A stretch of 63,626 bases of DNA, the filler included, from Globobulimina sp. (lineage: Eukaryota), in the NCBI GenBank assembly GCA_003354225.1. It is 51 parts of 51 records of this genome, joined end to end, with 100 filler letters (N's around TTAATTAATTAA, not from the genome) between each part and the next. Parts side by side here need not be neighbours in the genome. Positions count along the whole stretch, not along the records: positions 42,494 to 43,642 come from PIVH01022312.1; 50 more parts are not named here. One strand, 5' to 3'. The translations under genes were made by a program, and so were the position numbers. The notes under the pieces are model-generated. The model was not told where the DNA came from. It searched no databases and saw nothing but the letters and a program-made list of their open reading frames with translations. Positions 1 to 63,626 of the stretch are shown one piece after another. Each line of letters begins with the position of its first letter. Within the stretch, counting starts at the first letter, position 1.

Positions 1-687
1 AAGTGGCTTTAACAACTCATAGCCTATTATAGACCGTAGCAGTATAGAAGTATACAGAAAAAGGTAAAAAGCAAAGTTAGTTTTGTTAACGTTTAGGTTT
101 TCTTTAATTTGTATAGTAACTTTGTGACTAGTTTGTGATACAACTTATATACAAACTCATATACAAATTTACGATTTGGCCCATCGTAAATCTGTTTTCT
201 TGATATCTTATGCTTGAAACTTGATTTAAAAGAAGATTTTATGTGTGAAATTAACAAATAAAAAATAAAACACATTTTGACATATCATATGCACAAACTC
301 TACAAACACACATAAAATAAATACAAAATAACAAAAAAAACCGTTGATAAAAACACAAATCTACAAAATAAAAATGCAAACTAAATGAATACAAATACGG
401 TGATTCGCAACATAAAAATGATATATATAAATAAATAAAATAAACGCAATGCTCGTGGGAAGTCCCAATGTATGATTGGGTGTGGCATGCGAATAATCTT
501 TGAGATATTCGTAGGGCGAGGCATTGTCGACGTAGCTGTGGCAGGTAACTGCAACAGGTGGGTAATTCTGGTGTGAATCCCATATGACAGCTAACGTAAA
601 ACAGCGCTAAAGTTTTTAAATAAATATCTACCAATCAGAGATAATAAATACATAAACAAATATATAATAAAAACATACATTGATAGA

Positions 688-1150
688 ATGGCCAGAGGTA
701 AGAAACGAACCACACGGAATACTCTGCGACGCGTAAATGAAGGCAATAACGATGACGACTTTGATATTGTCATCGATAATGAACGTAATCATAATCATAA
801 TAATAATGCCGGAGCCGACGCCTATACCCAATTATTGTATCAATTGCAGAAAATTAATGACTTTACCCGTCCATTTATAGCACGTACGGGTTTAGATACA
901 CTTCGTTGGATATGTTGATATTAATCGTGATGCTCCCGAGAATTTGATTTTTGATAAAATTATGGCATCCATTCCACAGCACGTCCAGCGATATTATCGT
1001 AATTATATAATGGCGCAAAATCGTCAGTTGGTGGCCAATCAGAATGAGAAAAGCCAGGAAGATGACGATATCGCATTGTTACAGCATAAATCCTTGAATA
1101 TATTGAAGAAATGGGCAAAATATCAATATCCACCGACTCCGAATGTTGAT
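688..1150 (+). pseudogene. Frameshifted ORF of unknown function, possibly Gag-like; 3' truncated
   Basis: ORF 688-918 overlaps a second frame that is open from about 896 (FVGYVDINRDAPENLIFDKIM...) to the contig end. No family motif securely recognised. Confidence 0.3.
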
Positions 1151-1250
1151 NNNNNNNNNNNNNNNNNNNNNNNNNNNNNNNNNNNNNNNNNNNNTTAATT
1201 AATTAANNNNNNNNNNNNNNNNNNNNNNNNNNNNNNNNNNNNNNNNNNNN
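1151..1250. other. Artificial contig linker N44-TTAATTAATTAA-N44 (first of 50, recurring about every 1,250 bp)
   Basis: Identical 100-nt spacer with stops in all six frames. Flanking contigs are 1150 bp then 1149 bp, i.e. length-sorted. ORFs ending in X...LIN are artefacts of the linker. Confidence 0.99.
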
Positions 1251-1256
1251 TGTGTA

Positions 1257-2400
1257 TCATCTCCATTTGACATGATATTGTGTCCATTGCTTTAAATATA
1301 TATCTTCCAAATGTTGTATGAATTGCTTTGAATATTGGTTGGACCAATAAATGGTTCCTGTATTATTGGTCACATTAAACAAAACCGTGGTTCCCGATTC
1401 AAACGACCTATAATAAGTATCATTCATTTTGACAGGAAATGCTTGTTTCGGCGCACCTAACGGATAATAATATTCATTATGCCAATTACCATCGCCTCCA
1501 ATCCATATTTGATTGCAAGAAAAATACTGATAGACTTGCACACCAATCAAATATGCGGACAAAACATCAATAAAAGACTGTCCGGCACAGCCTTCAGCCA
1601 ATTTATATCCACCATGTATTTTAATGGCTAATTGTTGGTCATCTGTGCGATTGCATAGCATCATTATGTCCTCCTCGATGGGCTTAAACCCTTCCAAACA
1701 ATATCCATTTACGCCGGGAATATGAAATCCATTGTTTATGTATAAAGGACCGTTATGAGTCTCATTTAAATGTCTCTGCATTGACACCAAAGTCTCATAT
1801 TTGTACGGATTAAACGTAGCATCTGTTACATTTGACAACGTATTGTTTCCTTTATAACTGTCACTCCAAACATATACTTTATCAATGTTACAGCTGTCGA
1901 AATATTGCGTATCAGTTAGATTCAAACAAGAGGAGGCCCACATTTTCGCTAAATCCATTTGAGACATATCAAAATTTAACAGTCCCGTGTTATTATTAAA
2001 GTGATGATCGCCATTGGATCGAATGACCGCTCCCGTTGCGTTTCTCAGCCACCATTCAGAGTGATTTAGGAATTGCTGATGTAAATGATATTGAGTCCAA
2101 TCGTCCACTGAGTTTAAGTAATAACACATCGATATATTGGGATTTACTGATTTTAATTGCTTTGCAGCTGCCAACATATAATCTTCTGCATACCAGCCTG
2201 GAATGGAGGAGTTCTCCCCTTGTCCTTTTTCAATGCATACTAAATTATATCTACTTAATACTTGTAACATTGTATCGTTAAATGCGATTTCTGTGCCTGT
2301 AGCATTGCAACCTTGGAAGAATGTCATCGTTTGTAATGAATCCCATGACCAGTCTGGAAATGTTACATCTTGCGATTGCCCCACTGCAAACAATACAGAG
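1257..2400 (-). CDS. Secreted glycoside hydrolase, GH168/GHL15-like (putative endo-fucanase); 5' partial
   Basis: FPDWSWD N-terminal motif, YNLVCIEKGQG, AAKQLKSVNP...YLNS..DW..Y, AYLIG..Y.YF and C-terminal EYYYPLGAPK...YYRSF resemble the GH168 layout. Many N-glycosylation sequons. Confidence 0.65.
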
Positions 2401-2500
2401 NNNNNNNNNNNNNNNNNNNNNNNNNNNNNNNNNNNNNNNNNNNNTTAATTAATTAANNNNNNNNNNNNNNNNNNNNNNNNNNNNNNNNNNNNNNNNNNNN

Positions 2501-2554
2501 GGGATTTGAACCCAAATCTTCTTTAATAAGACGCTCCCATTGAGCTATCATCAC
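2501..2554 (-). pseudogene. tRNA-derived element (A box and B box), truncated at contig edge
   Basis: Minus strand reads GATAGCTCAATGGGAGCG...TTGGGTTCAAATCCC; anticodon arm is non-canonical. Confidence 0.55.
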
Positions 2555-2559
2555 AATTC

Positions 2560-2870
2560 GATGCGGCGGCTTCGCCGCCATAAATACCAGAATCAATACA
2601 ATGCGGCGGCTTCGCCGCCTAAATACCATCATATCTCATATCAATACGATGCGGCGGCTTCGCCGCCATAAATACCATAATCAATACATTCGGCGGCTTC
2701 GCCGCCATAAATACCACCATCAATACGATACGGCGGCTTCGCCGCCTAAATACCATCATATCTCATATCAATACGATGCGGCGGCTTCGCCGCCAAAATT
2801 ACCGTCACCAATACAATGCGGCGGCTTCGCCGCCATAAATACCATCATCAATAGCATAATGATGCGTCTT
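2560..2870. repeat. Tandem array of 7 units (plus 1 degenerate) of 39-48 bp with invariant hairpin core CGGCGGCTTCGCCGCC
   Basis: Cores start near 2563, 2603, 2651, 2690, 2730, 2778 and 2818. The AT-rich linkers are related to each other (AAATACCA...TCAATAC). Confidence 0.95.
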
Positions 2871-3349
2871 CGCGATATGCTACGCAGCATCCATTGTTTT
2901 TGATACTGCGAACCAAAAAAGTTTTGCTTGAGCTTAATGTCCTCGATCGTTTGTGTCTCGTTGGATGGATTATTATAGAGAGAATTGATAGATTGATGGA
3001 TGTTTGTATTTCAATTTTTTCCCATAAACTCAATCAAAAATCCGAAAACATATATTAGTTCCTATTATTATTATGATACCATATTCCCTGTATCGTCATT
3101 GTTAGGAAATAAAGCATTGTATCCATGTTCAACTTTTTATTCTCGACCAAAAACTGTGTTTTCGGAAACACGTTACTTATCTCGAAACGAAAAAGTTGAA
3201 CATGAATAATATACTATTACAAGAGCGACTCGCTCTTGTTTATAATGTACAAAATCACAAAAAAATAGCAAACCAAACAAAAAGACACAAAGGAAAACAC
3301 AACAAACAAATATACATAATATTAATTATCAGTACTTATCGGAGAGGCC

Positions 3350-3417
3350 TATTGTCGCTCAGTTTCTTTTCATAATCACTGTCGTTTTTTTGGAATTCCA
3401 GGACTTTTAGAACTTTG
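3350..3417 (-). repeat. Interspersed repeat shared with contig start 17501-17570
   Basis: Reverse complement CAAAGTTCTAAAAGTCCTGGAATTCC...GATTATGAAAAGAAACTGAGCGAC is nearly identical to 17501-17569. Confidence 0.9.
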
Positions 3418-3570
3418 TGTCTGTGCAGTGTGCACAAATGAATTGCTGGGTGGCAAAAAGTTATATGGTAACAAATGCGTTTCTAGCTGCAGCTGGACAG
3501 AAGAGTCGCAAAATTCCAAAACCCTTAGGCTTAAACTTCTTCTTTTGTGATTGGCAAGGTTTTTGGGTTA

Positions 3571-3650
3571 GCTAGAGTGGTTTTCAACCTAGTATTCGAA
3601 GTTGACCTAGGATTCGAATCCTAGTATTCAAAGTTGAAAACCACTCTAGC
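3571..3650. repeat. 80-bp inverted-repeat element (MITE-like) with 18-bp perfect TIRs
   Basis: GCTAGAGTGGTTTTCAAC (3571-3588) pairs with GTTGAAAACCACTCTAGC (3633-3650). Internal palindrome CTAGGATTCGAATCCTAG at 3607-3624. Confidence 0.75.
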
Positions 3651-3793
3651 NNNNNNNNNNNNNNNNNNNNNNNNNNNNNNNNNNNNNNNNNNNNTTAATT
3701 AATTAANNNNNNNNNNNNNNNNNNNNNNNNNNNNNNNNNNNNNNNNNNNNTGTTCGTTGTACTTTTTGTAGGACATTTTTTCTAAAATCAGAA

Positions 3794-4458
3794 TTAAAAC
3801 ACAGTGTATAATGTATATGAAGTATTCAAGATAGCAATTGTAAGACCTAATATTAGCAATAGAAATGGAGGAGTGACCTTCTTAAATGCTCTCCATTTGT
3901 TTTTTAAGCCGTATTCTTTCCAAAACATCAATTTGTATGGGATTGTTTTTAAATAACAGCAACATGGCAAAACAAATGCTAATATGACAGCAGCCAATGA
4001 GCCACTGACTGACATGACAGTGCCCAGATCAGTGACAAATAAACCTATGGTCAAACTAGCAAATAATAACGGCAATGTGAATAGCAAATGCTTTGCTGTT
4101 GAACAATTCTGAATAGATTTATAGTGCGGTCCATGATGGAATATCCCGTACAACACATGTCTGACTACAAAGAATGAGCATGGATACGTTAAACACATTG
4201 TTATTGTATATATAATCCTTGATACCACAATAATGGTCTCTTCATTTTCATAATTATTCAATATATTGTCACTTACATCATTACCAAATGTCAAATAACC
4301 AGGAACTGAAAAAGCAATGCAAATAAATACAGATATAAAGGTGCCACTGTACGAGAATATTGTCCATCGCTTAACTGTCGGATTTTGCAATGTGTTATAA
4401 AACAAAAATGATAAATCATGGCAAACAAATGCAAAAGCTATTATTCCCAGAGCCTCAC
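3794..4458 (-). CDS. SLC38/Aa_trans amino-acid transporter, C-terminal half (SLC38A11-like)
   Basis: EALGIIAFAFVCH, GYLTFG..V..NILNNY, LTYP..FFVVR, DLG.V.S..GSLAA..LAFVLP; multiple TM helices. Confidence 0.9.
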
Positions 4459-5064
4459 TTTTGTGTCAGGTTATTGTTCAAATTTATATCACGAAAGCTG
4501 GCAAAATAATGACTATTGAAATCAAGCTAGCTTACACATTAAAAAAAAAACTTTTCACTTTGAACATGCGCATGGAAGTAATCAATGTTGTCAGGTAACA
4601 CAGTATGATATCCGTCACTTTTCCGGTTTAACAGCAACCGATATTCAAACCACTCATAAAACACAACTATATTGATTAAAATCACAGTTAATTATCTAAA
4701 TGGTGACGGTGATTATGTTAATGATGGCACTAGGCGACTGGCAAGACAGATATATGAGTTAAATAAAACGCACAATGCATTTCATTTTTTGATTTCAAAT
4801 GACACTGTTGCATTTCGTCATTATGAACACCGATACACATTTAACACCGAAATAAACCTTCAGAGAAGGTTTGAGTTAGATAAAGCTATACTTTCTACCG
4901 NNNNNNNNNNNNNNNNNNNNNNNNNNNNNNNNNNNNNNNNNNNNTTAATTAATTAANNNNNNNNNNNNNNNNNNNNNNNNNNNNNNNNNNNNNNNNNNNN
5001 CAGACATGAATGGTTTAATAAAACAAGTAAAATAGCTGAAACGACAGAAATTTGTGCACAAAAA

Positions 5065-6150
5065 TTGGATTCATTTCATTTAACTGCTCAGCTATTTTGT
5101 GAAAGTTTAATAAATGAACCAATTAATTACAATGGAAATACAGAGTCATTAAAAAAAGCTGTTTGCAAATATTATGAATCAAAGTTTCCAAATCAACAAG
5201 AAAGGGAAATATTTGGTGAAGATTTGCAAACAACATTGAGATTTATTGATGGATTTAATGGGCATTTGTTAAAAATGAAAACATTTGAAACTTCATTAAG
5301 TGGTTCTGTTCGAATTAAAATTGCAAAATTATTTGAAAATATTGTTCCAGCAAAGAATATTGAATTATATGAGTATGGCTATAACAGAAGAAAGAAATGG
5401 AGAGATGTAATGGGACATTCTGTTAATTTTGATATTGTTTTGTATGATACACAACAGTTTGTATCAAATATGAACGATACTATTTATCGAATAAGAATTA
5501 ATAATTTGAATGGAGCGCCATATCCATTTATAGATAATACAAAACAGAATTATTTTACATTTAAATACCGCAAACATTTTAAAATAAAATCATTCATAAA
5601 TGCAATGTTTTCATCGCTCTATAAAGCAAAAGGACATTTGTTAAGATATCAATTTGAAGATTTATTAAAATTATATTTTACAGCAAATAACAACGGAGAA
5701 AAGAAAAGAAATGAAAATATTACATGGATTATTGCTGATAAAGTGAATAAATATTATTGTCGTGGTGTTGGAAATATAAATGCATATACTCTCAATGAGA
5801 GATATCAACAAAGAAATAATTCAAGATATGATACTTCGGATGATCCATCATCGCGTGTTGTAAAATTAGATTTATTTATGGTTGAAAGATATCGATGCGA
5901 TGATGAAAAAGTAAAATTAAAAATAAAATTTGTATCAAGAAGTAATGAGAAATTTAGCACAAAAACTGAAATTTCTAAATTAAGCGAAATAAAATGGGTC
6001 GGAATGCCATTGGTTTTATGGATAAATAAATATGATACATTACAAGATGTGATTGACAATTATTTAAGAGATGAGACAAAAACACTTATTCAGTTCACAT
6101 ATCGAGTAATTAGTGACGCAAAAATTGTATCCATTGCGAAAGGAAAAAGA
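5065..6150 (+). CDS. Hypothetical protein fragment, possibly USP7-like C-terminal ubiquitin-like region
   Basis: Open frame of more than 360 aa. The GMPLVLWI..YDTLQDV segment weakly recalls USP7 UBL repeats. Confidence 0.4.
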
Positions 6151-6977
6151 NNNNNNNNNNNNNNNNNNNNNNNNNNNNNNNNNNNNNNNNNNNNTTAATT
6201 AATTAANNNNNNNNNNNNNNNNNNNNNNNNNNNNNNNNNNNNNNNNNNNNTGTATACTATTTTTATTGTCTCGTTCAAGTTTTTCTTGTGTTGATCTGAA
6301 TTGGGTAATGTTATCATAATCAGTTAATACTTTGTCAATACCACCAATAATTTGGATTATTTGCAATGTATTATGTTCATTGTTATGACCATTTGATAGT
6401 TTTTCTTCGTGCATTTGTTTCAACACTGTTTGAGTAATTTCTTCCATATATTTATGTACTGATTTGTCAACAATAGTATTTTATCAGAAGTATACACTTG
6501 TGAAGTTTTGGAAATGTTCTGAACTTCGTTTTTTTTTAATTGTTTGGAGATGTCCTACACAGATCTCAAACCAACGCTATAATCCAGTCCTCCTATCACC
6601 TACGAACTCATTCTACCAATTTTCGCGACAGCTGACAACAATGAAGCATTGGAATCAATCTGTATACAATGATACAATTAAAAACAAATGATGTAAAAAC
6701 AGATAATAAAGTCATGACTGATGTCGTCACATAAAAGTGGGGTAAAAGTGTTTTTTGTTCCTATTTTACTCCACTAAGTGGGGTAAACGGGTCAAAAGGA
6801 GTGGAGTAATTCCACTTTTACTGCGTTTTTTTGTATATGTACTGTATATTGTATATTGTATATATGCATAAAAATATAATATATTCATATAATATTATGA
6901 CAACAACAAAAAAAGTCAACACATCACACATTTTTGACATTTGATTTTGACACATACTCAAATATATCCATACCAAC

Positions 6978-7400
6978 TTAATCATTTGTTTCTTTATCAT
7001 CTTCCATTGCATCTTTTGGTATTGCTAATACTTTTGTCATTGCTAATTCAATCGTATCATTGGTACGCTCTGTTTCTGTGTCCCATTTGATATATGGATT
7101 ATATTTAATTAAAACACTTAAGCTTGTATTGTTGGACGTTTTTGATCTATAAAGTGTTACAATTGCTTGTTTCCATAAAAATATGGACAGTATTCGTAAT
7201 GCATTCATTTTAATCCTTTCTAATGAAACTTGAATATTTGTCAATGGAATATATATCATAGAATCGTCCGCCGTATAATTATTATCAAATCCAAACAATA
7301 ATACAAATGCTTTCCAAGTAAATGTCATCGCTAATAATGCGGAAAACGTTATTTTCACATATTTATTACTATGACTGTGAGCATCAAATAATGAAATACC
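6978..7400 (-). CDS. C-terminal fragment of a multi-pass membrane protein
   Basis: Hydrophobic segments; LSIFLWKQAI motif; ORF runs in from near the contig edge. Confidence 0.45.
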   Translation of the reverse strand, partial: GISLFDAHSHSNKYVKITFSALLAMTFTWKAFVLLFGFDNNYTADDSMIYIPLTNIQVSLERIKMNALRILSIFLWKQAIVTLYRSKTSNNTSLSVLIKYNPYIKWDTETERTNDTIELAMTKVLAIPKDAMEDDKETND

Positions 7401-7579
7401 NNNNNNNNNNNNNNNNNNNNNNNNNNNNNNNNNNNNNNNNNNNNTTAATTAATTAANNNNNNNNNNNNNNNNNNNNNNNNNNNNNNNNNNNNNNNNNNNN
7501 CCACATGCCCATTATGTGTCACTGAGTCGTGTTACGGACATGAAGAATCTCTCCATTAAAGATAAGATTTGCTGGCTTA

Positions 7580-8650
7580 TTGTACCAAAATATAACACAA
7601 AAATATGCAGACTCAATGATTAATTCTGTCGATTTTAGCAAATTATTTACAAAAACATTAACAACATTTAAATCCAGTAAAAAATTAATTATTATGTACT
7701 CTACAAAATTATTGATTTCATTGGTATTATACAAACCAGTTTTATTTGATGATTTGTCTGAATTTATCCAAAATAATGCAGTATTTATAGTAAATACAAT
7801 ACAATCCAATGATTCTGGACTGCGCTTTGAATTTTTCACATCCATTGTTAGATTATATGCTGCTTTGCAATTACAGCAAAAATTAGCATTCTTGCAATTG
7901 TTAAAAGATATTTTATTGAAAGATTTTCCACAATGTAACGTCGAAAATAATCAACACTTAAACACATACTTTCAAGCATTAATTTTTGTACTTAAACAAT
8001 ACCCAGATTGTAACAATCATTTGTTTGAATATGTTCTCCGCGAACTAAAATCATATAAATCCAAAGAAACATTTCATTCAACAGCTGCAGCTGACGGCGT
8101 TATGTGTGGTTTAATGGCAGTATTATCGCTCTTATTTCGACATAAACCATACCGACAACAATGTGTTAAATCTGGTTTTATTCACGAATTATGGCATAAT
8201 TTTATATTTGCAACAAATGTGCAAAATGATACAGCTCTCAATTTACCAAAATGCAAACAAAATGTATCCAAGACATTAGCATTTAGATTAATAATACAAT
8301 GCATATCTGAATTACCTGAAATGCAGTCAAAAGTCATTAAAAAAATACAAGAATTTCAAAATGAATTTGTTCCAGCAAAACAAACGTATTCTTGGGAGTA
8401 TGCACCTGTCAAATCCATGCGATCCAGTGCCGGATATGTCGGATTAAAAAACCTCGGATCCACGGATTATATGAATTGTATGTTGCAGCAATTTTATATG
8501 ATGCCAACGTTGCGAATGGATTTAATCTGTGCTGGCATTGATATTACACATAAATTCACAGAGGAACAATGTAATGAATCTGTATTGTATCAAATTATGA
8601 GAATGTTTTGTTTTTTATCATTGTCCACGCGACAAACCTATGATACATTG
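7580..8650 (+). CDS. USP9X/USP24/USP34-like ubiquitin-specific protease fragment with the catalytic Cys replaced by Asp
   Basis: Helical region with LPKCK, then W.Y.P..RS..GYVGLKNLGSTDYMNCMLQQFYMMP.LR, the Cys box of this subfamily. Confidence 0.85.
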
Positions 8651-9008
8651 NNNNNNNNNNNNNNNNNNNNNNNNNNNNNNNNNNNNNNNNNNNNTTAATT
8701 AATTAANNNNNNNNNNNNNNNNNNNNNNNNNNNNNNNNNNNNNNNNNNNNGATGTATGTATTTGTGTATTAATTTTCTGTACTTTTGAGTGATTAATGAA
8801 CCGCATGTCAATCCCCTGAAATGCAGCTCTTCCAAAAATCCAATGCATATTTTGTTGAAAATATAGCCGGACCTCTGATTCAATAATAATTAATTGTTCA
8901 ATGTTGAATGTTTGATATTGTTTTTACAATGTTTTGAATGTTCCAATCGATGTTGATGATAAATGGACTGATGATTAATTGGTAAAACATGGTAAAGGGG
9001 ATTTATTG

Positions 9009-9118
9009 ATAATATTCCACCAAAGTGACTCAATTTGTATTATTGTTCAATCTGCAAAATGTATACATAATATTCCACCAAAGTGACTCAATTTGTAATA
9101 TTGTTCAATCTGCAAAAT
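9009..9118. repeat. Tandem duplication, period 58 bp
   Basis: AATATTCCACCAAAGTGACTCAATTTGTA.TATTGTTCAATCTGCAAAAT at 9011 and 9069. Confidence 0.9.
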
Positions 9119-9465
9119 AAATATTTATGGGATAAGCAAAGTTTTTCATGATCATGATTTGCATACATTTAAACATTTTTTTGCTTTTATACCTTGCATG
9201 TTCTTTATAATGAATAATGCAGATTGCAGAGACACTCTCAATGTGTGTTGTTAGTTAAGTTCTTACTGAAAAACAAAGTATATAAACAACAAAACAAAAC
9301 AAAGCAAAGCAAAGATAGAAGTAATTAATAACCAGCGAGAATCTGGTCCATATCCGGTAATAATTTGATGCGAGTCGGTCTCATAAACATCGATTAAGCA
9401 TAACTACTTCTAATAAAAAGTCGCGATTTTGATGTGAAATAAAAATACCTGAATTTGCGATGCCA

Positions 9466-9533
9466 TCTCGACGCCAGGATTCGAACCTGGATCTTGCATA
9501 AAAACAATGCTCTGCCCATTGAGCTACGCGGCA
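9466..9533 (-). pseudogene. tRNA-like element or tRNA pseudogene
   Basis: GCCGCG-TAGCTCAATGGGCAGAGC-...-CCAGGTTCGAATCCTGG: intact D and T arms, degraded anticodon and acceptor stems. Confidence 0.7.
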
Positions 9534-9705
9534 TTTCGCACCAACAAATACGACGAGACACAGGAACAGCTATTTGCGAGGTGTAGATTATCACAAACTA
9601 CTTTACTTCACTTGACTTCACTTGACTTCATCCAAACGTACATCCGCCCGCTACAAGTTTGACAAAACCAAACCACACCAAACCACACCACACCAGACAT
9701 CCGAT

Positions 9706-9900
9706 ATGTCATTTTTATTAATATTAACAGTGATTGTTTGTATCGTAAATTCGCAGCCTCTTCAATGTCTTTCGTCACAAACTGAATTATTTTATGAAAA
9801 CGCTGAAAATTTAAATGATTGGATATTTGACAATGACGGAACAGCACAGACTGGTTATAATCCTTATATAGGTGATACGTATTGTGGTGACGAAGCTTGT
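9706..9900 (+). CDS. Secreted protein, N-terminal fragment
   Basis: MSFLLILTVIVCIVNSQ resembles a signal peptide; frame is open to the contig end. Confidence 0.5.
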
Positions 9901-10000
9901 NNNNNNNNNNNNNNNNNNNNNNNNNNNNNNNNNNNNNNNNNNNNTTAATTAATTAANNNNNNNNNNNNNNNNNNNNNNNNNNNNNNNNNNNNNNNNNNNN

Positions 10001-11150
10001 AAATTCTATCAAAGATGTTGAAAATGGATATAAATTATTACCAATTCTGCAAGATGTCATATTTGATGCCATTCAAAATGGAAATGAACAAAAATTAGCT
10101 TACGCAAAACGAAAATATATTGAAATGGGCGAAATTGCACAAAATAAACTGGACATATTTACACAACAATGTCTACAGTTTAGTTATTTGTGTACTTCAT
10201 ATTTTTAATTCCGATGCGAAATTTGTATACAAATAGAGATAATTTCTTCGGCAGTGTAGCCGTCGCAGACTTGCCTGAAGATGGTTATGTGCAGCAATCC
10301 GCCATGGAAAGGAATGTGAAGTTTGGTTTATGGGCCTCCGCAATGTCCAATGCATCTGAAAATAGCAAAATTTGTTTCAAAGCACCCATATCCATCGCAT
10401 TAGAATTAGCAAAACAAATTGCAAAGAACGCAAAAATACCATTAGCCTGTCGATGCATTCAATTTTCACACAACTTCTATATTTATTTTAATAATGGCCA
10501 ACAATATGAATGTATTGGTCCTGTCATTGACGCACAATTATTTAAATTACCAATGCCACCGAGAAATATATATAACAATGTCTCCAATGGCTGGCTGGTT
10601 CAAAATAAAAGTGAAGAAAGCTGCACATCGATAAAATATGACTATGCAAATATTGATTCACCGGAAGAGAAATCTGCAGAAACGCTCTCGATTTCATATA
10701 AGATACCGTCATATGTATTAATTTCCGATTTGAATAATATTAATTTAGGTTGGTGGGATTATAAAAAAAAGGAATGGAAAGTGTCCGGTTTTGAAGATAT
10801 TTCATATGATTCGCAATCGCGCATTATTTCATTTGTGACATCCCATTTATCTCCGATTTGCATGGTACAAGAAAGAGGCAGATATTATGCATATTGCGAT
10901 TGGAAATTAACGCCATGCGGTGTGGAAAGATGCAAACTATCATTAATCACAAAATGTAAATTAAACATTGAGATCGAAATAATTGGTTCAAAATGTCGCT
11001 TATTAGCACCAACCAAACACGCGCCAATTGCGGAATTATCGCATATTTATAACTGTGCCACATTGAAACCGCATCAATTAATCAGATTGCTACGTACCAG
11101 CGGTGTGAATTTATGCCATACAAATGATGGTAATATATGTTCAGATTTGG
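10001..11150 (+). CDS. DNAI7: Axonemal dynein intermediate chain 7 (CASC1/CFAP94/IC97-like), internal fragment; probable intron near 10180-10236
   Basis: VKFGLW, GWWD...W...G.EDI.YD...R.ISF.T.HL.P..MVQ.R...Y..W.L.P and LIRLL..SGVNL match the Casc1 C-terminal region. Confidence 0.7.
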
Positions 11151-11559
11151 NNNNNNNNNNNNNNNNNNNNNNNNNNNNNNNNNNNNNNNNNNNNTTAATT
11201 AATTAANNNNNNNNNNNNNNNNNNNNNNNNNNNNNNNNNNNNNNNNNNNNTTTTAAAATCGGAACTAAATGTAGAACTTGCTGATTAATTAAAAGCTTTT
11301 TGTGGCTTGAAGTTTTAACTTAATCTCAACATCTTATTTTATATCACCGTACCATCATGTCAGCACGGCTGACACTTGAACACTTCAAGAATGATGCATG
11401 TCCATTGCATTTTGCTTGTTATACGAATGAAGTTTAATGGTAATGCACGGAAATTGTGTTATTGTGATTCAATGCATTAATCCAACTAAGTTATGCTTTC
11501 TTTTATTTGTTGATTGTAAATCTCGCAACACAGCATCCTTGCGCTCTGTGATTGTTTAT

Positions 11560-11628
11560 GTGCACATAGCTCAAATGTAGAGCACTGGCGATCGCCAGGG
11601 ATACAGGTTTAAATCCTGTTGTTGCACT
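11560..11628 (+). pseudogene. tRNA-like element with palindromic anticodon arm
   Basis: GTGCACA-TAGCTCAAATGTAGAGCA-CTGGCGATCGCCAG-GGAT-ACAGGTTTAAATCCTGT-TGTTGCAC; acceptor, D and T stems can pair. Confidence 0.7.
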
Positions 11629-12500
11629 GGCGATAGCCTCCAGGTTTGTGTTATATATATTATATTTGGTTGTGATGTGAAAAATATTCTCTTTCTCTGC
11701 AAGGATAATTTATTGTGTTTGTGCAAGTATATTCTCTTTGTGTGTTTGTGCAAGGATAATTTTTTTCCGTTTTGTCTCTTGTTTTATTTTTATTCCGTGT
11801 TTTACTTTGCTTGTTTGTTTTATTTTGTTAGTTTTGTCTATTTTGCTTTATTTATTACGTGTTTTATTTTGCTTTATTTATTACGTGTTTTATTTTGCTT
11901 TGTTTTAAATTTATTCTGTTATATTTGCAAGGCCTATTAAAATGAACTGTAACTAATTTTTCATAAACAAAAATGTATAATTGAAAAGTCAAAAATGTAC
12001 ATGCCGTTTTTTGAGATTCTCGTTTTTTCGTAATTTTTGATAGCTCATTTTTCTATCCTTATCTGGAGCAAATAGAATGATTGATTTCTTAAAGTTTTTA
12101 AGCATCAAAAATTGTGCATTTTCCATATTTTACATTCATTCTATCTCCTTTTCATGTTCAGTTATGTCTGTTATGATGAATAATAGCTGGTACTTGTAAT
12201 TTTAGCCAAAATAAAATATATTGTATCAGCTTTTTAGAAGAGCATCCGGTCTTCAGCGTCATATTTTTATTGGGGTAAGGTGTAAGCAAACCGTTTCTGG
12301 TGACTGATAAAGGTAAAAATAATATAGGTTTGCCTTCGTTTCTCAGAACCAATAAAAATCTGACGCTGAAAACTTGACGCTCGTAATCAGCTGTTTAAAT
12401 NNNNNNNNNNNNNNNNNNNNNNNNNNNNNNNNNNNNNNNNNNNNTTAATTAATTAANNNNNNNNNNNNNNNNNNNNNNNNNNNNNNNNNNNNNNNNNNNN

Positions 12501-13650
12501 GGTTTTAAAAAATACAAATTATAAAATATACAAAGATAACCCTCGAAAACAAAGAAGAAGAAAGTCAGAAAAATAAACCATTTGAGTTTGCTGAATATGA
12601 GCAGCCAAAGAAAAGATTTCGATATAATTTACGAAGTAGACAAAGAACAGAAAGCACCGAAGTTTTAGGCAAAGAAAACGAGGCAAAAAAAGTAATGCAG
12701 GTTGATTCTGATGGAGCCGATAGCGACGAAGATATTGATTTGGCTTTTAACAAAAAAAAAACCAAAGGCAAAAAAACCAGGGGCAAAGGCAAGAAAACCA
12801 GAGGCAAAAAAACCAGAATCAATGCAAAAAATAAAAAACAGTTTCAGCCGCGTCGCAGTTTACGATTAAAAAAGAAAAGATTGGCCAAATTAGCACTGGT
12901 TTTTGATGATTATATTGTGGATGAAAGTGAATTAGAATGTGATCGAGAGTTAGAATGCGAGGGTGGCGATGACGACTTATTTGTAATCGACTATGTGAGT
13001 GATATCATGAAATGGTACGTTGAATGCGAGAATTCGAAGCAGCAGAAAACATTAATTAAAAATGGATACATTTCATCCTCGTTCCAGGCCGATTTAAATG
13101 ACTCAATGCGCAGTATATTACTAAATTGGTTATTAAATGTTCATCGACGGTTTAAATTGTTGGATCGTTCCTTGTTTTTAGGTATTTATATATTCGACGC
13201 GTATCTATCATTAGTACCTATAACGAGGGAGGACTTACAATTAATTGGCTGTGCATCGTTGTGGATTGCAAGCAAATATCACGAGATCTATGCGCCAGAA
13301 GCAAATGATTTTGCCTATATTTCAGATTATTCGTTCAATATCAAAGCATTATTTGCCGCGGAATTAAAGATTTTATGTAAATTAGAATTCAAATTTGCGG
13401 GTATTATTACGCCGTTACATTTTGCCGAGAGATATTTACAAATTGCGACCTATCCAATACGTAAAAAATATAAGCAACGAGGGACTGCGAAAGCTATTCA
13501 AGACAGCAAAGTTTATACAAATTTATTAAAAGATTTAACTTATTATTTTATTGAATTGTCATTGTTTGATTGTAGATTGATATCCTCTCAAAAACCATCC
13601 ATTATCGCAGCAGCTGCTTTATGTTTTGCTATTTTATCGATTTCATTGTA
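12501..13650 (+). CDS. Mitotic (A/B-type) cyclin, partial
   Basis: Cyclin box MRSILLNWL..VH..FKL...LFLG..IFD.YL, LQLIGCASLWIASKYHEIYAP, KPSIIAAAAL. Confidence 0.95.
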
Positions 13651-13750
13651 NNNNNNNNNNNNNNNNNNNNNNNNNNNNNNNNNNNNNNNNNNNNTTAATT
13701 AATTAANNNNNNNNNNNNNNNNNNNNNNNNNNNNNNNNNNNNNNNNNNNN

Positions 13751-14900
13751 TCTCCCACATTGAATGCGGATATATTTGTTTAAATTCACTCAAATCTTTT
13801 TGTATCGCAATACCATAGGTTTTAGCAATAGTTCTCGCCGAAATAAAATCAGGTTTTAATCCCATTCGAGCTGCACCGTCCACTGCAGATATTTTATTGT
13901 CAATATTTGATTGTCAATTCACACATAAATCACATACCTACGGATAAAATTGGCCGTTTTGGAGTGAATATTAAAACATCATATTGCGATTTGGCACCAA
14001 AATTACAAAACATTTTACTTTGTAAATGTTTAGATTTACTAAAACCTCCCACTAAGCATAAATATTTACAGCCATCCATTTCTGGCAAATCTAATAATTT
14101 CTTACAATGATCGATTATGCAATCAACAACTTGATCAAATAAATAGTTCCAAATTTTATAACTTAATTCCAAATATTCGCCATTTAATCGAATCAATCCT
14201 GCAATAAATATTCAACAAACACAATAAATATATACTGTAACTGTACAATTTAGAATTTATATACCTTTTTTTCCGAATTTAGTACAATTTGTAACAATTT
14301 TCTCCAAATTATCATCTTCATCAGATTCAGATTCATCGATATCTTCGGCTTCTTCATTTTCAATGTTTTTTTGTTCATCATCCATTTCATCTGCTTTTTC
14401 CCCCATAAAGTCCAAGAATGTAAATGGTACTTTGATATTATGAAAGGTCGTATCATATTCTTTTTTTTTCACCTTCTTTTTTTCATTCATTTTATATGTT
14501 TTCTTTGCATTTCGAAAATTCTGTAAAAATGCAATGTATTGTGATGGTTCTTCTTTTTTAAATTCATTCATCCACTGTTTACTAAATATATCATCTAATA
14601 AATTTAAAAAATGTTGATCCACATAAGTTGAGCCCCACGCACCACCGCCAGGCGCCACAATTTGCCGAATTCTCTCATTTTCATCAATCTCATGACAAGC
14701 TATGTCTGCTGTACCTAAGAAAAAATGATATGAATATAATTATGATATTTTTACATATAAATACCTCCACCCAAATCACATAACAATATTTTATCTCCAC
14801 GTTCAAAAAAACTCTTATAATCGTCATCATCATGCTCACTCACAATGGCTTCGTTTTCCTTTGCTTCCACATTTTGTGCTACTGCCAATTTCTCCCTCTT
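13751..14900 (-). CDS. HSPA12-like atypical Hsp70, partial; introns at 14715-14764, 14199-14264 and 13883-13937
   Basis: Spliced translation gives CDLGGGTADI, GGAWGSTYVD..F, LVGGFSKS..LQ and PILSVVDGAA.MG...I.AR...KTYGI. All three introns are GT-AG and preserve the frame. Confidence 0.9.
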
Positions 14901-15086
14901 NNNNNNNNNNNNNNNNNNNNNNNNNNNNNNNNNNNNNNNNNNNNTTAATTAATTAANNNNNNNNNNNNNNNNNNNNNNNNNNNNNNNNNNNNNNNNNNNN
15001 CACCAAATGCAACTGCAACACAACGAAGGCGATCCAATGGCAGCCACATAAAAGGCGGCCACATAAAACCGGATGAATTTGAAATA

Positions 15087-16073
15087 ATGGACAATTCTCC
15101 GCCATTGCTACAAGCGGATGAGTCAACAAATAAAAATCAACAACGAGCACCGCATAAACGACCAAGAGAACAGGACACAAATAATCAAAATACCAACAAC
15201 GCAAAGACAAACACCGACAATCCACCACCGAAAAAAAAAAGAAAAACAGATGATACCGCAACGAAAAAAGTCATCAAAATGACATTGGCCGTAGCGCATC
15301 AAAATGGCATAAATAAACAATCAGAAAATAGGCATAAATATATTTCTGAGAGGTTCGCTGTGATGGAATCAGTCTTTATGAAGAATGTGGAACAAGATTT
15401 TAACGACAAACAAATATTTGTTAAGAAAAAAGCAAAATATGAACACAAAATTGAAGAATATGAAAAAGAAAACAGACGATTAAACGAAACAAAACAACAA
15501 AATAAAAGTATGATTGTTGAGTTGGAACAGAAATTAAAAGGTGGTAATAATCAAATATTATCATTGCGAAATGAATTAAGTGAGAATAAAAAAACAAATA
15601 TTGAACAAAATGCAAAATTAAAACAAGAAAATACAAAATTAAAACAAGATGCATTATCATTACGAAAGGCATTAAATAAAACAAATGAAAACTCGCAAAC
15701 AAATATTTCAAAAATTAAAGAGTTACTGAATGAAAAAAAGAAATTATCAGAAGCCTGTAATTCATATCAAAGCAAAATAGCTGAGTTGGATAAGAATATT
15801 AACAAACAAAACAAAGATATTTCTGTATTGGAAGGCAGTTTAAATACATTAAAAGAAAAAGATAATTCATATAAGCAAAAATTAAGCAAATTAGAAGCGG
15901 AGACCGTGGAATTAAAACATAATTTATCCAAACAATCTGTCTCTGGAAATAAATGGAAAGAGAAATTCGAACAACAAGAAAGAAAATGTAATGAAATTTA
16001 TGCATGTTTGGAAGGGATAGAGGCGGATGTTTTGCCGATGGATAATGAGCATGAGATTGCCATTGGTATTTGA
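15087..16073 (+). CDS. Coiled-coil protein with NLS (PKKKRK)
   Basis: 328-aa ORF with heptad-rich K/E/Q/N content and an SV40-like NLS. Confidence 0.7.
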   Translation: MDNSPPLLQADESTNKNQQRAPHKRPREQDTNNQNTNNAKTNTDNPPPKKKRKTDDTATKKVIKMTLAVAHQNGINKQSENRHKYISERFAVMESVFMKNVEQDFNDKQIFVKKKAKYEHKIEEYEKENRRLNETKQQNKSMIVELEQKLKGGNNQILSLRNELSENKKTNIEQNAKLKQENTKLKQDALSLRKALNKTNENSQTNISKIKELLNEKKKLSEACNSYQSKIAELDKNINKQNKDISVLEGSLNTLKEKDNSYKQKLSKLEAETVELKHNLSKQSVSGNKWKEKFEQQERKCNEIYACLEGIEADVLPMDNEHEIAIGI

Positions 16074-16250
16074 TAATGAACAAAACTTAACTATAACTTA
16101 TTGTGTTCGTAATTTGCGTCTGATCACTCGCATCCGCACCATATTAACCANNNNNNNNNNNNNNNNNNNNNNNNNNNNNNNNNNNNNNNNNNNNTTAATT
16201 AATTAANNNNNNNNNNNNNNNNNNNNNNNNNNNNNNNNNNNNNNNNNNNN

Positions 16251-17020
16251 TGTGAGAAGCCACCCGGCTGTAATGTGTCTGATGTTGAACGAGTCATTCG
16301 AGTGGAAACTGAACATCCGAAATTATTATTAAAATACGGATTTAACCACCGATATCACGATTCAGTACGTCATGCATTGGCGATTATTAACTCCGGAGAA
16401 ATGGGTGAGATTGTCAACCTTAGGGGTGTTTACGGGAAAAGTAAAATTATATCGTTTTCGGGGGTTGGTGAGCAGAGAGAAAATACTCCGGTGGAGGAAT
16501 TCTATTGGACCAGGGTATTCATATGGTTGACCTCATGCGGCTTTTCTGCGGTGAATTTGTTGAAGTGAAGAGTTTTGTGTCCAATGATTACTGGAAGCAT
16601 GATGTTGAAGACAATGCTTATGCGATGATGAGAAACCGCGAGGGAAAAGTAGCAACGCTTCATTTCTCGGCAACGCAGTGGCAGCACCGTTTCACTCTGG
16701 ATATTGCTCTCACCGAAGGGTATCTGGTACTACGGGGTATCCTGACTGGTTCAAAGAGCTATGGTCAGGAAATACTTGTAATCGGCGGAAAGGATGAATT
16801 TGATGCCGGTAATCAAAAAGAAGAAACTGTTAACTACTTAGAAGATAACTCCTGGCGAGATGAAATTAACGAATTTGCTGAGGCCATCGTTAATGGCGAC
16901 AAAATTTGTTCCGACAACAGTAGCGATGCACTGAATACCATGAAACTGGTATATCGCATATATTATTCAGATAAAGAATGGAGAGAGACATTTAATATTA
17001 AGGAAATAAATAGTATATGA
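16251..17020 (+). pseudogene. Bacterial Gfo/Idh/MocA oxidoreductase, disrupted by a frameshift near 16460 and TGA at 16469-16471
   Basis: CEKPPG and GFNHRY lie in one frame; GW*AERKYSGGGILLDQGIHMVDL lies in the -1 frame. No introns, higher GC. Confidence 0.85.
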
Positions 17021-17930
17021 AATGTATTCAGCGGATAAAGGATAAAAAAATATTGGCAAGAATCTTGGATGTATACTTACTTCCGGTTCGGGAGCAATGC
17101 AAAAAGTAATACTGCCTTTTGATGATCGCCTCAAAGAGATTGTAGTTTCCTATTTTAAGGAAAATTCTGAATCCAAACCAACGCATTAATTTCCTTTGCT
17201 ATCATAACACCTTTGATCCCAAGCATCACAGGCATAGTTTTAGTTCGTACCAAATACTTATGTTTTGACTCAGTTATGGCGACGGAGCTCTTTGCACTAT
17301 TATCGGCCTTTAAAGAAGAGAGCTTTTAGGAGTAATAAATATGTCATTAAAACGTTTGTTCTTCAATTTGATAATTAAATCAACTATTAACGCAATTCAA
17401 NNNNNNNNNNNNNNNNNNNNNNNNNNNNNNNNNNNNNNNNNNNNTTAATTAATTAANNNNNNNNNNNNNNNNNNNNNNNNNNNNNNNNNNNNNNNNNNNN
17501 CAAAGTTCTAAAAGTCCTGGAATTCCTAAAAACGACAATGATCATGATTATGAAAAGAAACTGAGCGACGTACAATGATTTTTAAAATTAGTTTAATCAT
17601 TACGGATTTGTATGTTTATAGTTTATTTCCAAAAGGCGATGTTCTAAACACGTCGTATTCTAAAGTATTGTCATTTTTAAAAAACCGTATATTTACTGTG
17701 ACATACATTTTGACTGTAAGCATCCGAGAAAAAAACATCCTAAAAAAAAACTTTTGTTTGCCTTTTTTTTATCAATAATCCTCCTCCATATCCAAAAGCC
17801 TTAATTTTGGATATTTCCATCGATTTGACGTTATCCTAAAATTATCTTAAAAAATTAAAACATCATTAAGATCACATAAAACAAAGTTAACAAACCATCA
17901 GACGAATTTTATACAATCAATCAACTCACA

Positions 17931-18450
17931 ATGCATAGTGTCTCACCAAAACACAAAAAAGATCTCGATCAATGGTACAAAGACATAAAAAAACAACTCA
18001 CCGTATGTTGTTTATCTCTATCATCCGAATACTCTGTCCGTTGTTTCTTCATTTTGAAAACAACCAAAACATGTTCATTCCTTCATATCCAGATCCAAAT
18101 CAACCACTTTTTGATACAATACACATATACACATATACCGCTATACGCAGTCAAAAGCGCATGAAAATTTCTTCAAACGCTTGCAGGAAATCATCAACCT
18201 CACAAATCACAAATTATCTCCTTATGACCGCAAATTAACCGTCGACAAGAACCAACGGCAAGCGATGTGGAACGGCATTGCCAAAGATATAAATTCCTGG
18301 AAAGGCGTGGAAATCACCGCTTGTACCAAACGAAAAACCAATTACAAATCCTATGCCATCACCTCACGAAATTGGTGGAATCGCAACAAAGCCAAAGTTT
18401 ACGGCAACCACTTTTTTTATCCCATCATATTTGTTCACATCAAACAGGTA
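17931..18450 (+). pseudogene. Fragmented ORFs, possibly a transposon-associated Myb/SANT-like protein
   Basis: RQAMWNGIAKDINS...NWWNRNK resembles a Myb/SANT-like helix pattern. Frames are broken and the contig starts with an interspersed repeat. Confidence 0.3.
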
Positions 18451-18750
18451 ATTTATACTCAAATATTTCCACATTTTTTTGTGGACAAAATGCATTGTTT
18501 ACAGTTTGAAAGTGAAACTTGTTTTTTTTGTTTTCCAACACGAATATTAATAAAAAAAGGCAGTGCAAAATTTAACCCTCACCGTCGCAGAGAGAAACTT
18601 CGTATTCGTGGACATTTTTGACGAGATCTTGCATGCTAAGATTTAATTTCNNNNNNNNNNNNNNNNNNNNNNNNNNNNNNNNNNNNNNNNNNNNTTAATT
18701 AATTAANNNNNNNNNNNNNNNNNNNNNNNNNNNNNNNNNNNNNNNNNNNN

Positions 18751-19508
18751 TCCACAGTGCCTGACTCCGATCCAACCCATCTAATCATATGCGGAGACAC
18801 GTGTTGTCCATTCATGACAGCTGCATTTGGTTGATACTGTGCCATTAATTGTTTCATTGTGTTTGCTAATATGGTTGTTCCGCCATCAAACCATATTTCT
18901 GAGAGCTCGCCATACATTGTCCACAATTCAGTAACTTGTTCAACACAGATTTGATTTATTTGCTCTTGTGTTACGTTTACCATTCCTGGCAATAATGTAG
19001 TACCAATTTTATAATCTCGATAATTTAAATAAACATTATTTGGTAAACTGTAATAAAATCCATAGCCCATACCGTATTTTGTTAATGTTTCCGCAAACTG
19101 TTTCAATATATCCTGTGTATAGGATGCATATTTGACTGAGTATGCATATGCTTGCGTTGTATTTGGTATCATTATTGATGTTGGCCATAGACAGAAGCCA
19201 CAAGTATGTTTTGCTGTCAATACAGCTGCTTTCGCGCCTAATGCTCCGTATGATTCTGCCCAATTTGTAACATTTAGCGCATACGGATTGAATACTTTAG
19301 GATTTGATGCATTCACACCGTTATTCCATGTGTTTGAATCACATGTAGCCGGTGCTGTGTATGTACCCATATTGAAATGGGTAAGTGCAACGATTTCATA
19401 TTGTTGATATCGTAATTGTGGTTCTGTTGGAACAGGTATTGTATTTTGCAATTGACTTTTACAACACATGGCAGTGGCAAACATAAATAATAAAAAAACT
19501 GACGCCAT
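18751..19508 (-). CDS. GH29 alpha-L-fucosidase with signal peptide; 3' partial
   Basis: P.P..QL.YQ, HF.M.T, FNP..L...W, VLTAKHxxGFCLWP, YYS, EIWFDG (nucleophile Asp), RWVG.E.G. Confidence 0.93.
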
Positions 19509-20387
19509 GATTTAATTGCTAAAAAACAGTGCAGGTGAAATTGCTATAATGAGACGGCTAAAACACAAATACATATATTGCACAAGTTATTACTTGTAAT
19601 GCAGAAAAGGAGATATACAGAAAGCGATGCTATGCCTGTAATAAAACGGATTAGAAGCCTTGTTTTATGCATCAAAACTAAAAGTAATGATAATTATTAA
19701 TATTTCGGTGGTATTTAAGGATATTGATCCGCCAAAAATTTCGTTTTTTTCCATTATTGTGTCCATAATACTTAATGTTTCTGATGCGAAATCTTGTCCT
19801 AATTTATTTCTAATGCTTGAAATATTGAACATTAGCACCATAACTGCATCCCATACATTCCATATCCCATCCTTCTGCAAATCCAGACTCCATTGCTTTT
19901 NNNNNNNNNNNNNNNNNNNNNNNNNNNNNNNNNNNNNNNNNNNNTTAATTAATTAANNNNNNNNNNNNNNNNNNNNNNNNNNNNNNNNNNNNNNNNNNNN
20001 ACCACTGTTTTACACTTTATGTCTGTATTGTTGTGATACTTTCTTTCATTTGCTTTGAAATTAAATAATTTACTGTACAATTTTAATATTTTTTTCTTTT
20101 TTGTTTTGTTCTATTATATTAATTTCATTCTTGTTTCTGAAACCTTTTTTTTATTGCTCTCTTTTTTTAATTCTGCTTTTTTAGCTTTTCATTTTTTTTT
20201 TGCAAATTAAAATATTTCTGTTTTGGTTGACATTTTCGATTTATAATCGCCAGTGAATTGACAAAGCTAACATTCCAAATGTTTATTGATTGTCATCTGT
20301 CAGAGATGACTTTTGATAGAACATAGGATCTTTTGATGTGCATTCATCGTTTTTGCCTTGTTACTAATAAATATATATAGCAGAATC

Positions 20388-21150
20388 ATGCTGTCTTTAA
20401 AGATAATGAGACGATTTAACCACCAATCTATTGGAGTTTTGAGTTGTTTTGCATTATGTTCATTAACTGCGTATACTTACAATGTCAGTGCAGAGTCATC
20501 AGTGTCAAAGGATAAACCATTTGTTTTGGATATATTCAAAGAAAATAAACTATTGAAAGAATGTATAAATATTGCAATGGAAAAGCAAGATGAAAGTAAT
20601 TGGATTAACTATGATTCAGGCAATAAAGCCATTGCTGTGCAATACAAATATTTACCAAATGACAGCATCACAACAATTCGGGGGCATCAATCAATGGATG
20701 ACGTATTATGTGAAACAGATGATATAATAAATGATTATTATACAATTTGCGATGCTAATTACAATGATATATTTGAATGGGAACAAATCTGTGATCCGTT
20801 GTGTATTGAAAAATATTCAATAAAGCAAATTGACGATGATCATAATATTGTATATTCATCACATAATTCAGGAGTATTTGGTGTGTCGTCGCGAGATTTT
20901 TGTTACATGAAAAGTAGACATTTCATTGATGATTTTGTGGATGATGATGGAAATAAATATGATATGGTTTGTTCATTATGTTACAGTTTGGATGATTATG
21001 TGGCTGAGAATGGAAATCATGTTCGAGGGAAATTGAAAAATTGTGGCTATATATTTATGCGGAATAAAGAAACGGGAGTCATTGGGGGTTGTTATGTTTT
21101 ACATTTAGTCCCCGGAGGATGGCTTCCAATCTGGGTTATAAATATTGTGG
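20388..21150 (+). CDS. START lipid-transfer domain protein; 3' partial
   Basis: VSSRDFCY, HVRG....GY, PGGWLP.WVIN. Confidence 0.85.
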
Positions 21151-21250
21151 NNNNNNNNNNNNNNNNNNNNNNNNNNNNNNNNNNNNNNNNNNNNTTAATT
21201 AATTAANNNNNNNNNNNNNNNNNNNNNNNNNNNNNNNNNNNNNNNNNNNN

Positions 21251-22276
21251 GATGTATACGATGATGCTAAGAATTTTGGATTGGAATATAAGACACAGTT
21301 TTTTGAGAGATCTATTATGAAAGCAATACAAATGATTAATATCAATTCGTGCATCATATCATTTAATGCAACCACAGCGATTCAAGACGACATTGACGAA
21401 AATATATTTGATGCATACGATGCTCGCTTCAATAAACTGCGCTGTGATGAGCAGATTGCAGTGCTATATCTGTTATATTTGCAGTATAAAAAGAATAAAT
21501 GGAATGATTTCTTGCAATATACTCCGGACCACGCAAATATGGCCATTGGTAGATACAGGGATCAATTTATAACATTGGCGAACAATGTAAAAGCGGTGAA
21601 AATGGAACGGGCATCGTTGCTGATTCAGGAATTCTTTGCCAAGGTTCATTTGTCGAGCTATAAAGTGCCAGAAGCAAAGCAGCAGGAAAAAGTTGTCACG
21701 AATTCAAAAAGAAATATATTTAAAATGTTAATCAATGATAAGGAGAAGAATGAAAAATATATTTTGAATTTGTCGACATTTTGCAAGTTATTTCCAAATT
21801 GCACGCAAGTTATGTTGAATGGGAACAATTTCGATTGGTCGCTATCTGAAATGATTGATTTTCTGTCAAAATATAATTTGAATTACTCCAAAATCGCATT
21901 GCAAGACATTTATATACGTTTTGGGAGCAATGATGATGATTATATGGATGCGGATTATTCGGAAAGAATGGCGATGAAAAAGATAAAAGAATGCAAGTTA
22001 TCAGATAGTAAATTAAATAAGTTGTTGTCGTTGGGATGGCGGTTTGTGAAAGGAACGCGATGTCATTTGCATCGTTATGGCTTCAAACCGCATCCAGAAC
22101 TGCCATTTTTGCAAATGTTTGTTGCGAATGAGAGTATTTTTATAAATAAATATGAGGATGGCATCAAAAATAAAAATAAAAATCTCAACAAATGGGCAAT
22201 GAAGGATATATTTAATATGTCATATTCTTCCTCTTTAAAATCAAATAATAAGCCAAGGTATGACGGAATTGAATAA
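21251..22276 (+). CDS. Hypothetical protein, 5' partial
   Basis: Open frame of more than 330 aa; KLFPNC..VML motif; no family assigned. Confidence 0.55.
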   Translation, partial: DVYDDAKNFGLEYKTQFFERSIMKAIQMININSCIISFNATTAIQDDIDENIFDAYDARFNKLRCDEQIAVLYLLYLQYKKNKWNDFLQYTPDHANMAIGRYRDQFITLANNVKAVKMERASLLIQEFFAKVHLSSYKVPEAKQQEKVVTNSKRNIFKMLINDKEKNEKYILNLSTFCKLFPNCTQVMLNGNNFDWSLSEMIDFLSKYNLNYSKIALQDIYIRFGSNDDDYMDADYSERMAMKKIKECKLSDSKLNKLLSLGWRFVKGTRCHLHRYGFKPHPELPFLQMFVANESIFINKYEDGIKNKNKNLNKWAMKDIFNMSYSSSLKSNNKPRYDGIE

Positions 22277-22500
22277 TTTATGTGTTTCTGAAACAAAATA
22301 TGCATAAGTTTTTTGTTTCTGATTGACATAAATATTGTAAATACATAAATTATTTATTTCTCGTACTACATTAAAAAGAAAATCAAGTACGAAATCAAAT
22401 NNNNNNNNNNNNNNNNNNNNNNNNNNNNNNNNNNNNNNNNNNNNTTAATTAATTAANNNNNNNNNNNNNNNNNNNNNNNNNNNNNNNNNNNNNNNNNNNN

Positions 22501-23650
22501 GTCAATGTGATCAACAAAGAGAAAAATAACATGAAGTTGACCACAGTGATCAACAATTACAACGTCAACGACTGGAAGATCCAACGGCAGCGAGGCCATG
22601 GTTTCCTGGAATCTGTGTTCCATTATGCGCACAAATTGCTATTTTTAGGCTTTATAATGATCATTGAAAATACGTCCGATACGAGATATTGCGGCTATTT
22701 GTTGCTGCGCTCCATGGCGGACATCTTAGTGGGCGATAAGTTAGTGTCCAAGATCGATAAATTGAAGTTTGCGTTCGAGTCTGCGATGTCGCTCTGGGTG
22801 CGCAAGAATGGCGTTTTGATCTCTTCCTATTTCGCCAATGCGTATCCTGGCTTAGGCTCGTTATTATTTCGTGTGTGTATCCAGTACGCGGAGGACAAGG
22901 ACCGCGCGGAATGGATCTCTGCGTTCTTGAAACCATGGGCCACGGTCATACATTTGATGCCCGACACACAAATGACGCCCAATACCATCCCGGTCTATGT
23001 GCAGGAATACAACAAATCGCTCGGAGCTATGCACAAAAACACGTCGGATTCTGCCAGCAGAGAAGAAGAATATAAGTACGATATCCCGCCTTCGAAAGCA
23101 GCACAAGCCAAGCACCAATATAGCAGCGATACGAGCAATATAAAATATAATAACCAGCAGCAACAGCCATATATACATAAGGCAGCCTCTGTGGATGTGT
23201 CCAAAGTGGATCGCAAAACGCACCGCCACACCAAACACCAGACCCTGACCCTATTGACCGGCTTATACGACAGCACCGTGGACGCCAGAGACGATTTACA
23301 GACGTCGTTTCTGAAAGTTTGGACCGATTTGTCGCGGGCCTTTCCGTACGAGAATTTATTTGCCATTTTGGACTTTGTGCTCAAGAAAGTAGGCGAGGCC
23401 AAATTGTTACCGGTGCAGACCTTTAAAAATGTCATCATCCCCACGGTGAAGAATATATTTTTCGCCATTTACGAGCCCCGCATCAATCGAGCCATTATGA
23501 CGGTGTATATCGTGCGGATAATATTGCATGTTTTGACCATCGGCGCCGACGATTATCGCCAGAAAGGGTTGATTGTGAAACAACGCGCTGCGGAAATACT
23601 GACCACTTTAGAAGAGAGGCTGGCGCGCGAATCTTCTGACAATAATACGG
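22501..23650 (+). CDS. Large helical-repeat (HEAT/ARM-like) protein, internal fragment
   Basis: Frame open across the whole contig; amphipathic helices; GC clearly higher than neighbouring contigs. Confidence 0.55.
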
Positions 23651-23811
23651 NNNNNNNNNNNNNNNNNNNNNNNNNNNNNNNNNNNNNNNNNNNNTTAATT
23701 AATTAANNNNNNNNNNNNNNNNNNNNNNNNNNNNNNNNNNNNNNNNNNNNTAATCTGCAAAAATCCGAAGTTAATTGTTAGATCCATACAATTTTAACTT
23801 CACTCTCGACA

Positions 23812-24591
23812 ATGGGCTCCAGACACACTTCTCCCATCAAATTTTTGAAGAGAATTCAGAAACAAAAAACACCTCTAAAAATTGTCGTTGTTGGCAGCAG
23901 CAATTGCGGCAAATCCACTTTTTGTAATGCATGGACGCAAAATCAACGGATCAATCAAAACATGTCAACAAATCATGCATTGCACTATTCTGACATAAAC
24001 AGGTGTTAATTTTTGCTGTTTTATAGAAACATTTGTATATGTTTTTGAAAAACATAATTTCGATTATTCAGAGAACTAAATGGAATGTGGGAGTATAAGA
24101 AACAACAACGACCGTTCAAACTGTTGGACACCAAGGAAGGATCTCGAATTTATGATAGATTGCGCCGACTATGTTATCGTGACACTGATATTTTTTTAAT
24201 ATGTTACGATGTGGCAAATAGTGAGTCTGTGGAGCGAATTCGTAATCAGTTCATCCCTGAAATTTGTTATCACGAACCAACTGCAAAGTATTTGTTGTTG
24301 GGATTAAAAAATGACAATTTCAATATCAATATGGACGATTATAACAACAAAATTATTTATTACTGGACCTGTATCGACATTAATTTTTTTTTACCAAACG
24401 ATATCTCGCAAATTATAATAAAATATATCCAATGTTTAGCGATTGAGTTAGTTTCTGAGAATCAAATAAATGAATTATGTGTTAAATATAGATTGCAAAC
24501 AATGCAATGTTCTGCATTTAATTTCGATGAATTAAAGTTTAATAATGATTTATATAAAATTGCGAAACAATGGAAAGTAGAATGTGACTAA
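23812..24591 (+). CDS. Divergent Rho-like small GTPase; intron at 24003-24071
   Basis: KIVVVGSSNCGKST (G1), LLDT...YDRLR.LCY.DTDIFLICYDV, LLGLKND (G4), CSA (G5). The 69-nt GT-AG intron joins the two ORFs in frame. Confidence 0.88.
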
Positions 24592-25573
24592 AATTGAGGA
24601 TAACTATGGAATGCATGTCGTCATTTTTTTGTGTTGGAATGATATGCATTCAAACTCTCAGTTTTTTCTGATGATGAGAGTAAAATATATAAAATATTAT
24701 AATAATAACTTAATTAATTAATAATTAATATTAACAACGGCAATATTCAGAATTCGCTGTGTTTTGTATTAATGTGTTTATATTACTGTTTGTACTTTGT
24801 ATATTGTATAATTTCAAGAAACAGAGTTTATTTTCCTAGTGATATAATGCATTCTTTTGTAGCATGCTTTCTGCTGTTAATTATCCACACAATTTCACAA
24901 NNNNNNNNNNNNNNNNNNNNNNNNNNNNNNNNNNNNNNNNNNNNTTAATTAATTAANNNNNNNNNNNNNNNNNNNNNNNNNNNNNNNNNNNNNNNNNNNN
25001 TTGTACCTTAAACCGCTGGAAAACAGATACCAATCACCACAGAAATGCAATTCTTCTTTTTTGTTATACAAATATCATTACATTGTGACTGATTGCACCG
25101 TTTTGTGCGCATTTGTCAATGCAAAAAATGTCACTTTCCACAATGGCAACGCAACGACGTGTTCGTACTTCGTATGTATAAGATTTAGAAATTATTTTGT
25201 TATCCTAAAATAACATCGATATTCAATATATATTTAGATTGAAACTATAAAATGTTTGCCGTGTTTTATATTTTGTTGCATGTATTCGTTGTTTCCATTG
25301 TGGAATGGGAGTGATATGCTGTCGACTAATTTGTGATTGCAATGAGTGGTATCTTCTTTCCGACTGCGGTTTTAGATGAATCACTTAACGACTCTCAAGG
25401 GTGCTATTCAAGTAATTCTACTCACCAAAACTTTACAAATCAATTTTTCAAAACTTTGCATGCATGCTGGCAAGACTGAACTCCGGAACACACACATTTG
25501 TTTTTTTTGTGTTTATAATTTAACAACAAGTCGAGTGAGTTTCTTATTAATTCTGTCAATGAGAGGAAATGTA

Positions 25574-25775
25574 CTATCGGACCAACAATAAATTACAGTT
25601 TGATTCATGAAATGTTAACGAAGTAAATATTATCATATCACCTGCTTTCGGAAATAATTCCATTTTATTTTTGTCAAATTCCAATATTTTCTTTTCATTC
25701 TTTTCCATATTCTGCAACCTATCAATTTCCTCCTTTTTTAATAATAACGATTCTTTTTTCCATGAATTTACATTT
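25574..25775 (-). pseudogene. PhyH-like 2OG/Fe dioxygenase C-terminal fragment adjoining a repeat
   Basis: PKAGDMIIFTSLTFHES..N motif. Confidence 0.55.
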
Positions 25776-25981
25776 AAATAATTCTCAAACAGTAACATAA
25801 AAATGGAGCCATTCTGTTGTCAAATATCACCCATTCGGATCCATACAGAAATATTGAGATATGGTTGAGATAAATATTCAGAGTCTTGATGCCATACAAA
25901 TTCTGTATTATTACTATTGGATGGTTTTCAATAAAGAAATGTGTTCGGAATTGGTTAATTTGCGTAGTATATTTTTTCATA

Positions 25982-26092
25982 TCAAAACATTTTTGGGTAC
26001 CCCATGCTTTGCCTATCAAAAAAACAATATCCTCTTCCACTGTTTTCTCTGAAAAAACAAATAGACAAACAGTATATTTACTGTTTAACCAG
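25982..26092 (+). repeat. Interspersed repeat shared with 37512-37623 (opposite strand)
   Basis: About 110 bp nearly identical: TCAAAACATTTTTGGGTACCCCATG...GAAAAAACAAATAGACAAAC.GTATATTTACTGTTTAACCA. Confidence 0.92.
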
Positions 26093-26250
26093 TAAAGTAA
26101 GAGCATGTCACTGTTTTTTGCATTGATATCACTGTTGATATTGATAACCANNNNNNNNNNNNNNNNNNNNNNNNNNNNNNNNNNNNNNNNNNNNTTAATT
26201 AATTAANNNNNNNNNNNNNNNNNNNNNNNNNNNNNNNNNNNNNNNNNNNN

Positions 26251-27400
26251 CGACACGATAAAATTTTGAAAATAACTTCTAAGATTTGACCCATACACAA
26301 TAACAACATAACTATAAATGCTTTGAAAAAAGTTGGTGAAGCTTTGTTTTTTTTATTACAAAAGATTGGAACATGACAAAGTGATAATAAATAATATATA
26401 ACCAAGCAAACCATTGACAGAGTAGACACTGTTAAACCTAATAAAATTTTATTTTGAGCATTGAGATTGTTTACAAAACATAAGCCAGAAAATGATGAAT
26501 TTGAATTGGATGAAGATATAACGGATAAATTAAATAATTCAACGAATGATAATAAATAAACGGAAATAGTTATGCCCTCATTATGTGTTAATACCATTGA
26601 TATGGATTGAAAATAATATGAGATTGGATTAAAAGTCATTATTCGAATCACTCTGCTAAATTCATCTGGTAATTTCTTACAAAAACATCTTTTTTTATTC
26701 GTTTTTGTGTTTGCATGGTTTGTATTGGTTGCATCGTTTGCAGATATTGCAGATGTATGTAATACAAATATTGATATTATCATTGCAAACGCCAATGGAA
26801 ATAATGCGCGTTCATAATAATTTCTGTCGCACTTTCCACATTTTGCACCACCAATTAATTCAGTATATCCATCTAAACATTTTGAACATAAATAACTGTT
26901 TTTGTCTCTGCCTTTGGCGCATAATGTTGCTTCAGAATCATTATAATAATTACATCCATTCATATTATTACAACACCGATACGGAGGACACAGACTTGAT
27001 AGTATTGATTGATTATTATCATTAAGATCTATGTCAATCCAATAATTAAAACTTGCCAAAATATCATTCTTTCCATTACAGGAAATTGCATTTTCAGTAT
27101 CAATATTATCAGCATTACAATCGATGCATTGATCAATGGTTGGAAGTAAAGAAAAATAACCATTGGCGCATATTTCACATTGTTTTATTGCGCCACTTTT
27201 GCCATAACCGGATGGACATGGAATAACTGTAAAATTTACATCATTTACATTAAATTCATTATTCAATACAAATGTGTTGATAATAAAATAATTGCCAACA
27301 TTGTCAGTATTGATTGTTTGAATATATATGCCTTGTTCACAAATCTCACAATAACCAGTCTCATCAATATCTATTGATAATTGAAGGTTTAACTCCGCAG
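26251..27400 (-). CDS. Cys-rich ectodomain multi-pass membrane protein (adhesion-receptor-like), internal fragment
   Basis: CPSGYG, CEICANGYF, CPPYRCC, CAKGR...LCSKCLDGY, then several TM helices with YYFQ. Confidence 0.75.
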
Positions 27401-27587
27401 NNNNNNNNNNNNNNNNNNNNNNNNNNNNNNNNNNNNNNNNNNNNTTAATTAATTAANNNNNNNNNNNNNNNNNNNNNNNNNNNNNNNNNNNNNNNNNNNN
27501 GATTTGATTATCATTTTAAACAAATTAAAAATCGAATCACATACTTACTTCGAATCGGATCGGATAAATTGATATCCGTTAAATTCA

Positions 27588-28543
27588 ATGATTCGGACCC
27601 GCAGAGACATTGCAACACAATGTCATACAAAAAAGTATAAAAAAAGTATAAACAGAAACATATCGTACCAACAATACCAACGCCACTCCAATGCGCAACC
27701 AATTTATGCTTACAAATCAAAACACAGACAGCGAACTAATCGTATTCCAAATTTTGATAATTTAACCGATGACGGCATTGGTGGTCCAGAGAAATTCCAT
27801 CGGAATCATTTTGCTGAAGGCAGCTGTCGATATGCTTACGCCGGTAAAATATGTATATATTATACAAAATACATAACTTCACTTTATAATATACAAAATT
27901 ATACACATCCGCAGGTAAAATAGTGCGTGGACCACGTAAAGGAACATTGATTGTGGTAAAAAAATGGAAATCAGGGCATATTTATGACACTAATTTTTGG
28001 AATGTAGACATATTATGTCATAAGAAAGCATTTCAATTGATTTCAATATGGAATTCATTGGGATTCATCAACAAGAAATACAGACTGTCCTTGCCATGGA
28101 TAAGTAAATGTATATCCTCCTCAAATAATTGCAAAGATCAAAATAAAATAGCTTTAAATGAATGGATATTATGTGAAGAATATTTATGCGGTAAATTTAT
28201 AAAATTTAATAGCAACTCAGGCTATGTACACTTGCAATATTCAAATGCCTCCGTTCAAGCATTTTGTCATTGGACATATAATTATTCGAAAGGGAAATAT
28301 ATAATGTGTGATGTGCAAGGAATAAGAGATAAAAATATTTATAAATTGACGGATCCGTGTTTATGTTCGATACACAAAGGGAAATATGGAGCGACTGATA
28401 TCGGCATAAAAGGCATAATGTCGTTTTTTGCCAATCATAAATGTAATGAATTTTGTGAAAACGATTGGATTAAACCAGCATATATTGATAAGAGATACGT
28501 ATTAAAAAAGAAAAAATCTACAACATATCAATGGCAAATTTGA
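27588..28543 (+). CDS. Alpha-kinase (eEF2K/MHCK family); intron at 27844-27914
   Basis: FAEGS.RYAY, VVKK, EEYL.G.F.KFNSNSG, QAFCHWTY, CDVQG, LTDP, YGATD.G..G...FF..H.CN..C. Confidence 0.95.
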
Positions 28544-28751
28544 TGTGTTTTTTTGATTTTGTATTTGTTTTTGTATCTTTTATTTTATTATTTGTTTGTA
28601 ATTTATATTTCATTGTTTCATTATTTTATGCACAGTAATGTACTTAATTGNNNNNNNNNNNNNNNNNNNNNNNNNNNNNNNNNNNNNNNNNNNNTTAATT
28701 AATTAANNNNNNNNNNNNNNNNNNNNNNNNNNNNNNNNNNNNNNNNNNNNT

Positions 28752-28832
28752 GGAACAGAAATCTATCCCGGTGATGTCATCGGGTCCGGTACGGTGGGAT
28801 CAGGGTGTTATTTGGAGCTCAATGGCACATAG
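28752..28832 (+). pseudogene. Fumarylacetoacetate-hydrolase family fragment
   Basis: Translates GTEIYPGDVIGSGTVGSGCYLELNGT*. Confidence 0.65.
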
Positions 28833-29143
28833 CAGGCGAATTTTTACGCAGTCTGGTTTTGTGGTCGCTGATTGCCTTTTGTAACCTCCCGGCAGTGCTG
28901 TTTGCAAGGCTCATCAGGATACAACGCACCGTTTTTATTTATGACTTAGTTATGCTGGGTGCGAGGGTGTTGTCTTTGGTGTTAGGCGGGATATATCTAA
29001 ACGTATTTCAGACCATTATGCTGTTTTCCATAGCAGGCGCATTTATGAATACAGTTTTGATCCTTTTGGTGGGGTATGCTGTGATGAAGAAAGAAGGACC
29101 CGTAAGTATAGAGAGTATTCTTAATAATCTGAAAAAAGCATAA
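28805..29143 (+). CDS. Bacterial Wzx/MOP polysaccharide flippase, C-terminal fragment
   Basis: LFGAQW..AGEF.R.L followed by hydrophobic helices; lies next to a TupA-like gene. Confidence 0.75.
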   Translation: MLFGAQWHIAGEFLRSLVLWSLIAFCNLPAVLFARLIRIQRTVFIYDLVMLGARVLSLVLGGIYLNVFQTIMLFSIAGAFMNTVLILLVGYAVMKKEGPVSIESILNNLKKA

Positions 29144-29264
29144 CAGATGATTCGCATTCTTGTAAGTGGCGATGTATGTCCGAGGAGGTATTCAGGAATT
29201 TGCAGTTATCAAATGGCAAATATAGCCGATAAAAATATCCGTTAAAGAACTTGAAAGGCTCAGA

Positions 29265-29900
29265 ATGTCAACACTACCGAAGATTAGAAAAATATTAAAA
29301 AAAAGCAAATGGGCAAGGACCTGCTATTATGCGACGATCGATTTGACGAGGACTTTTTTTTATAATCTGTCACCCATGCTTATAGCTAAATATAGTTTTA
29401 AAAAAAGGATGGGCAGAATGCCTAACCTTAAGAACCCTCAAAGCCACAACGAAAAGCTTCTCTGGCTGATGCTGTATTGGAGGCATCCTTTAAAATCGCA
29501 TTGTGCAGACAAGTATGCCATGCGTTCTTATGTAAAAGAACATGGATTAGGTCATATGCTACCAGAGATAGTGGGTGTTTACGAAAAAAGCAGTGAGATA
29601 GATTTTGATACTCTTCCGGAACGGTTTGTTTTAAAATGCACCCATGGCTGTGGATTTCATATTATTTGTCAGAATAAGAGTGAGTTGGATTTGGAAGAAG
29701 CAAAACGCAAGTTGGATGCGTGGATGAAAGTGGATATGGGTAGATACTTGGGAGAAATTCATTATGCCCTAATAAAGCCACGTATAATTTGTGAATGTTT
29801 CTTGGATGATATGTCCGGTGATATTCCGATTGATTATAAGATATATTGTTTTGATGGTCATGCACACTGTACACTTATTGTTTCTGAACGAAGCTCAGGT
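29265..29900 (+). CDS. TupA-like ATP-grasp protein (polysaccharide biosynthesis); 3' partial
   Basis: NLKNP...NEKL.WL, ADKYAMR.YV, LPERFVLK.THG.G, PRIICE.FL, DYK.YCF.G; GAAAGG RBS-like sequence upstream. Confidence 0.92.
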
Positions 29901-30134
29901 NNNNNNNNNNNNNNNNNNNNNNNNNNNNNNNNNNNNNNNNNNNNTTAATTAATTAANNNNNNNNNNNNNNNNNNNNNNNNNNNNNNNNNNNNNNNNNNNN
30001 CGCAATATATATTTTTTTTTTGTATTTGTTTTGTTTCGACGATTTGCATCCGCGCCCCATAATTAGTCGTTCTTTTCCTTGCATTTTGTGTATAGGATAG
30101 TGTAGCATAATCGAATAATGAGCACAACTCTCAG

Positions 30135-30563
30135 TTGACTGAGATGAGGACAGCCCAATCCTTCCATGCTGCGTTGCAGAATCTAAATAATGAGAACAAA
30201 TTATTGAAACCATTAATGAGCTCAAGTAATGCAGATAATATTTTAGATGAAGGGATAGAAACAAAATCCACACCAATCACACATAGTTGTCTTAAAGCTA
30301 AATCAGGCAAGAATTCAGTCAAAATTGCTCGAGAGACGAAATTAATGGTAACCTTTGATGAAACTGTTGTTGTTCATAGTGCGCCACAATCGCGATGTGA
30401 TGGAGGTTTTTATTTTATCAATGAGAGTGAGAAAAGCTTCAAGGCATTGAAGGGGAAAATAAATAATAACAAACATAAAAGATTTTGGGCTGTTGTTAAA
30501 AAAAAAAGAAAGAGATCAATGTTTATCATTGTGATTTGTGTCATTTTGGTAATATTCATTTAA
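30135..30563 (+). CDS. Hypothetical tail-anchored membrane protein
   Basis: Basic patch followed by a C-terminal hydrophobic helix. Confidence 0.5.
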   Translation: MTEMRTAQSFHAALQNLNNENKLLKPLMSSSNADNILDEGIETKSTPITHSCLKAKSGKNSVKIARETKLMVTFDETVVVHSAPQSRCDGGFYFINESEKSFKALKGKINNNKHKRFWAVVKKKRKRSMFIIVICVILVIFI

Positions 30564-31518
30564 TGGTTTTATACACTGTGTTTAAGTACATTTATCTGTT
30601 TGTGTTATTTGTTAATATTATGTTTTGTGTCTGTTCTAATTGCAATATTTTAATCGTTTATTTATACTTTTTTTTTCTGAAATATATATATTCATTTCGT
30701 CAATGATTAATATGATATAATTAATTATATAATAGAGGTTTTTGCCATTTTTGCTATCAAACTTAAAGTTTTCGTCGTGAATATCATTTAGAAAAAATGA
30801 TAACTTTGCTCTGTCAGCAATATTTATTAGCTATGCTAGAATTGAAATTTTAAGATTACAAAATCAGTAAGAATGCCAATTGCAAAACAATAAATTTAAA
30901 AACACAAAAACAAAATATAAAAAATAGACAAACACGACAGAAACAGATGTTATAAGAACACGAAAGAAACACGTGAAATCTGTGTAGATCGACACAAAAC
31001 ACACATTCACATAAAACAAGCCAGCAAACTTACTTCATACAACAAATAATAATAATTTAACATATGATCGATAACTAAATGCATATTACCAAAATAACAC
31101 CAATCACCATGATGAGCATTGATTTCGTGTCACCTTTTTTCTTTTTTTTGNNNNNNNNNNNNNNNNNNNNNNNNNNNNNNNNNNNNNNNNNNNNTTAATT
31201 AATTAANNNNNNNNNNNNNNNNNNNNNNNNNNNNNNNNNNNNNNNNNNNNACTCTATTAAAATTGTGGTTCCTGCATTGATAGCAACATAATTATGATCA
31301 GATTGCCATTATTTGATGGAATTTGTATCTAACAATTGCCAACCAGTTTATTATGGTAGTAATGAATAATAGCAATGGGGGAAACTATTCTGATGTATGT
31401 TGCCTGCATGAACACATTCCATTGCTTCGAACACTCGACCAATAAATATCAAGTTCAGATAATTTCCCATTTTCTTATCATGCATCACTATCGTTATAAA
31501 CTCCGAGTGGAAAAATTT

Positions 31519-32400
31519 CTATCTATAAACCTTTACAACTTTACCAATTACAAAAGAAACAATAATTTGAATACAATTATGATTCATGTCTTCAATTAAA
31601 ATACTAACCAACAATAATTGTAATTGATTATGTTTGGTAAGCATACCATTTATACATTTCATACAATAATCATGACTCTCCGTAATTTGAGCATTACAAT
31701 GAAATGTTGACATAAATCTATTTGAACTCACATGGCAAATATCACACCATTCTGAGGTACGATCTGCTTTTACTCCATTATTTATGCCCAGCCTGGTCGA
31801 TGCGATATTTGTCAGAGTAAAATGGTGCATTAAATTACACAAATCAAGCAAACCATGACCATCATTTAATCGACACCCAATTTTCCAAACATATTGTGGT
31901 AAATATAAAAATTTAATAATATTACCAGCCACATACTTACCAACATCATCATGCGAACCATCCAATGTCGTAAACATATCAGCTGTGTATGGATTATATG
32001 ACATAGCATAACCCTCAAACATATTGCTCAGCGTAATTCTGTAAAATAAACTTTTTCTCTGTTACCCATTTAAATTCATCATCAATAATTTCAGTTAAAT
32101 AACTTGACGAAATTCTAGTTGTCGATAATTGATTATAATGAATGATACATTCTTATTATATTATTCTTTTCATAACTTTTTATTTTTAAATGAATGTCAT
32201 CCAATATCTCTAAAACTTTCCCTCGTCCATTGGCATAAAATTCATTTTTAGGTCGAAATTTTATATAATCTCCAACTTTGTATTTTGAATTCACCAAAGA
32301 AGAAGGTATAATTATCATTTTTTGTTTGCTCCATTCAAACCATTTAATATCACTGTCATACTTTGCACGAATTTTACATTTTGCTTTGTATGAATAAAAA
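31519..32400 (-). CDS. Hypothetical protein with C-terminal Cys/His (RING-like) motif; interrupted
   Basis: CDIC...C...HDYC.KC near the C-terminus; upstream ORF piece at 32133-32318. Confidence 0.45.
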
Positions 32401-32503
32401 NNNNNNNNNNNNNNNNNNNNNNNNNNNNNNNNNNNNNNNNNNNNTTAATTAATTAANNNNNNNNNNNNNNNNNNNNNNNNNNNNNNNNNNNNNNNNNNNN
32501 TTA

Positions 32504-33300
32504 TTATATTTTTATTTGATTTTCATTTAACATTTTGATAATTTCATAAATTTTATACAATCTGATCATACATTGTTTATGATAACGTTCTAAATTCTCA
32601 TTTTGTTCTAAATCGGTTTGTTCATATTTCATTTGACACCGAATTACTTTTGGCATAGCATTATCATATGCTTTATCTAAATCTACTAAGCAGATTGCGA
32701 TTGGTTTTAGTAATTCGACATTTATTTCAATTGTTAAAATGACATAATTTATATTTATCCATGACATAATTTATTATATTTGCAATCTCATCATCTTCTT
32801 TAACAAATTTTGTTTTCCAATTTGTTTTCATTTTTTATATTCAAACAAATGGTCGACTTTCATATAATAATGGTCGGAGCCAACGTGTTTATGACCGACT
32901 GTCCAATTCGATTTAATCAATTGTTCATTATTTTTATTTACTATAACTGCGTCGGGCGCATTTCTTCCGTAAATCCATTTCTATTTTGATAGTTTCCTTT
33001 ATGATAAGTTGCAAAATTGTTTTTGTTTAAGTTCATCAAATTAAATTTTATAATTAATGCATTTATCAATTGGTAATTTAGATTATTGTTTTTCTTATCA
33101 ATATTTAAGTCGCCATAAATAGTTACATTTGTGTGCAATTCCAAAATGTTATCAATTTTTTGGATATTTGTATTAATCTCATCAATATGCTGTGTGTACG
33201 GATTATATAAATACATAAATATATGTCTTTGTTTTAAGAATTTATTGTAAATACACATAAAAACACTGGATTTACTCAATAGGCCTCTCCGATAATGCAT
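32504..33300 (-). mobile_element. Decayed, internally deleted non-LTR (LINE) retrotransposon: APE endonuclease plus RT fragment
   Basis: IYGDLN and ATY (32941-33300); W.VGHKHVGSDHY near 32865-32905 (APE SDH motif); AICLVDLDKAYD (RT domain-3 motif) in 32504-32767. Confidence 0.75.
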
Positions 33301-33955
33301 TCAGTTTGAAAAGTAACACCTTGTGGATTATATATATATATATAAATGGATGGGAATTGTTTTTATTAAAATGGGGCAAATATCGCAACAATAAACTATT
33401 GGCCATTGACTCACAAAATGCATCACCTAATTTATACAATGAAATAGCAAATATTGCAAATAATGCATCCATTCCATCCATTCGCCATTATCTGTATCTG
33501 AGAATAATAAACAACAACAACAACACAACAACAATATTTACTACAATATCAACAATATAAACAACAACAAGATTATCAGCGATATACTCAAGCACAAGCA
33601 CCACAGCAAAGGCATAATAGACAGCAATATACACATACACATACGCATAANNNNNNNNNNNNNNNNNNNNNNNNNNNNNNNNNNNNNNNNNNNNTTAATT
33701 AATTAANNNNNNNNNNNNNNNNNNNNNNNNNNNNNNNNNNNNNNNNNNNNGCCGCCGGGCACGCCGCTGTGGGAGACCGTCGCATGAAGGAGTAAGCATC
33801 TAGAAATCGTTGAGTGCGAAAGCAGCGTAAATAAATATAGGTATTTGGCCACCTAATATTTTCAAATAATAATGCGAGATAAATCACATACAAATACTGT
33901 ATATATATTTGTATAATCTGTCCATATTAAATGTGCGCAATTTATCTCAGAATTA

Positions 33956-34519
33956 TTAGTGGAAAATGCTACCTTCGCATCGGCCGTTAATAGCAGCGTA
34001 ATGGCGCCAATCAAATGTCATCACGAATAAAGCCTGCAATAAGACAGCTAAACAAATGATAAGCACTATCCAAAATGAATAAAAATGGTTTGAATACACC
34101 GCAAATGGGCCCTTGAATGATTGCTTTAATCTGAAAGCTAAGCCAATATATAATGTGGTCTTAAATGTGGTGTAAACGTTTAATAGAAAAATGACCATCG
34201 TATAACAATATGCAGTATTGCCTCCATGCAAAATATTGTGATATATGGCATGGAATGTTCCAAATAAACATAATGCCAAACCGAAGAATAAAATAACGAA
34301 CGAAAAGAAAAACATTGAATAAATGTTACATGCAGTTCCATCATTGCTGAGCTTAAATTTATGTGCTTTTATTGAATGCTGTATGGTTAATGTGACCAAA
34401 ATAAGTAAACTAATCCATACTATAATGGTCTCGACGAAAGAATAAACAACAACGGACATTATTTGTTTATTGTAATGACTAGTCGTCCACCCAAGTTGAC
34501 TGGAAAATGAATATAACAT
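33956..34519 (-). CDS. GPCR-like multi-pass membrane protein, N-terminal 4 TMs
   Basis: Four hydrophobic helices, Cys at the start of TM3, RL..SF.G after TM3, extracellular Cys after TM4. Confidence 0.55.
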   Translation of the reverse strand: MLYSFSSQLGWTTSHYNKQIMSVVVYSFVETIIVWISLLILVTLTIQHSIKAHKFKLSNDGTACNIYSMFFFSFVILFFGLALCLFGTFHAIYHNILHGGNTAYCYTMVIFLLNVYTTFKTTLYIGLAFRLKQSFKGPFAVYSNHFYSFWIVLIICLAVLLQALFVMTFDWRHYAAINGRCEGSIFH

Positions 34520-34574
34520 AAATATAAATCAGAAAGGCGTTGTCCCAACTTGTAGAATTCTACAACATTTCATG

Positions 34575-34640
34575 TACAAGACTGTACATGACTTGTAGAC
34601 TGTACATGACTTGTAAACATGGCAACTTGTAGACTGTGAA
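34575..34640. repeat. Short tandem repeat (AGACTGTACATGACTTGT)x2 plus partial copies
   Basis: 18-bp unit visible directly. Confidence 0.8.
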
Positions 34641-34709
34641 TAACAATATGCCACTTTCTTTCAAATCTGACGGTGTGCATGTTGGGACAACTGCGAAACT
34701 ACTCTTTCA

Positions 34710-34899
34710 AATTCTACAAGTTATCTCACCACACACAGCCACAACCGCTCTGAGTCGCGACTTCCAAGAAAACAAGACCAAAATCGTAGTGTTTTACAAC
34801 ATGGGCTCCGTTTCCACCAAAGTCTCGCTCGTCAAATATTTCTCCCTCACTCAGGACAAAAAGCAGAAAAAGGCCAAGAAAACCAACCAAGGCAAAGGC
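34710..34899 (+). CDS. HYOU1/GRP170-like ER Hsp70 fragment
   Basis: HTATTAL.R.F...KIVVFYNMGSVSTKVSLVKY. Confidence 0.6.
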
Positions 34900-34999
34900 N
34901 NNNNNNNNNNNNNNNNNNNNNNNNNNNNNNNNNNNNNNNNNNNTTAATTAATTAANNNNNNNNNNNNNNNNNNNNNNNNNNNNNNNNNNNNNNNNNNNN

Positions 35000-35834
35000 T
35001 TGTGCAATAAATAAATTGAATGATGATGAAAAATCAATCAATGCAGATGAAAATTATCAAATTAAAACCATGTTGGAATCTCCCTTAAATGTTACAGAAA
35101 GTGGAGGCAGTATAGCATCGATTTTAAATATGTATAAACAAAGTGCATTTGATGAGTATTATGATGATGAATTTGCATATTATTTATGTCCAGATAATTG
35201 TTATGAAAATATTCAACCTCGAATAAAATCTATGCTTCCAAAATGGAATTATCGTATAAATAGATATGAAACTGGTGTTGTATTTGTCGGAGACATTGAA
35301 AGAATGGTAGTTTGTCGCAGTAATCATTTATTACAATATCGCTATGGTAAAAAACCAATAATTTATGAAAATGTTGCTGTCTTCGCTTCAAAATATTATA
35401 TTATTGCATTATTATTAGGATTTGTATATTTTTTTGTGCCATATTTATTTGTTAAATTATCCTTTTTAAGACCATTTATTATTTTTATTATGCCGTATTT
35501 AGTTCGTAGTGCTGGTGATGGACCAAATATGGACACAATGTTAAATGTTGAATGGAAACAATATTTATTTGTTGAATCATTAAACAATGAAAGTAAGAAA
35601 ATGAGAGTAAATATAAATATTTATGGTGATTATATGTATTATAATACAGCGAAATTATTGGTGGAACAAGGATTAATATTTGCAATTGAAAGGAAAGAAA
35701 ATCAATTGAATGGTAATACAAAATATGGATTTCTTACTCCGGCGGTTGCTTTTGGTGATAAATTAATTCAACGGCTAAATGATTTAAAACAGTTTGATAT
35801 AACATTTGCTGATCAAGCTAACAGTAACTATTAA
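35000..35834 (+). CDS. Saccharopine dehydrogenase-like oxidoreductase (SCCPDH-like), C-terminal part
   Basis: SGGSIAS, GDGP, GD..Y..TAK.L.E.GL..A, GFLTPAVAFGDKLIQRL. Confidence 0.85.
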
Positions 35835-37192
35835 TAGTTGTAATTGTTTTTTTGTACAGTACAAAACTTCGGAGATAAAGAAATGACTACGGAAGAAATG
35901 AAAGAAATTGAAGAGAATTATCATAATATTGTTGATGTCAAAACCAACAAAATTAAGATATTGGTAATTGATAAAGGCTTTGGGAACTCAATTCAAAGAA
36001 TGAAACATTTAAAATCTAATTTTACAAACCAAAATGTAGAAAAAGTAGCTGTAACAGAACCATCTGATAAAACAAACTATGAACAATCATTAAACAAATT
36101 AATTATAAAAGTATTGCAATATGAACCAAATGTAATCATTGCCAGTTCNNNNNNNNNNNNNNNNNNNNNNNNNNNNNNNNNNNNNNNNNNNNTTAATTAA
36201 TTAANNNNNNNNNNNNNNNNNNNNNNNNNNNNNNNNNNNNNNNNNNNNTTTAGCAACTATTTAGTTACTATTTTAGAAACTATTTTAGAAACTTTTTAGA
36301 TTGCCCAGCCTCGTTTGTTCTGGGTTTGTTAATATAATATATTTGTTTTGTGGTTAATTTTCAAACAGTATATATTCCAGATCGAACAAAGTATATATAT
36401 ACTGCGTTAAATGTATATATACTGCGTTAAATGCACTTACTGAGGCTGTGAGTTTACAACAGCTCCTAAATATCGATCACCAGCAAACCCATGACGCCAC
36501 AGCTCTGCTCTTTAAGATATATATTCAGAAGTTTACCGATGAGTTTTAATAAAACTCATCGCTTAGTTCAACAACGTAAATATCCGCCACATTCGCCTGG
36601 CACCAACATTTTAACAAGCCTATAATCTGGCAAATGTCCGCTATAATATCGGGTAATTGCCACCGAATTTGCAGCGCCTCCTCCTGTTGGTCCGTGTCCA
36701 TATCCTCAAAGTCGACGGGTAACTATTACTGTCACTTTTTATTCGCATTGTTTTAATTTTGACCGGGTTATGCATGGATGACTTAGTCCGATTGCAAACT
36801 GCTTAAATAAATAATACAACTAGTTTTGTAAATTTGTATATATATAAAAGTCAAATATTATTTTGTCAATGCCAGATCGTATACACTATACATGTCATGA
36901 ACTAGTAGTTGTGTAGTCGCGTAATTGTACATAGGAAATATATCCATGCAACAATACAATTATTTTGATTTATTGTATATTAAAACATTGAACAAAATTA
37001 AATAAGAAATTCAAATTTAGTATACAAAAATAAATATTGTACCAGTTATACAATAATTGTACCAGTTGCCAAAGCATAATAATTATAATTGTAATTAGTA
37101 TACAAAACTTTATAATTAATCGAATTGAAAGTGTCATTTACTAATATCATAATTCTCATCGTCGCTCGAACCGTGTTCTTCATAACAACTGT

Positions 37193-37381
37193 TTACAACC
37201 GCCACCGCCGGGCGTAACATACAGAACAACCGCCCGGTGCAAATGCGGAATCGTATGTCCATTCTAAAACTTGTAAGGCACATATTTCACATTTCCATTG
37301 CACTCCACACGGAATACATAAAACAGACATTGTATCTGTGTCAGCATAACATTCGCCGAAAATATCTTCTGGTTTTGACAC
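37193..37381 (-). CDS. Small RING-like Cys-rich domain, degenerate
   Basis: GEC...LCIPCG...CEICA...CSVC. Confidence 0.4.
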   Translation of the reverse strand: MSKPEDIFGECYADTDTMSVLCIPCGVQWKCEICALQVLEWTYDSAFAPGGCSVCYARRWRL

Positions 37382-37864
37382 GAACCATCGCCATTGTNNN
37401 NNNNNNNNNNNNNNNNNNNNNNNNNNNNNNNNNNNNNNNNNTTAATTAATTAANNNNNNNNNNNNNNNNNNNNNNNNNNNNNNNNNNNNNNNNNNNNTTA
37501 TATAAAAACCAGTGGTTAAACAGTAAATATACGGTTTGTCTATTTGTTTTTTCAGAGAAAAACAGTGGAAGAGGATATTGTTTTTTTGATAGGCAAAACA
37601 TGGGGTACCCAAAAATGTTTTGATACGCTATCTGGTTCTGATTGATATAATTGTTTTGCGTATTTGCTAGCTTCTTCATATAAGCAAAAAAATGGGTCCG
37701 ACACAGACTATCAATGCTTTGTGAAGTCACCGCAAAAAGGCGAAATAGTCAATACAGTTATACCTACGATTTGAATTAAATATGCCCAAATTAAATAACA
37801 CTGATTGGTACAATTTTTACAATTAACAAAGGAAAACTGTACACATTGTAAGTTTTTTCTCACA

Positions 37865-38646
37865 TCACAATGCAACATATGGTGGTTCACATACTGCCAG
37901 ATCGATTTCATTGTCATCATACTCATCATTTTCTTTTTCTGTTTCTTGATCGTCATTTAGAAACGAATGTTTTTTTCCAATTCTTGCTGCTAAAAAGGAA
38001 AAACCGACAATCGTAAATATTCCGGTGACAAACGGCATTCCTCTCATCCAATAATTAAAACTTGAATGAAGAAAAATCGGTATTACAATAGATATGGGAT
38101 ACGATAACATAAATTTTAAGATGTAAAGACATTTGTTTCGGTGGAAAAATAAAATATTTGTATTCATCCACATGCAGATAACATCAGCCATAATACACGC
38201 AGTGACACAATGAAAAGGTACCGAGAAAATGCCGCGCGCCAATCCTGCACTTAAAATATCAAAATTTTTGTTTGGTAGACAGTACGGTCGGGTTGCTTCC
38301 CATTGGCAGGCAGCTAAATATCCAATATTTTCCATGATGGCAATACCGACCGCTCCGCACAACGCAATGAACATAATGAACAATGATTGCATGGAATAAC
38401 TGGAATAATTGGAATATTCCGAATGTTGAATGTTTTTTTGTTTTTTTGAAAACGACCAAATAAATGGTATTGGAAAAGTCAATGCGATCAATAAATATTT
38501 AGAAGACTCCTCAATTATTGGTGCTATGATGGAGCCAACAAAAGATATTCTGAAATTAAATGGTTTTGTGTCAGTATCGATATCGTCGTTTGATTTTATA
38601 ATTGCATACAAGTGCGGAAATTGCAAAATTTTGCCTATAAATATTT
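37865..38646 (-). CDS. PrsW-family glutamic intramembrane protease; 5' partial
   Basis: APIIEESSKY, GAVG.A.MEN..Y, RG..SVP.H and P.FLHS.FN are the four PrsW motifs. Confidence 0.88.
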
Positions 38647-39027
38647 NNNNNNNNNNNNNNNNNNNNNNNNNNNNNNNNNNNNNNNNNNNNTTAATTAATT
38701 AANNNNNNNNNNNNNNNNNNNNNNNNNNNNNNNNNNNNNNNNNNNNTGTGTTGTGTGTTTAAGAAAATAATATTATTTGCTAACTAGAACAAATTAATTC
38801 ATTTATTTCTAATTATTAATAATTCATTTATTTGACTAGGTTTGTTGGGGTCGCCTCGGGCTTTGAACCTGAATCTACTAAAACTGTTCACTAAAAACTC
38901 TCTAATCAAATCTAAAATATCTTGTCTTTTCAATCTCCACAGTCTGTTGCAATCAAAGGATACCTAGGTCCTATAAGTTATATAACAGCAACAACCACTA
39001 ACAAAATTAAAGCAACAAAGATTTCCC

Positions 39028-39834
39028 ATGGACCTAATTGCTGACAATGCAACAATTGGAGGAACTATGATTCATCTTGTATTTGAAACAATACTTTGGC
39101 ACTATATATTTAAATTTGTTGTATACTCCGTAAAAAAGCAATTTTCAAAAACAATACCATATCAAAGAGCAATTACGATCATTACAGAGGCCGAGTTTTT
39201 ATTGTATTGGTGTGCCGGGGTTCAGCATTCGTGTACGGTCATATTCGTATTATACGGCTTTTATTCTAATTCACTTTTTTTCATTCGTGAAGGTGTGTTA
39301 ATGGAAGCAGCGTTTGATATTACTGATGGATTAAAGCATATATTAAATAAATTTGTTTATAAAGTTGACGATTTACCAAATTTTCTCTTTCTAGCTTTAA
39401 TATTTCATCATGCCTCAATATTAACTCTGTTAATCCCCGGAAATATGTATTCCCATCAGATTGGAGTTCAACATATGATCATTTCATTATCGATTTGGAC
39501 GCCAATGCTTGTTGTTCTGATAATTTATTGTCATACATTGGATGTTTATGATTTAAAACAACGCGGACTATTTACTGTGTTATATTTCACGCAATTCTTA
39601 ATTTTTGTTTATTTTCGATTTTATCATACACCGTATTATTTTGTCCGAGTGGTCAATGATCATTACGATGAATGGGATAAATATTCACAAATTATGATTC
39701 CTTCCGGTTTCATATTAAACACTGTATTCAATGCATTCTGGCTCAAAGTAATGGGAGGACGACTTTATGATTTTCTTTTTAGTGACAAATACATCAAAGA
39801 TGAACCAAAAAAGCACATAAAAAAAGAAAAGTAA
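39028..39834 (+). CDS. TLC (TRAM/LAG1/CLN8)-like membrane protein with C-terminal KKEK ER-retrieval signal
   Basis: About 6-7 TMs, IFHH, FVYFRF, N.FW. Confidence 0.65.
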   Translation: MDLIADNATIGGTMIHLVFETILWHYIFKFVVYSVKKQFSKTIPYQRAITIITEAEFLLYWCAGVQHSCTVIFVLYGFYSNSLFFIREGVLMEAAFDITDGLKHILNKFVYKVDDLPNFLFLALIFHHASILTLLIPGNMYSHQIGVQHMIISLSIWTPMLVVLIIYCHTLDVYDLKQRGLFTVLYFTQFLIFVYFRFYHTPYYFVRVVNDHYDEWDKYSQIMIPSGFILNTVFNAFWLKVMGGRLYDFLFSDKYIKDEPKKHIKKEK

Positions 39835-40189
39835 TCAGTTATAGATCGAATTCAGATTGCAAACTATATTAGCTTGCTATACAAAACTTTTTTGTNNNNN
39901 NNNNNNNNNNNNNNNNNNNNNNNNNNNNNNNNNNNNNNNTTAATTAATTAANNNNNNNNNNNNNNNNNNNNNNNNNNNNNNNNNNNNNNNNNNNNTTACA
40001 GCCTTGAACTATGGGATCACAGCATTGCAGTCGCTTGTGCTTTATGGGCAACAGCAGGTACACACCATCCGATAACGCTACAAGCAATAATTAACGCCCT
40101 ACACTTTTTATTTACCATCGCATTCGCCACTGTGAATCGCTTCTTCAATGCATTTGTTGGTGCAATAACAAACCGTTACCCTAAGGCAC

Positions 40190-41144
40190 TTGATGTTGAC
40201 GGCATGCCCACCTTTCGCTTACACAAGTCAGCAGCAGCATCAAGTTGCTGACACTACAGTAATATGCGGAATTATTGATACCCAAAATGATCATAACCTG
40301 GAAAGAAAAGCAATATGCGCTTACGGATTCTTTCGACAATCATTACAATTAAACAAACCGTTTTGTTGTCAGTGCCAATGGATACCTCAAGTAATTGTAT
40401 TTATATGTTGTGATTACATCGATTTATTTCCAGATTTCATCACAATTCTAACCAATGTGATGTTCGATGAGTTTGCATTTAAAAGTAAATGTGAATTAAT
40501 TATCAAACATTTGGGAAAAAATTGGATATTATCCTCCGAAAATATGTTCATTCGAGAACTAAATATTGGCTTTGATATTGCATTAAATTTAGGCTCAAAA
40601 ATATACAAAAATGTTGCAGGAAACACAGCATTTAATATGTCAATATATCCGCCATTGAATGAAAGAAATAAGATTTTCAAATTAGTGCTTGATAATTTAA
40701 AATATTATCAAAACGAAGAGAGGTTACATTTTATGAGTAAATTGCAAGAAAAATGTATTAATGATCGGGTGTTGTTTGGTACTTATTATTCAAATAACAA
40801 ACTAATCACTGATTTAGGTACCGGTTCATATCAAAATAATTTATAAAAAATATACAGTGCTTTTTGTGTTGTTTTGTGATGTGATTTAGTTCGAAAGGTT
40901 TTATCGTTGCATGACGATGATAAGTCGTCGTTTATTGCGTATAAAATGTCATATTTTATGGATATTTGCAATGATTTTTATGATTTGGATGATAAAGATT
41001 TGTTTATCGTGTTCCAATCGTCAATGCTTAATTACGTAACAGCCATACAATTAAGCAATGCGTGGAGAGGATTCATCAAACAAAATAACATCGATTCGAC
41101 CTATTTATTGACACTACATAAAGATGACACAATTTTGCGGCGGC
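40190..41144 (+). CDS. Hypothetical protein, probably spliced near 40820-40890
   Basis: AYGFFRQ...WIPQVIVFIC..Y motif; two co-oriented ORFs separated by a T-rich, intron-like gap. Confidence 0.45.
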
Positions 41145-41244
41145 NNNNNNNNNNNNNNNNNNNNNNNNNNNNNNNNNNNNNNNNNNNNTTAATTAATTAA
41201 NNNNNNNNNNNNNNNNNNNNNNNNNNNNNNNNNNNNNNNNNNNN

Positions 41245-41405
41245 GATTCTTCTTTATTATATGATGGCAGTGGTGGTATTGATGAAGTAATTGTTGGTTT
41301 CGATTTACATGGTCTACTTTGGAAACATAATTCACAGTGCATGGCATCAGACATGTTATGAAATGTACACTTTGGACACGCCCAAACGTCTGCGGATGAA
41401 GCCAT
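41245..41405 (-). CDS. RanBP2/NZF zinc-finger protein, N-terminus
   Basis: WACPKCTFHN....HCELC...RP. Confidence 0.85.
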
Positions 41406-41473
41406 GATTCTTTAAATAGTGAGCAAGTTTTTGTACGAAAACTTAAGGTAAAATAGTTAAATATTTCCTTATC

Positions 41474-42393
41474 ATGTCGTGGAAACCTCGTCAGCAAAAT
41501 AACAAACAATGGAGAAAATCACAGAACCATAATTATAATGATGCTGGCGATGAATATTGCAATTACAGACAAAATAAACCATATTACAGCAATAACAACA
41601 ATTATAGCAACAGAGATCCACAATCATATAACTCATATAACTCATATTCAAATTATGGATATAACTCAAATTATAACAGCAATAACAATTACAATAGATA
41701 CAATAACAAACAATATGAACAGTATCAAAATCAAGTTAACAATCAAGTGAACAAACCACGTTGGATCAATAAAAACAGCAAAGACGTTAAATATGTTAAA
41801 AATACTGGAAACTTCCAAATTGAAGACATTGCATTTCACGAATTAACAAACACATTACAATCAATTTGGGATAAATATTATCATAAAAACGAAGAATATA
41901 TTGAGAAAATAATATTTTTATGTGGCCCACCAGGCTGTGGAAAGACGAGTGTTTGTAATTATGTTGAAAAATATTATAATTTAAATAAATTAAATAATAA
42001 TCAATATATGATTGATGTATCCAACATATTAAGTGCTGTGATGAAAGCAAATAACAGAAAATTAATTATGTCAAAAGCATACGAATTATTATTTAAACAA
42101 ATATTCGATACAAAAAATAAAATATTAATTATTGATGGATTTTTAAGGAAAGAACAACATGTTTATGTCATAGATTTTCTTCAATTATATATGAAAAACA
42201 CAAGTTTTATATTTTTGGTTTTAAATGTGGATGAAAATACATCTGTTATAAGACAACTTGAAAGGGGTAAAAAATTGGTGAAACTATCAAATAGCAACCA
42301 AACTAATAATGACAATGAGGAAAAAGAAGGAAATAAAAATAAAAAGATAAGATTAAAAGATTCAGACTTATGTGAATATGCAGCAACGAAAAG
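41474..42393 (+). CDS. Adenylate/NMP kinase-like protein with N/Y/Q-rich N-terminal extension; 3' partial
   Basis: FLCGPPGCGKT P-loop, IIDGFLR, L.VDE..SV.RQL.RG. Confidence 0.8.
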
Positions 42394-42493
42394 NNNNNNN
42401 NNNNNNNNNNNNNNNNNNNNNNNNNNNNNNNNNNNNNTTAATTAATTAANNNNNNNNNNNNNNNNNNNNNNNNNNNNNNNNNNNNNNNNNNNN

Positions 42494-42840
42494 GGAGCGA
42501 CCTCGACATTCAGACCAAGAACTGTATCATCACCATTTACAATTTGAAATGAACCTTCAACATACACTTTACTGTCGGTAAATTCATCACTGACAGCCGG
42601 TATTCTGAAGGTGATCGATTGATCGGTGCCCTGAAGTTGGGTCAGGGGTTGAAATGACTGCCATTGTTCCGATGTTATACTAAGTTGAACAGGGTCAAGA
42701 TCAAATAACTGGAATACACTTATTATATGACATTCAGTAACCACAAAACATCGATAAACAATTACCTCTAAACTTTGAACACCGGCGATGGGCTGAGTGG
42801 GCATAGTATTTTTCACAATTCTTTTCCTTTTGGGCGCCAT
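42494..42840 (-). CDS. Polinton/Maverick-type major capsid protein, N-terminus; probable intron at 42709-42765
   Basis: Spliced SLELFDLDPVQLSI..EQW..FQPL......SITFRIP..SDEF.D...YVEG.FQIV.GD..L parallels the Polinton MCP N-terminal pattern (ELDLF..P.TQ.SI...W....P......IEF.I.....Y.D....L....I...DG..L). Confidence 0.8.
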
Positions 42841-43349
42841 TATTTAAACAGAGTTTTTAACTGTTTCAAAATTTCGGTCTTGGTCAATTTTTTAGAATCT
42901 TTTTTACCAACTTTACGACCGCCTTTTGTAGGCTTTTTTTGTACTTTTTTGCCTTTGCCGACTTTACTTTTACGCTTACCAGCTGTTGCCCGTTTAAGAC
43001 CTGCTTTAGGTTTTCTTTTTTTCTGAATTCTACCTCCACCCCTTTTTGGTTTACGTGCCTTCTTTAGTACTCTTTTCTTAGTTTTCGCCTTTCCCCCTTT
43101 TTTTCCCTTTGAACGCTTTCTTTTTGGAGATGGTGAATCGTTGTAGAAATAAGTTTCTGGCCACTCGATAGTATCAAGACCACGAATGTTAGAGGGACCA
43201 CTTCCTCCAATTACACCAATGGGACCTTGTTGTCCACTTAGAGGAGTTTCGTATGTTACAGGTTTATATTTGGCTAGTAATTTAGACAATGAATTAATAA
43301 ATTTATTCTGTAGATTACTTGGTGCACCTTGACAATATGACATTATCAC
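42840..43349 (-). CDS. Lys/Arg-rich putative viral core (genome-condensing) protein
   Basis: Very basic C-terminal half; IGGSG site; lies between penton and MCP; its stop overlaps the MCP start (TAATG). Confidence 0.65.
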   Translation of the reverse strand: MIMSYCQGAPSNLQNKFINSLSKLLAKYKPVTYETPLSGQQGPIGVIGGSGPSNIRGLDTIEWPETYFYNDSPSPKRKRSKGKKGGKAKTKKRVLKKARKPKRGGGRIQKKRKPKAGLKRATAGKRKSKVGKGKKVQKKPTKGGRKVGKKDSKKLTKTEILKQLKTLFK

Positions 43350-43421
43350 ACAACAATGATTATCAAAACAGCGTGTTTATGACTAATCATGAATGATGAA
43401 ATAGACAATGTAAACAACACG

Positions 43422-43640
43422 TCATACTGGGAATACAAAACTGATATGCTTAAATTTCAACATGACATAGGCGCTTTCGTCATTGTCCATAAAATCTACA
43501 ACTTCTTTGAATTGAGAATCGAAAAACTTAAAACTCAAAGTATTGACGTAATTACTTACAACGGGCATATATACAAGCTCATTAAATTCGACAGTAATGC
43601 GCTTATTTAAGCTTAAATCCAACATTGGTACTGGTATCGT
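43422..43640 (-). CDS. Polinton-type minor capsid (penton) protein, C-terminus
   Basis: TIPV...ITVEF..LVYMPV....VNTLSF.F.D.....V.F......VMLKFK matches the penton C-terminal strand pattern. Confidence 0.72.
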   Translation of the reverse strand, partial: TIPVPMLDLSLNKRITVEFNELVYMPVVSNYVNTLSFKFFDSQFKEVVDFMDNDESAYVMLKFKHISFVFPV

Positions 43641-43742
43641 ACNNNNNNNNNNNNNNNNNNNNNNNNNNNNNNNNNNNNNNNNNNNNTTAATTAATTAANN
43701 NNNNNNNNNNNNNNNNNNNNNNNNNNNNNNNNNNNNNNNNNN

Positions 43743-44891
43743 TATTTTGGGACAATGTTTTCGTTGACATTGATGCCGCTATCTCTCACTCGTTGGGCCA
43801 ACTCATTTATATCTAGGAATATATTGTAATCGCAGGCACATTTTAATGGGTCGCACACTTTGCATTGACATTGGAATCGTTTCTCCGGATTAACACATTG
43901 TTTATTACAACATATACAAGGAATGTTGGGATTGTTATTGCCGTTACAATGGGACGGTTTGTTGCAGCAATCGTGATAATTATAGGCTTGTATCAGCATT
44001 GCGGATAAGGAGAGCGTCCATTGTTTGTCAGAATAGCTCATGAAATTGACAGATTGCGCGATATTGAAAGACTCATTTAAGCCGCAATGCAAACCGCCAG
44101 GCGGTGCGATGACAATATCTCCGGGTTTCTGCACTATAAAATATACAGTGATACCTAGACAGGCAAAAATGTACGGATCCATCACACAGTTTTTGTGTTG
44201 TAATGGAGTTAAACAATCGGGATAATAATATTTAAATTGTTTATGGAAATATCTCATCACTTTATTGTAATCTGAGGGGGAGATACAAAACCATGTCTTA
44301 TGCCCGCCGTATAACAAATGGTTCACAGCATGGAAATTCATATCCTCTGTGTATGTGTTTATAAATATAATGTATGTAACGGATTTGATAACTGTGACGT
44401 GAAAATATTCACAAACAGAAACAAACTGTTTCTGCCGAGAATAATCGTCAAGAGGAATATAAAAGACATACCATTATGCCACGGGAAAAAAGCATGCGTG
44501 TCACCCACATAAATATACGGTGTCTGTATGCCAACGGTGCATTCTTCTTCGTGTAAACAAGCAAACGGTCCATAATTCTTCAAATCCTCCGGTTTAAAGG
44601 GACTGTTCCCATCATAACAGGTAATATTATCATTGCATTCGATATGCCCATACTTAGCACTATTTTCCTCATATAAATATTTCATAAAAGTCAAATATTT
44701 CGCTTCAATGTTTTGTTCAATATACGGCGACTTGCCATCGACAGGCAACGCATCGATATATTGTTTAATATTGGCAGTGCTGTATGCTTTTCGCGTGCGT
44801 GTCATGCAACAAAATCCGCGCTAAAACTCTAACTCTTTACAATTAAAATATCGTTTTTGATTCTCAGTGCCGATGGTAAAGCCAGCATTGT
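43743..44891 (-). CDS. JmjC histone demethylase (KDM4/JMJD2-like), partial; intron at 44347-44471
   Basis: Spliced GIQTPYIYVG...FFPWHNEDMNF (HxE), K.W..I.P, QHK, VQKPGD.VI..PGG.H.G.N..FN.A.SVNF. Confidence 0.9.
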
Positions 44892-45318
44892 NNNNNNNNN
44901 NNNNNNNNNNNNNNNNNNNNNNNNNNNNNNNNNNNTTAATTAATTAANNNNNNNNNNNNNNNNNNNNNNNNNNNNNNNNNNNNNNNNNNNNTGCACCAAG
45001 GGAGGTCGGAGAAAGTTTTTTGTATATATCATGTGGCCGTTGCCTGCCTGCCTCACGAAGGGATTGGAAATGAGAATTATGGCTATTTGCATTTGCATTT
45101 GATTTGACTGAAATATGTTTGAATATGATTGGTGATTGGAGTGGCACTCTTGATCTTGATATGGGTGATTTATATAATATATTGGAAGGCGAAGAAGAAT
45201 ATGAAGAAGAAAGTGATAATGTATAAATTGTTTATTAAGATCGATGTTTTAAAGGAATATCCCATGACCTTGCTAGCAGATTATTATTATCCGAAAAACT
45301 GTCTTGACTTCGATCATA

Positions 45319-46140
45319 ATGCCTCAATCAGCAAAGCACAAAAAAAGGAAAAATAATAACAAAAGCAAATTTAAGCGGAATAGACATTCTAAAAAAAGAG
45401 AGAATAATGAGAATAAAACAAATGATGAGATATCAAAAGAGACCATGAAAGATGCTCGATTTAACAAAATATTTACGGATCCAAGATTTCAATCCATTCC
45501 ACCAAAACAAACCGATCCAAACAAAGTAAAAGTCGATTCACGTTTTTCTTCCATGTTTACTGATCCCGCATTTCGTACTTCATGTTAAGTGTTTTTCTTT
45601 TTTATCAATGTATAACTCGCTCAACAACACATCATCAAATCAAATAAAATAAACAGACCGCATTGACCGTTATGGCCGCGAGATCACAAACAACGAAGCT
45701 TATAATTTACAGAAATTTTACCAATTGGAAGGGTACGAAGCCGAACAAGAAGAAGAAGAACCACGTCCACCGCAACCACCACAGCCAAAACATAAAAAAC
45801 TAAGCAAAGCATTGCAAAAAGAAGCCGATAAATTCAAAGCTGCCCAAAAGAGCGAAATCAAAGAGGACGAATTTGACACATTTTGGGAGCAATGGGACGA
45901 TACCACCAACACCGCGGACTCGCCTCTGACCACCAAAGAAGAGAAACTATTGAACCGCAAAGCCGGCCACATGTTTGCTTATGAGGCAGATTCGACCTCT
46001 TCCTCATCCCAATCTGACTATGATTACAACAAATTGACTGCGCAGCAAGTTGGCGATGACGCGCGGGCCGTATTAGACGCGCCAACGCAAGAAAGCGACT
46101 GTCCCCCTACCAACCGGCTAGCGGTGGTCAACTGTGATTG
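45319..46140 (+). CDS. ESF1: Pre-rRNA processing protein ESF1, N-terminal part; intron at 45584-45656
   Basis: DARF..IFTDPRF, KV.VDSRF.SMF.D..F, IDRYGR, L.KFY.L, T.RLAVVNCD(W). Confidence 0.92.
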
Positions 46141-46934
46141 NNNNNNNNNNNNNNNNNNNNNNNNNNNNNNNNNNNNNNNNNNNNTTAATTAATTAANNNN
46201 NNNNNNNNNNNNNNNNNNNNNNNNNNNNNNNNNNNNNNNNTGACCGGGAAAGTCGATATCTCCAATGCCATTTTTTAGTCCTTCGATGCAGTTTCCATGT
46301 CATTCAATGCAATTAGACGAGTATTCTGAAATGAAATATCCAACGACATCCAATACAAATATATGTATTAATTTCCAAAGGGATGCCGGCATACCAGCCA
46401 TAGATTATGTTCGTACACAAAGTGCAGCTGCACATCACCAGGCAGTTATGATCCAACGTGATCTGGTGAGAGAAGCTGGATATGCGAATTTAAAGGGACG
46501 GGCTGATTGATGACGAAGAGAATAAATATTGATACATATTAACATTCAATCATACATTATGGCGCTCCGAATTATTTGAGCCATCATCATCACAATATAT
46601 TGTTATTTGGATATAATTAATGTATTATATGTAGCTCTATTCGTAATATATCTACCGTAGAGACAGCAGTTTCAGGAATTAATCCAAAATGGATATACGT
46701 AGATGATGGGAGTATGAGAGTCCATGTTCTATTGAGTATTGACAGAAGTATTTTAATTTCTTTTTTGTTTTCTGCGCTAAATTCTTAATTTTCGAGTTGT
46801 GGTTCTATGACTGTTGTATGTGTTTAATTGTTTTCTTTGTTTAGTTGTATTTATATTAAAGTTTAATTCATCGTTTATTCATTATAAGTTTGTGATTCTA
46901 TGAACTACGAAGACAAGAATATGAAATTAACAGA

Positions 46935-47389
46935 CTAAACAATATCTACACACATTTCTACATTTGGTGTCCATTTATCCCACTTAAACTTTGTCCATTC
47001 ATCATGATTTCCAAGATATGTTATCAGAAAATCAACACATGGTCGTAGGTTCCAATGATTTGCTGACTGATTCTTAAAAATATTGATATGAGAGCCTACA
47101 AATATAGCACCAAGTAATGCTTCAAAACAATTCCCCAATTTTTTAGGCGCCTCATACTTTAACGGCCATTTTGGTTTCTTACTGTTGTCCTCTATAAAAC
47201 CCAATGGTGATTTTTGTGTTTCCATTTGCAATGCAATATTGCCCTTTTCATCATAACTTTTATTTTTTATCTGTTTATCCATTTTAATTTTAGTTTTATA
47301 GTTTTGAATTTCGGTTTTTATATCATCATCAAACCAAAAAATATATTCATCCAAATGTCCATCAACAAATCGGTACCCCAATGAATTAT
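46935..47389 (-). CDS. RNase III domain C-terminal part (Dicer-like)
   Basis: APKKLGNCFEALLGAIFVGS, compared with the Dicer RNase IIIb consensus PK.LGD.FE.L.GAI..DS. Confidence 0.7.
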
Positions 47390-47516
47390 NNNNNNNNNNN
47401 NNNNNNNNNNNNNNNNNNNNNNNNNNNNNNNNNTTAATTAATTAANNNNNNNNNNNNNNNNNNNNNNNNNNNNNNNNNNNNNNNNNNNNGAACCCAAAAC
47501 TCTCAGAAATAGAGCA

Positions 47517-48638
47517 GTGACCACATGCACAGTCAATCATAGTGATACACCGTCATCATTGTCCAAGAATTATGGTATTAAAAGTACTGAATCAGTGCCT
47601 GTGCGGCAACATCGATCGAGAGCATTGACGAATGGCCCACTATACACAGACGATACTGTTAGTGAACTATATCAAATCTACTATAAATGCCAAGGAATGA
47701 AAGCTTTCAACGCTAGACAATTATTAAAATACGGCAAATCAATCAAAGTTGATGTAAAATGGAGAGAAGCAAATAAATTTCTGAAGAACAGCTCTGTTTA
47801 TTTAGCATCCTTAGTCACTCCGCCTGCATTACAAACTGTTGTCGTTCCTCAAATGAAGACAGCAAATTCAATCCAAGTGAAAGTGTGTGCGACTGATTCG
47901 GAATATTATTGGATCAAAGATTTGTCATTAAATTCAAAGATTGAAGACATTTGCGACAGATTAGAACCACGTTTACAACAAACATCCACCAAAATTAATC
48001 TGTATAAGGATGAAAAGATGTTATCTCGAAAGCAAACACTCCAACAAGTTATTTTTTACATATTATATGATATTATATATTTAAGAAAACAACATATGAT
48101 ATGACAACAATTTAGTTTGGTTTGAAGAATGGTGACAGCGTAGTATTGCACTTAGGAGTCCATAACACATCGGTTGGGATGGATTCATTTTTACAAACAT
48201 CATTGACAAAAAAACAATATTACCAACAGTTCCAATCATTATCCAATTTAGCAATTATTAATCAATCGACATCGTTTAGCACCTGTACAGATTGTGGCAG
48301 TTTGAAAAAAGGCAAAATATATAATGAATTATTTTACTGTCTTGAATGTTGGGATATGTATGAGATGGAGACGTACGACGAGAAGACAGACGCAGTGGAT
48401 GCGGTGGATATTTATACCGAAAATATTTTAAGCAATGCAGCGTCCGGCAACGCGAGCAATAGAGACACATTATTGCATGTTATGAGTGGCTTGGCGGAGG
48501 CAAATGGACAAAAATGTGTCTTCTTCAATTCTAAGGAGGGTATAAAACCCGCGGATGCTGTCGAACATGACTCGCATTTACATATTGTAGAAGCCAACAA
48601 TGATAAGAATAAAACTTTTGTGCTGACATTAGATTCAC
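47517..48638 (+). CDS. Ubiquitin-like-domain protein with CxxC..YCxxCW motif; probable intron near 48048-48114
   Basis: IQVKV...I.D...RL...I.LY....L....TL.Q.GLKNGD.V.L fits the ubiquitin fold across the intron. Confidence 0.6.
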
Positions 48639-48966
48639 NNNNNNNNNNNNNNNNNNNNNNNNNNNNNNNNNNNNNNNNNNNNTTAATTAATTAANNNNNN
48701 NNNNNNNNNNNNNNNNNNNNNNNNNNNNNNNNNNNNNNCATAATAATTAATAAAATGTTATCGACATATAATTGATAAAAAATAGTGAAATAGAAAGGGA
48801 TTAACATTGGTTATACTCACTGACAAAAATTATATCAATTATAGCAAAATTATTTTTACATATATTATATATATAAAATTAGCAACGAGAGTTGTCATGT
48901 CATGTATTAACGTGATTAAAATCAATCATCCGTAACACATAAGACTCAATTGTTAATTTGTACAAT

Positions 48967-49887
48967 TTATTGTTTGTGATGATTGGAGTTCGAGTGATGG
49001 GCAGCTGGCAATTTAAAAGCAATCGGGCCTCTGGCTTGTCCCATTAATATATCCGTGCCAGCGGGAGTACGCAACTCATCGTCATCTTTATATTGATTAT
49101 AATTGTAATTATTGTAATTATAAGGATCCGAATGAGATGTATCTTCATCTGATAATAATTGGTTTTGTTGGTTATAATCATATAAATTCTGCGATGTTAA
49201 TATTGGGCCACCTCTCGTTGGTTTATTATTATTATTATTATGGCTTTTATAGACATTGCCATTATTATTATTATCAATTTTGCATTCATTGTTATTTTTA
49301 TTGTTATTAAATAGTTGTACAGATTGATGCATACAATATTTATGATTCTCAATAGCATTCGTAAATGTATTTTGTATATTTGTTAACATGTTGTTTAAAG
49401 TGGCAATTTTCTGAACAACATCATTTCTTTGTTGCTGTAATTGCTGTAAGTTTTGATGGGTAATACTAGTGTTTTGAGGGTGAGTATTACCGCTATGCGA
49501 GGATAATGTTTCTGTTTCTTGCTGGATGGTTTGTAATATACTACAGCACAAATCCAAATTATTATCGATGGAGGACACCGTGGACGTAGTGGAGGTTACA
49601 CTCAATGCACTGTCCAGACTCGACTTCTTGCCATGATTATACAATGACGACATACCAATGCCAGACCCACCGGCACCGGCACTGCTGGTTGGACTGATTA
49701 GTTCCGGCGAGGAGGATATACCCGAAATGTTACGATTATGCTGTTGTTGCAAACAATCCATTGATTTGGATTTCATATTATTGGGTAGATTAAATTTAAG
49801 AGAACCACGTGCTTGGCCCATTAATATATCACAGCCAACTGTACGCAATACGTCAGCATCATTATTAATATTAGCATTGTGATTTTG
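48967..49887 (-). CDS. Low-complexity S/Q/N protein with duplicated RT..G.DILMGQARG motif
   Basis: Motif present near both ends of the ORF. Confidence 0.6.
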   Translation of the reverse strand, partial: QNHNANINNDADVLRTVGCDILMGQARGSLKFNLPNNMKSKSMDCLQQQHNRNISGISSSPELISPTSSAGAGGSGIGMSSLYNHGKKSSLDSALSVTSTTSTVSSIDNNLDLCCSILQTIQQETETLSSHSGNTHPQNTSITHQNLQQLQQQRNDVVQKIATLNNMLTNIQNTFTNAIENHKYCMHQSVQLFNNNKNNNECKIDNNNNGNVYKSHNNNNNKPTRGGPILTSQNLYDYNQQNQLLSDEDTSHSDPYNYNNYNYNQYKDDDELRTPAGTDILMGQARGPIAFKLPAAHHSNSNHHKQ

Positions 49888-50126
49888 NNNNNNNNNNNNN
49901 NNNNNNNNNNNNNNNNNNNNNNNNNNNNNNNTTAATTAATTAANNNNNNNNNNNNNNNNNNNNNNNNNNNNNNNNNNNNNNNNNNNNTGCTCTTGCTCGC
50001 CTGGCTTTAGAAACAACTCTAGCACGAAACCAGACATATTTACCAAACAGAAAAACAACGTTTCATTTTGTGGGCATACGTCAACCGCGTGCACTCAAAC
50101 AAGAACAAAAAAAGAGAAGAAACACA

Positions 50127-51136
50127 ATGTTTGATGTTATTAAACCAACAACAATCTCCTCACATATTCAATTAAATGACACAGTTGGTCAGTTTAAAAA
50201 ATTAATCAGAAAAGAATTCCAATTGCCAAAGCACAAAGATATATTAATATTATATAGCAATTTAGTCCTATATGATTGGAGCAAATCGCTATTAGAGTAT
50301 GGAGTGACTGATCGATCATGTTTCCTCTTAGCACTTCACGACGATACAGAAAAATCTGATAAATTAAAAGTAGACAAAGATGATAAGAAAGCGATCAAAG
50401 AAGTGGACAGAACCTTGAAAACAATGAAGATTGAGACAAGAAAGAGTTTAGATATCGTGACTCAGGAACAAAATGTTAATGTATTTAAAATGAATGGATG
50501 CGGGCATAGTATGAATAAAGATTCTTTATATCAATATTCCCTCTCACAATTTGAAAATAAAAAAGCGAAAATAAAATGTCCGCATACCCATTGTAAACAG
50601 GATGGGAATGAAAATGGAGGCAATAACTTATGTGGAATGGAATGGAATTATCCAGTGCTAAAACAATATTTGTTATCAAAGTGTGAGGAAAAAGATGGAG
50701 ATGATAATAAATATGATATTGATCACCAAATCGATGAACAGGAAGCAAAAAAATTGATGAAATTGGAATTATTATTATCTAGGAATTATATTGAGAATAA
50801 ATATAATTTGCAAAAGTGTCCGGATTGTCAGACATTATATTTTCGGAGTTGTAAATTGGTGACAAATGTGAAAGTTAAATGTGTTTTATGTTTGACTGAT
50901 TTTTGTTGGAGATGCAATGTAGAATGGAAGGGCGACCATATGTGTGATGCGACATTCAGGGATCACACATTGGACATATTAAAGACATGCCCAACAAAGA
51001 CCATATCAGGCAAGAAAACGCCATCAATACGTGCATGTCCGAAGTGTACACAGTTAATCACTCATACACAAGGATGCAATCATATGACCTGTAAAGCATG
51101 CAATACAGCATTTTGTTTTGTATGTTTATGGATAAA
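50127..51136 (+). CDS. Ubl-RBR (RING1-IBR-RING2) E3 ubiquitin ligase; 3' partial
   Basis: N-terminal Ubl (DTV..FK..I...L...SL.EYGV); degenerate RING1 (CGH..KCP); IBR CPDC..CVLC..FCWRC..W..H.C; RING2 CPKC..I....GCNHMTC..C...FCFVC. Confidence 0.88.
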
Positions 51137-51236
51137 NNNNNNNNNNNNNNNNNNNNNNNNNNNNNNNNNNNNNNNNNNNNTTAATTAATTAANNNNNNNN
51201 NNNNNNNNNNNNNNNNNNNNNNNNNNNNNNNNNNNN

Positions 51237-51558
51237 GCATAGAAACAATGCGATTTACTTTATTGATATTGAAAATTCAGCAATTTTCAAATCAAACATA
51301 AAATGTCCAGTGGAAGATACGTTTGATTGCTACTTATTAGCGCTGTATAAAAAGGATGATTTGACTGTCAATGGCTTCATTCGACAATGTTGGAAAGCAA
51401 AATTATGTAAAAATGTACGATATCCGTCAGATGATGCTATTGCGGTGATAAAATTATTTTATTCTATCGAAGATATTCATTTGTTTGATAGCAGTGGCAA
51501 TCACTGGAAAAAGCCCTTTGATCATATGTTAGTTTATATATTTCATATATTGTCATAA
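51237..51558 (+). CDS. C-terminal fragment of a Kelch-repeat-type protein family
   Basis: VNGFIR.CW....YP....I..I..FY..E.IHL....G.HW tail motif. Confidence 0.45.
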
Positions 51559-51688
51559 CGTTTTGTTTTCTTTGTCAACCAACATTTGAAAAACCTGCAG
51601 AGTGGTACTTATTGACTCATTATTGAGTTACACTGAACAATTGTGTGTATTGCATGAAAACCCTTGAAAGTGGTTTATCGATTTCATT

Positions 51689-52385
51689 TCACCAACGATT
51701 GTACAAATGACGTTTATGTGAATGATGTTGATTTTTGTGTAATAATTTTTTTTTACTGCTGTTTTGCCTGTCTTTGTGTTGCTGTTTAACTGAGTTTATT
51801 CTATTTCTTTGAATAATTTTCATTTTATTTTCTTTTCGAACTCGTTTCATTTCATACCAACTTATTAAACTACTCAACGAATCATCACATAATCTATGTC
51901 TTTTCCATTCAAATAAAATAGACTCTTTCCATTCGATCCAAAGCATAAAATCCAATTTTCCAAATTTATTTTTCAATATTTTTGGATTCAAATCCAATGA
52001 CAAACACTTTGCTAAAATCACGTTGTTCTCAGAATTATATTTCTCATCATCGCTCTCCGCATACTGACGATATTGAAGACACACAAAATCTGTATAGGTC
52101 GCTATCGATTCTTTTATTATCTCAATCTTATCACTGTCCGAGTTATAAATTAATAAGTTGACACATTTCAATTTGGTGCAAATTATTTCATTCGTTGCTG
52201 ACGATGTTGATATCACACAATAAATGTTTTTAATCCGTGGATTAATCATATTAATGCATTCGAGACCGGCTATTTTCACCCTCTCTTTGCAACAAATATC
52301 CAATGTATCATAAATCAAAGGAGGCCCCAAACACCAATTTAATTTGCCGCAATACAGCATTAACAATGTATGCAACACATCAGTT
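51689..52385 (-). CDS. Hypothetical protein, 5' partial
   Basis: 229-aa ORF with a basic tail. Confidence 0.5.
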
Positions 52386-52514
52386 NNNNNNNNNNNNNNN
52401 NNNNNNNNNNNNNNNNNNNNNNNNNNNNNTTAATTAATTAANNNNNNNNNNNNNNNNNNNNNNNNNNNNNNNNNNNNNNNNNNNNTTTTACTCAACTGAC
52501 AGCTGTGTCCGCCA

Positions 52515-53336
52515 ATGCAGCGTTTGAAACAGATATTGAAACAATTAAATACTGTCAACAAGGTGGAAGTAAGGAAGTATGCAGTGTTTGTATGTGGTCC
52601 AGCACTGCCAAATCCGATAGGTAGTTATTATGAAATGATAACCAATTTATTGAAAACAGCAAGTGATAACATTCAATTCGTAAAATTCATACCGTATAAA
52701 GAGGAATTACCATTATGTTCTGATCTAGTGCAGCTTTATGATGGTATTATTATTTCAGGCTCTAAATTCGATGCACATAGTAATGATCCATGGGTAGTTA
52801 ATCTAAGAAAATTGATCAAAAACATTTATGATTACAATATAGGGAATAAAAAGAAAAATAATACATCAAAAATTGTAAAAATGGTTGGATTGTGCTTTGG
52901 ACACCAAATCATTGCACATTCATTGAGGAATTATGGTGGTTTATCGGGAAGGAACAATAAAAGCGTTTGGGAGCTTGGAATCAAGAAAATAGAATTAACG
53001 AAGGCATTCAATAAAATGTTTGGAAACAGAAATTTGAGCTCAATAAAACTGATTAAAGTACATCGTGACGCCGTGTTATCATTGCCTAGCGTTGCTACAT
53101 TGTTAGCAATGTCTGATAACACAGCTGTGGAAATGTATTGCATTGGCAAACATATACTTTGTATTCAAGGCCATCCGGAATTCGATTCATTTTATTTAAA
53201 CACAATAATTGAAAACAAAACAGATAACGCATCAGTGCCAAAAGATGAATTAAAATATGCAGTCCGATCACTCCGACAATTGAAACCTGACAATGAAACT
53301 CTAAAAGACCTGATACTGCAATTTTTGGACATGTAA
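52515..53336 (+). CDS. Class I glutamine amidotransferase-like protein (gamma-glutamyl peptidase type)
   Basis: YDGIIISGS, GLCFGHQII (nucleophile Cys), H.D.V..LP, QGHPEF (His-Glu). Confidence 0.93.
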   Translation: MQRLKQILKQLNTVNKVEVRKYAVFVCGPALPNPIGSYYEMITNLLKTASDNIQFVKFIPYKEELPLCSDLVQLYDGIIISGSKFDAHSNDPWVVNLRKLIKNIYDYNIGNKKKNNTSKIVKMVGLCFGHQIIAHSLRNYGGLSGRNNKSVWELGIKKIELTKAFNKMFGNRNLSSIKLIKVHRDAVLSLPSVATLLAMSDNTAVEMYCIGKHILCIQGHPEFDSFYLNTIIENKTDNASVPKDELKYAVRSLRQLKPDNETLKDLILQFLDM

Positions 53337-53739
53337 TGTGTTATATCACAAATAAAATACTCGCTCTGTAACTGAAATGTGCACACAACGCCATATCTCA
53401 CCAATTCCAATTATTCTAATTCTGTTCAAAACAACACACATTTTAATACTTTACAACACATTGTACCATCCTCATGATCAAAAAAGCAAATGGAGATTAT
53501 ATATTTTATCAGAAGTTGGATTGAACAAATTATCATTTAATTAGAAATTATCACTTGTTTATAGAAGTCATCTTGGCACAAAAACAAATATTAAAAAAGA
53601 ACATACCAAATTACGGGAAAAATAAAAGTGGATTNNNNNNNNNNNNNNNNNNNNNNNNNNNNNNNNNNNNNNNNNNNNTTAATTAATTAANNNNNNNNNN
53701 NNNNNNNNNNNNNNNNNNNNNNNNNNNNNNNNNNGAAAC

Positions 53740-53947
53740 GTTTCTGTGAAAACCTTTCAAGAGTAAGTATAATTTTATTATTCTCTATGGGTCGATAATA
53801 GCGGGTTTCTCGCTAGAATACTGTCTTTAATTAGTCGTTGATTTTGACGTCGTTGCATCAACTCCTGTGTTGTCATTGCAAGACAAAATCAATCTCAATT
53901 TGAGTGTAATTAAATTATACTTACTCTTGAAAGGTTTTCACAGAAAC
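53740..53947. mobile_element. MITE-like element of 208 bp with 36-bp perfect terminal inverted repeats
   Basis: GTTTCTGTGAAAACCTTTCAAGAGTAAGTATAATTT (53740-53775) is the exact reverse complement of 53912-53947. Confidence 0.75.
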
Positions 53948-54037
53948 AAAAAAAAAAAGAAACGTTTCTAAATTCACATGAATATACAGCAACTCAAAAG
54001 TCAAGCATTAACCTCATCAGATTTCAGTGTATATACT

Positions 54038-54883
54038 TTAAAACCCTTCCTCTTGAACACACATTTCCAATGGTTCTTCACCTCCAGCGGTGTCAATCAA
54101 TTGCACATAATTATTATCAAATATATTTTGTTTAATTTTAACATTGCGATATTTGTCATAATAGAAAATAACCACAATAACAAAACAACATAAACTCACT
54201 AAAATCGATACTATGATAACAATTTCTCCGCTGACATCACTGCTTCCTGCATCCACTCCTTTTGGTTTTGTAACAGTTGGTTGTAATGTCGGTGTTGCTG
54301 ACGGCTCAGTGGTAGGCTGTGCTGATGGTGGATGGGTTGGTGATATTGATGGCATATTGGTAGGTAATGTGGGAGAATGTGTCGGTGAAGTCGAAGGGAA
54401 AAGGGTTGGATAATTAGTAGGCTCATTGCTTGGATACTTTGATGGAGATTTTGATGGGTTATTTGATGGTGAAACTGTTGGATCATTTGTTGGATACTTT
54501 GATGGCGATGTTGATGGATTGTTTGTTGGATACTTGGTCGGAGAATTGGATGGATTTTTCGTAGGAGATTTGGTTGGATAATGTGTCGGTGAATTTATTG
54601 GATTGTTTGATGGTGTATGTGTTGGATGATTTGTTGGCGATGTTGTGGGTGTTGTCGGTGGAGATGTCGGTGAAAGTGTGCATTCAATAGCTATATTATG
54701 GAACATAACATAATCACTTTCATGATCCACTGTAATATCAAATTGTACAGTAAATAATTTATTGAGTGCAACCTGTGGTATACTGAATGGTCCCATAGGA
54801 TAATAATAATATTGGTTTGAGTATTGCTCACAAGCAGGGAATTTGTCGTCGTAGACTGATTTAGTTGTGCTGCTCGCGGGCGG
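54038..54883 (-). CDS. Type I membrane protein with PT/PS-repeat mucin-like stalk; 5' partial
   Basis: Long (P[TS]xx)n tract, then a TM helix and a short tail. Confidence 0.85.
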   Translation of the reverse strand, partial: PPASSTTKSVYDDKFPACEQYSNQYYYYPMGPFSIPQVALNKLFTVQFDITVDHESDYVMFHNIAIECTLSPTSPPTTPTTSPTNHPTHTPSNNPINSPTHYPTKSPTKNPSNSPTKYPTNNPSTSPSKYPTNDPTVSPSNNPSKSPSKYPSNEPTNYPTLFPSTSPTHSPTLPTNMPSISPTHPPSAQPTTEPSATPTLQPTVTKPKGVDAGSSDVSGEIVIIVSILVSLCCFVIVVIFYYDKYRNVKIKQNIFDNNYVQLIDTAGGEEPLEMCVQEEGF

Positions 54884-55152
54884 NNNNNNNNNNNNNNNNN
54901 NNNNNNNNNNNNNNNNNNNNNNNNNNNTTAATTAATTAANNNNNNNNNNNNNNNNNNNNNNNNNNNNNNNNNNNNNNNNNNNNTTTGACGTTTCACAAAG
55001 AATGAGCCTAACACGCGATAAAGCATCGGATAGGCACTGTGAAGAAATCGAGAGTCTGGGTATGGCTTTTGAAGGGGGTAAGGGGAGAACTAGGAAAGTT
55101 TTGTTGATCTAAAAGTGCAACTTTTCATCTGTGGGTCTTTTGGAATATATCG

Positions 55153-56112
55153 TTGAGACATTTTGTGAGAATGCCAGCATCTAACCTTGAATTGTTGCCA
55201 CAAAACGAGCATATACGATTTAAATGGCTAAATTGTTGTGTTATGTATTCTCCAATGGTTACAACGAAATTACCGCATTCAAAACAAAAACGATTGCATT
55301 GTTTCACCATAACATGTGTTATTTTAACTATATTATCAATATTAATAAGATTTAGATTTAGTCATAATAATAATTTGAATGGTATGCTATTTGATATCAT
55401 TTGGTTTTTAGTGTCTATCGCTGGATAACTCTCCAGATTATTATCCATTTATTATTTTTATATATATTTCAATTATCCATGGAATTATTGAACCAATAAT
55501 AAGATTGAAAGATATCAGAACAAACTTCAATTTATGACCTACATCATATTGGTTTTGTACTTTGTGGGAATTTATATCGATACAATGTATTTCCCATTGA
55601 ATGACCCATTACATTGGATATGGTCATTGTTATTTTTTATTAATATTTTACTACCGACAGTCATTACATTTTCTGTTGCAGCTACAATATGTATTAAATA
55701 TGAAACACAAATTGAGCAAATTACACAAGAATTAGCGAAACAACAATTGCAATCTGATAAATTGACAGAATTTAATTTCTGTGATTTATTCAATGAATAT
55801 GAAAATATGCGAAGTCAATTTGAAATGGATTATCATAAAACGTTAAAATGGTCAGTTCATTTATATTTATTTGCTCTGGTATTATATTCCTGGAAAAACG
55901 CTTATTATTTAACATATGAAGCAAAATGGATATATGTGGTGTTATTTGCTGCAGATGTTTTCCATTTGAGTATATTTATAATCTCTGCATCAATAATGAC
56001 AGAAACATTTTATAGATTGCCGCACGATGTTTTTCCCAAAAATATCTTGCGCGATCTCACGGTTGACAAACAAAGTTTGCGACCTTATCGAAAGCTGAAA
56101 GTTTTCGAGTGA
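55153..56112 (+). pseudogene. Multi-pass membrane protein interrupted by in-frame TAA (55426) and TGA (55489)
   Basis: ORFs 55153 and 55534 share a frame and the intervening codons remain protein-like (LSRLLSIYYFY..FNYPW). Confidence 0.6.
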
Positions 56113-56232
56113 GGTTCTTCGGACAAACTTTTNNNNNNNNNNNNNNNNNNNNNNNNNNNNNNNNNNNNNNNNNNNNTTAATTAATTAANNNNNNNNNNNN
56201 NNNNNNNNNNNNNNNNNNNNNNNNNNNNNNNN

Positions 56233-57381
56233 TTTTTGATTTCCCTTTGTTTTGCGAATACTTTTCTAACATTTTGTGGCAATGATTCCAATCTTAATGA
56301 CTGAGTATTTATTATTTTATTACATTTGTTATGTTGATATAATAATTTCTCTCCTTCTGTCAAATTTATTTCCTGTTTTTCGTCGTCTAAATTGTAACTT
56401 GTTATACTTTCTGCGGAATTGCAAATTTTCTGCAATAAAACCTCGTCTTTATGCCATTCACTCGTCGTTGATAAATGTGAATTTAATACACTTTCTGTTG
56501 TTTCATCCAATTTAATCTCAGTTTCCTTTTTTTCATCATCATCATTTATCATATTTAAACCTTCATTTTGTGGAAAATCATTCAATGGAATATCACCGAA
56601 TCTCTGCGATATATCAATAATAAAATCAAAGTTACTAATCAATACAGCCATATTCGACAATACTCTCTGCCAAAATTGGTGCAATGCAGTCGTTTGAACA
56701 GCTAAATTCCCAAAACGCTTATATTTATATAATATTTCCATAAGTTCTTTGCCATCTTTGCTGGCCAAATATAATACAATTTCCTTGTCAGATTTACATT
56801 GTGCAAATATATCAGAAACGTCGATGATTTTATTTAATATTAATGAAGCAATGTCATATTGACCAGCTCTTACAGCCTCATCGCATATTTCTTCAATTTG
56901 TTTGCGTTGCTCCCCTTTCAATTTAAGCCATGTTCGATCAATTGTCATTGCTGCAGCTGCTCTAATGTCGGATGGTAATTTCGTGTCTTTTATCACTGTC
57001 ATTTTTTCAATCCATGTGACTGCAAACAAAGCAATAAACCGAGATTGTGTATTGAGATAAGTGTTTTTAGAAATGGTTTGTCTTATTTTTTCATCGATAA
57101 TCACGGGGAAATTGGTACACAATTTATAAAATGATTCCGCGTCTTTTTGTTGATCAATTTGTTCAACTTTGTAACAAAATAATTCAGAGGTTAGCTCCAT
57201 GCATTTGATAACCGCTTTGCTTAATTGCAACTGCATAATATCTTTATCTTTGGGTATTTTGCAGGCACTTAACATATAATAAACAAATCCAAACCATGAC
57301 TCGGTATCGTTGCCAATTAAGTTTCTTAAATCCGTTTTAATTGCTAATAAAAATGTATATACTTGCTCGATTTCAGATATT
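56233..57381 (-). CDS. Large helical hypothetical protein, internal fragment
   Basis: Long open frame of at least 345 aa. Confidence 0.55.
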
Positions 57382-57802
57382 NNNNNNNNNNNNNNNNNNN
57401 NNNNNNNNNNNNNNNNNNNNNNNNNTTAATTAATTAANNNNNNNNNNNNNNNNNNNNNNNNNNNNNNNNNNNNNNNNNNNNGCATACCGTCAGATGAGAT
57501 GCAAATTTAATTAATTTCAAAAATAAAAGCGCATATTTCCTACAATAGAAAAGACAAAATAAATTTAATTGTCCTTTACATAATTAAAGCTACAGAATGC
57601 TACAAATTATTATAATAATTATATAAACAATTAACAAAATAAACGAAAGAATAAATATAAACTCAGAAAAAAAAGCAAATTCAGAAAAAAAACACGTAAA
57701 CGCATTTCACATTTATCAAAAAACAGAAAGCAAAACACAAATAAAATAAAATTAATTATTAATTATTAAATTATCGAAAATAATAATTCAACAAAAAAAA
57801 CG

Positions 57803-58630
57803 TTACTCGAAATTTTTCATGTCATTAATTTCATTCACGGTCACATTTTTAACAATTTCTTTCTTCACAACAACAGAATCATTGCTATCGCAGTCCGAAT
57901 CCGTTTGATATTCCACAGTCTGGAAACATTTCTCCTGATCGTCCTCAGAGTCATCCTCTTCCACAATATTCGCCAATTTCGCGCTTAAATGGTTAATATC
58001 CAACAAAATGCTGTCTTTATTCATCGATGGGATGCTCGGAAATGCCTCGTCATCGTCATCTGCCTCAAATTTATAGGTCAATACATCCGCATCCATGCCG
58101 GCAACCAAATCATTAAAACTATAATCTTCAATCTCCGATATTTGCTCCCTATTCCTTCTGCGATCTCGATATTTATGCTTCAACTCATCCAAATCATCGT
58201 GTTCATGATGCTCATCATCTACATAATCTTTATAATTTTTATGCGCTTTCATTTGTTGCAACCGCGTCCGCCGACTACTCGCTTTATACTCGTCCTTCTG
58301 CTCCAACTCACCCTCATCCTCCTCCTCCTCCTCATTCTCCTTATCATTGCTATCAAATTCCATCACCTTACTATCAAATTCCTCATCCACCCAATTTTCA
58401 TCATTCTCGCACTCATTCATCTGCACAGAACCACCGCCATCAGACTCATCCCCATCATCCTCATACTCATCGAAGACATCGCCGCGATTCGAGTCTGAGC
58501 CATGAATTTTGAGGGAACCGTCGTCACTCTCTGAGCCTGAATGGTATTCCACAGAGCCATTATTCTCATCGTCCTCATCCTCATCAGAATGGAATTTGAC
58601 ACTGCCACTCAATGGCTCTTCTTCCGCCTC
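57803..58630 (-). CDS. Highly acidic low-complexity protein, C-terminal fragment
   Basis: D/E-rich ORF with repeated GSVxxH motifs. Confidence 0.6.
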   Translation of the reverse strand, partial: EAEEEPLSGSVKFHSDEDEDDENNGSVEYHSGSESDDGSLKIHGSDSNRGDVFDEYEDDGDESDGGGSVQMNECENDENWVDEEFDSKVMEFDSNDKENEEEEEDEGELEQKDEYKASSRRTRLQQMKAHKNYKDYVDDEHHEHDDLDELKHKYRDRRRNREQISEIEDYSFNDLVAGMDADVLTYKFEADDDDEAFPSIPSMNKDSILLDINHLSAKLANIVEEDDSEDDQEKCFQTVEYQTDSDCDSNDSVVVKKEIVKNVTVNEINDMKNFE

Positions 58631-58730
58631 NNNNNNNNNNNNNNNNNNNNNNNNNNNNNNNNNNNNNNNNNNNNTTAATTAATTAANNNNNNNNNNNNNN
58701 NNNNNNNNNNNNNNNNNNNNNNNNNNNNNN

Positions 58731-59879
58731 TTCATTTTTTTTATCGCTTGGGTTTGTACATATTTTGTAGCTTTGTGCATTGCTGTTTTGTAATGCAATA
58801 ACTGCAATGGATGAGTTGTATTACAAAGTAACTCGTTTTTTAAGTTTGCATACTTTGCAGCAACATACAGTTCTGAATATGTAAATGGTTTTGTGCTCTG
58901 ATTTCCTAATGTTACATATTGCGTTAATTTATTGCTTTTTTTATAATATGGCCAATACCAAAATGAATAACCTGTACTAAATATGCCATAAATTTCGCCA
59001 TAAAAATCTATATAGAAAATACATATTGATATGTATGTATAGAATATATATAAATAATATTACAATTTGCAACATACGATTTTTGACATATTTATTTAAA
59101 GATAGCGCAAATTTTGTATTTGGAAAGTAATTCAAGATGTTGCTATTTTTTTTCGTGCCTTGCGTGTAAATATCATATTTTATGGCATCTGAATCATATT
59201 CCTGTTCATGTAAATACTTCAACAGTTTTGGTGTTTGCTGAATATATCCTTTAATCTTCTTCATATCATTGGACATTAAACTTATAAACGGTATGTCTAT
59301 GTATATGTATTTACAAATAAATGATATCGGTGTTAATGTAAAATTTGTTATACAAACCAATAACAAACCTTTATTGTCAGATGTATTTGCTACAATCGGT
59401 GCTATGTTAAATTTGCTGATTCTCAGGAAATTCTCCTGGCGTTTTTTATTAAGTAACTTGGACATTTGTTCAAATTGTTGATCCACAGCAATTATTTGTT
59501 GCGTATTTGATTTTTCTTCATCATTAAATTTTGCATTATTCATATTGACCAATAATGACGGTCGTAATCTAAATCCTGTGTCGAATTGATGCATTAAATA
59601 ACAATGGATTTGATCCAATAATTTTAGAAGAAATATAGTTTTAATGTCATTGGATTGATGTTGCATTTTTGACAATTTATTACAATTTGATATATCACAT
59701 CGAAATTCCATATGATCATATATCGATTCCATTTGATTATTATGTGCTATTAAAATATGATGGAAATCGTCTATAATTGATGTATACTGCGTTGCATGTG
59801 ATAATATCTGCTTTTCTGTGGCGGTACCACACAATTTCACCGTTTTTATAATACGCTTTAACTTTCCACAATGTTGGAT
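58731..59879 (-). CDS. Member of a lineage-expanded hypothetical family; intron-containing fragment
   Basis: IIDDFHHI...H, C.I..C, LD.IHCYL.H.FD.GFRL, EYDSDAI..DI, SNI, then G..FHFGIG..IK after an intron-like AT tract. Confidence 0.55.
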
Positions 59880-59979
59880 NNNNNNNNNNNNNNNNNNNNN
59901 NNNNNNNNNNNNNNNNNNNNNNNTTAATTAATTAANNNNNNNNNNNNNNNNNNNNNNNNNNNNNNNNNNNNNNNNNNNN

Positions 59980-60940
59980 ACCGGCGGGAACTAATAATAC
60001 TGTCTCATTCGAATTACGTACTTGATATTGGGGATAATTTGCATATATATCTTCAGCGCAAATGGCTGTATCGGCCCCACCGTCTAAGAAAGAAACGGCT
60101 AAATCTTCAGTACGCCATATTTGATTAACTTCCGTTATTTTGCGATATTGATTCGCCTGAATCGCCTCAACCTTTTTTACTTGTCCTTTGGTTAATATTT
60201 TATATTCGATATCTAATTTATTTCCGCCTTGGGAGGATGACAAAATATAAGGCGCAAATTTCGGATTTTTATAAATTACTTCAATTTTGTTAATCATCCT
60301 TTCGATATTAATATTTTCTTTTTTATCACCTAAATGTTCTTCTAAATTAGCATCAATCTGTTGATTATCAATCAAATTAATATCCCCTTTTTCTACTTCA
60401 TTACTAATATTCTTTTCCTTTTGTCGCCAATGATAAAATATGCAATGATTTCGTCGGCATTTACCATCATATCTACAAATCCCAATATTCTGCCTTCGTT
60501 TTAATGAATGCGAATAACGACATACCATCAAATTGCACGTATCATAACGTTTACATTTCATACTTGCCCATTTTCGTCGAGTTTTATCAATATCTTCTCG
60601 TTGCCATGGTTTATAATGCGTTTTATCGCATTCTTTTGGATATTTAATTCTTCGCGTTTCAATCATATTTTTTATATTAAACGAGTCCGTGGTTGATTTA
60701 TCGGTCATTTGTTTGAAATAATCCATTGTTCCATCATCTGTTAATCGAAAATAGCGCGATTTATAGGATTTGAATCGCTTACCTTTTGTTTTTAGGATAT
60801 TACAGTGTTTACAAAGTATAATAATATTTCACAGAAACATACCTTGTTTGTACACTTTGGGTATTTTGCCGGTTTGCACATCTTCCATATCAAACATTAG
60901 GCGTACTTTGATTCTGTAGCCATCGGAATCAATCACCGTC
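59980..60940 (-). CDS. ORF joining a PH-domain N-terminal half, two CCCH zinc fingers and a retropepsin-like protease; intron at 60783-60842
   Basis: Spliced YKQGKRFKSYKSRYFRLTDDGTMDYFK; CKRYDTCNLMVCRYSH and CRYDGKCRRNHCIFYH; VSFLDGGADTAIC. Confidence 0.6.
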
Positions 60941-62059
60941 GTTGTGTACCACACACATTCTTCATCCAAACAGTCCAATTTCGAGCCAGTTTGCAATTGT
61001 TGCCTCCATGGAGCGATTTGCGGCTCCCATTGTTTGGATTTTAATTCATTTTTTAAATCATTTATCGTCTGCTCATATTCATGTTGCTTTTTATCAGTCT
61101 CTTCCAGTTTGTTTATTTGTTGTTTATTNNNNNNNNNNNNNNNNNNNNNNNNNNNNNNNNNNNNNNNNNNNNTTAATTAATTAANNNNNNNNNNNNNNNN
61201 NNNNNNNNNNNNNNNNNNNNNNNNNNNNACACCAAGAGACCCGACGCCGCTTTATGCGATTTAAAACAGCGCCGGAGGGCTACTGTATATCGTATAAACA
61301 TATAAGAATACTAAATTTTAACCAAAATGTTTTATTTTAAAATACATAAAGCAGAAATAGACGTACCAACCAACTATAATTCATATAATACATATTTAAC
61401 CAGACGAATAAACACTATTCTAACTGTCAGTACGATATTGTAAATATCAAATGATTTTTTTATCGACGGTCGTATACGCACTTTAATTGCGTGAACCTAT
61501 TTGGCTCAAATTTCCCTCTGCTATACCTGATGTTCGAATAAACAAACATGCGAACTTTCAGCCAAATCGCTCAACGCAAAACTATAGTAAAAAATCGTCA
61601 AATTTTTTTCTGCTCACCCGAAAAATTTTGCTCATTTTTTACTCAGACTTACGTGAGCCGATTTAACTTTTATCTAGCCCGAGTTATTGATGGCTCTGCT
61701 CTCCAGCGCCGACCCACATATGTAGGCTCGCGCTTCCGTGCTTGCCACGATATCGAAAAGAAGTCGTAAGCGCGCAATCTACATTTATCGTATAAATGTC
61801 AAAAATATGGATTCACAATCGCCCGCCAGATGTCAGCACCATCCCAACAGCGATGAAACATTTTGTCGTTATACTACAGTCCGTAAAAGCAAAAAACGAA
61901 AGTTTCAAATTAACACTACTTAAAAAATACTTTGAATTAACTGAAACAAATTAGTGTCGGTTGTTTCATTTATTATATATTATTCGAAAACAATAATTAA
62001 GAAGAGTAATAATTAAATAAAAAATTACCATCTAACATATAAAGCGTTTTTAGCGATCG

Positions 62060-62290
62060 TTACTCGGGTTCGGTCTGACGTTTACTTGAGCCACAGCGAA
62101 AACCGGTCCAGTGTGCTGTTATCATTGGGCTGGGGTACCTGTCTCCCACATTCTGTGACTGAGGTTGGCCGTCATTAAAGAATGAAGAAGATCTTTCACG
62201 CATGAACGCTAGGTCTTCTGTTGGTAGACAGGTATATACCACTAAAGCTGAACATCTTGTAAAGTACTAATACTGAACCCAATTTTTGGT
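62060..62290 (+). ncRNA. Candidate structured non-coding RNA (unassigned)
   Basis: Five consecutive or nested helices with G-U pairs on the + strand, then AATTTTTGG at 62281. Confidence 0.45.
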
Positions 62291-62477
62291 AACTTATAGC
62301 GTCAACGATAGATAATTTGTTATTTGTACCATTTTTTGTTATTATTACTTCTAAGATTACAATATTATTGTTTTCAGNNNNNNNNNNNNNNNNNNNNNNN
62401 NNNNNNNNNNNNNNNNNNNNNTTAATTAATTAANNNNNNNNNNNNNNNNNNNNNNNNNNNNNNNNNNNNNNNNNNNN

Positions 62478-63042
62478 TTTATTAGTAAAGTTAATAAATT
62501 ATAAATTATCCTCATCCAAATCAATTGAAACCAATTCACCCTCACTTCCACCATATATTATACATATTTTTAATCATATTTTAAAATCAGTTACTTCCAT
62601 ATATATTGATGTTGAATTATTTAAAAAAGAGTTAGTTTATATATGTAAAGTTCGTGGTCCCCAATATGGATATTTTAAGTTATTTTCATTTTTTATGCAT
62701 TCAAATGATTGGATTCGTTGCAAGATTTTCCATAAATTGGTTCCTCAAATAAGTAAAATACTAATTAGGTGTATTGAATATTCATCAAATAGTAATAAAC
62801 ATAAATATTCCCCATCAATATTGATAACAGATGAAATTTTATTGGATATTTATAAGGTTTTATCATATTGGCCATTAAAGGCTATTGGTATTGTTTCACC
62901 ATTAAATAGTTTGTCATCATTAAGATTATTAATAACGAAATACAATAATAAATTTTTAAAATGTGGATATAAATTACAAATTGGAAAAGGGAATAATGTT
63001 CAATGTGGAAGTTGTGATACATTTGAGATAAACAAAGAATAA
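62478..63042 (+). CDS. Hypothetical protein, C-terminal fragment
   Basis: 115-aa ORF with coding-like sequence upstream. Confidence 0.35.
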
Positions 63043-63626
63043 TGTTTGTTATGTGTGTTTGTGTAAGCTAATTTCAAATAAGAATTAAATTAAGTAATTC
63101 GTCAAAAGTGTTGTATTTTTAAAATGCGGTGAATTCGCCTTGAGTTGGAGTGCTTCGAGCCTAGTGGTAGAGTATCTCTAAACGGGTTTGTATGCAAATA
63201 TAATTCTCAACATCGAGCAAACAGCTTCTAAATTTCCAATCAGTTCAATAAGTCCACCAATTTTCAAAAGGTCGTAAATCCCTTTTAAATCATGCCAAAA
63301 AGAAAAGACATCCACAAAAAATACACAAATAAAATATCATTGCACTTTCACATAAAATCACACATAAAAAATTATTTTTAATGTTATATTTTCTTGTTTG
63401 ACAAGTGGGTGACGTCTGCATCCATCACATCTAACATTCCACATGAAATTTATTCGCTTCGCGCATATTCATTCTACAAATCGGACATATTAAACTCTCC
63501 CTTCAATTCCTCATTGGTTGCATTTGCATATTTATGGTTGAGAGCGTTATATAAAGTAATGTAACACAAAAGATATATTAAATCCAATCACATAGATCAC
63601 AATCAAATAATGCACCGTTTTCTGTA

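Follow-up and report, generated by a model that had tools for sequence, protein, structure and literature searches.

The window analysed here, the whole stretch of 63,626 nucleotides, consists of 51 contigs of 1149-1150 bp each, separated by spacers of the form N44-TTAATTAATTAA-N44. The assembly from which these contigs come is mixed, with an outlier contig of 46.7% GC and genes for bacterial-type enzymes. Positions 42494-43642 correspond exactly to one entire contig (1149 bp, 36.8% GC), so that, its neighbours in the window being unlinked, no synteny can be derived from the adjoining contigs. The contig carries three tightly packed ORFs, all on the minus strand and designated genes 1 to 3 in the direction of reading, and both of its ends fall within genes. 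Its features are the following.

43425..43640, minus strand: C-terminal 72 codons of a candidate penton-like protein (P0003, gene 1), frame open to the contig end
43344..43421, minus strand: AT-rich spacer of 78 nt between genes 1 and 2, read from the sequence
42843..43343, minus strand: P0001 (gene 2), a two-part protein of 167 aa known from its translation, candidate DNA-condensing core protein
42766..42840, minus strand: exon 1 (25 codons) of the candidate major capsid protein gene (gene 3), read from the sequence
42709..42765, minus strand: putative phase-0 spliceosomal intron of 57 nt, GTAATT...TTCCAG, proposed from the sequence, its relatives and its variants
42496..42708, minus strand: exon 2 (71 codons, ending at the contig end) of the candidate major capsid protein gene, read from the sequence

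The reading frame of gene 1 (43640-43425) terminates at a TGA (43424-43422). A start at the ATG at 43625, which would give an ORF of 67 aa, was rejected, since the frame remains open as far as the contig end and a relative of the protein, P0012, continues upstream. Gene 2 extends from the ATG at 43343 to a TAA (42842-42840), and the last A of this stop codon, at 42840, is also the first base of the gene 3 ATG (TAATG, 42842-42838). From there gene 3 runs to the contig end as an N-terminal fragment of 115 codons (P0002), or about 96 residues once spliced. The original prediction had described three packed minus-strand ORFs with a TAATG at 42838-42842, and both sequence and translation bear it out. 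An overlap of one base between stop and start, together with a spacer of 78 nt, is packing of a viral type.

Several diverged copies of this DNA coexist in one sample. In sequencing run X1, 36 short pieces of the contig were found, with identities of at least 99% (10 pieces), 95-99% (12), 90-95% (12) and less than 90% (2). The whole contig was spanned by no Logan piece, two further runs of that sample, X2 and X3, contained no matching piece, and no RNA dataset was listed with the contig. Of 57 differences between copies, 40 were listed and 17 were not, and 30 of these 40 lie inside the ORFs. The three ORFs are real genes under purifying selection: among the differences listed, the ORF changes comprise 19 synonymous changes, 11 replacements and no stop codon, whereas random single-base changes would be expected to give a synonymous fraction of 0.22-0.28 (binomial P 1e-6 to 5e-5). 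Gene by gene, again among the differences listed, there were 8 synonymous changes and 9 mostly conservative replacements in gene 1, 6 synonymous changes and 1 replacement in gene 2, and 4 synonymous changes out of 4 in exon 2 of gene 3. The 78-nt spacer shows one substitution (43360) and, in one variant copy, a deletion of 4 nt at 43389; that a frame-shifting change of length is tolerated there fits non-coding DNA. The only tandem repeat of the contig is weak (12 nt, 2.2 copies) and is located in the lysine-rich region of gene 2.

Within gene 3, the block at 42709-42765 (57 nt, 30% GC) is in frame and contains no stop, so that gene callers read through it. In one distant relative (P0010) the block is absent, and another (P0009) has at the same place an unconserved block of 24 residues with V (GTN) at its start and Q (CAG) at its end, as in the 57-nt block. 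A variant copy carries 9 substitutions and a TT insertion within the block, whereas the 1005 coding nt hold 30 of the differences listed (Fisher P 1e-4). The GT...AG block behaves as a spliceosomal-type intron whose position appears to be conserved among distant relatives. The relatives that have this position in common are only 43% identical, which suggests an old intron. The gene 3 product starts with MAPKRKR, a basic motif resembling a nuclear localisation signal, and all three sequences that reach the N-terminus (P0002, P0009 and P0010) have a basic motif there. Over exon 2, identity is 85% to P0004, and 36-52% to P0005, P0008, P0009 and P0010.

Relatives of these genes are few. Two protein collections were covered, one of 1.84 billion cluster representatives and one of 5.8 billion clusters. 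A phmmer search of the 1.84 billion representatives recovered only five relatives of gene 3, all fragmentary, and gene 1 has a single relative, P0012; all six lie on contigs of 467-1631 bp without gene context. Two further phmmer matches, P0006 (3528 aa) and P0007 (5183 aa, 29 stretches), are giant repeat proteins, and were rejected as chance because their alignments are short, repeated and low-scoring. Word-index searches among longer proteins gave no longer relative of gene 3. No relative was found in IMG/VR with queries P0004, A3, P0012, P0010 and P0005, nor among JGI metagenome contigs or GTDB genome contigs, and tblastn gave no match in annotated phage records. One GTDB match, in a Bacteroidia MAG (L001), was a chance word match in the 257-aa ORF of a cupin-type enzyme.

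Curated families were equally silent. In Pfam, at E up to 10, no capsid or penton match was obtained, and the matches were none or sub-threshold and unrelated. PHROGs and NCBIfam gave no match either, the gene 3 product P0002 and its relative P0004 included; by hmmscan, the N-terminal region of gene 3 did not match Capsid_N (PF16903), the major capsid protein family of Nucleocytoviricota, at E up to 10, and P0004 did not match Sputnik_MCP (PF21915). Searches of PDB sequences gave no match or chance matches only; those of profile A2 were weak and unrelated, the best (E 0.015) being a Gram-positive anchoring-domain protein. Polinton hallmark genes were also sought: pPolB, rve integrase, packaging ATPase and adenain were found neither on the contig nor among the 63 ORFs of at least 100 aa on the other 50 contigs, and these ORFs included no other viral hallmark gene.

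Look-alikes of a more distant kind were provided by the ESM Atlas, at recognition values (2081 and 1744) that are under the 2300 mark, where high scores are weak evidence and yield leads only. The neighbours of P0003 are viral clusters (first match score 0.98), and 2 of 30 carry V18-19 (PF21507), the Sputnik penton family, on 12% of their members. For P0004 the first matches are likewise viral clusters (score 0.96), the first-ranked one being labelled Uroviricota, and 8 of 30 neighbour clusters carry Pfam families of double-jelly-roll capsid proteins on 10-17% of their members: Capsid_N (PF16903) in six clusters (17%), DJR-like_dom (PF21738) in one (10%) and Sputnik_MCP_1st (PF21915) in one (15%). 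The AlphaFold2 model of P0004, built on 5 alignment rows, was unusable (pLDDT 35.9). For gene 3 as major capsid protein, the double-jelly-roll look-alikes and the gene order thus speak in favour of what had been predicted, while no jelly-roll match was obtained.

The near full-length relative of gene 1, P0012 (245 aa, 95% identity over 57 aa), allowed self-association to be predicted. With four copies of P0012, a set-up that differs from the calibration, the score was 0.35, compared to 0.00 for the best of three controls. Of 30 proteins solved as one-chain pairs, 21 reach the mark used for such scores; none of 23 solved as single chains does, and for eukaryotes only 1 of 7 proteins without an older solved relative. 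At least 43% of the contacts were common to the runs, the partner pLDDT was at least 73, and the interface places residues 110-112, 157-166 and 189-191 against residues 43-45, 79-89 and 202-204 of the next copy. The gene 1 protein is thus predicted to self-associate head-to-tail via two different faces, like ring-forming oligomers. The AlphaFold2 model of P0012 itself (2 alignment rows) was unusable (pLDDT 29.7), and by hmmscan neither P0003 nor P0012 matched V18-19 (PF21507) or any other penton family (Pfam, E up to 10). The proposal of a penton keeps the gene position, the V18-19 look-alikes and the predicted self-association on its side; it obtained neither a profile match nor a jelly-roll match.

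The product of gene 2 falls into two parts. Residues 1-72 have a pI of 6.0 and a net charge of 0; residues 73-167, with 36 K and 10 R, have a pI of 12.0 and a net charge of +44. The middle protein is thus strongly basic, as had been claimed, and is a candidate core protein on the strength of its composition. Residues 45-49 (IGGS|G) form the single candidate adenain-type cleavage site, which was rejected as not significant: at least one such site occurred in 2271 of 5000 shuffles. The adenovirus core proteins (pVII, V and mu) are likewise small, very basic and encoded among capsid genes, and P0001 may be, like them, a precursor with a neutral N-terminal part. It differs from them in having no sequence match to any PDB chain, and none was found in Pfam, PHROGs or NCBIfam. 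The original prediction also took small basic core proteins to be an established trait of Polintons and adintoviruses; no backing for this was found, the word 'basic' occurring 0 times in PMC8502044 and PMC4028283.

Taken together, we consider it probable that the contig is a broken-off block of virion genes from a Polinton/Maverick-like double-stranded DNA virus of a eukaryote, with a double-jelly-roll capsid, and that it is too short for assignment to a group or a host. The original prediction of a capsid module thus retains real packed genes, their order, a basic protein and the ESM look-alikes, while the match to a family or a jelly-roll fold did not come. Such a virus would be integrated in several copies or circulate as a diverse population. 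Its gene 1 would encode the vertex capsomer (penton-like, about 260 aa), presumably forming pentamers at the vertices, and the gene 3 fragment would be the N-terminus of the major capsid protein, with jelly-roll folds expected in both. Gene 2 would encode a precursor whose lysine-rich C-terminal 95 residues may bind and neutralise the packaged DNA. Transcription and splicing would take place in the nucleus, into which the KRKR N-terminus of the gene 3 product may drive import, and the genes for replication and integration would lie beyond the contig ends.

Three other readings were weighed. That the locus is a non-viral, multi-copy eukaryotic cluster, either another transposon or a chromatin-type basic protein accompanied by two beta-rich proteins, seems highly improbable. 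It would accommodate the failure to obtain any capsid family or fold match, and lysine-rich tails are found in cellular chromatin proteins too; however, the one-base overlap with the 78-nt spacer is atypical of cellular eukaryotic genes, the ESM Atlas neighbours of genes 1 and 3 are mainly or only viral, and a ring-like self-association is predicted for the gene 1 protein. Moreover, the extreme rarity and patchy occurrence of relatives suit a virus better than a conserved cellular gene. It is conceivable, if somewhat improbable, that the contig is part of a Maverick or adintovirus whose host is a small animal, or some other minor eukaryote in the sample, and not the AT-rich dominant organism. 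The contig has no host flank, its neighbours in the window are unlinked, it was found in only one run of one sample, and the assembly is mixed, as described above; in addition, classical Maverick-Polinton major capsid proteins are nearly all metazoan, according to the portion of PMC10120064 that was available. Against this, the GC3 of the three ORFs (0.30) is at the centre of the AT-rich distribution (rank 17 of 31, the 31 other contigs having a median of 0.28), and no near-identical protein from a named animal was found, the best relative being 85% identical and located on an ENA metagenome contig. Codon composition, which matches the AT-rich eukaryotic majority, is the one feature that would designate that majority as host.

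The same capsid module might also belong to another eukaryotic double-jelly-roll group (a polinton-like virus, an adenovirus-like 'meldvirus' or a giant-virus relative), which we regard as quite unlikely. The ESM neighbours are indeed spread over Preplasmiviricota and Nucleocytoviricota, where the family named most often is Capsid_N (6 of 30), the contig and the other 50 contigs lack any Polinton hallmark gene, and the groups of major capsid proteins share no similarity detectable by BLAST (Bellas et al., PMC10120064, in the part available). Yet no Pfam match to Capsid_N, Sputnik_MCP, V18-19 or DUF4106 was obtained (E up to 10), a nuclear life style, and not a cytoplasmic giant-virus factory, is what the intron and the KRKR N-terminus would indicate, and the spacing of penton, one gene and major capsid protein is a pattern common in Polintons, as far as the accessible text of PMC4028283 goes.

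A Polinton/Maverick-like virus, the preferred reading, can be set against what is described for known groups. The penton gene of Polintons is situated upstream of that for the major capsid protein, commonly with a single gene between the two (Krupovic, Bamford & Koonin 2014, PMC4028283, available in part), and the candidate penton, one gene and candidate major capsid protein seen here follow that commoner layout. The contig likewise stems from a multi-copy or diverged population in one sample, and its intron and KRKR motif suggest that it is expressed in the nucleus, as Polintons and Mavericks are. In contrast to these, it has no detectable similarity to any curated capsid family, and the available portions of PMC4028283 and PMC8502044 hold no mention of a lysine-rich intervening gene. 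That no pPolB, rve integrase, ATPase, adenain or terminal inverted repeats (TIRs) are seen is explained by the length of the contig, only 1149 bp. With adintoviruses, the contig would share a nuclear, adenovirus-like virion logic of Hexon, Penton and internal core proteins, as presented in the accessible parts of PMC8502044 and 10.1101/2024.03.25.586562. These viruses are described there as animal-tropic (Starrett et al. 2021; Buck et al. 2024), and have an OTU-PolB, a chromodomain integrase and Hexons that recognise each other by plain BLASTp (10.1101/2024.03.25.586562), whereas the phmmer search with gene 3 recovered no such relative, just the five short ones.

Endogenous polinton-like viruses and virophages of protists offer another comparison: as reported in the available text of Bellas et al. 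2023 (PMC10120064), their capsid genes occur on short draft contigs and in high copy number, two traits that the present contig shares. The screen described in that text considered that endogenous viruses 'do not contain introns' and kept proteins of 200-900 aa, so that a major capsid protein gene bearing an intron on 1-kb contigs would escape it. DUF4106, given in the same partial source as the major capsid protein family of Trichomonas Mavericks, had no match in Pfam at E up to 10 with the N-terminal fragments P0002, P0004, P0005, P0008, P0009 and P0010, which sets the contig apart from that type. Introns inside Maverick-like proviruses have been reported in dinoflagellates (preprint PMC11957031, available in part); those are recent, transposon-derived insertions, whereas the one proposed here is apparently old and shared in position.

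The virus behind the contig is most likely of a known kind, of which it would be a new member that has been sampled poorly. If so, it would add a very poorly sampled branch, with six fragmentary relatives only, to the Polinton/Maverick-like viruses, and two of its traits would go beyond what is usually described: the capsid gene would have a spliceosomal intron conserved in position, and a strongly basic protein of core type would be encoded between that gene and the penton gene. A bolder version, which we hold to be rather improbable, is that of an uncatalogued nuclear Maverick-type lineage, present in multiple copies in an AT-rich, intron-poor microbial eukaryote, with an old intron in its capsid gene and, encoded between this gene and that of the penton, a dedicated lysine-rich genome-condensing protein. 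Lineages with introns of this kind, if real, would be systematically missed by endogenous-virus screens that ignore introns and filter on protein length. On the preferred reading, the contig flags a blind spot of surveys that use prokaryotic gene finders and assume that endogenous viruses are intron-free. Integrated polinton-like viruses are already well documented in protist assemblies (PMC10120064, in the part available), and a fragment of 1.1 kb alone, devoid of replication genes, ends and host junction, leaves current views unchanged.

As to the assembly as a whole, a ciliate-type genetic code was considered and rejected: the ORFs obtained by reading through TAA or TAG had no domain support across the stops, and the fucosidase gene simply starts at the ATG that follows the apparent read-through stops.

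The window consists of 51 contigs of 1149-1150 bp each, ordered by length and separated by spacers (N44-TTAATTAATTAA-N44). Since it is an artificial concatenation, contig adjacency has no biological meaning, and the contigs that flank 42494-43642 in the window are not its genomic neighbours. The segment 42494-43642 is exactly one whole contig, with 36.8% GC. The original prediction had placed on it a Polinton/Maverick virion module (penton, basic core protein and major capsid protein, MCP) encoded by three minus-strand frames. The frames were confirmed by the sequence, as was the position of a TAATG stop/start overlap. The features are as follows:

43640 (contig end, open) to TGA 43424-43422, minus strand: frame of gene 1, the candidate penton-like gene; product P0003, 72 residues
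Between genes 1 and 2, minus strand: intergenic spacer, AT-rich in sequence, 78 nt
ATG 43343 to TAA 42842-42840, minus strand: ORF of gene 2; product P0001, 167 codons
From ATG 42840-42838, minus strand: frame of gene 3, the candidate MCP gene; product P0002, running off the contig end after 115 codons
42765-42709, minus strand: intron GTAATT...TTCCAG in gene 3, 57 nt, phase 0, stop-free, corresponding to residues 26-44 of P0002
44471-44347, minus strand: intron GTATGT...ACACAG in a JmjC gene of a neighbouring contig, 125 nt; its removal restores the WH-x-ED iron-binding motif

The gene 1 frame is a C-terminal fragment, and not, as first read, a short ORF starting from ATG 43625: P0012, a relative of 245 aa from an NCBI contig, is 95% identical to P0003 across 57 residues and reaches further upstream, to a start methionine. 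In the gene 2 product, a neutral part (residues 1-72, pI 6.0) precedes a second one, residues 73-167, with 36 K and 10 R, a net charge of +44 and a pI of 12; judged by its composition, this lysine-rich half looks like a genome-condensing core protein. A KRKR-type motif was found at the N-terminus of all three sequences that span the gene 3 start.

Copies of the contig were retrieved from one public sequencing run, X1 (one sample, one study), which contains 0.59 of the contig's sampled words. Its Logan contigs yielded 36 short pieces, none across the whole contig, with identities of at least 99% (10 pieces), 95 to 99% (12), 90 to 95% (12) or below 90% (2). Such a spread over four identity levels indicates several diverged copies or variants in the sample, whose coexistence accounts for the assembly break at 1.1 kb. 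Among the differences listed (40 of 57), 30 fell in the three ORFs: 19 were synonymous and 11 were replacements, mostly conservative (V to I, for example), and none created a stop. If single-base changes struck these ORFs at random, 22 to 28% would be synonymous (binomial P 1e-6 to 5e-5). Both listed indels lay off the exons, one being a 4-nt deletion at 43389 in the spacer and the other a TT insertion behind 42754. The synonymous excess and the placement of the indels imply that constraint to encode proteins on the minus strand acted while the copies diverged; the three genes are real and under constraint. Three of the X1 pieces diverge into unlike sequence, two at 42950, inside the lysine-rich part of gene 2, and one at 42795, in the first exon of the candidate MCP gene. 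At least for the lysine-rich tail, this looks like hypervariability or recombination between copies.

Four observations lead us to conclude that the 57-nt block in gene 3 is an intron. It is absent from P0010, a fragmentary relative of the gene 3 product; in P0009, another such relative (43% identical), an unconserved block of 24 residues stands at the same place, its first residue V (GTN) and its last Q (CAG); a variant copy has 9 substitutions in the block versus 30 in 1005 coding nt (Fisher P 1e-4); and a 2-nt insertion, also inside the block of that copy, would break the frame if the block were coding. The spliced product joins ...GVQSLE to LFDLDP..., and the P0009 block shows that the intron position is common to distant relatives. 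A published screen for endogenous viruses in protist assemblies assumed them to be intron-free and retained predicted proteins of 200-900 aa (PMC10120064); in dinoflagellate Maverick-like proviruses, introns have been described as recent introner insertions (PMC11957031).

The claim of a virion module was upheld in part. In its favour is indirect, coherent evidence from gene order, protein-language-model neighbours (ESM Atlas), self-association, the basic tail and the KRKR-type N-terminus of gene 3; against it, curated libraries gave no match. The order of candidate penton gene, one gene and candidate MCP gene is a layout found in Polintons, according to the text of Krupovic et al. (PMC4028283). 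In the ESM Atlas, the neighbours of P0004, a longer relative 85% identical to the gene 3 product, were viral clusters (top scores 0.96), and in 8 of 30 some members, always a minority, bore a double-jelly-roll capsid family (Capsid_N in 6, DJR-like_dom in 1 and Sputnik_MCP_1st in 1). For P0003, most neighbour clusters listed were also viral (top score 0.98), with the Sputnik penton family V18-19 in 2 of 30. Recognition values of 2081 and 1744 for P0004 and P0003 are below the mark of 2300, and these neighbours are thus leads. The overall motif patterns of P0012 and extended P0004 may resemble those of two protein families that adjoin in metazoan Mavericks, in agreement with the original impression.

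Four copies of P0012 passed the self-association mark with ESMFold2, scoring 0.35 versus 0.00 for the best of three controls. The test differs by its four copies from the calibration, where 21 of 30 pair-solved proteins (one chain) and none of 23 solved as single chains passed; of eukaryotic proteins without an older solved relative, one in seven did so. The runs had at least 43% of contacts in common, with a partner pLDDT of at least 73. Confident contacts ran from residues 110-112, 157-166 and 189-191 in one copy to residues 43-45, 79-89 and 202-204 in its neighbour, a predicted head-to-tail interface of the kind that builds closed rings. AlphaFold2 models of P0004 and P0012 were poor (pLDDT 35.9 and 29.7) because the alignments were too shallow.

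Relatives proved to be very rare. A Pfam search with E up to 10 gave no match for P0001, P0002, P0012 or the gene 3 relatives P0004, P0008 and P0009, and the matches of P0003, P0005 (a further gene 3 relative) and P0010 were unrelated and below cut-off. PHROGs and NCBIfam yielded nothing useful; PDB sequences had no match to P0012 or P0001, and only chance matches to a gene 3 profile. With phmmer, P0002 matched 7 proteins (E <= 1e-3) among 1.84 billion cluster representatives. Five of these were fragments of 82-158 aa, four being singletons and one belonging to a cluster of two, and their contigs of 467-1631 bp came from ENA, NCBI or Logan; the other two, giant repeat proteins, were rejected as chance. 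Scans of IMG/VR and of JGI metagenome contigs recovered no relative in a genomic context, nor did those of GTDB genome contigs, where a single match was due to chance, and annotated phage records contained no relative.

Protist assemblies contain integrated polinton-like viruses, virophages and Mavericks in abundance, and classical Maverick-Polinton MCPs are nearly all metazoan, as stated in the text of PMC10120064. That text assigns the Trichomonas Maverick MCP to Pfam DUF4106, a family to which the gene 3 product had no match. No mention of a lysine-rich protein between penton and MCP genes was found in the text of PMC4028283 or PMC8502044, where the word 'basic' has 0 occurrences, and supplementary gene tables may well list such genes; 'polinton' was absent among the matches listed in a full-text literature search. 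What best fits is an addition to a known kind of element, a Polinton/Maverick-like, capsid-encoding one that is very sparsely sampled. This interpretation is partly supported. Membership is unproven because, apart from the two candidate capsid genes, every defining gene falls outside the contig, and jelly-roll folds are undemonstrated.

In such an element, transcription of the gene block would be nuclear, with the 57-nt intron spliced out. Entry of the capsid protein into the nucleus may depend on its basic N-terminus, five-fold vertices would be built by the gene 1 protein, and the lysine-rich tail of the gene 2 product could neutralise the packaged dsDNA; genes for replication and integration would be located past the contig ends. 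Taken whole, shown and inferred parts together, we regard this mechanism as moderately probable.

As for the host, the JmjC-gene intron shows that the majority organism, the AT-rich eukaryote dominating the assembly, has spliceosomal introns. Third-position GC of the viral ORFs is 0.30, against a median of 0.28 in the 31 other contigs with an ORF of at least 200 aa (rank 17 of 31); the higher overall GC of the contig stems from amino-acid composition. Such values would suit an element that resides in the majority organism or has adapted to it, but are no proof. Possibly the host is instead a minor eukaryote of the sample, a small animal included. Ordinary eukaryotic genes are present on the other 50 contigs (alpha-kinase, cyclin, JmjC, IBR, Ras, UCH, NUC153), none of which has a viral hallmark gene. 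TAA/TAG-free frames of 369-383 codons occur in many contigs; a non-standard code was considered, and the apparent read-through frames were unsupported, so that the code is standard.

A few of these contigs bear bacterial-type enzymes, which either were acquired laterally by the eukaryote or come from bacterial contigs within the assembly. They include GHL15 and alpha-L-fucosidase on AT-rich contigs (1260-2399 and 18753-19511, both minus strand), the latter beginning, downstream of its ATG, with an apparently hydrophobic stretch that resembles a signal peptide; TupA-like ATP-grasp, GFO/IDH/MocA and PrsW protease proteins lie on others. The protein at 41474-42391 (plus strand) has a P-loop domain (GPPGCGKT) after a low-complexity N-terminus rich in asparagine and tyrosine (N/Y/S runs), an arrangement typical of proteins of very AT-rich eukaryotes. 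Contig 22501-23650 is a compositional outlier (46.7% GC, GC3 0.62); an open frame of 383 codons spans the whole of it and has no Pfam match, and the contig probably derives from an organism other than the AT-rich majority. Two tRNA genes reached the Rfam gathering score, at 11561-11627 (plus strand) and 9472-9528 (minus strand), on two different contigs.

Follow-up and report, generated by a model that had tools for sequence, protein, structure and literature searches.

A probable short spliceosomal intron in a capsid-like gene of a compact, virus-like element from a Globobulimina sp. assembly

Introduction

The question raised by this locus is whether a stretch of 57 nt, lying close to the start of a capsid-like gene, is an intron removed by the spliceosome of a nuclear host, or whether it is translated as an ordinary part of the protein. 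Introns have been described before in viral genes and viral elements. In mirusviruses, GT-AG introns number in the tens of thousands, with a length peak of ~80 bp and an enrichment in genes of virion morphogenesis, and they were taken as a sign of nuclear transcription and reproduction; pandoraviruses and chloroviruses are also named there as having spliceable genes (PMC12768974). In dinoflagellate genomes, ~25% of the annotated integrated viral elements contain introners, and these elements are mostly maverick-polinton-like or giant dsDNA viruses (PMC11957031). The capsid gene of Faustovirus E12 is reported to be spliced (PMC6247863), and group I introns, which are ribozymes of 309–376 bp, adjoin PLV capsid genes (PMC12220804). 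Intact vertebrate Mavericks are reported to be intronless, a result described as consistent with Kapitonov and Jurka 2006 (PMC8097293), and the 2014 Polinton capsid paper contains none of the terms intron, splic- or exon (PMC4028283). Pipelines for the discovery of endogenous viruses assume that there are no introns, and use prokaryotic gene callers (PMC10120064, PMC9356565). In the literature we found no Polinton or PLV capsid gene described as having a short spliceosomal intron at a conserved position, and supplements may contain such cases.

The window and its host background

The window is the whole stretch of DNA that was analysed, 63,626 bases long, and it is not a single locus: it comprises 51 unlinked contigs of 1149–1150 bp each, ordered by size, separated by N44-TTAATTAATTAA-N44 spacers, and with a GC content of 0.27–0.47. 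Because these 51 contigs are unrelated, arguments from “neighbouring” genes across the spacers are invalid. The first-pass annotation had tied the virus to its host through the introns seen in this window, and this tie is not supported, since those introns lie on contigs unlinked to the virus-like contig. A crude intron scan of the other contigs gave 429 raw candidates and 82 best-per-ORF-pair rows, many of them false, and among them are plausible short introns of ~36–105 nt in which the donor is GTATGT or GTAA. The 57 nt of the present segment agree with the range of these candidates, without being diagnostic.

ORFs of at least 380 codons under the standard code are present on 9 of the 51 contigs, for which reason we considered but did not adopt a genetic code of ciliate type, and the assembly is that of an AT-rich eukaryote, most likely using the standard code. 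In a Pfam search of the 20 longest ORFs from the remaining contigs, the domains recovered were cyclin, UCH, RBR/IBR ligase together with ubiquitin, AAA/adenylate-kinase-like, GATase and GHL15, among others; 12 of these 20 have no Pfam match, and none of them matches a virus hallmark family, the Polinton ones included. In the ORF at 41447–42391 (plus strand), an AAA/adenylate-kinase-like P-loop domain comes after a long N-terminal region of low complexity, rich in N, Y and S, and this sequence, together with the long ORFs lacking a Pfam match, points to a divergent, AT-rich, protist-like host. The contig at 22501–23650 stands out with a GC content of 0.467, as against 0.27–0.40 elsewhere, and its 383-codon ORF lacks Pfam matches; its source may be a different organism present in the sample. 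The only Rfam matches in the window are two tRNAs, at 11561–11627 (plus strand) and 9472–9528 (minus strand).

Gene layout of the virus-like contig

The 57-nt segment lies on one contig of 1149 bp, of which blastn finds no further copy in the 63-kb window, recovering the contig itself alone. Its features are as follows:

42494..43642, minus strand: virus-like contig, 1149 bp, flanked by N/TTAATTAATTAA spacers
42766..42840, minus strand: exon 1 of the capsid-like gene, ATG at 42840-42838, 25 codons, MAPKRKRIVKNTMPTQPIAGVQSLE
42709..42765, minus strand: candidate spliceosomal intron, 57 nt, phase 0, GTAATT…TTCCAG
42496..42708, minus strand: exon 2 (partial) of the capsid-like gene, 71 codons from LFDLDPVQLSI…, no Met codon, cut by the contig end
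42843..43343, minus strand: basic ORF upstream of the capsid-like gene, 167 codons from the ATG at 43343, stop TAA at 42842-42840
43425..43640, minus strand: further upstream ORF, C-terminal 72 codons, stop TGA at 43424-43422, cut by the contig end

Three tightly packed ORFs, all on the minus strand, occupy this 1.15 kb and each of them is intact up to the contig ends, the capsid-like one running off the contig at 42494 with 115 unspliced codons present. The stop TAA of the basic ORF shares one base with the ATG of the capsid-like gene in the overlap TAATG (42838-42842, minus strand), and this overlap, together with the dense ORF packing, is a compact, virus-like arrangement. In exon 1, the basic stretch PKRKR resembles a nuclear localisation signal in its sequence, and basic N-termini are also present in the relatives P0008 and P0009, described below. 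The 167-codon basic protein consists almost entirely of K, R and G in its C-terminal half (…KRKRSKGKKGGKAKTKKR…), a composition with which it might work as a DNA-condensing core protein; it also carries a VIGG|S motif, which we take to recall adenain-type cleavage sites, and it matched nothing in Pfam, PHROGs or PDB. For the 72-codon upstream fragment, the Pfam and PDB matches are all sub-threshold.

Another GT..AG segment that is possibly an intron, 120 nt long, is found at 43308-43427 (minus strand; CCA|GTATGA…CTACAG|AAT). The stop of the upstream ORF falls inside its donor, and its removal would fuse the upstream ORF in frame with the K/R-rich ORF; a 4-nt deletion at 43389, within this segment, is present in one contig of the public run X1. 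Chance GT..AG pairs are common, and a second intron here is only a lead.

Sequence and composition of the 57-nt segment

On the minus strand the gene reads ...AGT TTA GAG|GTAATTGTTT...GTATTCCAG|TTA TTT GAT..., with the segment running from 42765 to 42709, and the first-pass description of it as GAG|GTAATT…TTCCAG|TTA, 57 nt in frame and stop-free, is exact. It falls between codons (phase 0), its stop-free translation is VIVYRCFVVTECHIISVFQ, and once it is removed ...QSLE abuts LFDLDPVQLSI.... Its ends have the features of a U2-type intron, namely GT and AG termini, a consensus-like donor (GAG|GTAATT, identical to GTAAGT, the donor consensus, at 5 of 6 positions), and a pyrimidine-rich acceptor (GTGTATTCCAG|TT). 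Candidate branch-point motifs are TTACTGAAT, 25 nt 5' of the AG of the segment, and ATAATAAG, closer to its 3' end. The composition differs from that of the exons, with a GC content of 0.30 and a T content of 0.44 in the segment vs. 0.42–0.45 and 0.28, respectively, in the exons. Rfam gives no match to the segment, and a group I or group II intron or any other known RNA was rejected, given that Rfam returned just the two tRNAs elsewhere in the window. As a check for introners, the contig was compared by blastn with the 63-kb window, where the segment occurs only once.

The bare GT..AG pattern is weak evidence, no better than chance: the 345-nt ORF contains 56 GT..AG segments of 40–100 nt, of which 17 are multiples of 3. 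A shuffled 57-nt segment is stop-free in frame 13% of the time, and the joint chance of a segment being both in frame and stop-free is ~0.13 × 1/3. The abundance of chance GT..AG pairs, and the uninterrupted in-frame reading of the segment, would also suit the alternative that these 19 codons are a real, lineage-specific coding insertion, such as a hydrophobic loop with a Cys or a piece of an N-terminal arm, which both this lineage and the relative P0008 would translate, with GT and AG ends that are coincidental. The intron-like composition of the segment speaks against this alternative, and so do the homologues and the diverged copies of the element presented in the two following sections.

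Homologues across the exon junction

A phmmer search of 1.84 billion representatives gave 7 matches at E up to 0.001, of which P0005 and P0006 were discarded as bacterial repeat proteins, and a profile search of a 5.8-billion set added P0011-P0014, so that nine relatives were examined. They align to exon 2 with E from 8e-21 to 1e-2, and all nine are fragments of 82–158 aa on contigs of 467–3174 bp. Searches for longer, full-length members came back empty, and the capsid-like family is very rare in databases.

The junction is reached from upstream by three of the nine relatives, P0008, P0009 and P0014. Both P0009 (…DPSTS-LFETN…) and P0014 (…NPSLD-LFQTTPIQTS…) continue across it without any insertion, and the spliced form of the window gene, …SLE-LF…P.Q.S…, matches …SLD-LF…P.Q.S… of P0014. 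The segment is therefore absent from two of the three homologues that span the junction, and its removal restores the conserved LF..P.Q.S-like sequence. In a further three relatives (P0004, P0011 and P0012) the ORF starts on the first exon-2 codon itself (MFNLNPVQLSI, MFKHSPVQLSI), which suggests that the frame upstream of this codon is closed in them, and the remaining three begin farther downstream, being uninformative on the junction. Both the two relatives lacking the segment and the three ORFs starting at the exon-2 codon speak against the 19 codons being a coding part of the protein.

The third junction-spanning relative, P0008, behaves differently and has a 24-aa insertion exactly at the junction (SSLN-VRTC…YVLQ-LFQCRPLQLSI). 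An equivalent insertion in a homologue had been set beforehand as the observation that would count against an intron, and P0008 supplies it in part, that is, at the same site but with a different length and with V…Q ends. Beginning with V and ending with Q is the expectation for a translated GTN…CAG intron, in a comparison made at the protein level, where the GT/AG ends of relatives are read from residues alone. The insertion resembles the translated segment of the window (R.FV…C.IIS.V.Q, ~9 of 16 aligned columns alike), and this likeness is higher than in the exons (~40%). A conserved coding loop could produce such a likeness, and the same site and similar translated tail, C.IIS.V.Q, do count in favour of a coding insertion. 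Another explanation would be that P0008 is a close copy that has decayed neutrally, in which otherwise conserved residues have been lost, or the likeness could come from conserved 3' splicing signals. The differing length and the V…Q ends agree more readily with a shared intron than with a coding loop.

In the protein alignment A4, the similarity among the relatives is lost at two further shared points, the first after …ISG(xTGG) in P0004, P0007 and P0012, and the second after …GF(K) in P0003, P0011 and P0013, with V as the next residue in two of these three. Close pairs differ at these points, with P0004 breaking where P0011 reads on. These two shared break points hint at more introns, or at presence/absence polymorphism.

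Diverged copies of the element in one sample

The contig was found in a single public run, X1, which we regard as DNA because its longest record is 98 kb; no RNA run was found to contain it, and runs X2 and X3 gave no matching contig. In X1, 36 contigs match (10 at at least 99%, 12 at 95–99%, 12 at 90–95% and 2 below 90%), and from these four levels of divergence it follows that the element is multi-copy or polymorphic. No joined, segment-free form occurs among these matching contigs, all of which are DNA. There are also loose ends at 42795 and 42950 in X1, with copies diverging completely upstream of there.

One of the matching contigs, record 2 (42698-42893), spans the whole 57-nt segment and includes 11 nt of exon 2. 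Given that differences less than 30 nt from a contig end are unlisted, the assessment of this record stops 19 nt short of the 3' end of the segment and so leaves out the AG, and in the 38 assessed intron bases there are 9 listed substitutions (~24%) vs. 3 in 98 flanking coding bases (Fisher p = 5e-4, or p = 0.014 when the 3 unlisted differences of record 2 are all charged to the exons). The nine intron changes are at would-be codon positions 3, 1, 1, 2, 2, 2, 2, 1 and 2, and this copy, with two extra bases (TT) inserted behind 42754, has a segment of 59 nt, the donor GTAAT being unaltered; both the TT insertion and the substitutions rest on one contig, at depth 14. In this one contig, therefore, the segment has evolved as non-coding DNA does, with an indel that is not in threes, with no third-position bias, and faster than the exons. 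The copy in record 2 could also be a fresh pseudogene.

In contrast, the listed differences between copies are synonymous in 5 of 6 cases in the capsid-like exons and in 6 of 8 cases in the basic ORF, by which the flanking exons are evidently under purifying selection; for the ORF farther upstream the count is 8 synonymous out of 17, with conservative replacements, e.g., V/I, making up many of the others. This opposition between exons that change mostly synonymously and a segment with a 2-nt insertion and ~24% substitutions, most of them off third positions, stands against the coding insertion, which we regard as improbable. Owing to the same 2-nt insertion, the earlier suggestion that retention of the intron could give a second isoform is not supported, because in the sister copy, with its 59-nt segment, retention would shift the frame.

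The existence of many copies, diverged inside one sample, brings in the further alternative that this is a decaying endogenous copy, with the segment being a junk insertion or duplication in a pseudogene, neither spliced nor translated. The shortness of all the database relatives and of their contigs, and the apparently degraded state of P0008, would agree with decay, but the three intact ORFs of the contig and the mostly synonymous differences between copies in the capsid-like exons and the basic ORF do not, and a random insertion would not explain why the same codon boundary is marked by the insertion of P0008 and by the ORF starts of P0004, P0011 and P0012. We consider this alternative improbable as well.

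Because the homologues, the evolution of the diverged copies and the composition agree, the 57-nt segment at 42765..42709 (minus strand) is, in our reading of these sequences, probably a canonical GT-AG phase-0 spliceosomal intron. The spliceosomal assignment of the first-pass annotation thus finds support in the homologue alignment and in the diverged copies, but not in the GT..AG pattern alone, of which there are 56 in the ORF.

Identity of the capsid-like gene

The same annotation had called the gene a major capsid gene and linked it to Polintons, and both labels go further than the evidence, given that no sequence or fold test shows them and that the ESM Atlas look-alikes alone point to capsid families of the double-jelly-roll type. 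For P0003 and for the distant P0014, the nearest named clusters in the ESM Atlas are Sputnik_MCP_1st (PF21915), DJR-like_dom (PF21738) and Capsid_N (PF16903), in capsid clusters that are mostly of Preplasmiviricota, with scores of 0.95–0.97 and with recognition values of 2081 and 2243, which are under the 2300 mark of the tool. For P0014, 9 of the 10 best Atlas matches having a family share the family or clan of the top one. The motifs SL[DE]LF…P.Q.S and NYPY presumably match an uncharacterised animal/protist family associated with Polinton-like elements.

Other searches gave no assignment. Neither the window protein nor 8 relatives match a capsid family in Pfam at E up to 10, PHROGs have no match to the window protein, and PDB profile searches gave only unrelated matches at chance level. 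AlphaFold2 models of the N-terminal 144–158 residues have a mean pLDDT of 35.9 with a 5-sequence alignment and 39.3 with a 9-sequence alignment, too low for a usable fold, the family sequence at hand being the N-terminal ~115–158 residues only. No relative was found in IMG/VR scans with P0002 (the exon 2 translation), A2, P0014, P0013 and P0011, no relative or longer related locus in metagenome scans, and no match by tblastn against phage records. There are no Polinton hallmark genes on the 1149-bp contig, and protein-primed PolB, rve integrase, packaging ATPase and cysteine protease were likewise not found in the 20 longest ORFs elsewhere.

We lean, as a lead only, towards a capsid-like gene of the double-jelly-roll type. 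It is possible, though we rather doubt it, that the intron is real and the gene is not the Polinton/Maverick major capsid protein, belonging instead to another nuclear DNA virus or endogenous viral element (giant-virus-like, or of an unclassified lineage), or encoding a different structural protein. This possibility draws on the lack of any capsid HMM, PDB sequence or fold match, on the missing hallmark genes, both on this contig and in the 20 longest ORFs elsewhere in the window, on the lack of relatives in the IMG/VR and metagenome scans, and on the presence of the giant-virus family Capsid_N beside virophage-type families among the Atlas look-alikes. It has against it that both Atlas queries are nearest to double-jelly-roll capsid families, mainly of Preplasmiviricota, and that compact, overlapping genes with an adjoining basic protein suit a small virus.

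Discussion

The sequence of events that we propose is the following. The capsid-like gene would belong to a compact, multi-copy, virus-like element, with the intron lying 25 codons into the gene. The element would be transcribed in a nucleus, where the host spliceosome would remove the 57 nt and join ...GVQSLE to LFDLDPVQLSI.... This splicing would restore the N-terminal SL[E/D]-LF..P.Q.S motif as it is found in the intron-less relatives, and the protein encoded by the resulting mRNA would begin with a basic, NLS-like stretch (MAPKRKR…) and continue into the conserved LF..P.Q.S block. That the segment is in frame and free of stops in this copy would most likely be an accident, and not a device for making a second isoform.

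Several known systems resemble this arrangement in part. As in mirusviruses, a short GT-AG intron of protist-like length would lie in a virion-type gene of a DNA virus-like element (PMC12768974). Mirusviruses, however, are large Duplodnaviria with an HK97-type capsid, whereas here the gene looks double-jelly-roll-like, as a lead, and sits in a tightly packed, small-virus-like context; here, moreover, one intron is seen directly. The dinoflagellate proviruses offer another likeness, having spliceosomal-type introns in integrated Polinton-like elements that still encode a capsid (PMC11957031 / PMC12166617). Their introners, as described there, are multi-copy, transposon-derived and mostly acquired after integration, whereas the 57-nt segment has no second copy in the 63-kb window, and, as diverged relatives also show it at this codon boundary, it would seem to have been passed down with the gene.

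With Polintons/Mavericks and polinton-like viruses, the element shares its multiple copies, compact same-strand genes and a capsid-like gene, and it differs from intact vertebrate Mavericks, reported as intronless (PMC8097293), in having a candidate intron. It is also unlike the group I introns of PLVs (PMC12220804), in that the segment measures 57 nt and has no Rfam match. In giant viruses, too, interrupted capsid and other genes need splicing, and their introns are of other types or sizes. By analogy with these systems, an intron in the gene of a small DNA virus is uncommon, yet it has precedents, and mirusviruses, the introners of dinoflagellate proviruses and the splicing of giant-virus capsid genes make it less surprising.

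If the intron is confirmed, a capsid-like gene dependent on the host spliceosome would imply nuclear transcription, and virus searches that are blind to introns would miss such genes, which would be a blind spot in the surveys. Among ~1.8 and 5.8 billion proteins, all the relatives measure 82–158 aa, as one would expect of an ORF broken up by introns. As a tentative joint reading, which we put forward as less probable than not, the contig and its relatives could stand for a lineage of small viruses or proviruses of the double-jelly-roll type (Polinton-like, Preplasmiviricota) with several short, native spliceosomal introns in the capsid gene, these introns being inherited at fixed codon positions, while the exons are under purifying selection. 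Such a lineage, if true, would be a small-virus counterpart of the intron-rich mirusviruses and would be invisible to surveys that use prokaryotic gene callers and 200–900 aa ORF filters, and this invisibility would explain why only fragments of 82–158 aa are present in the databases.
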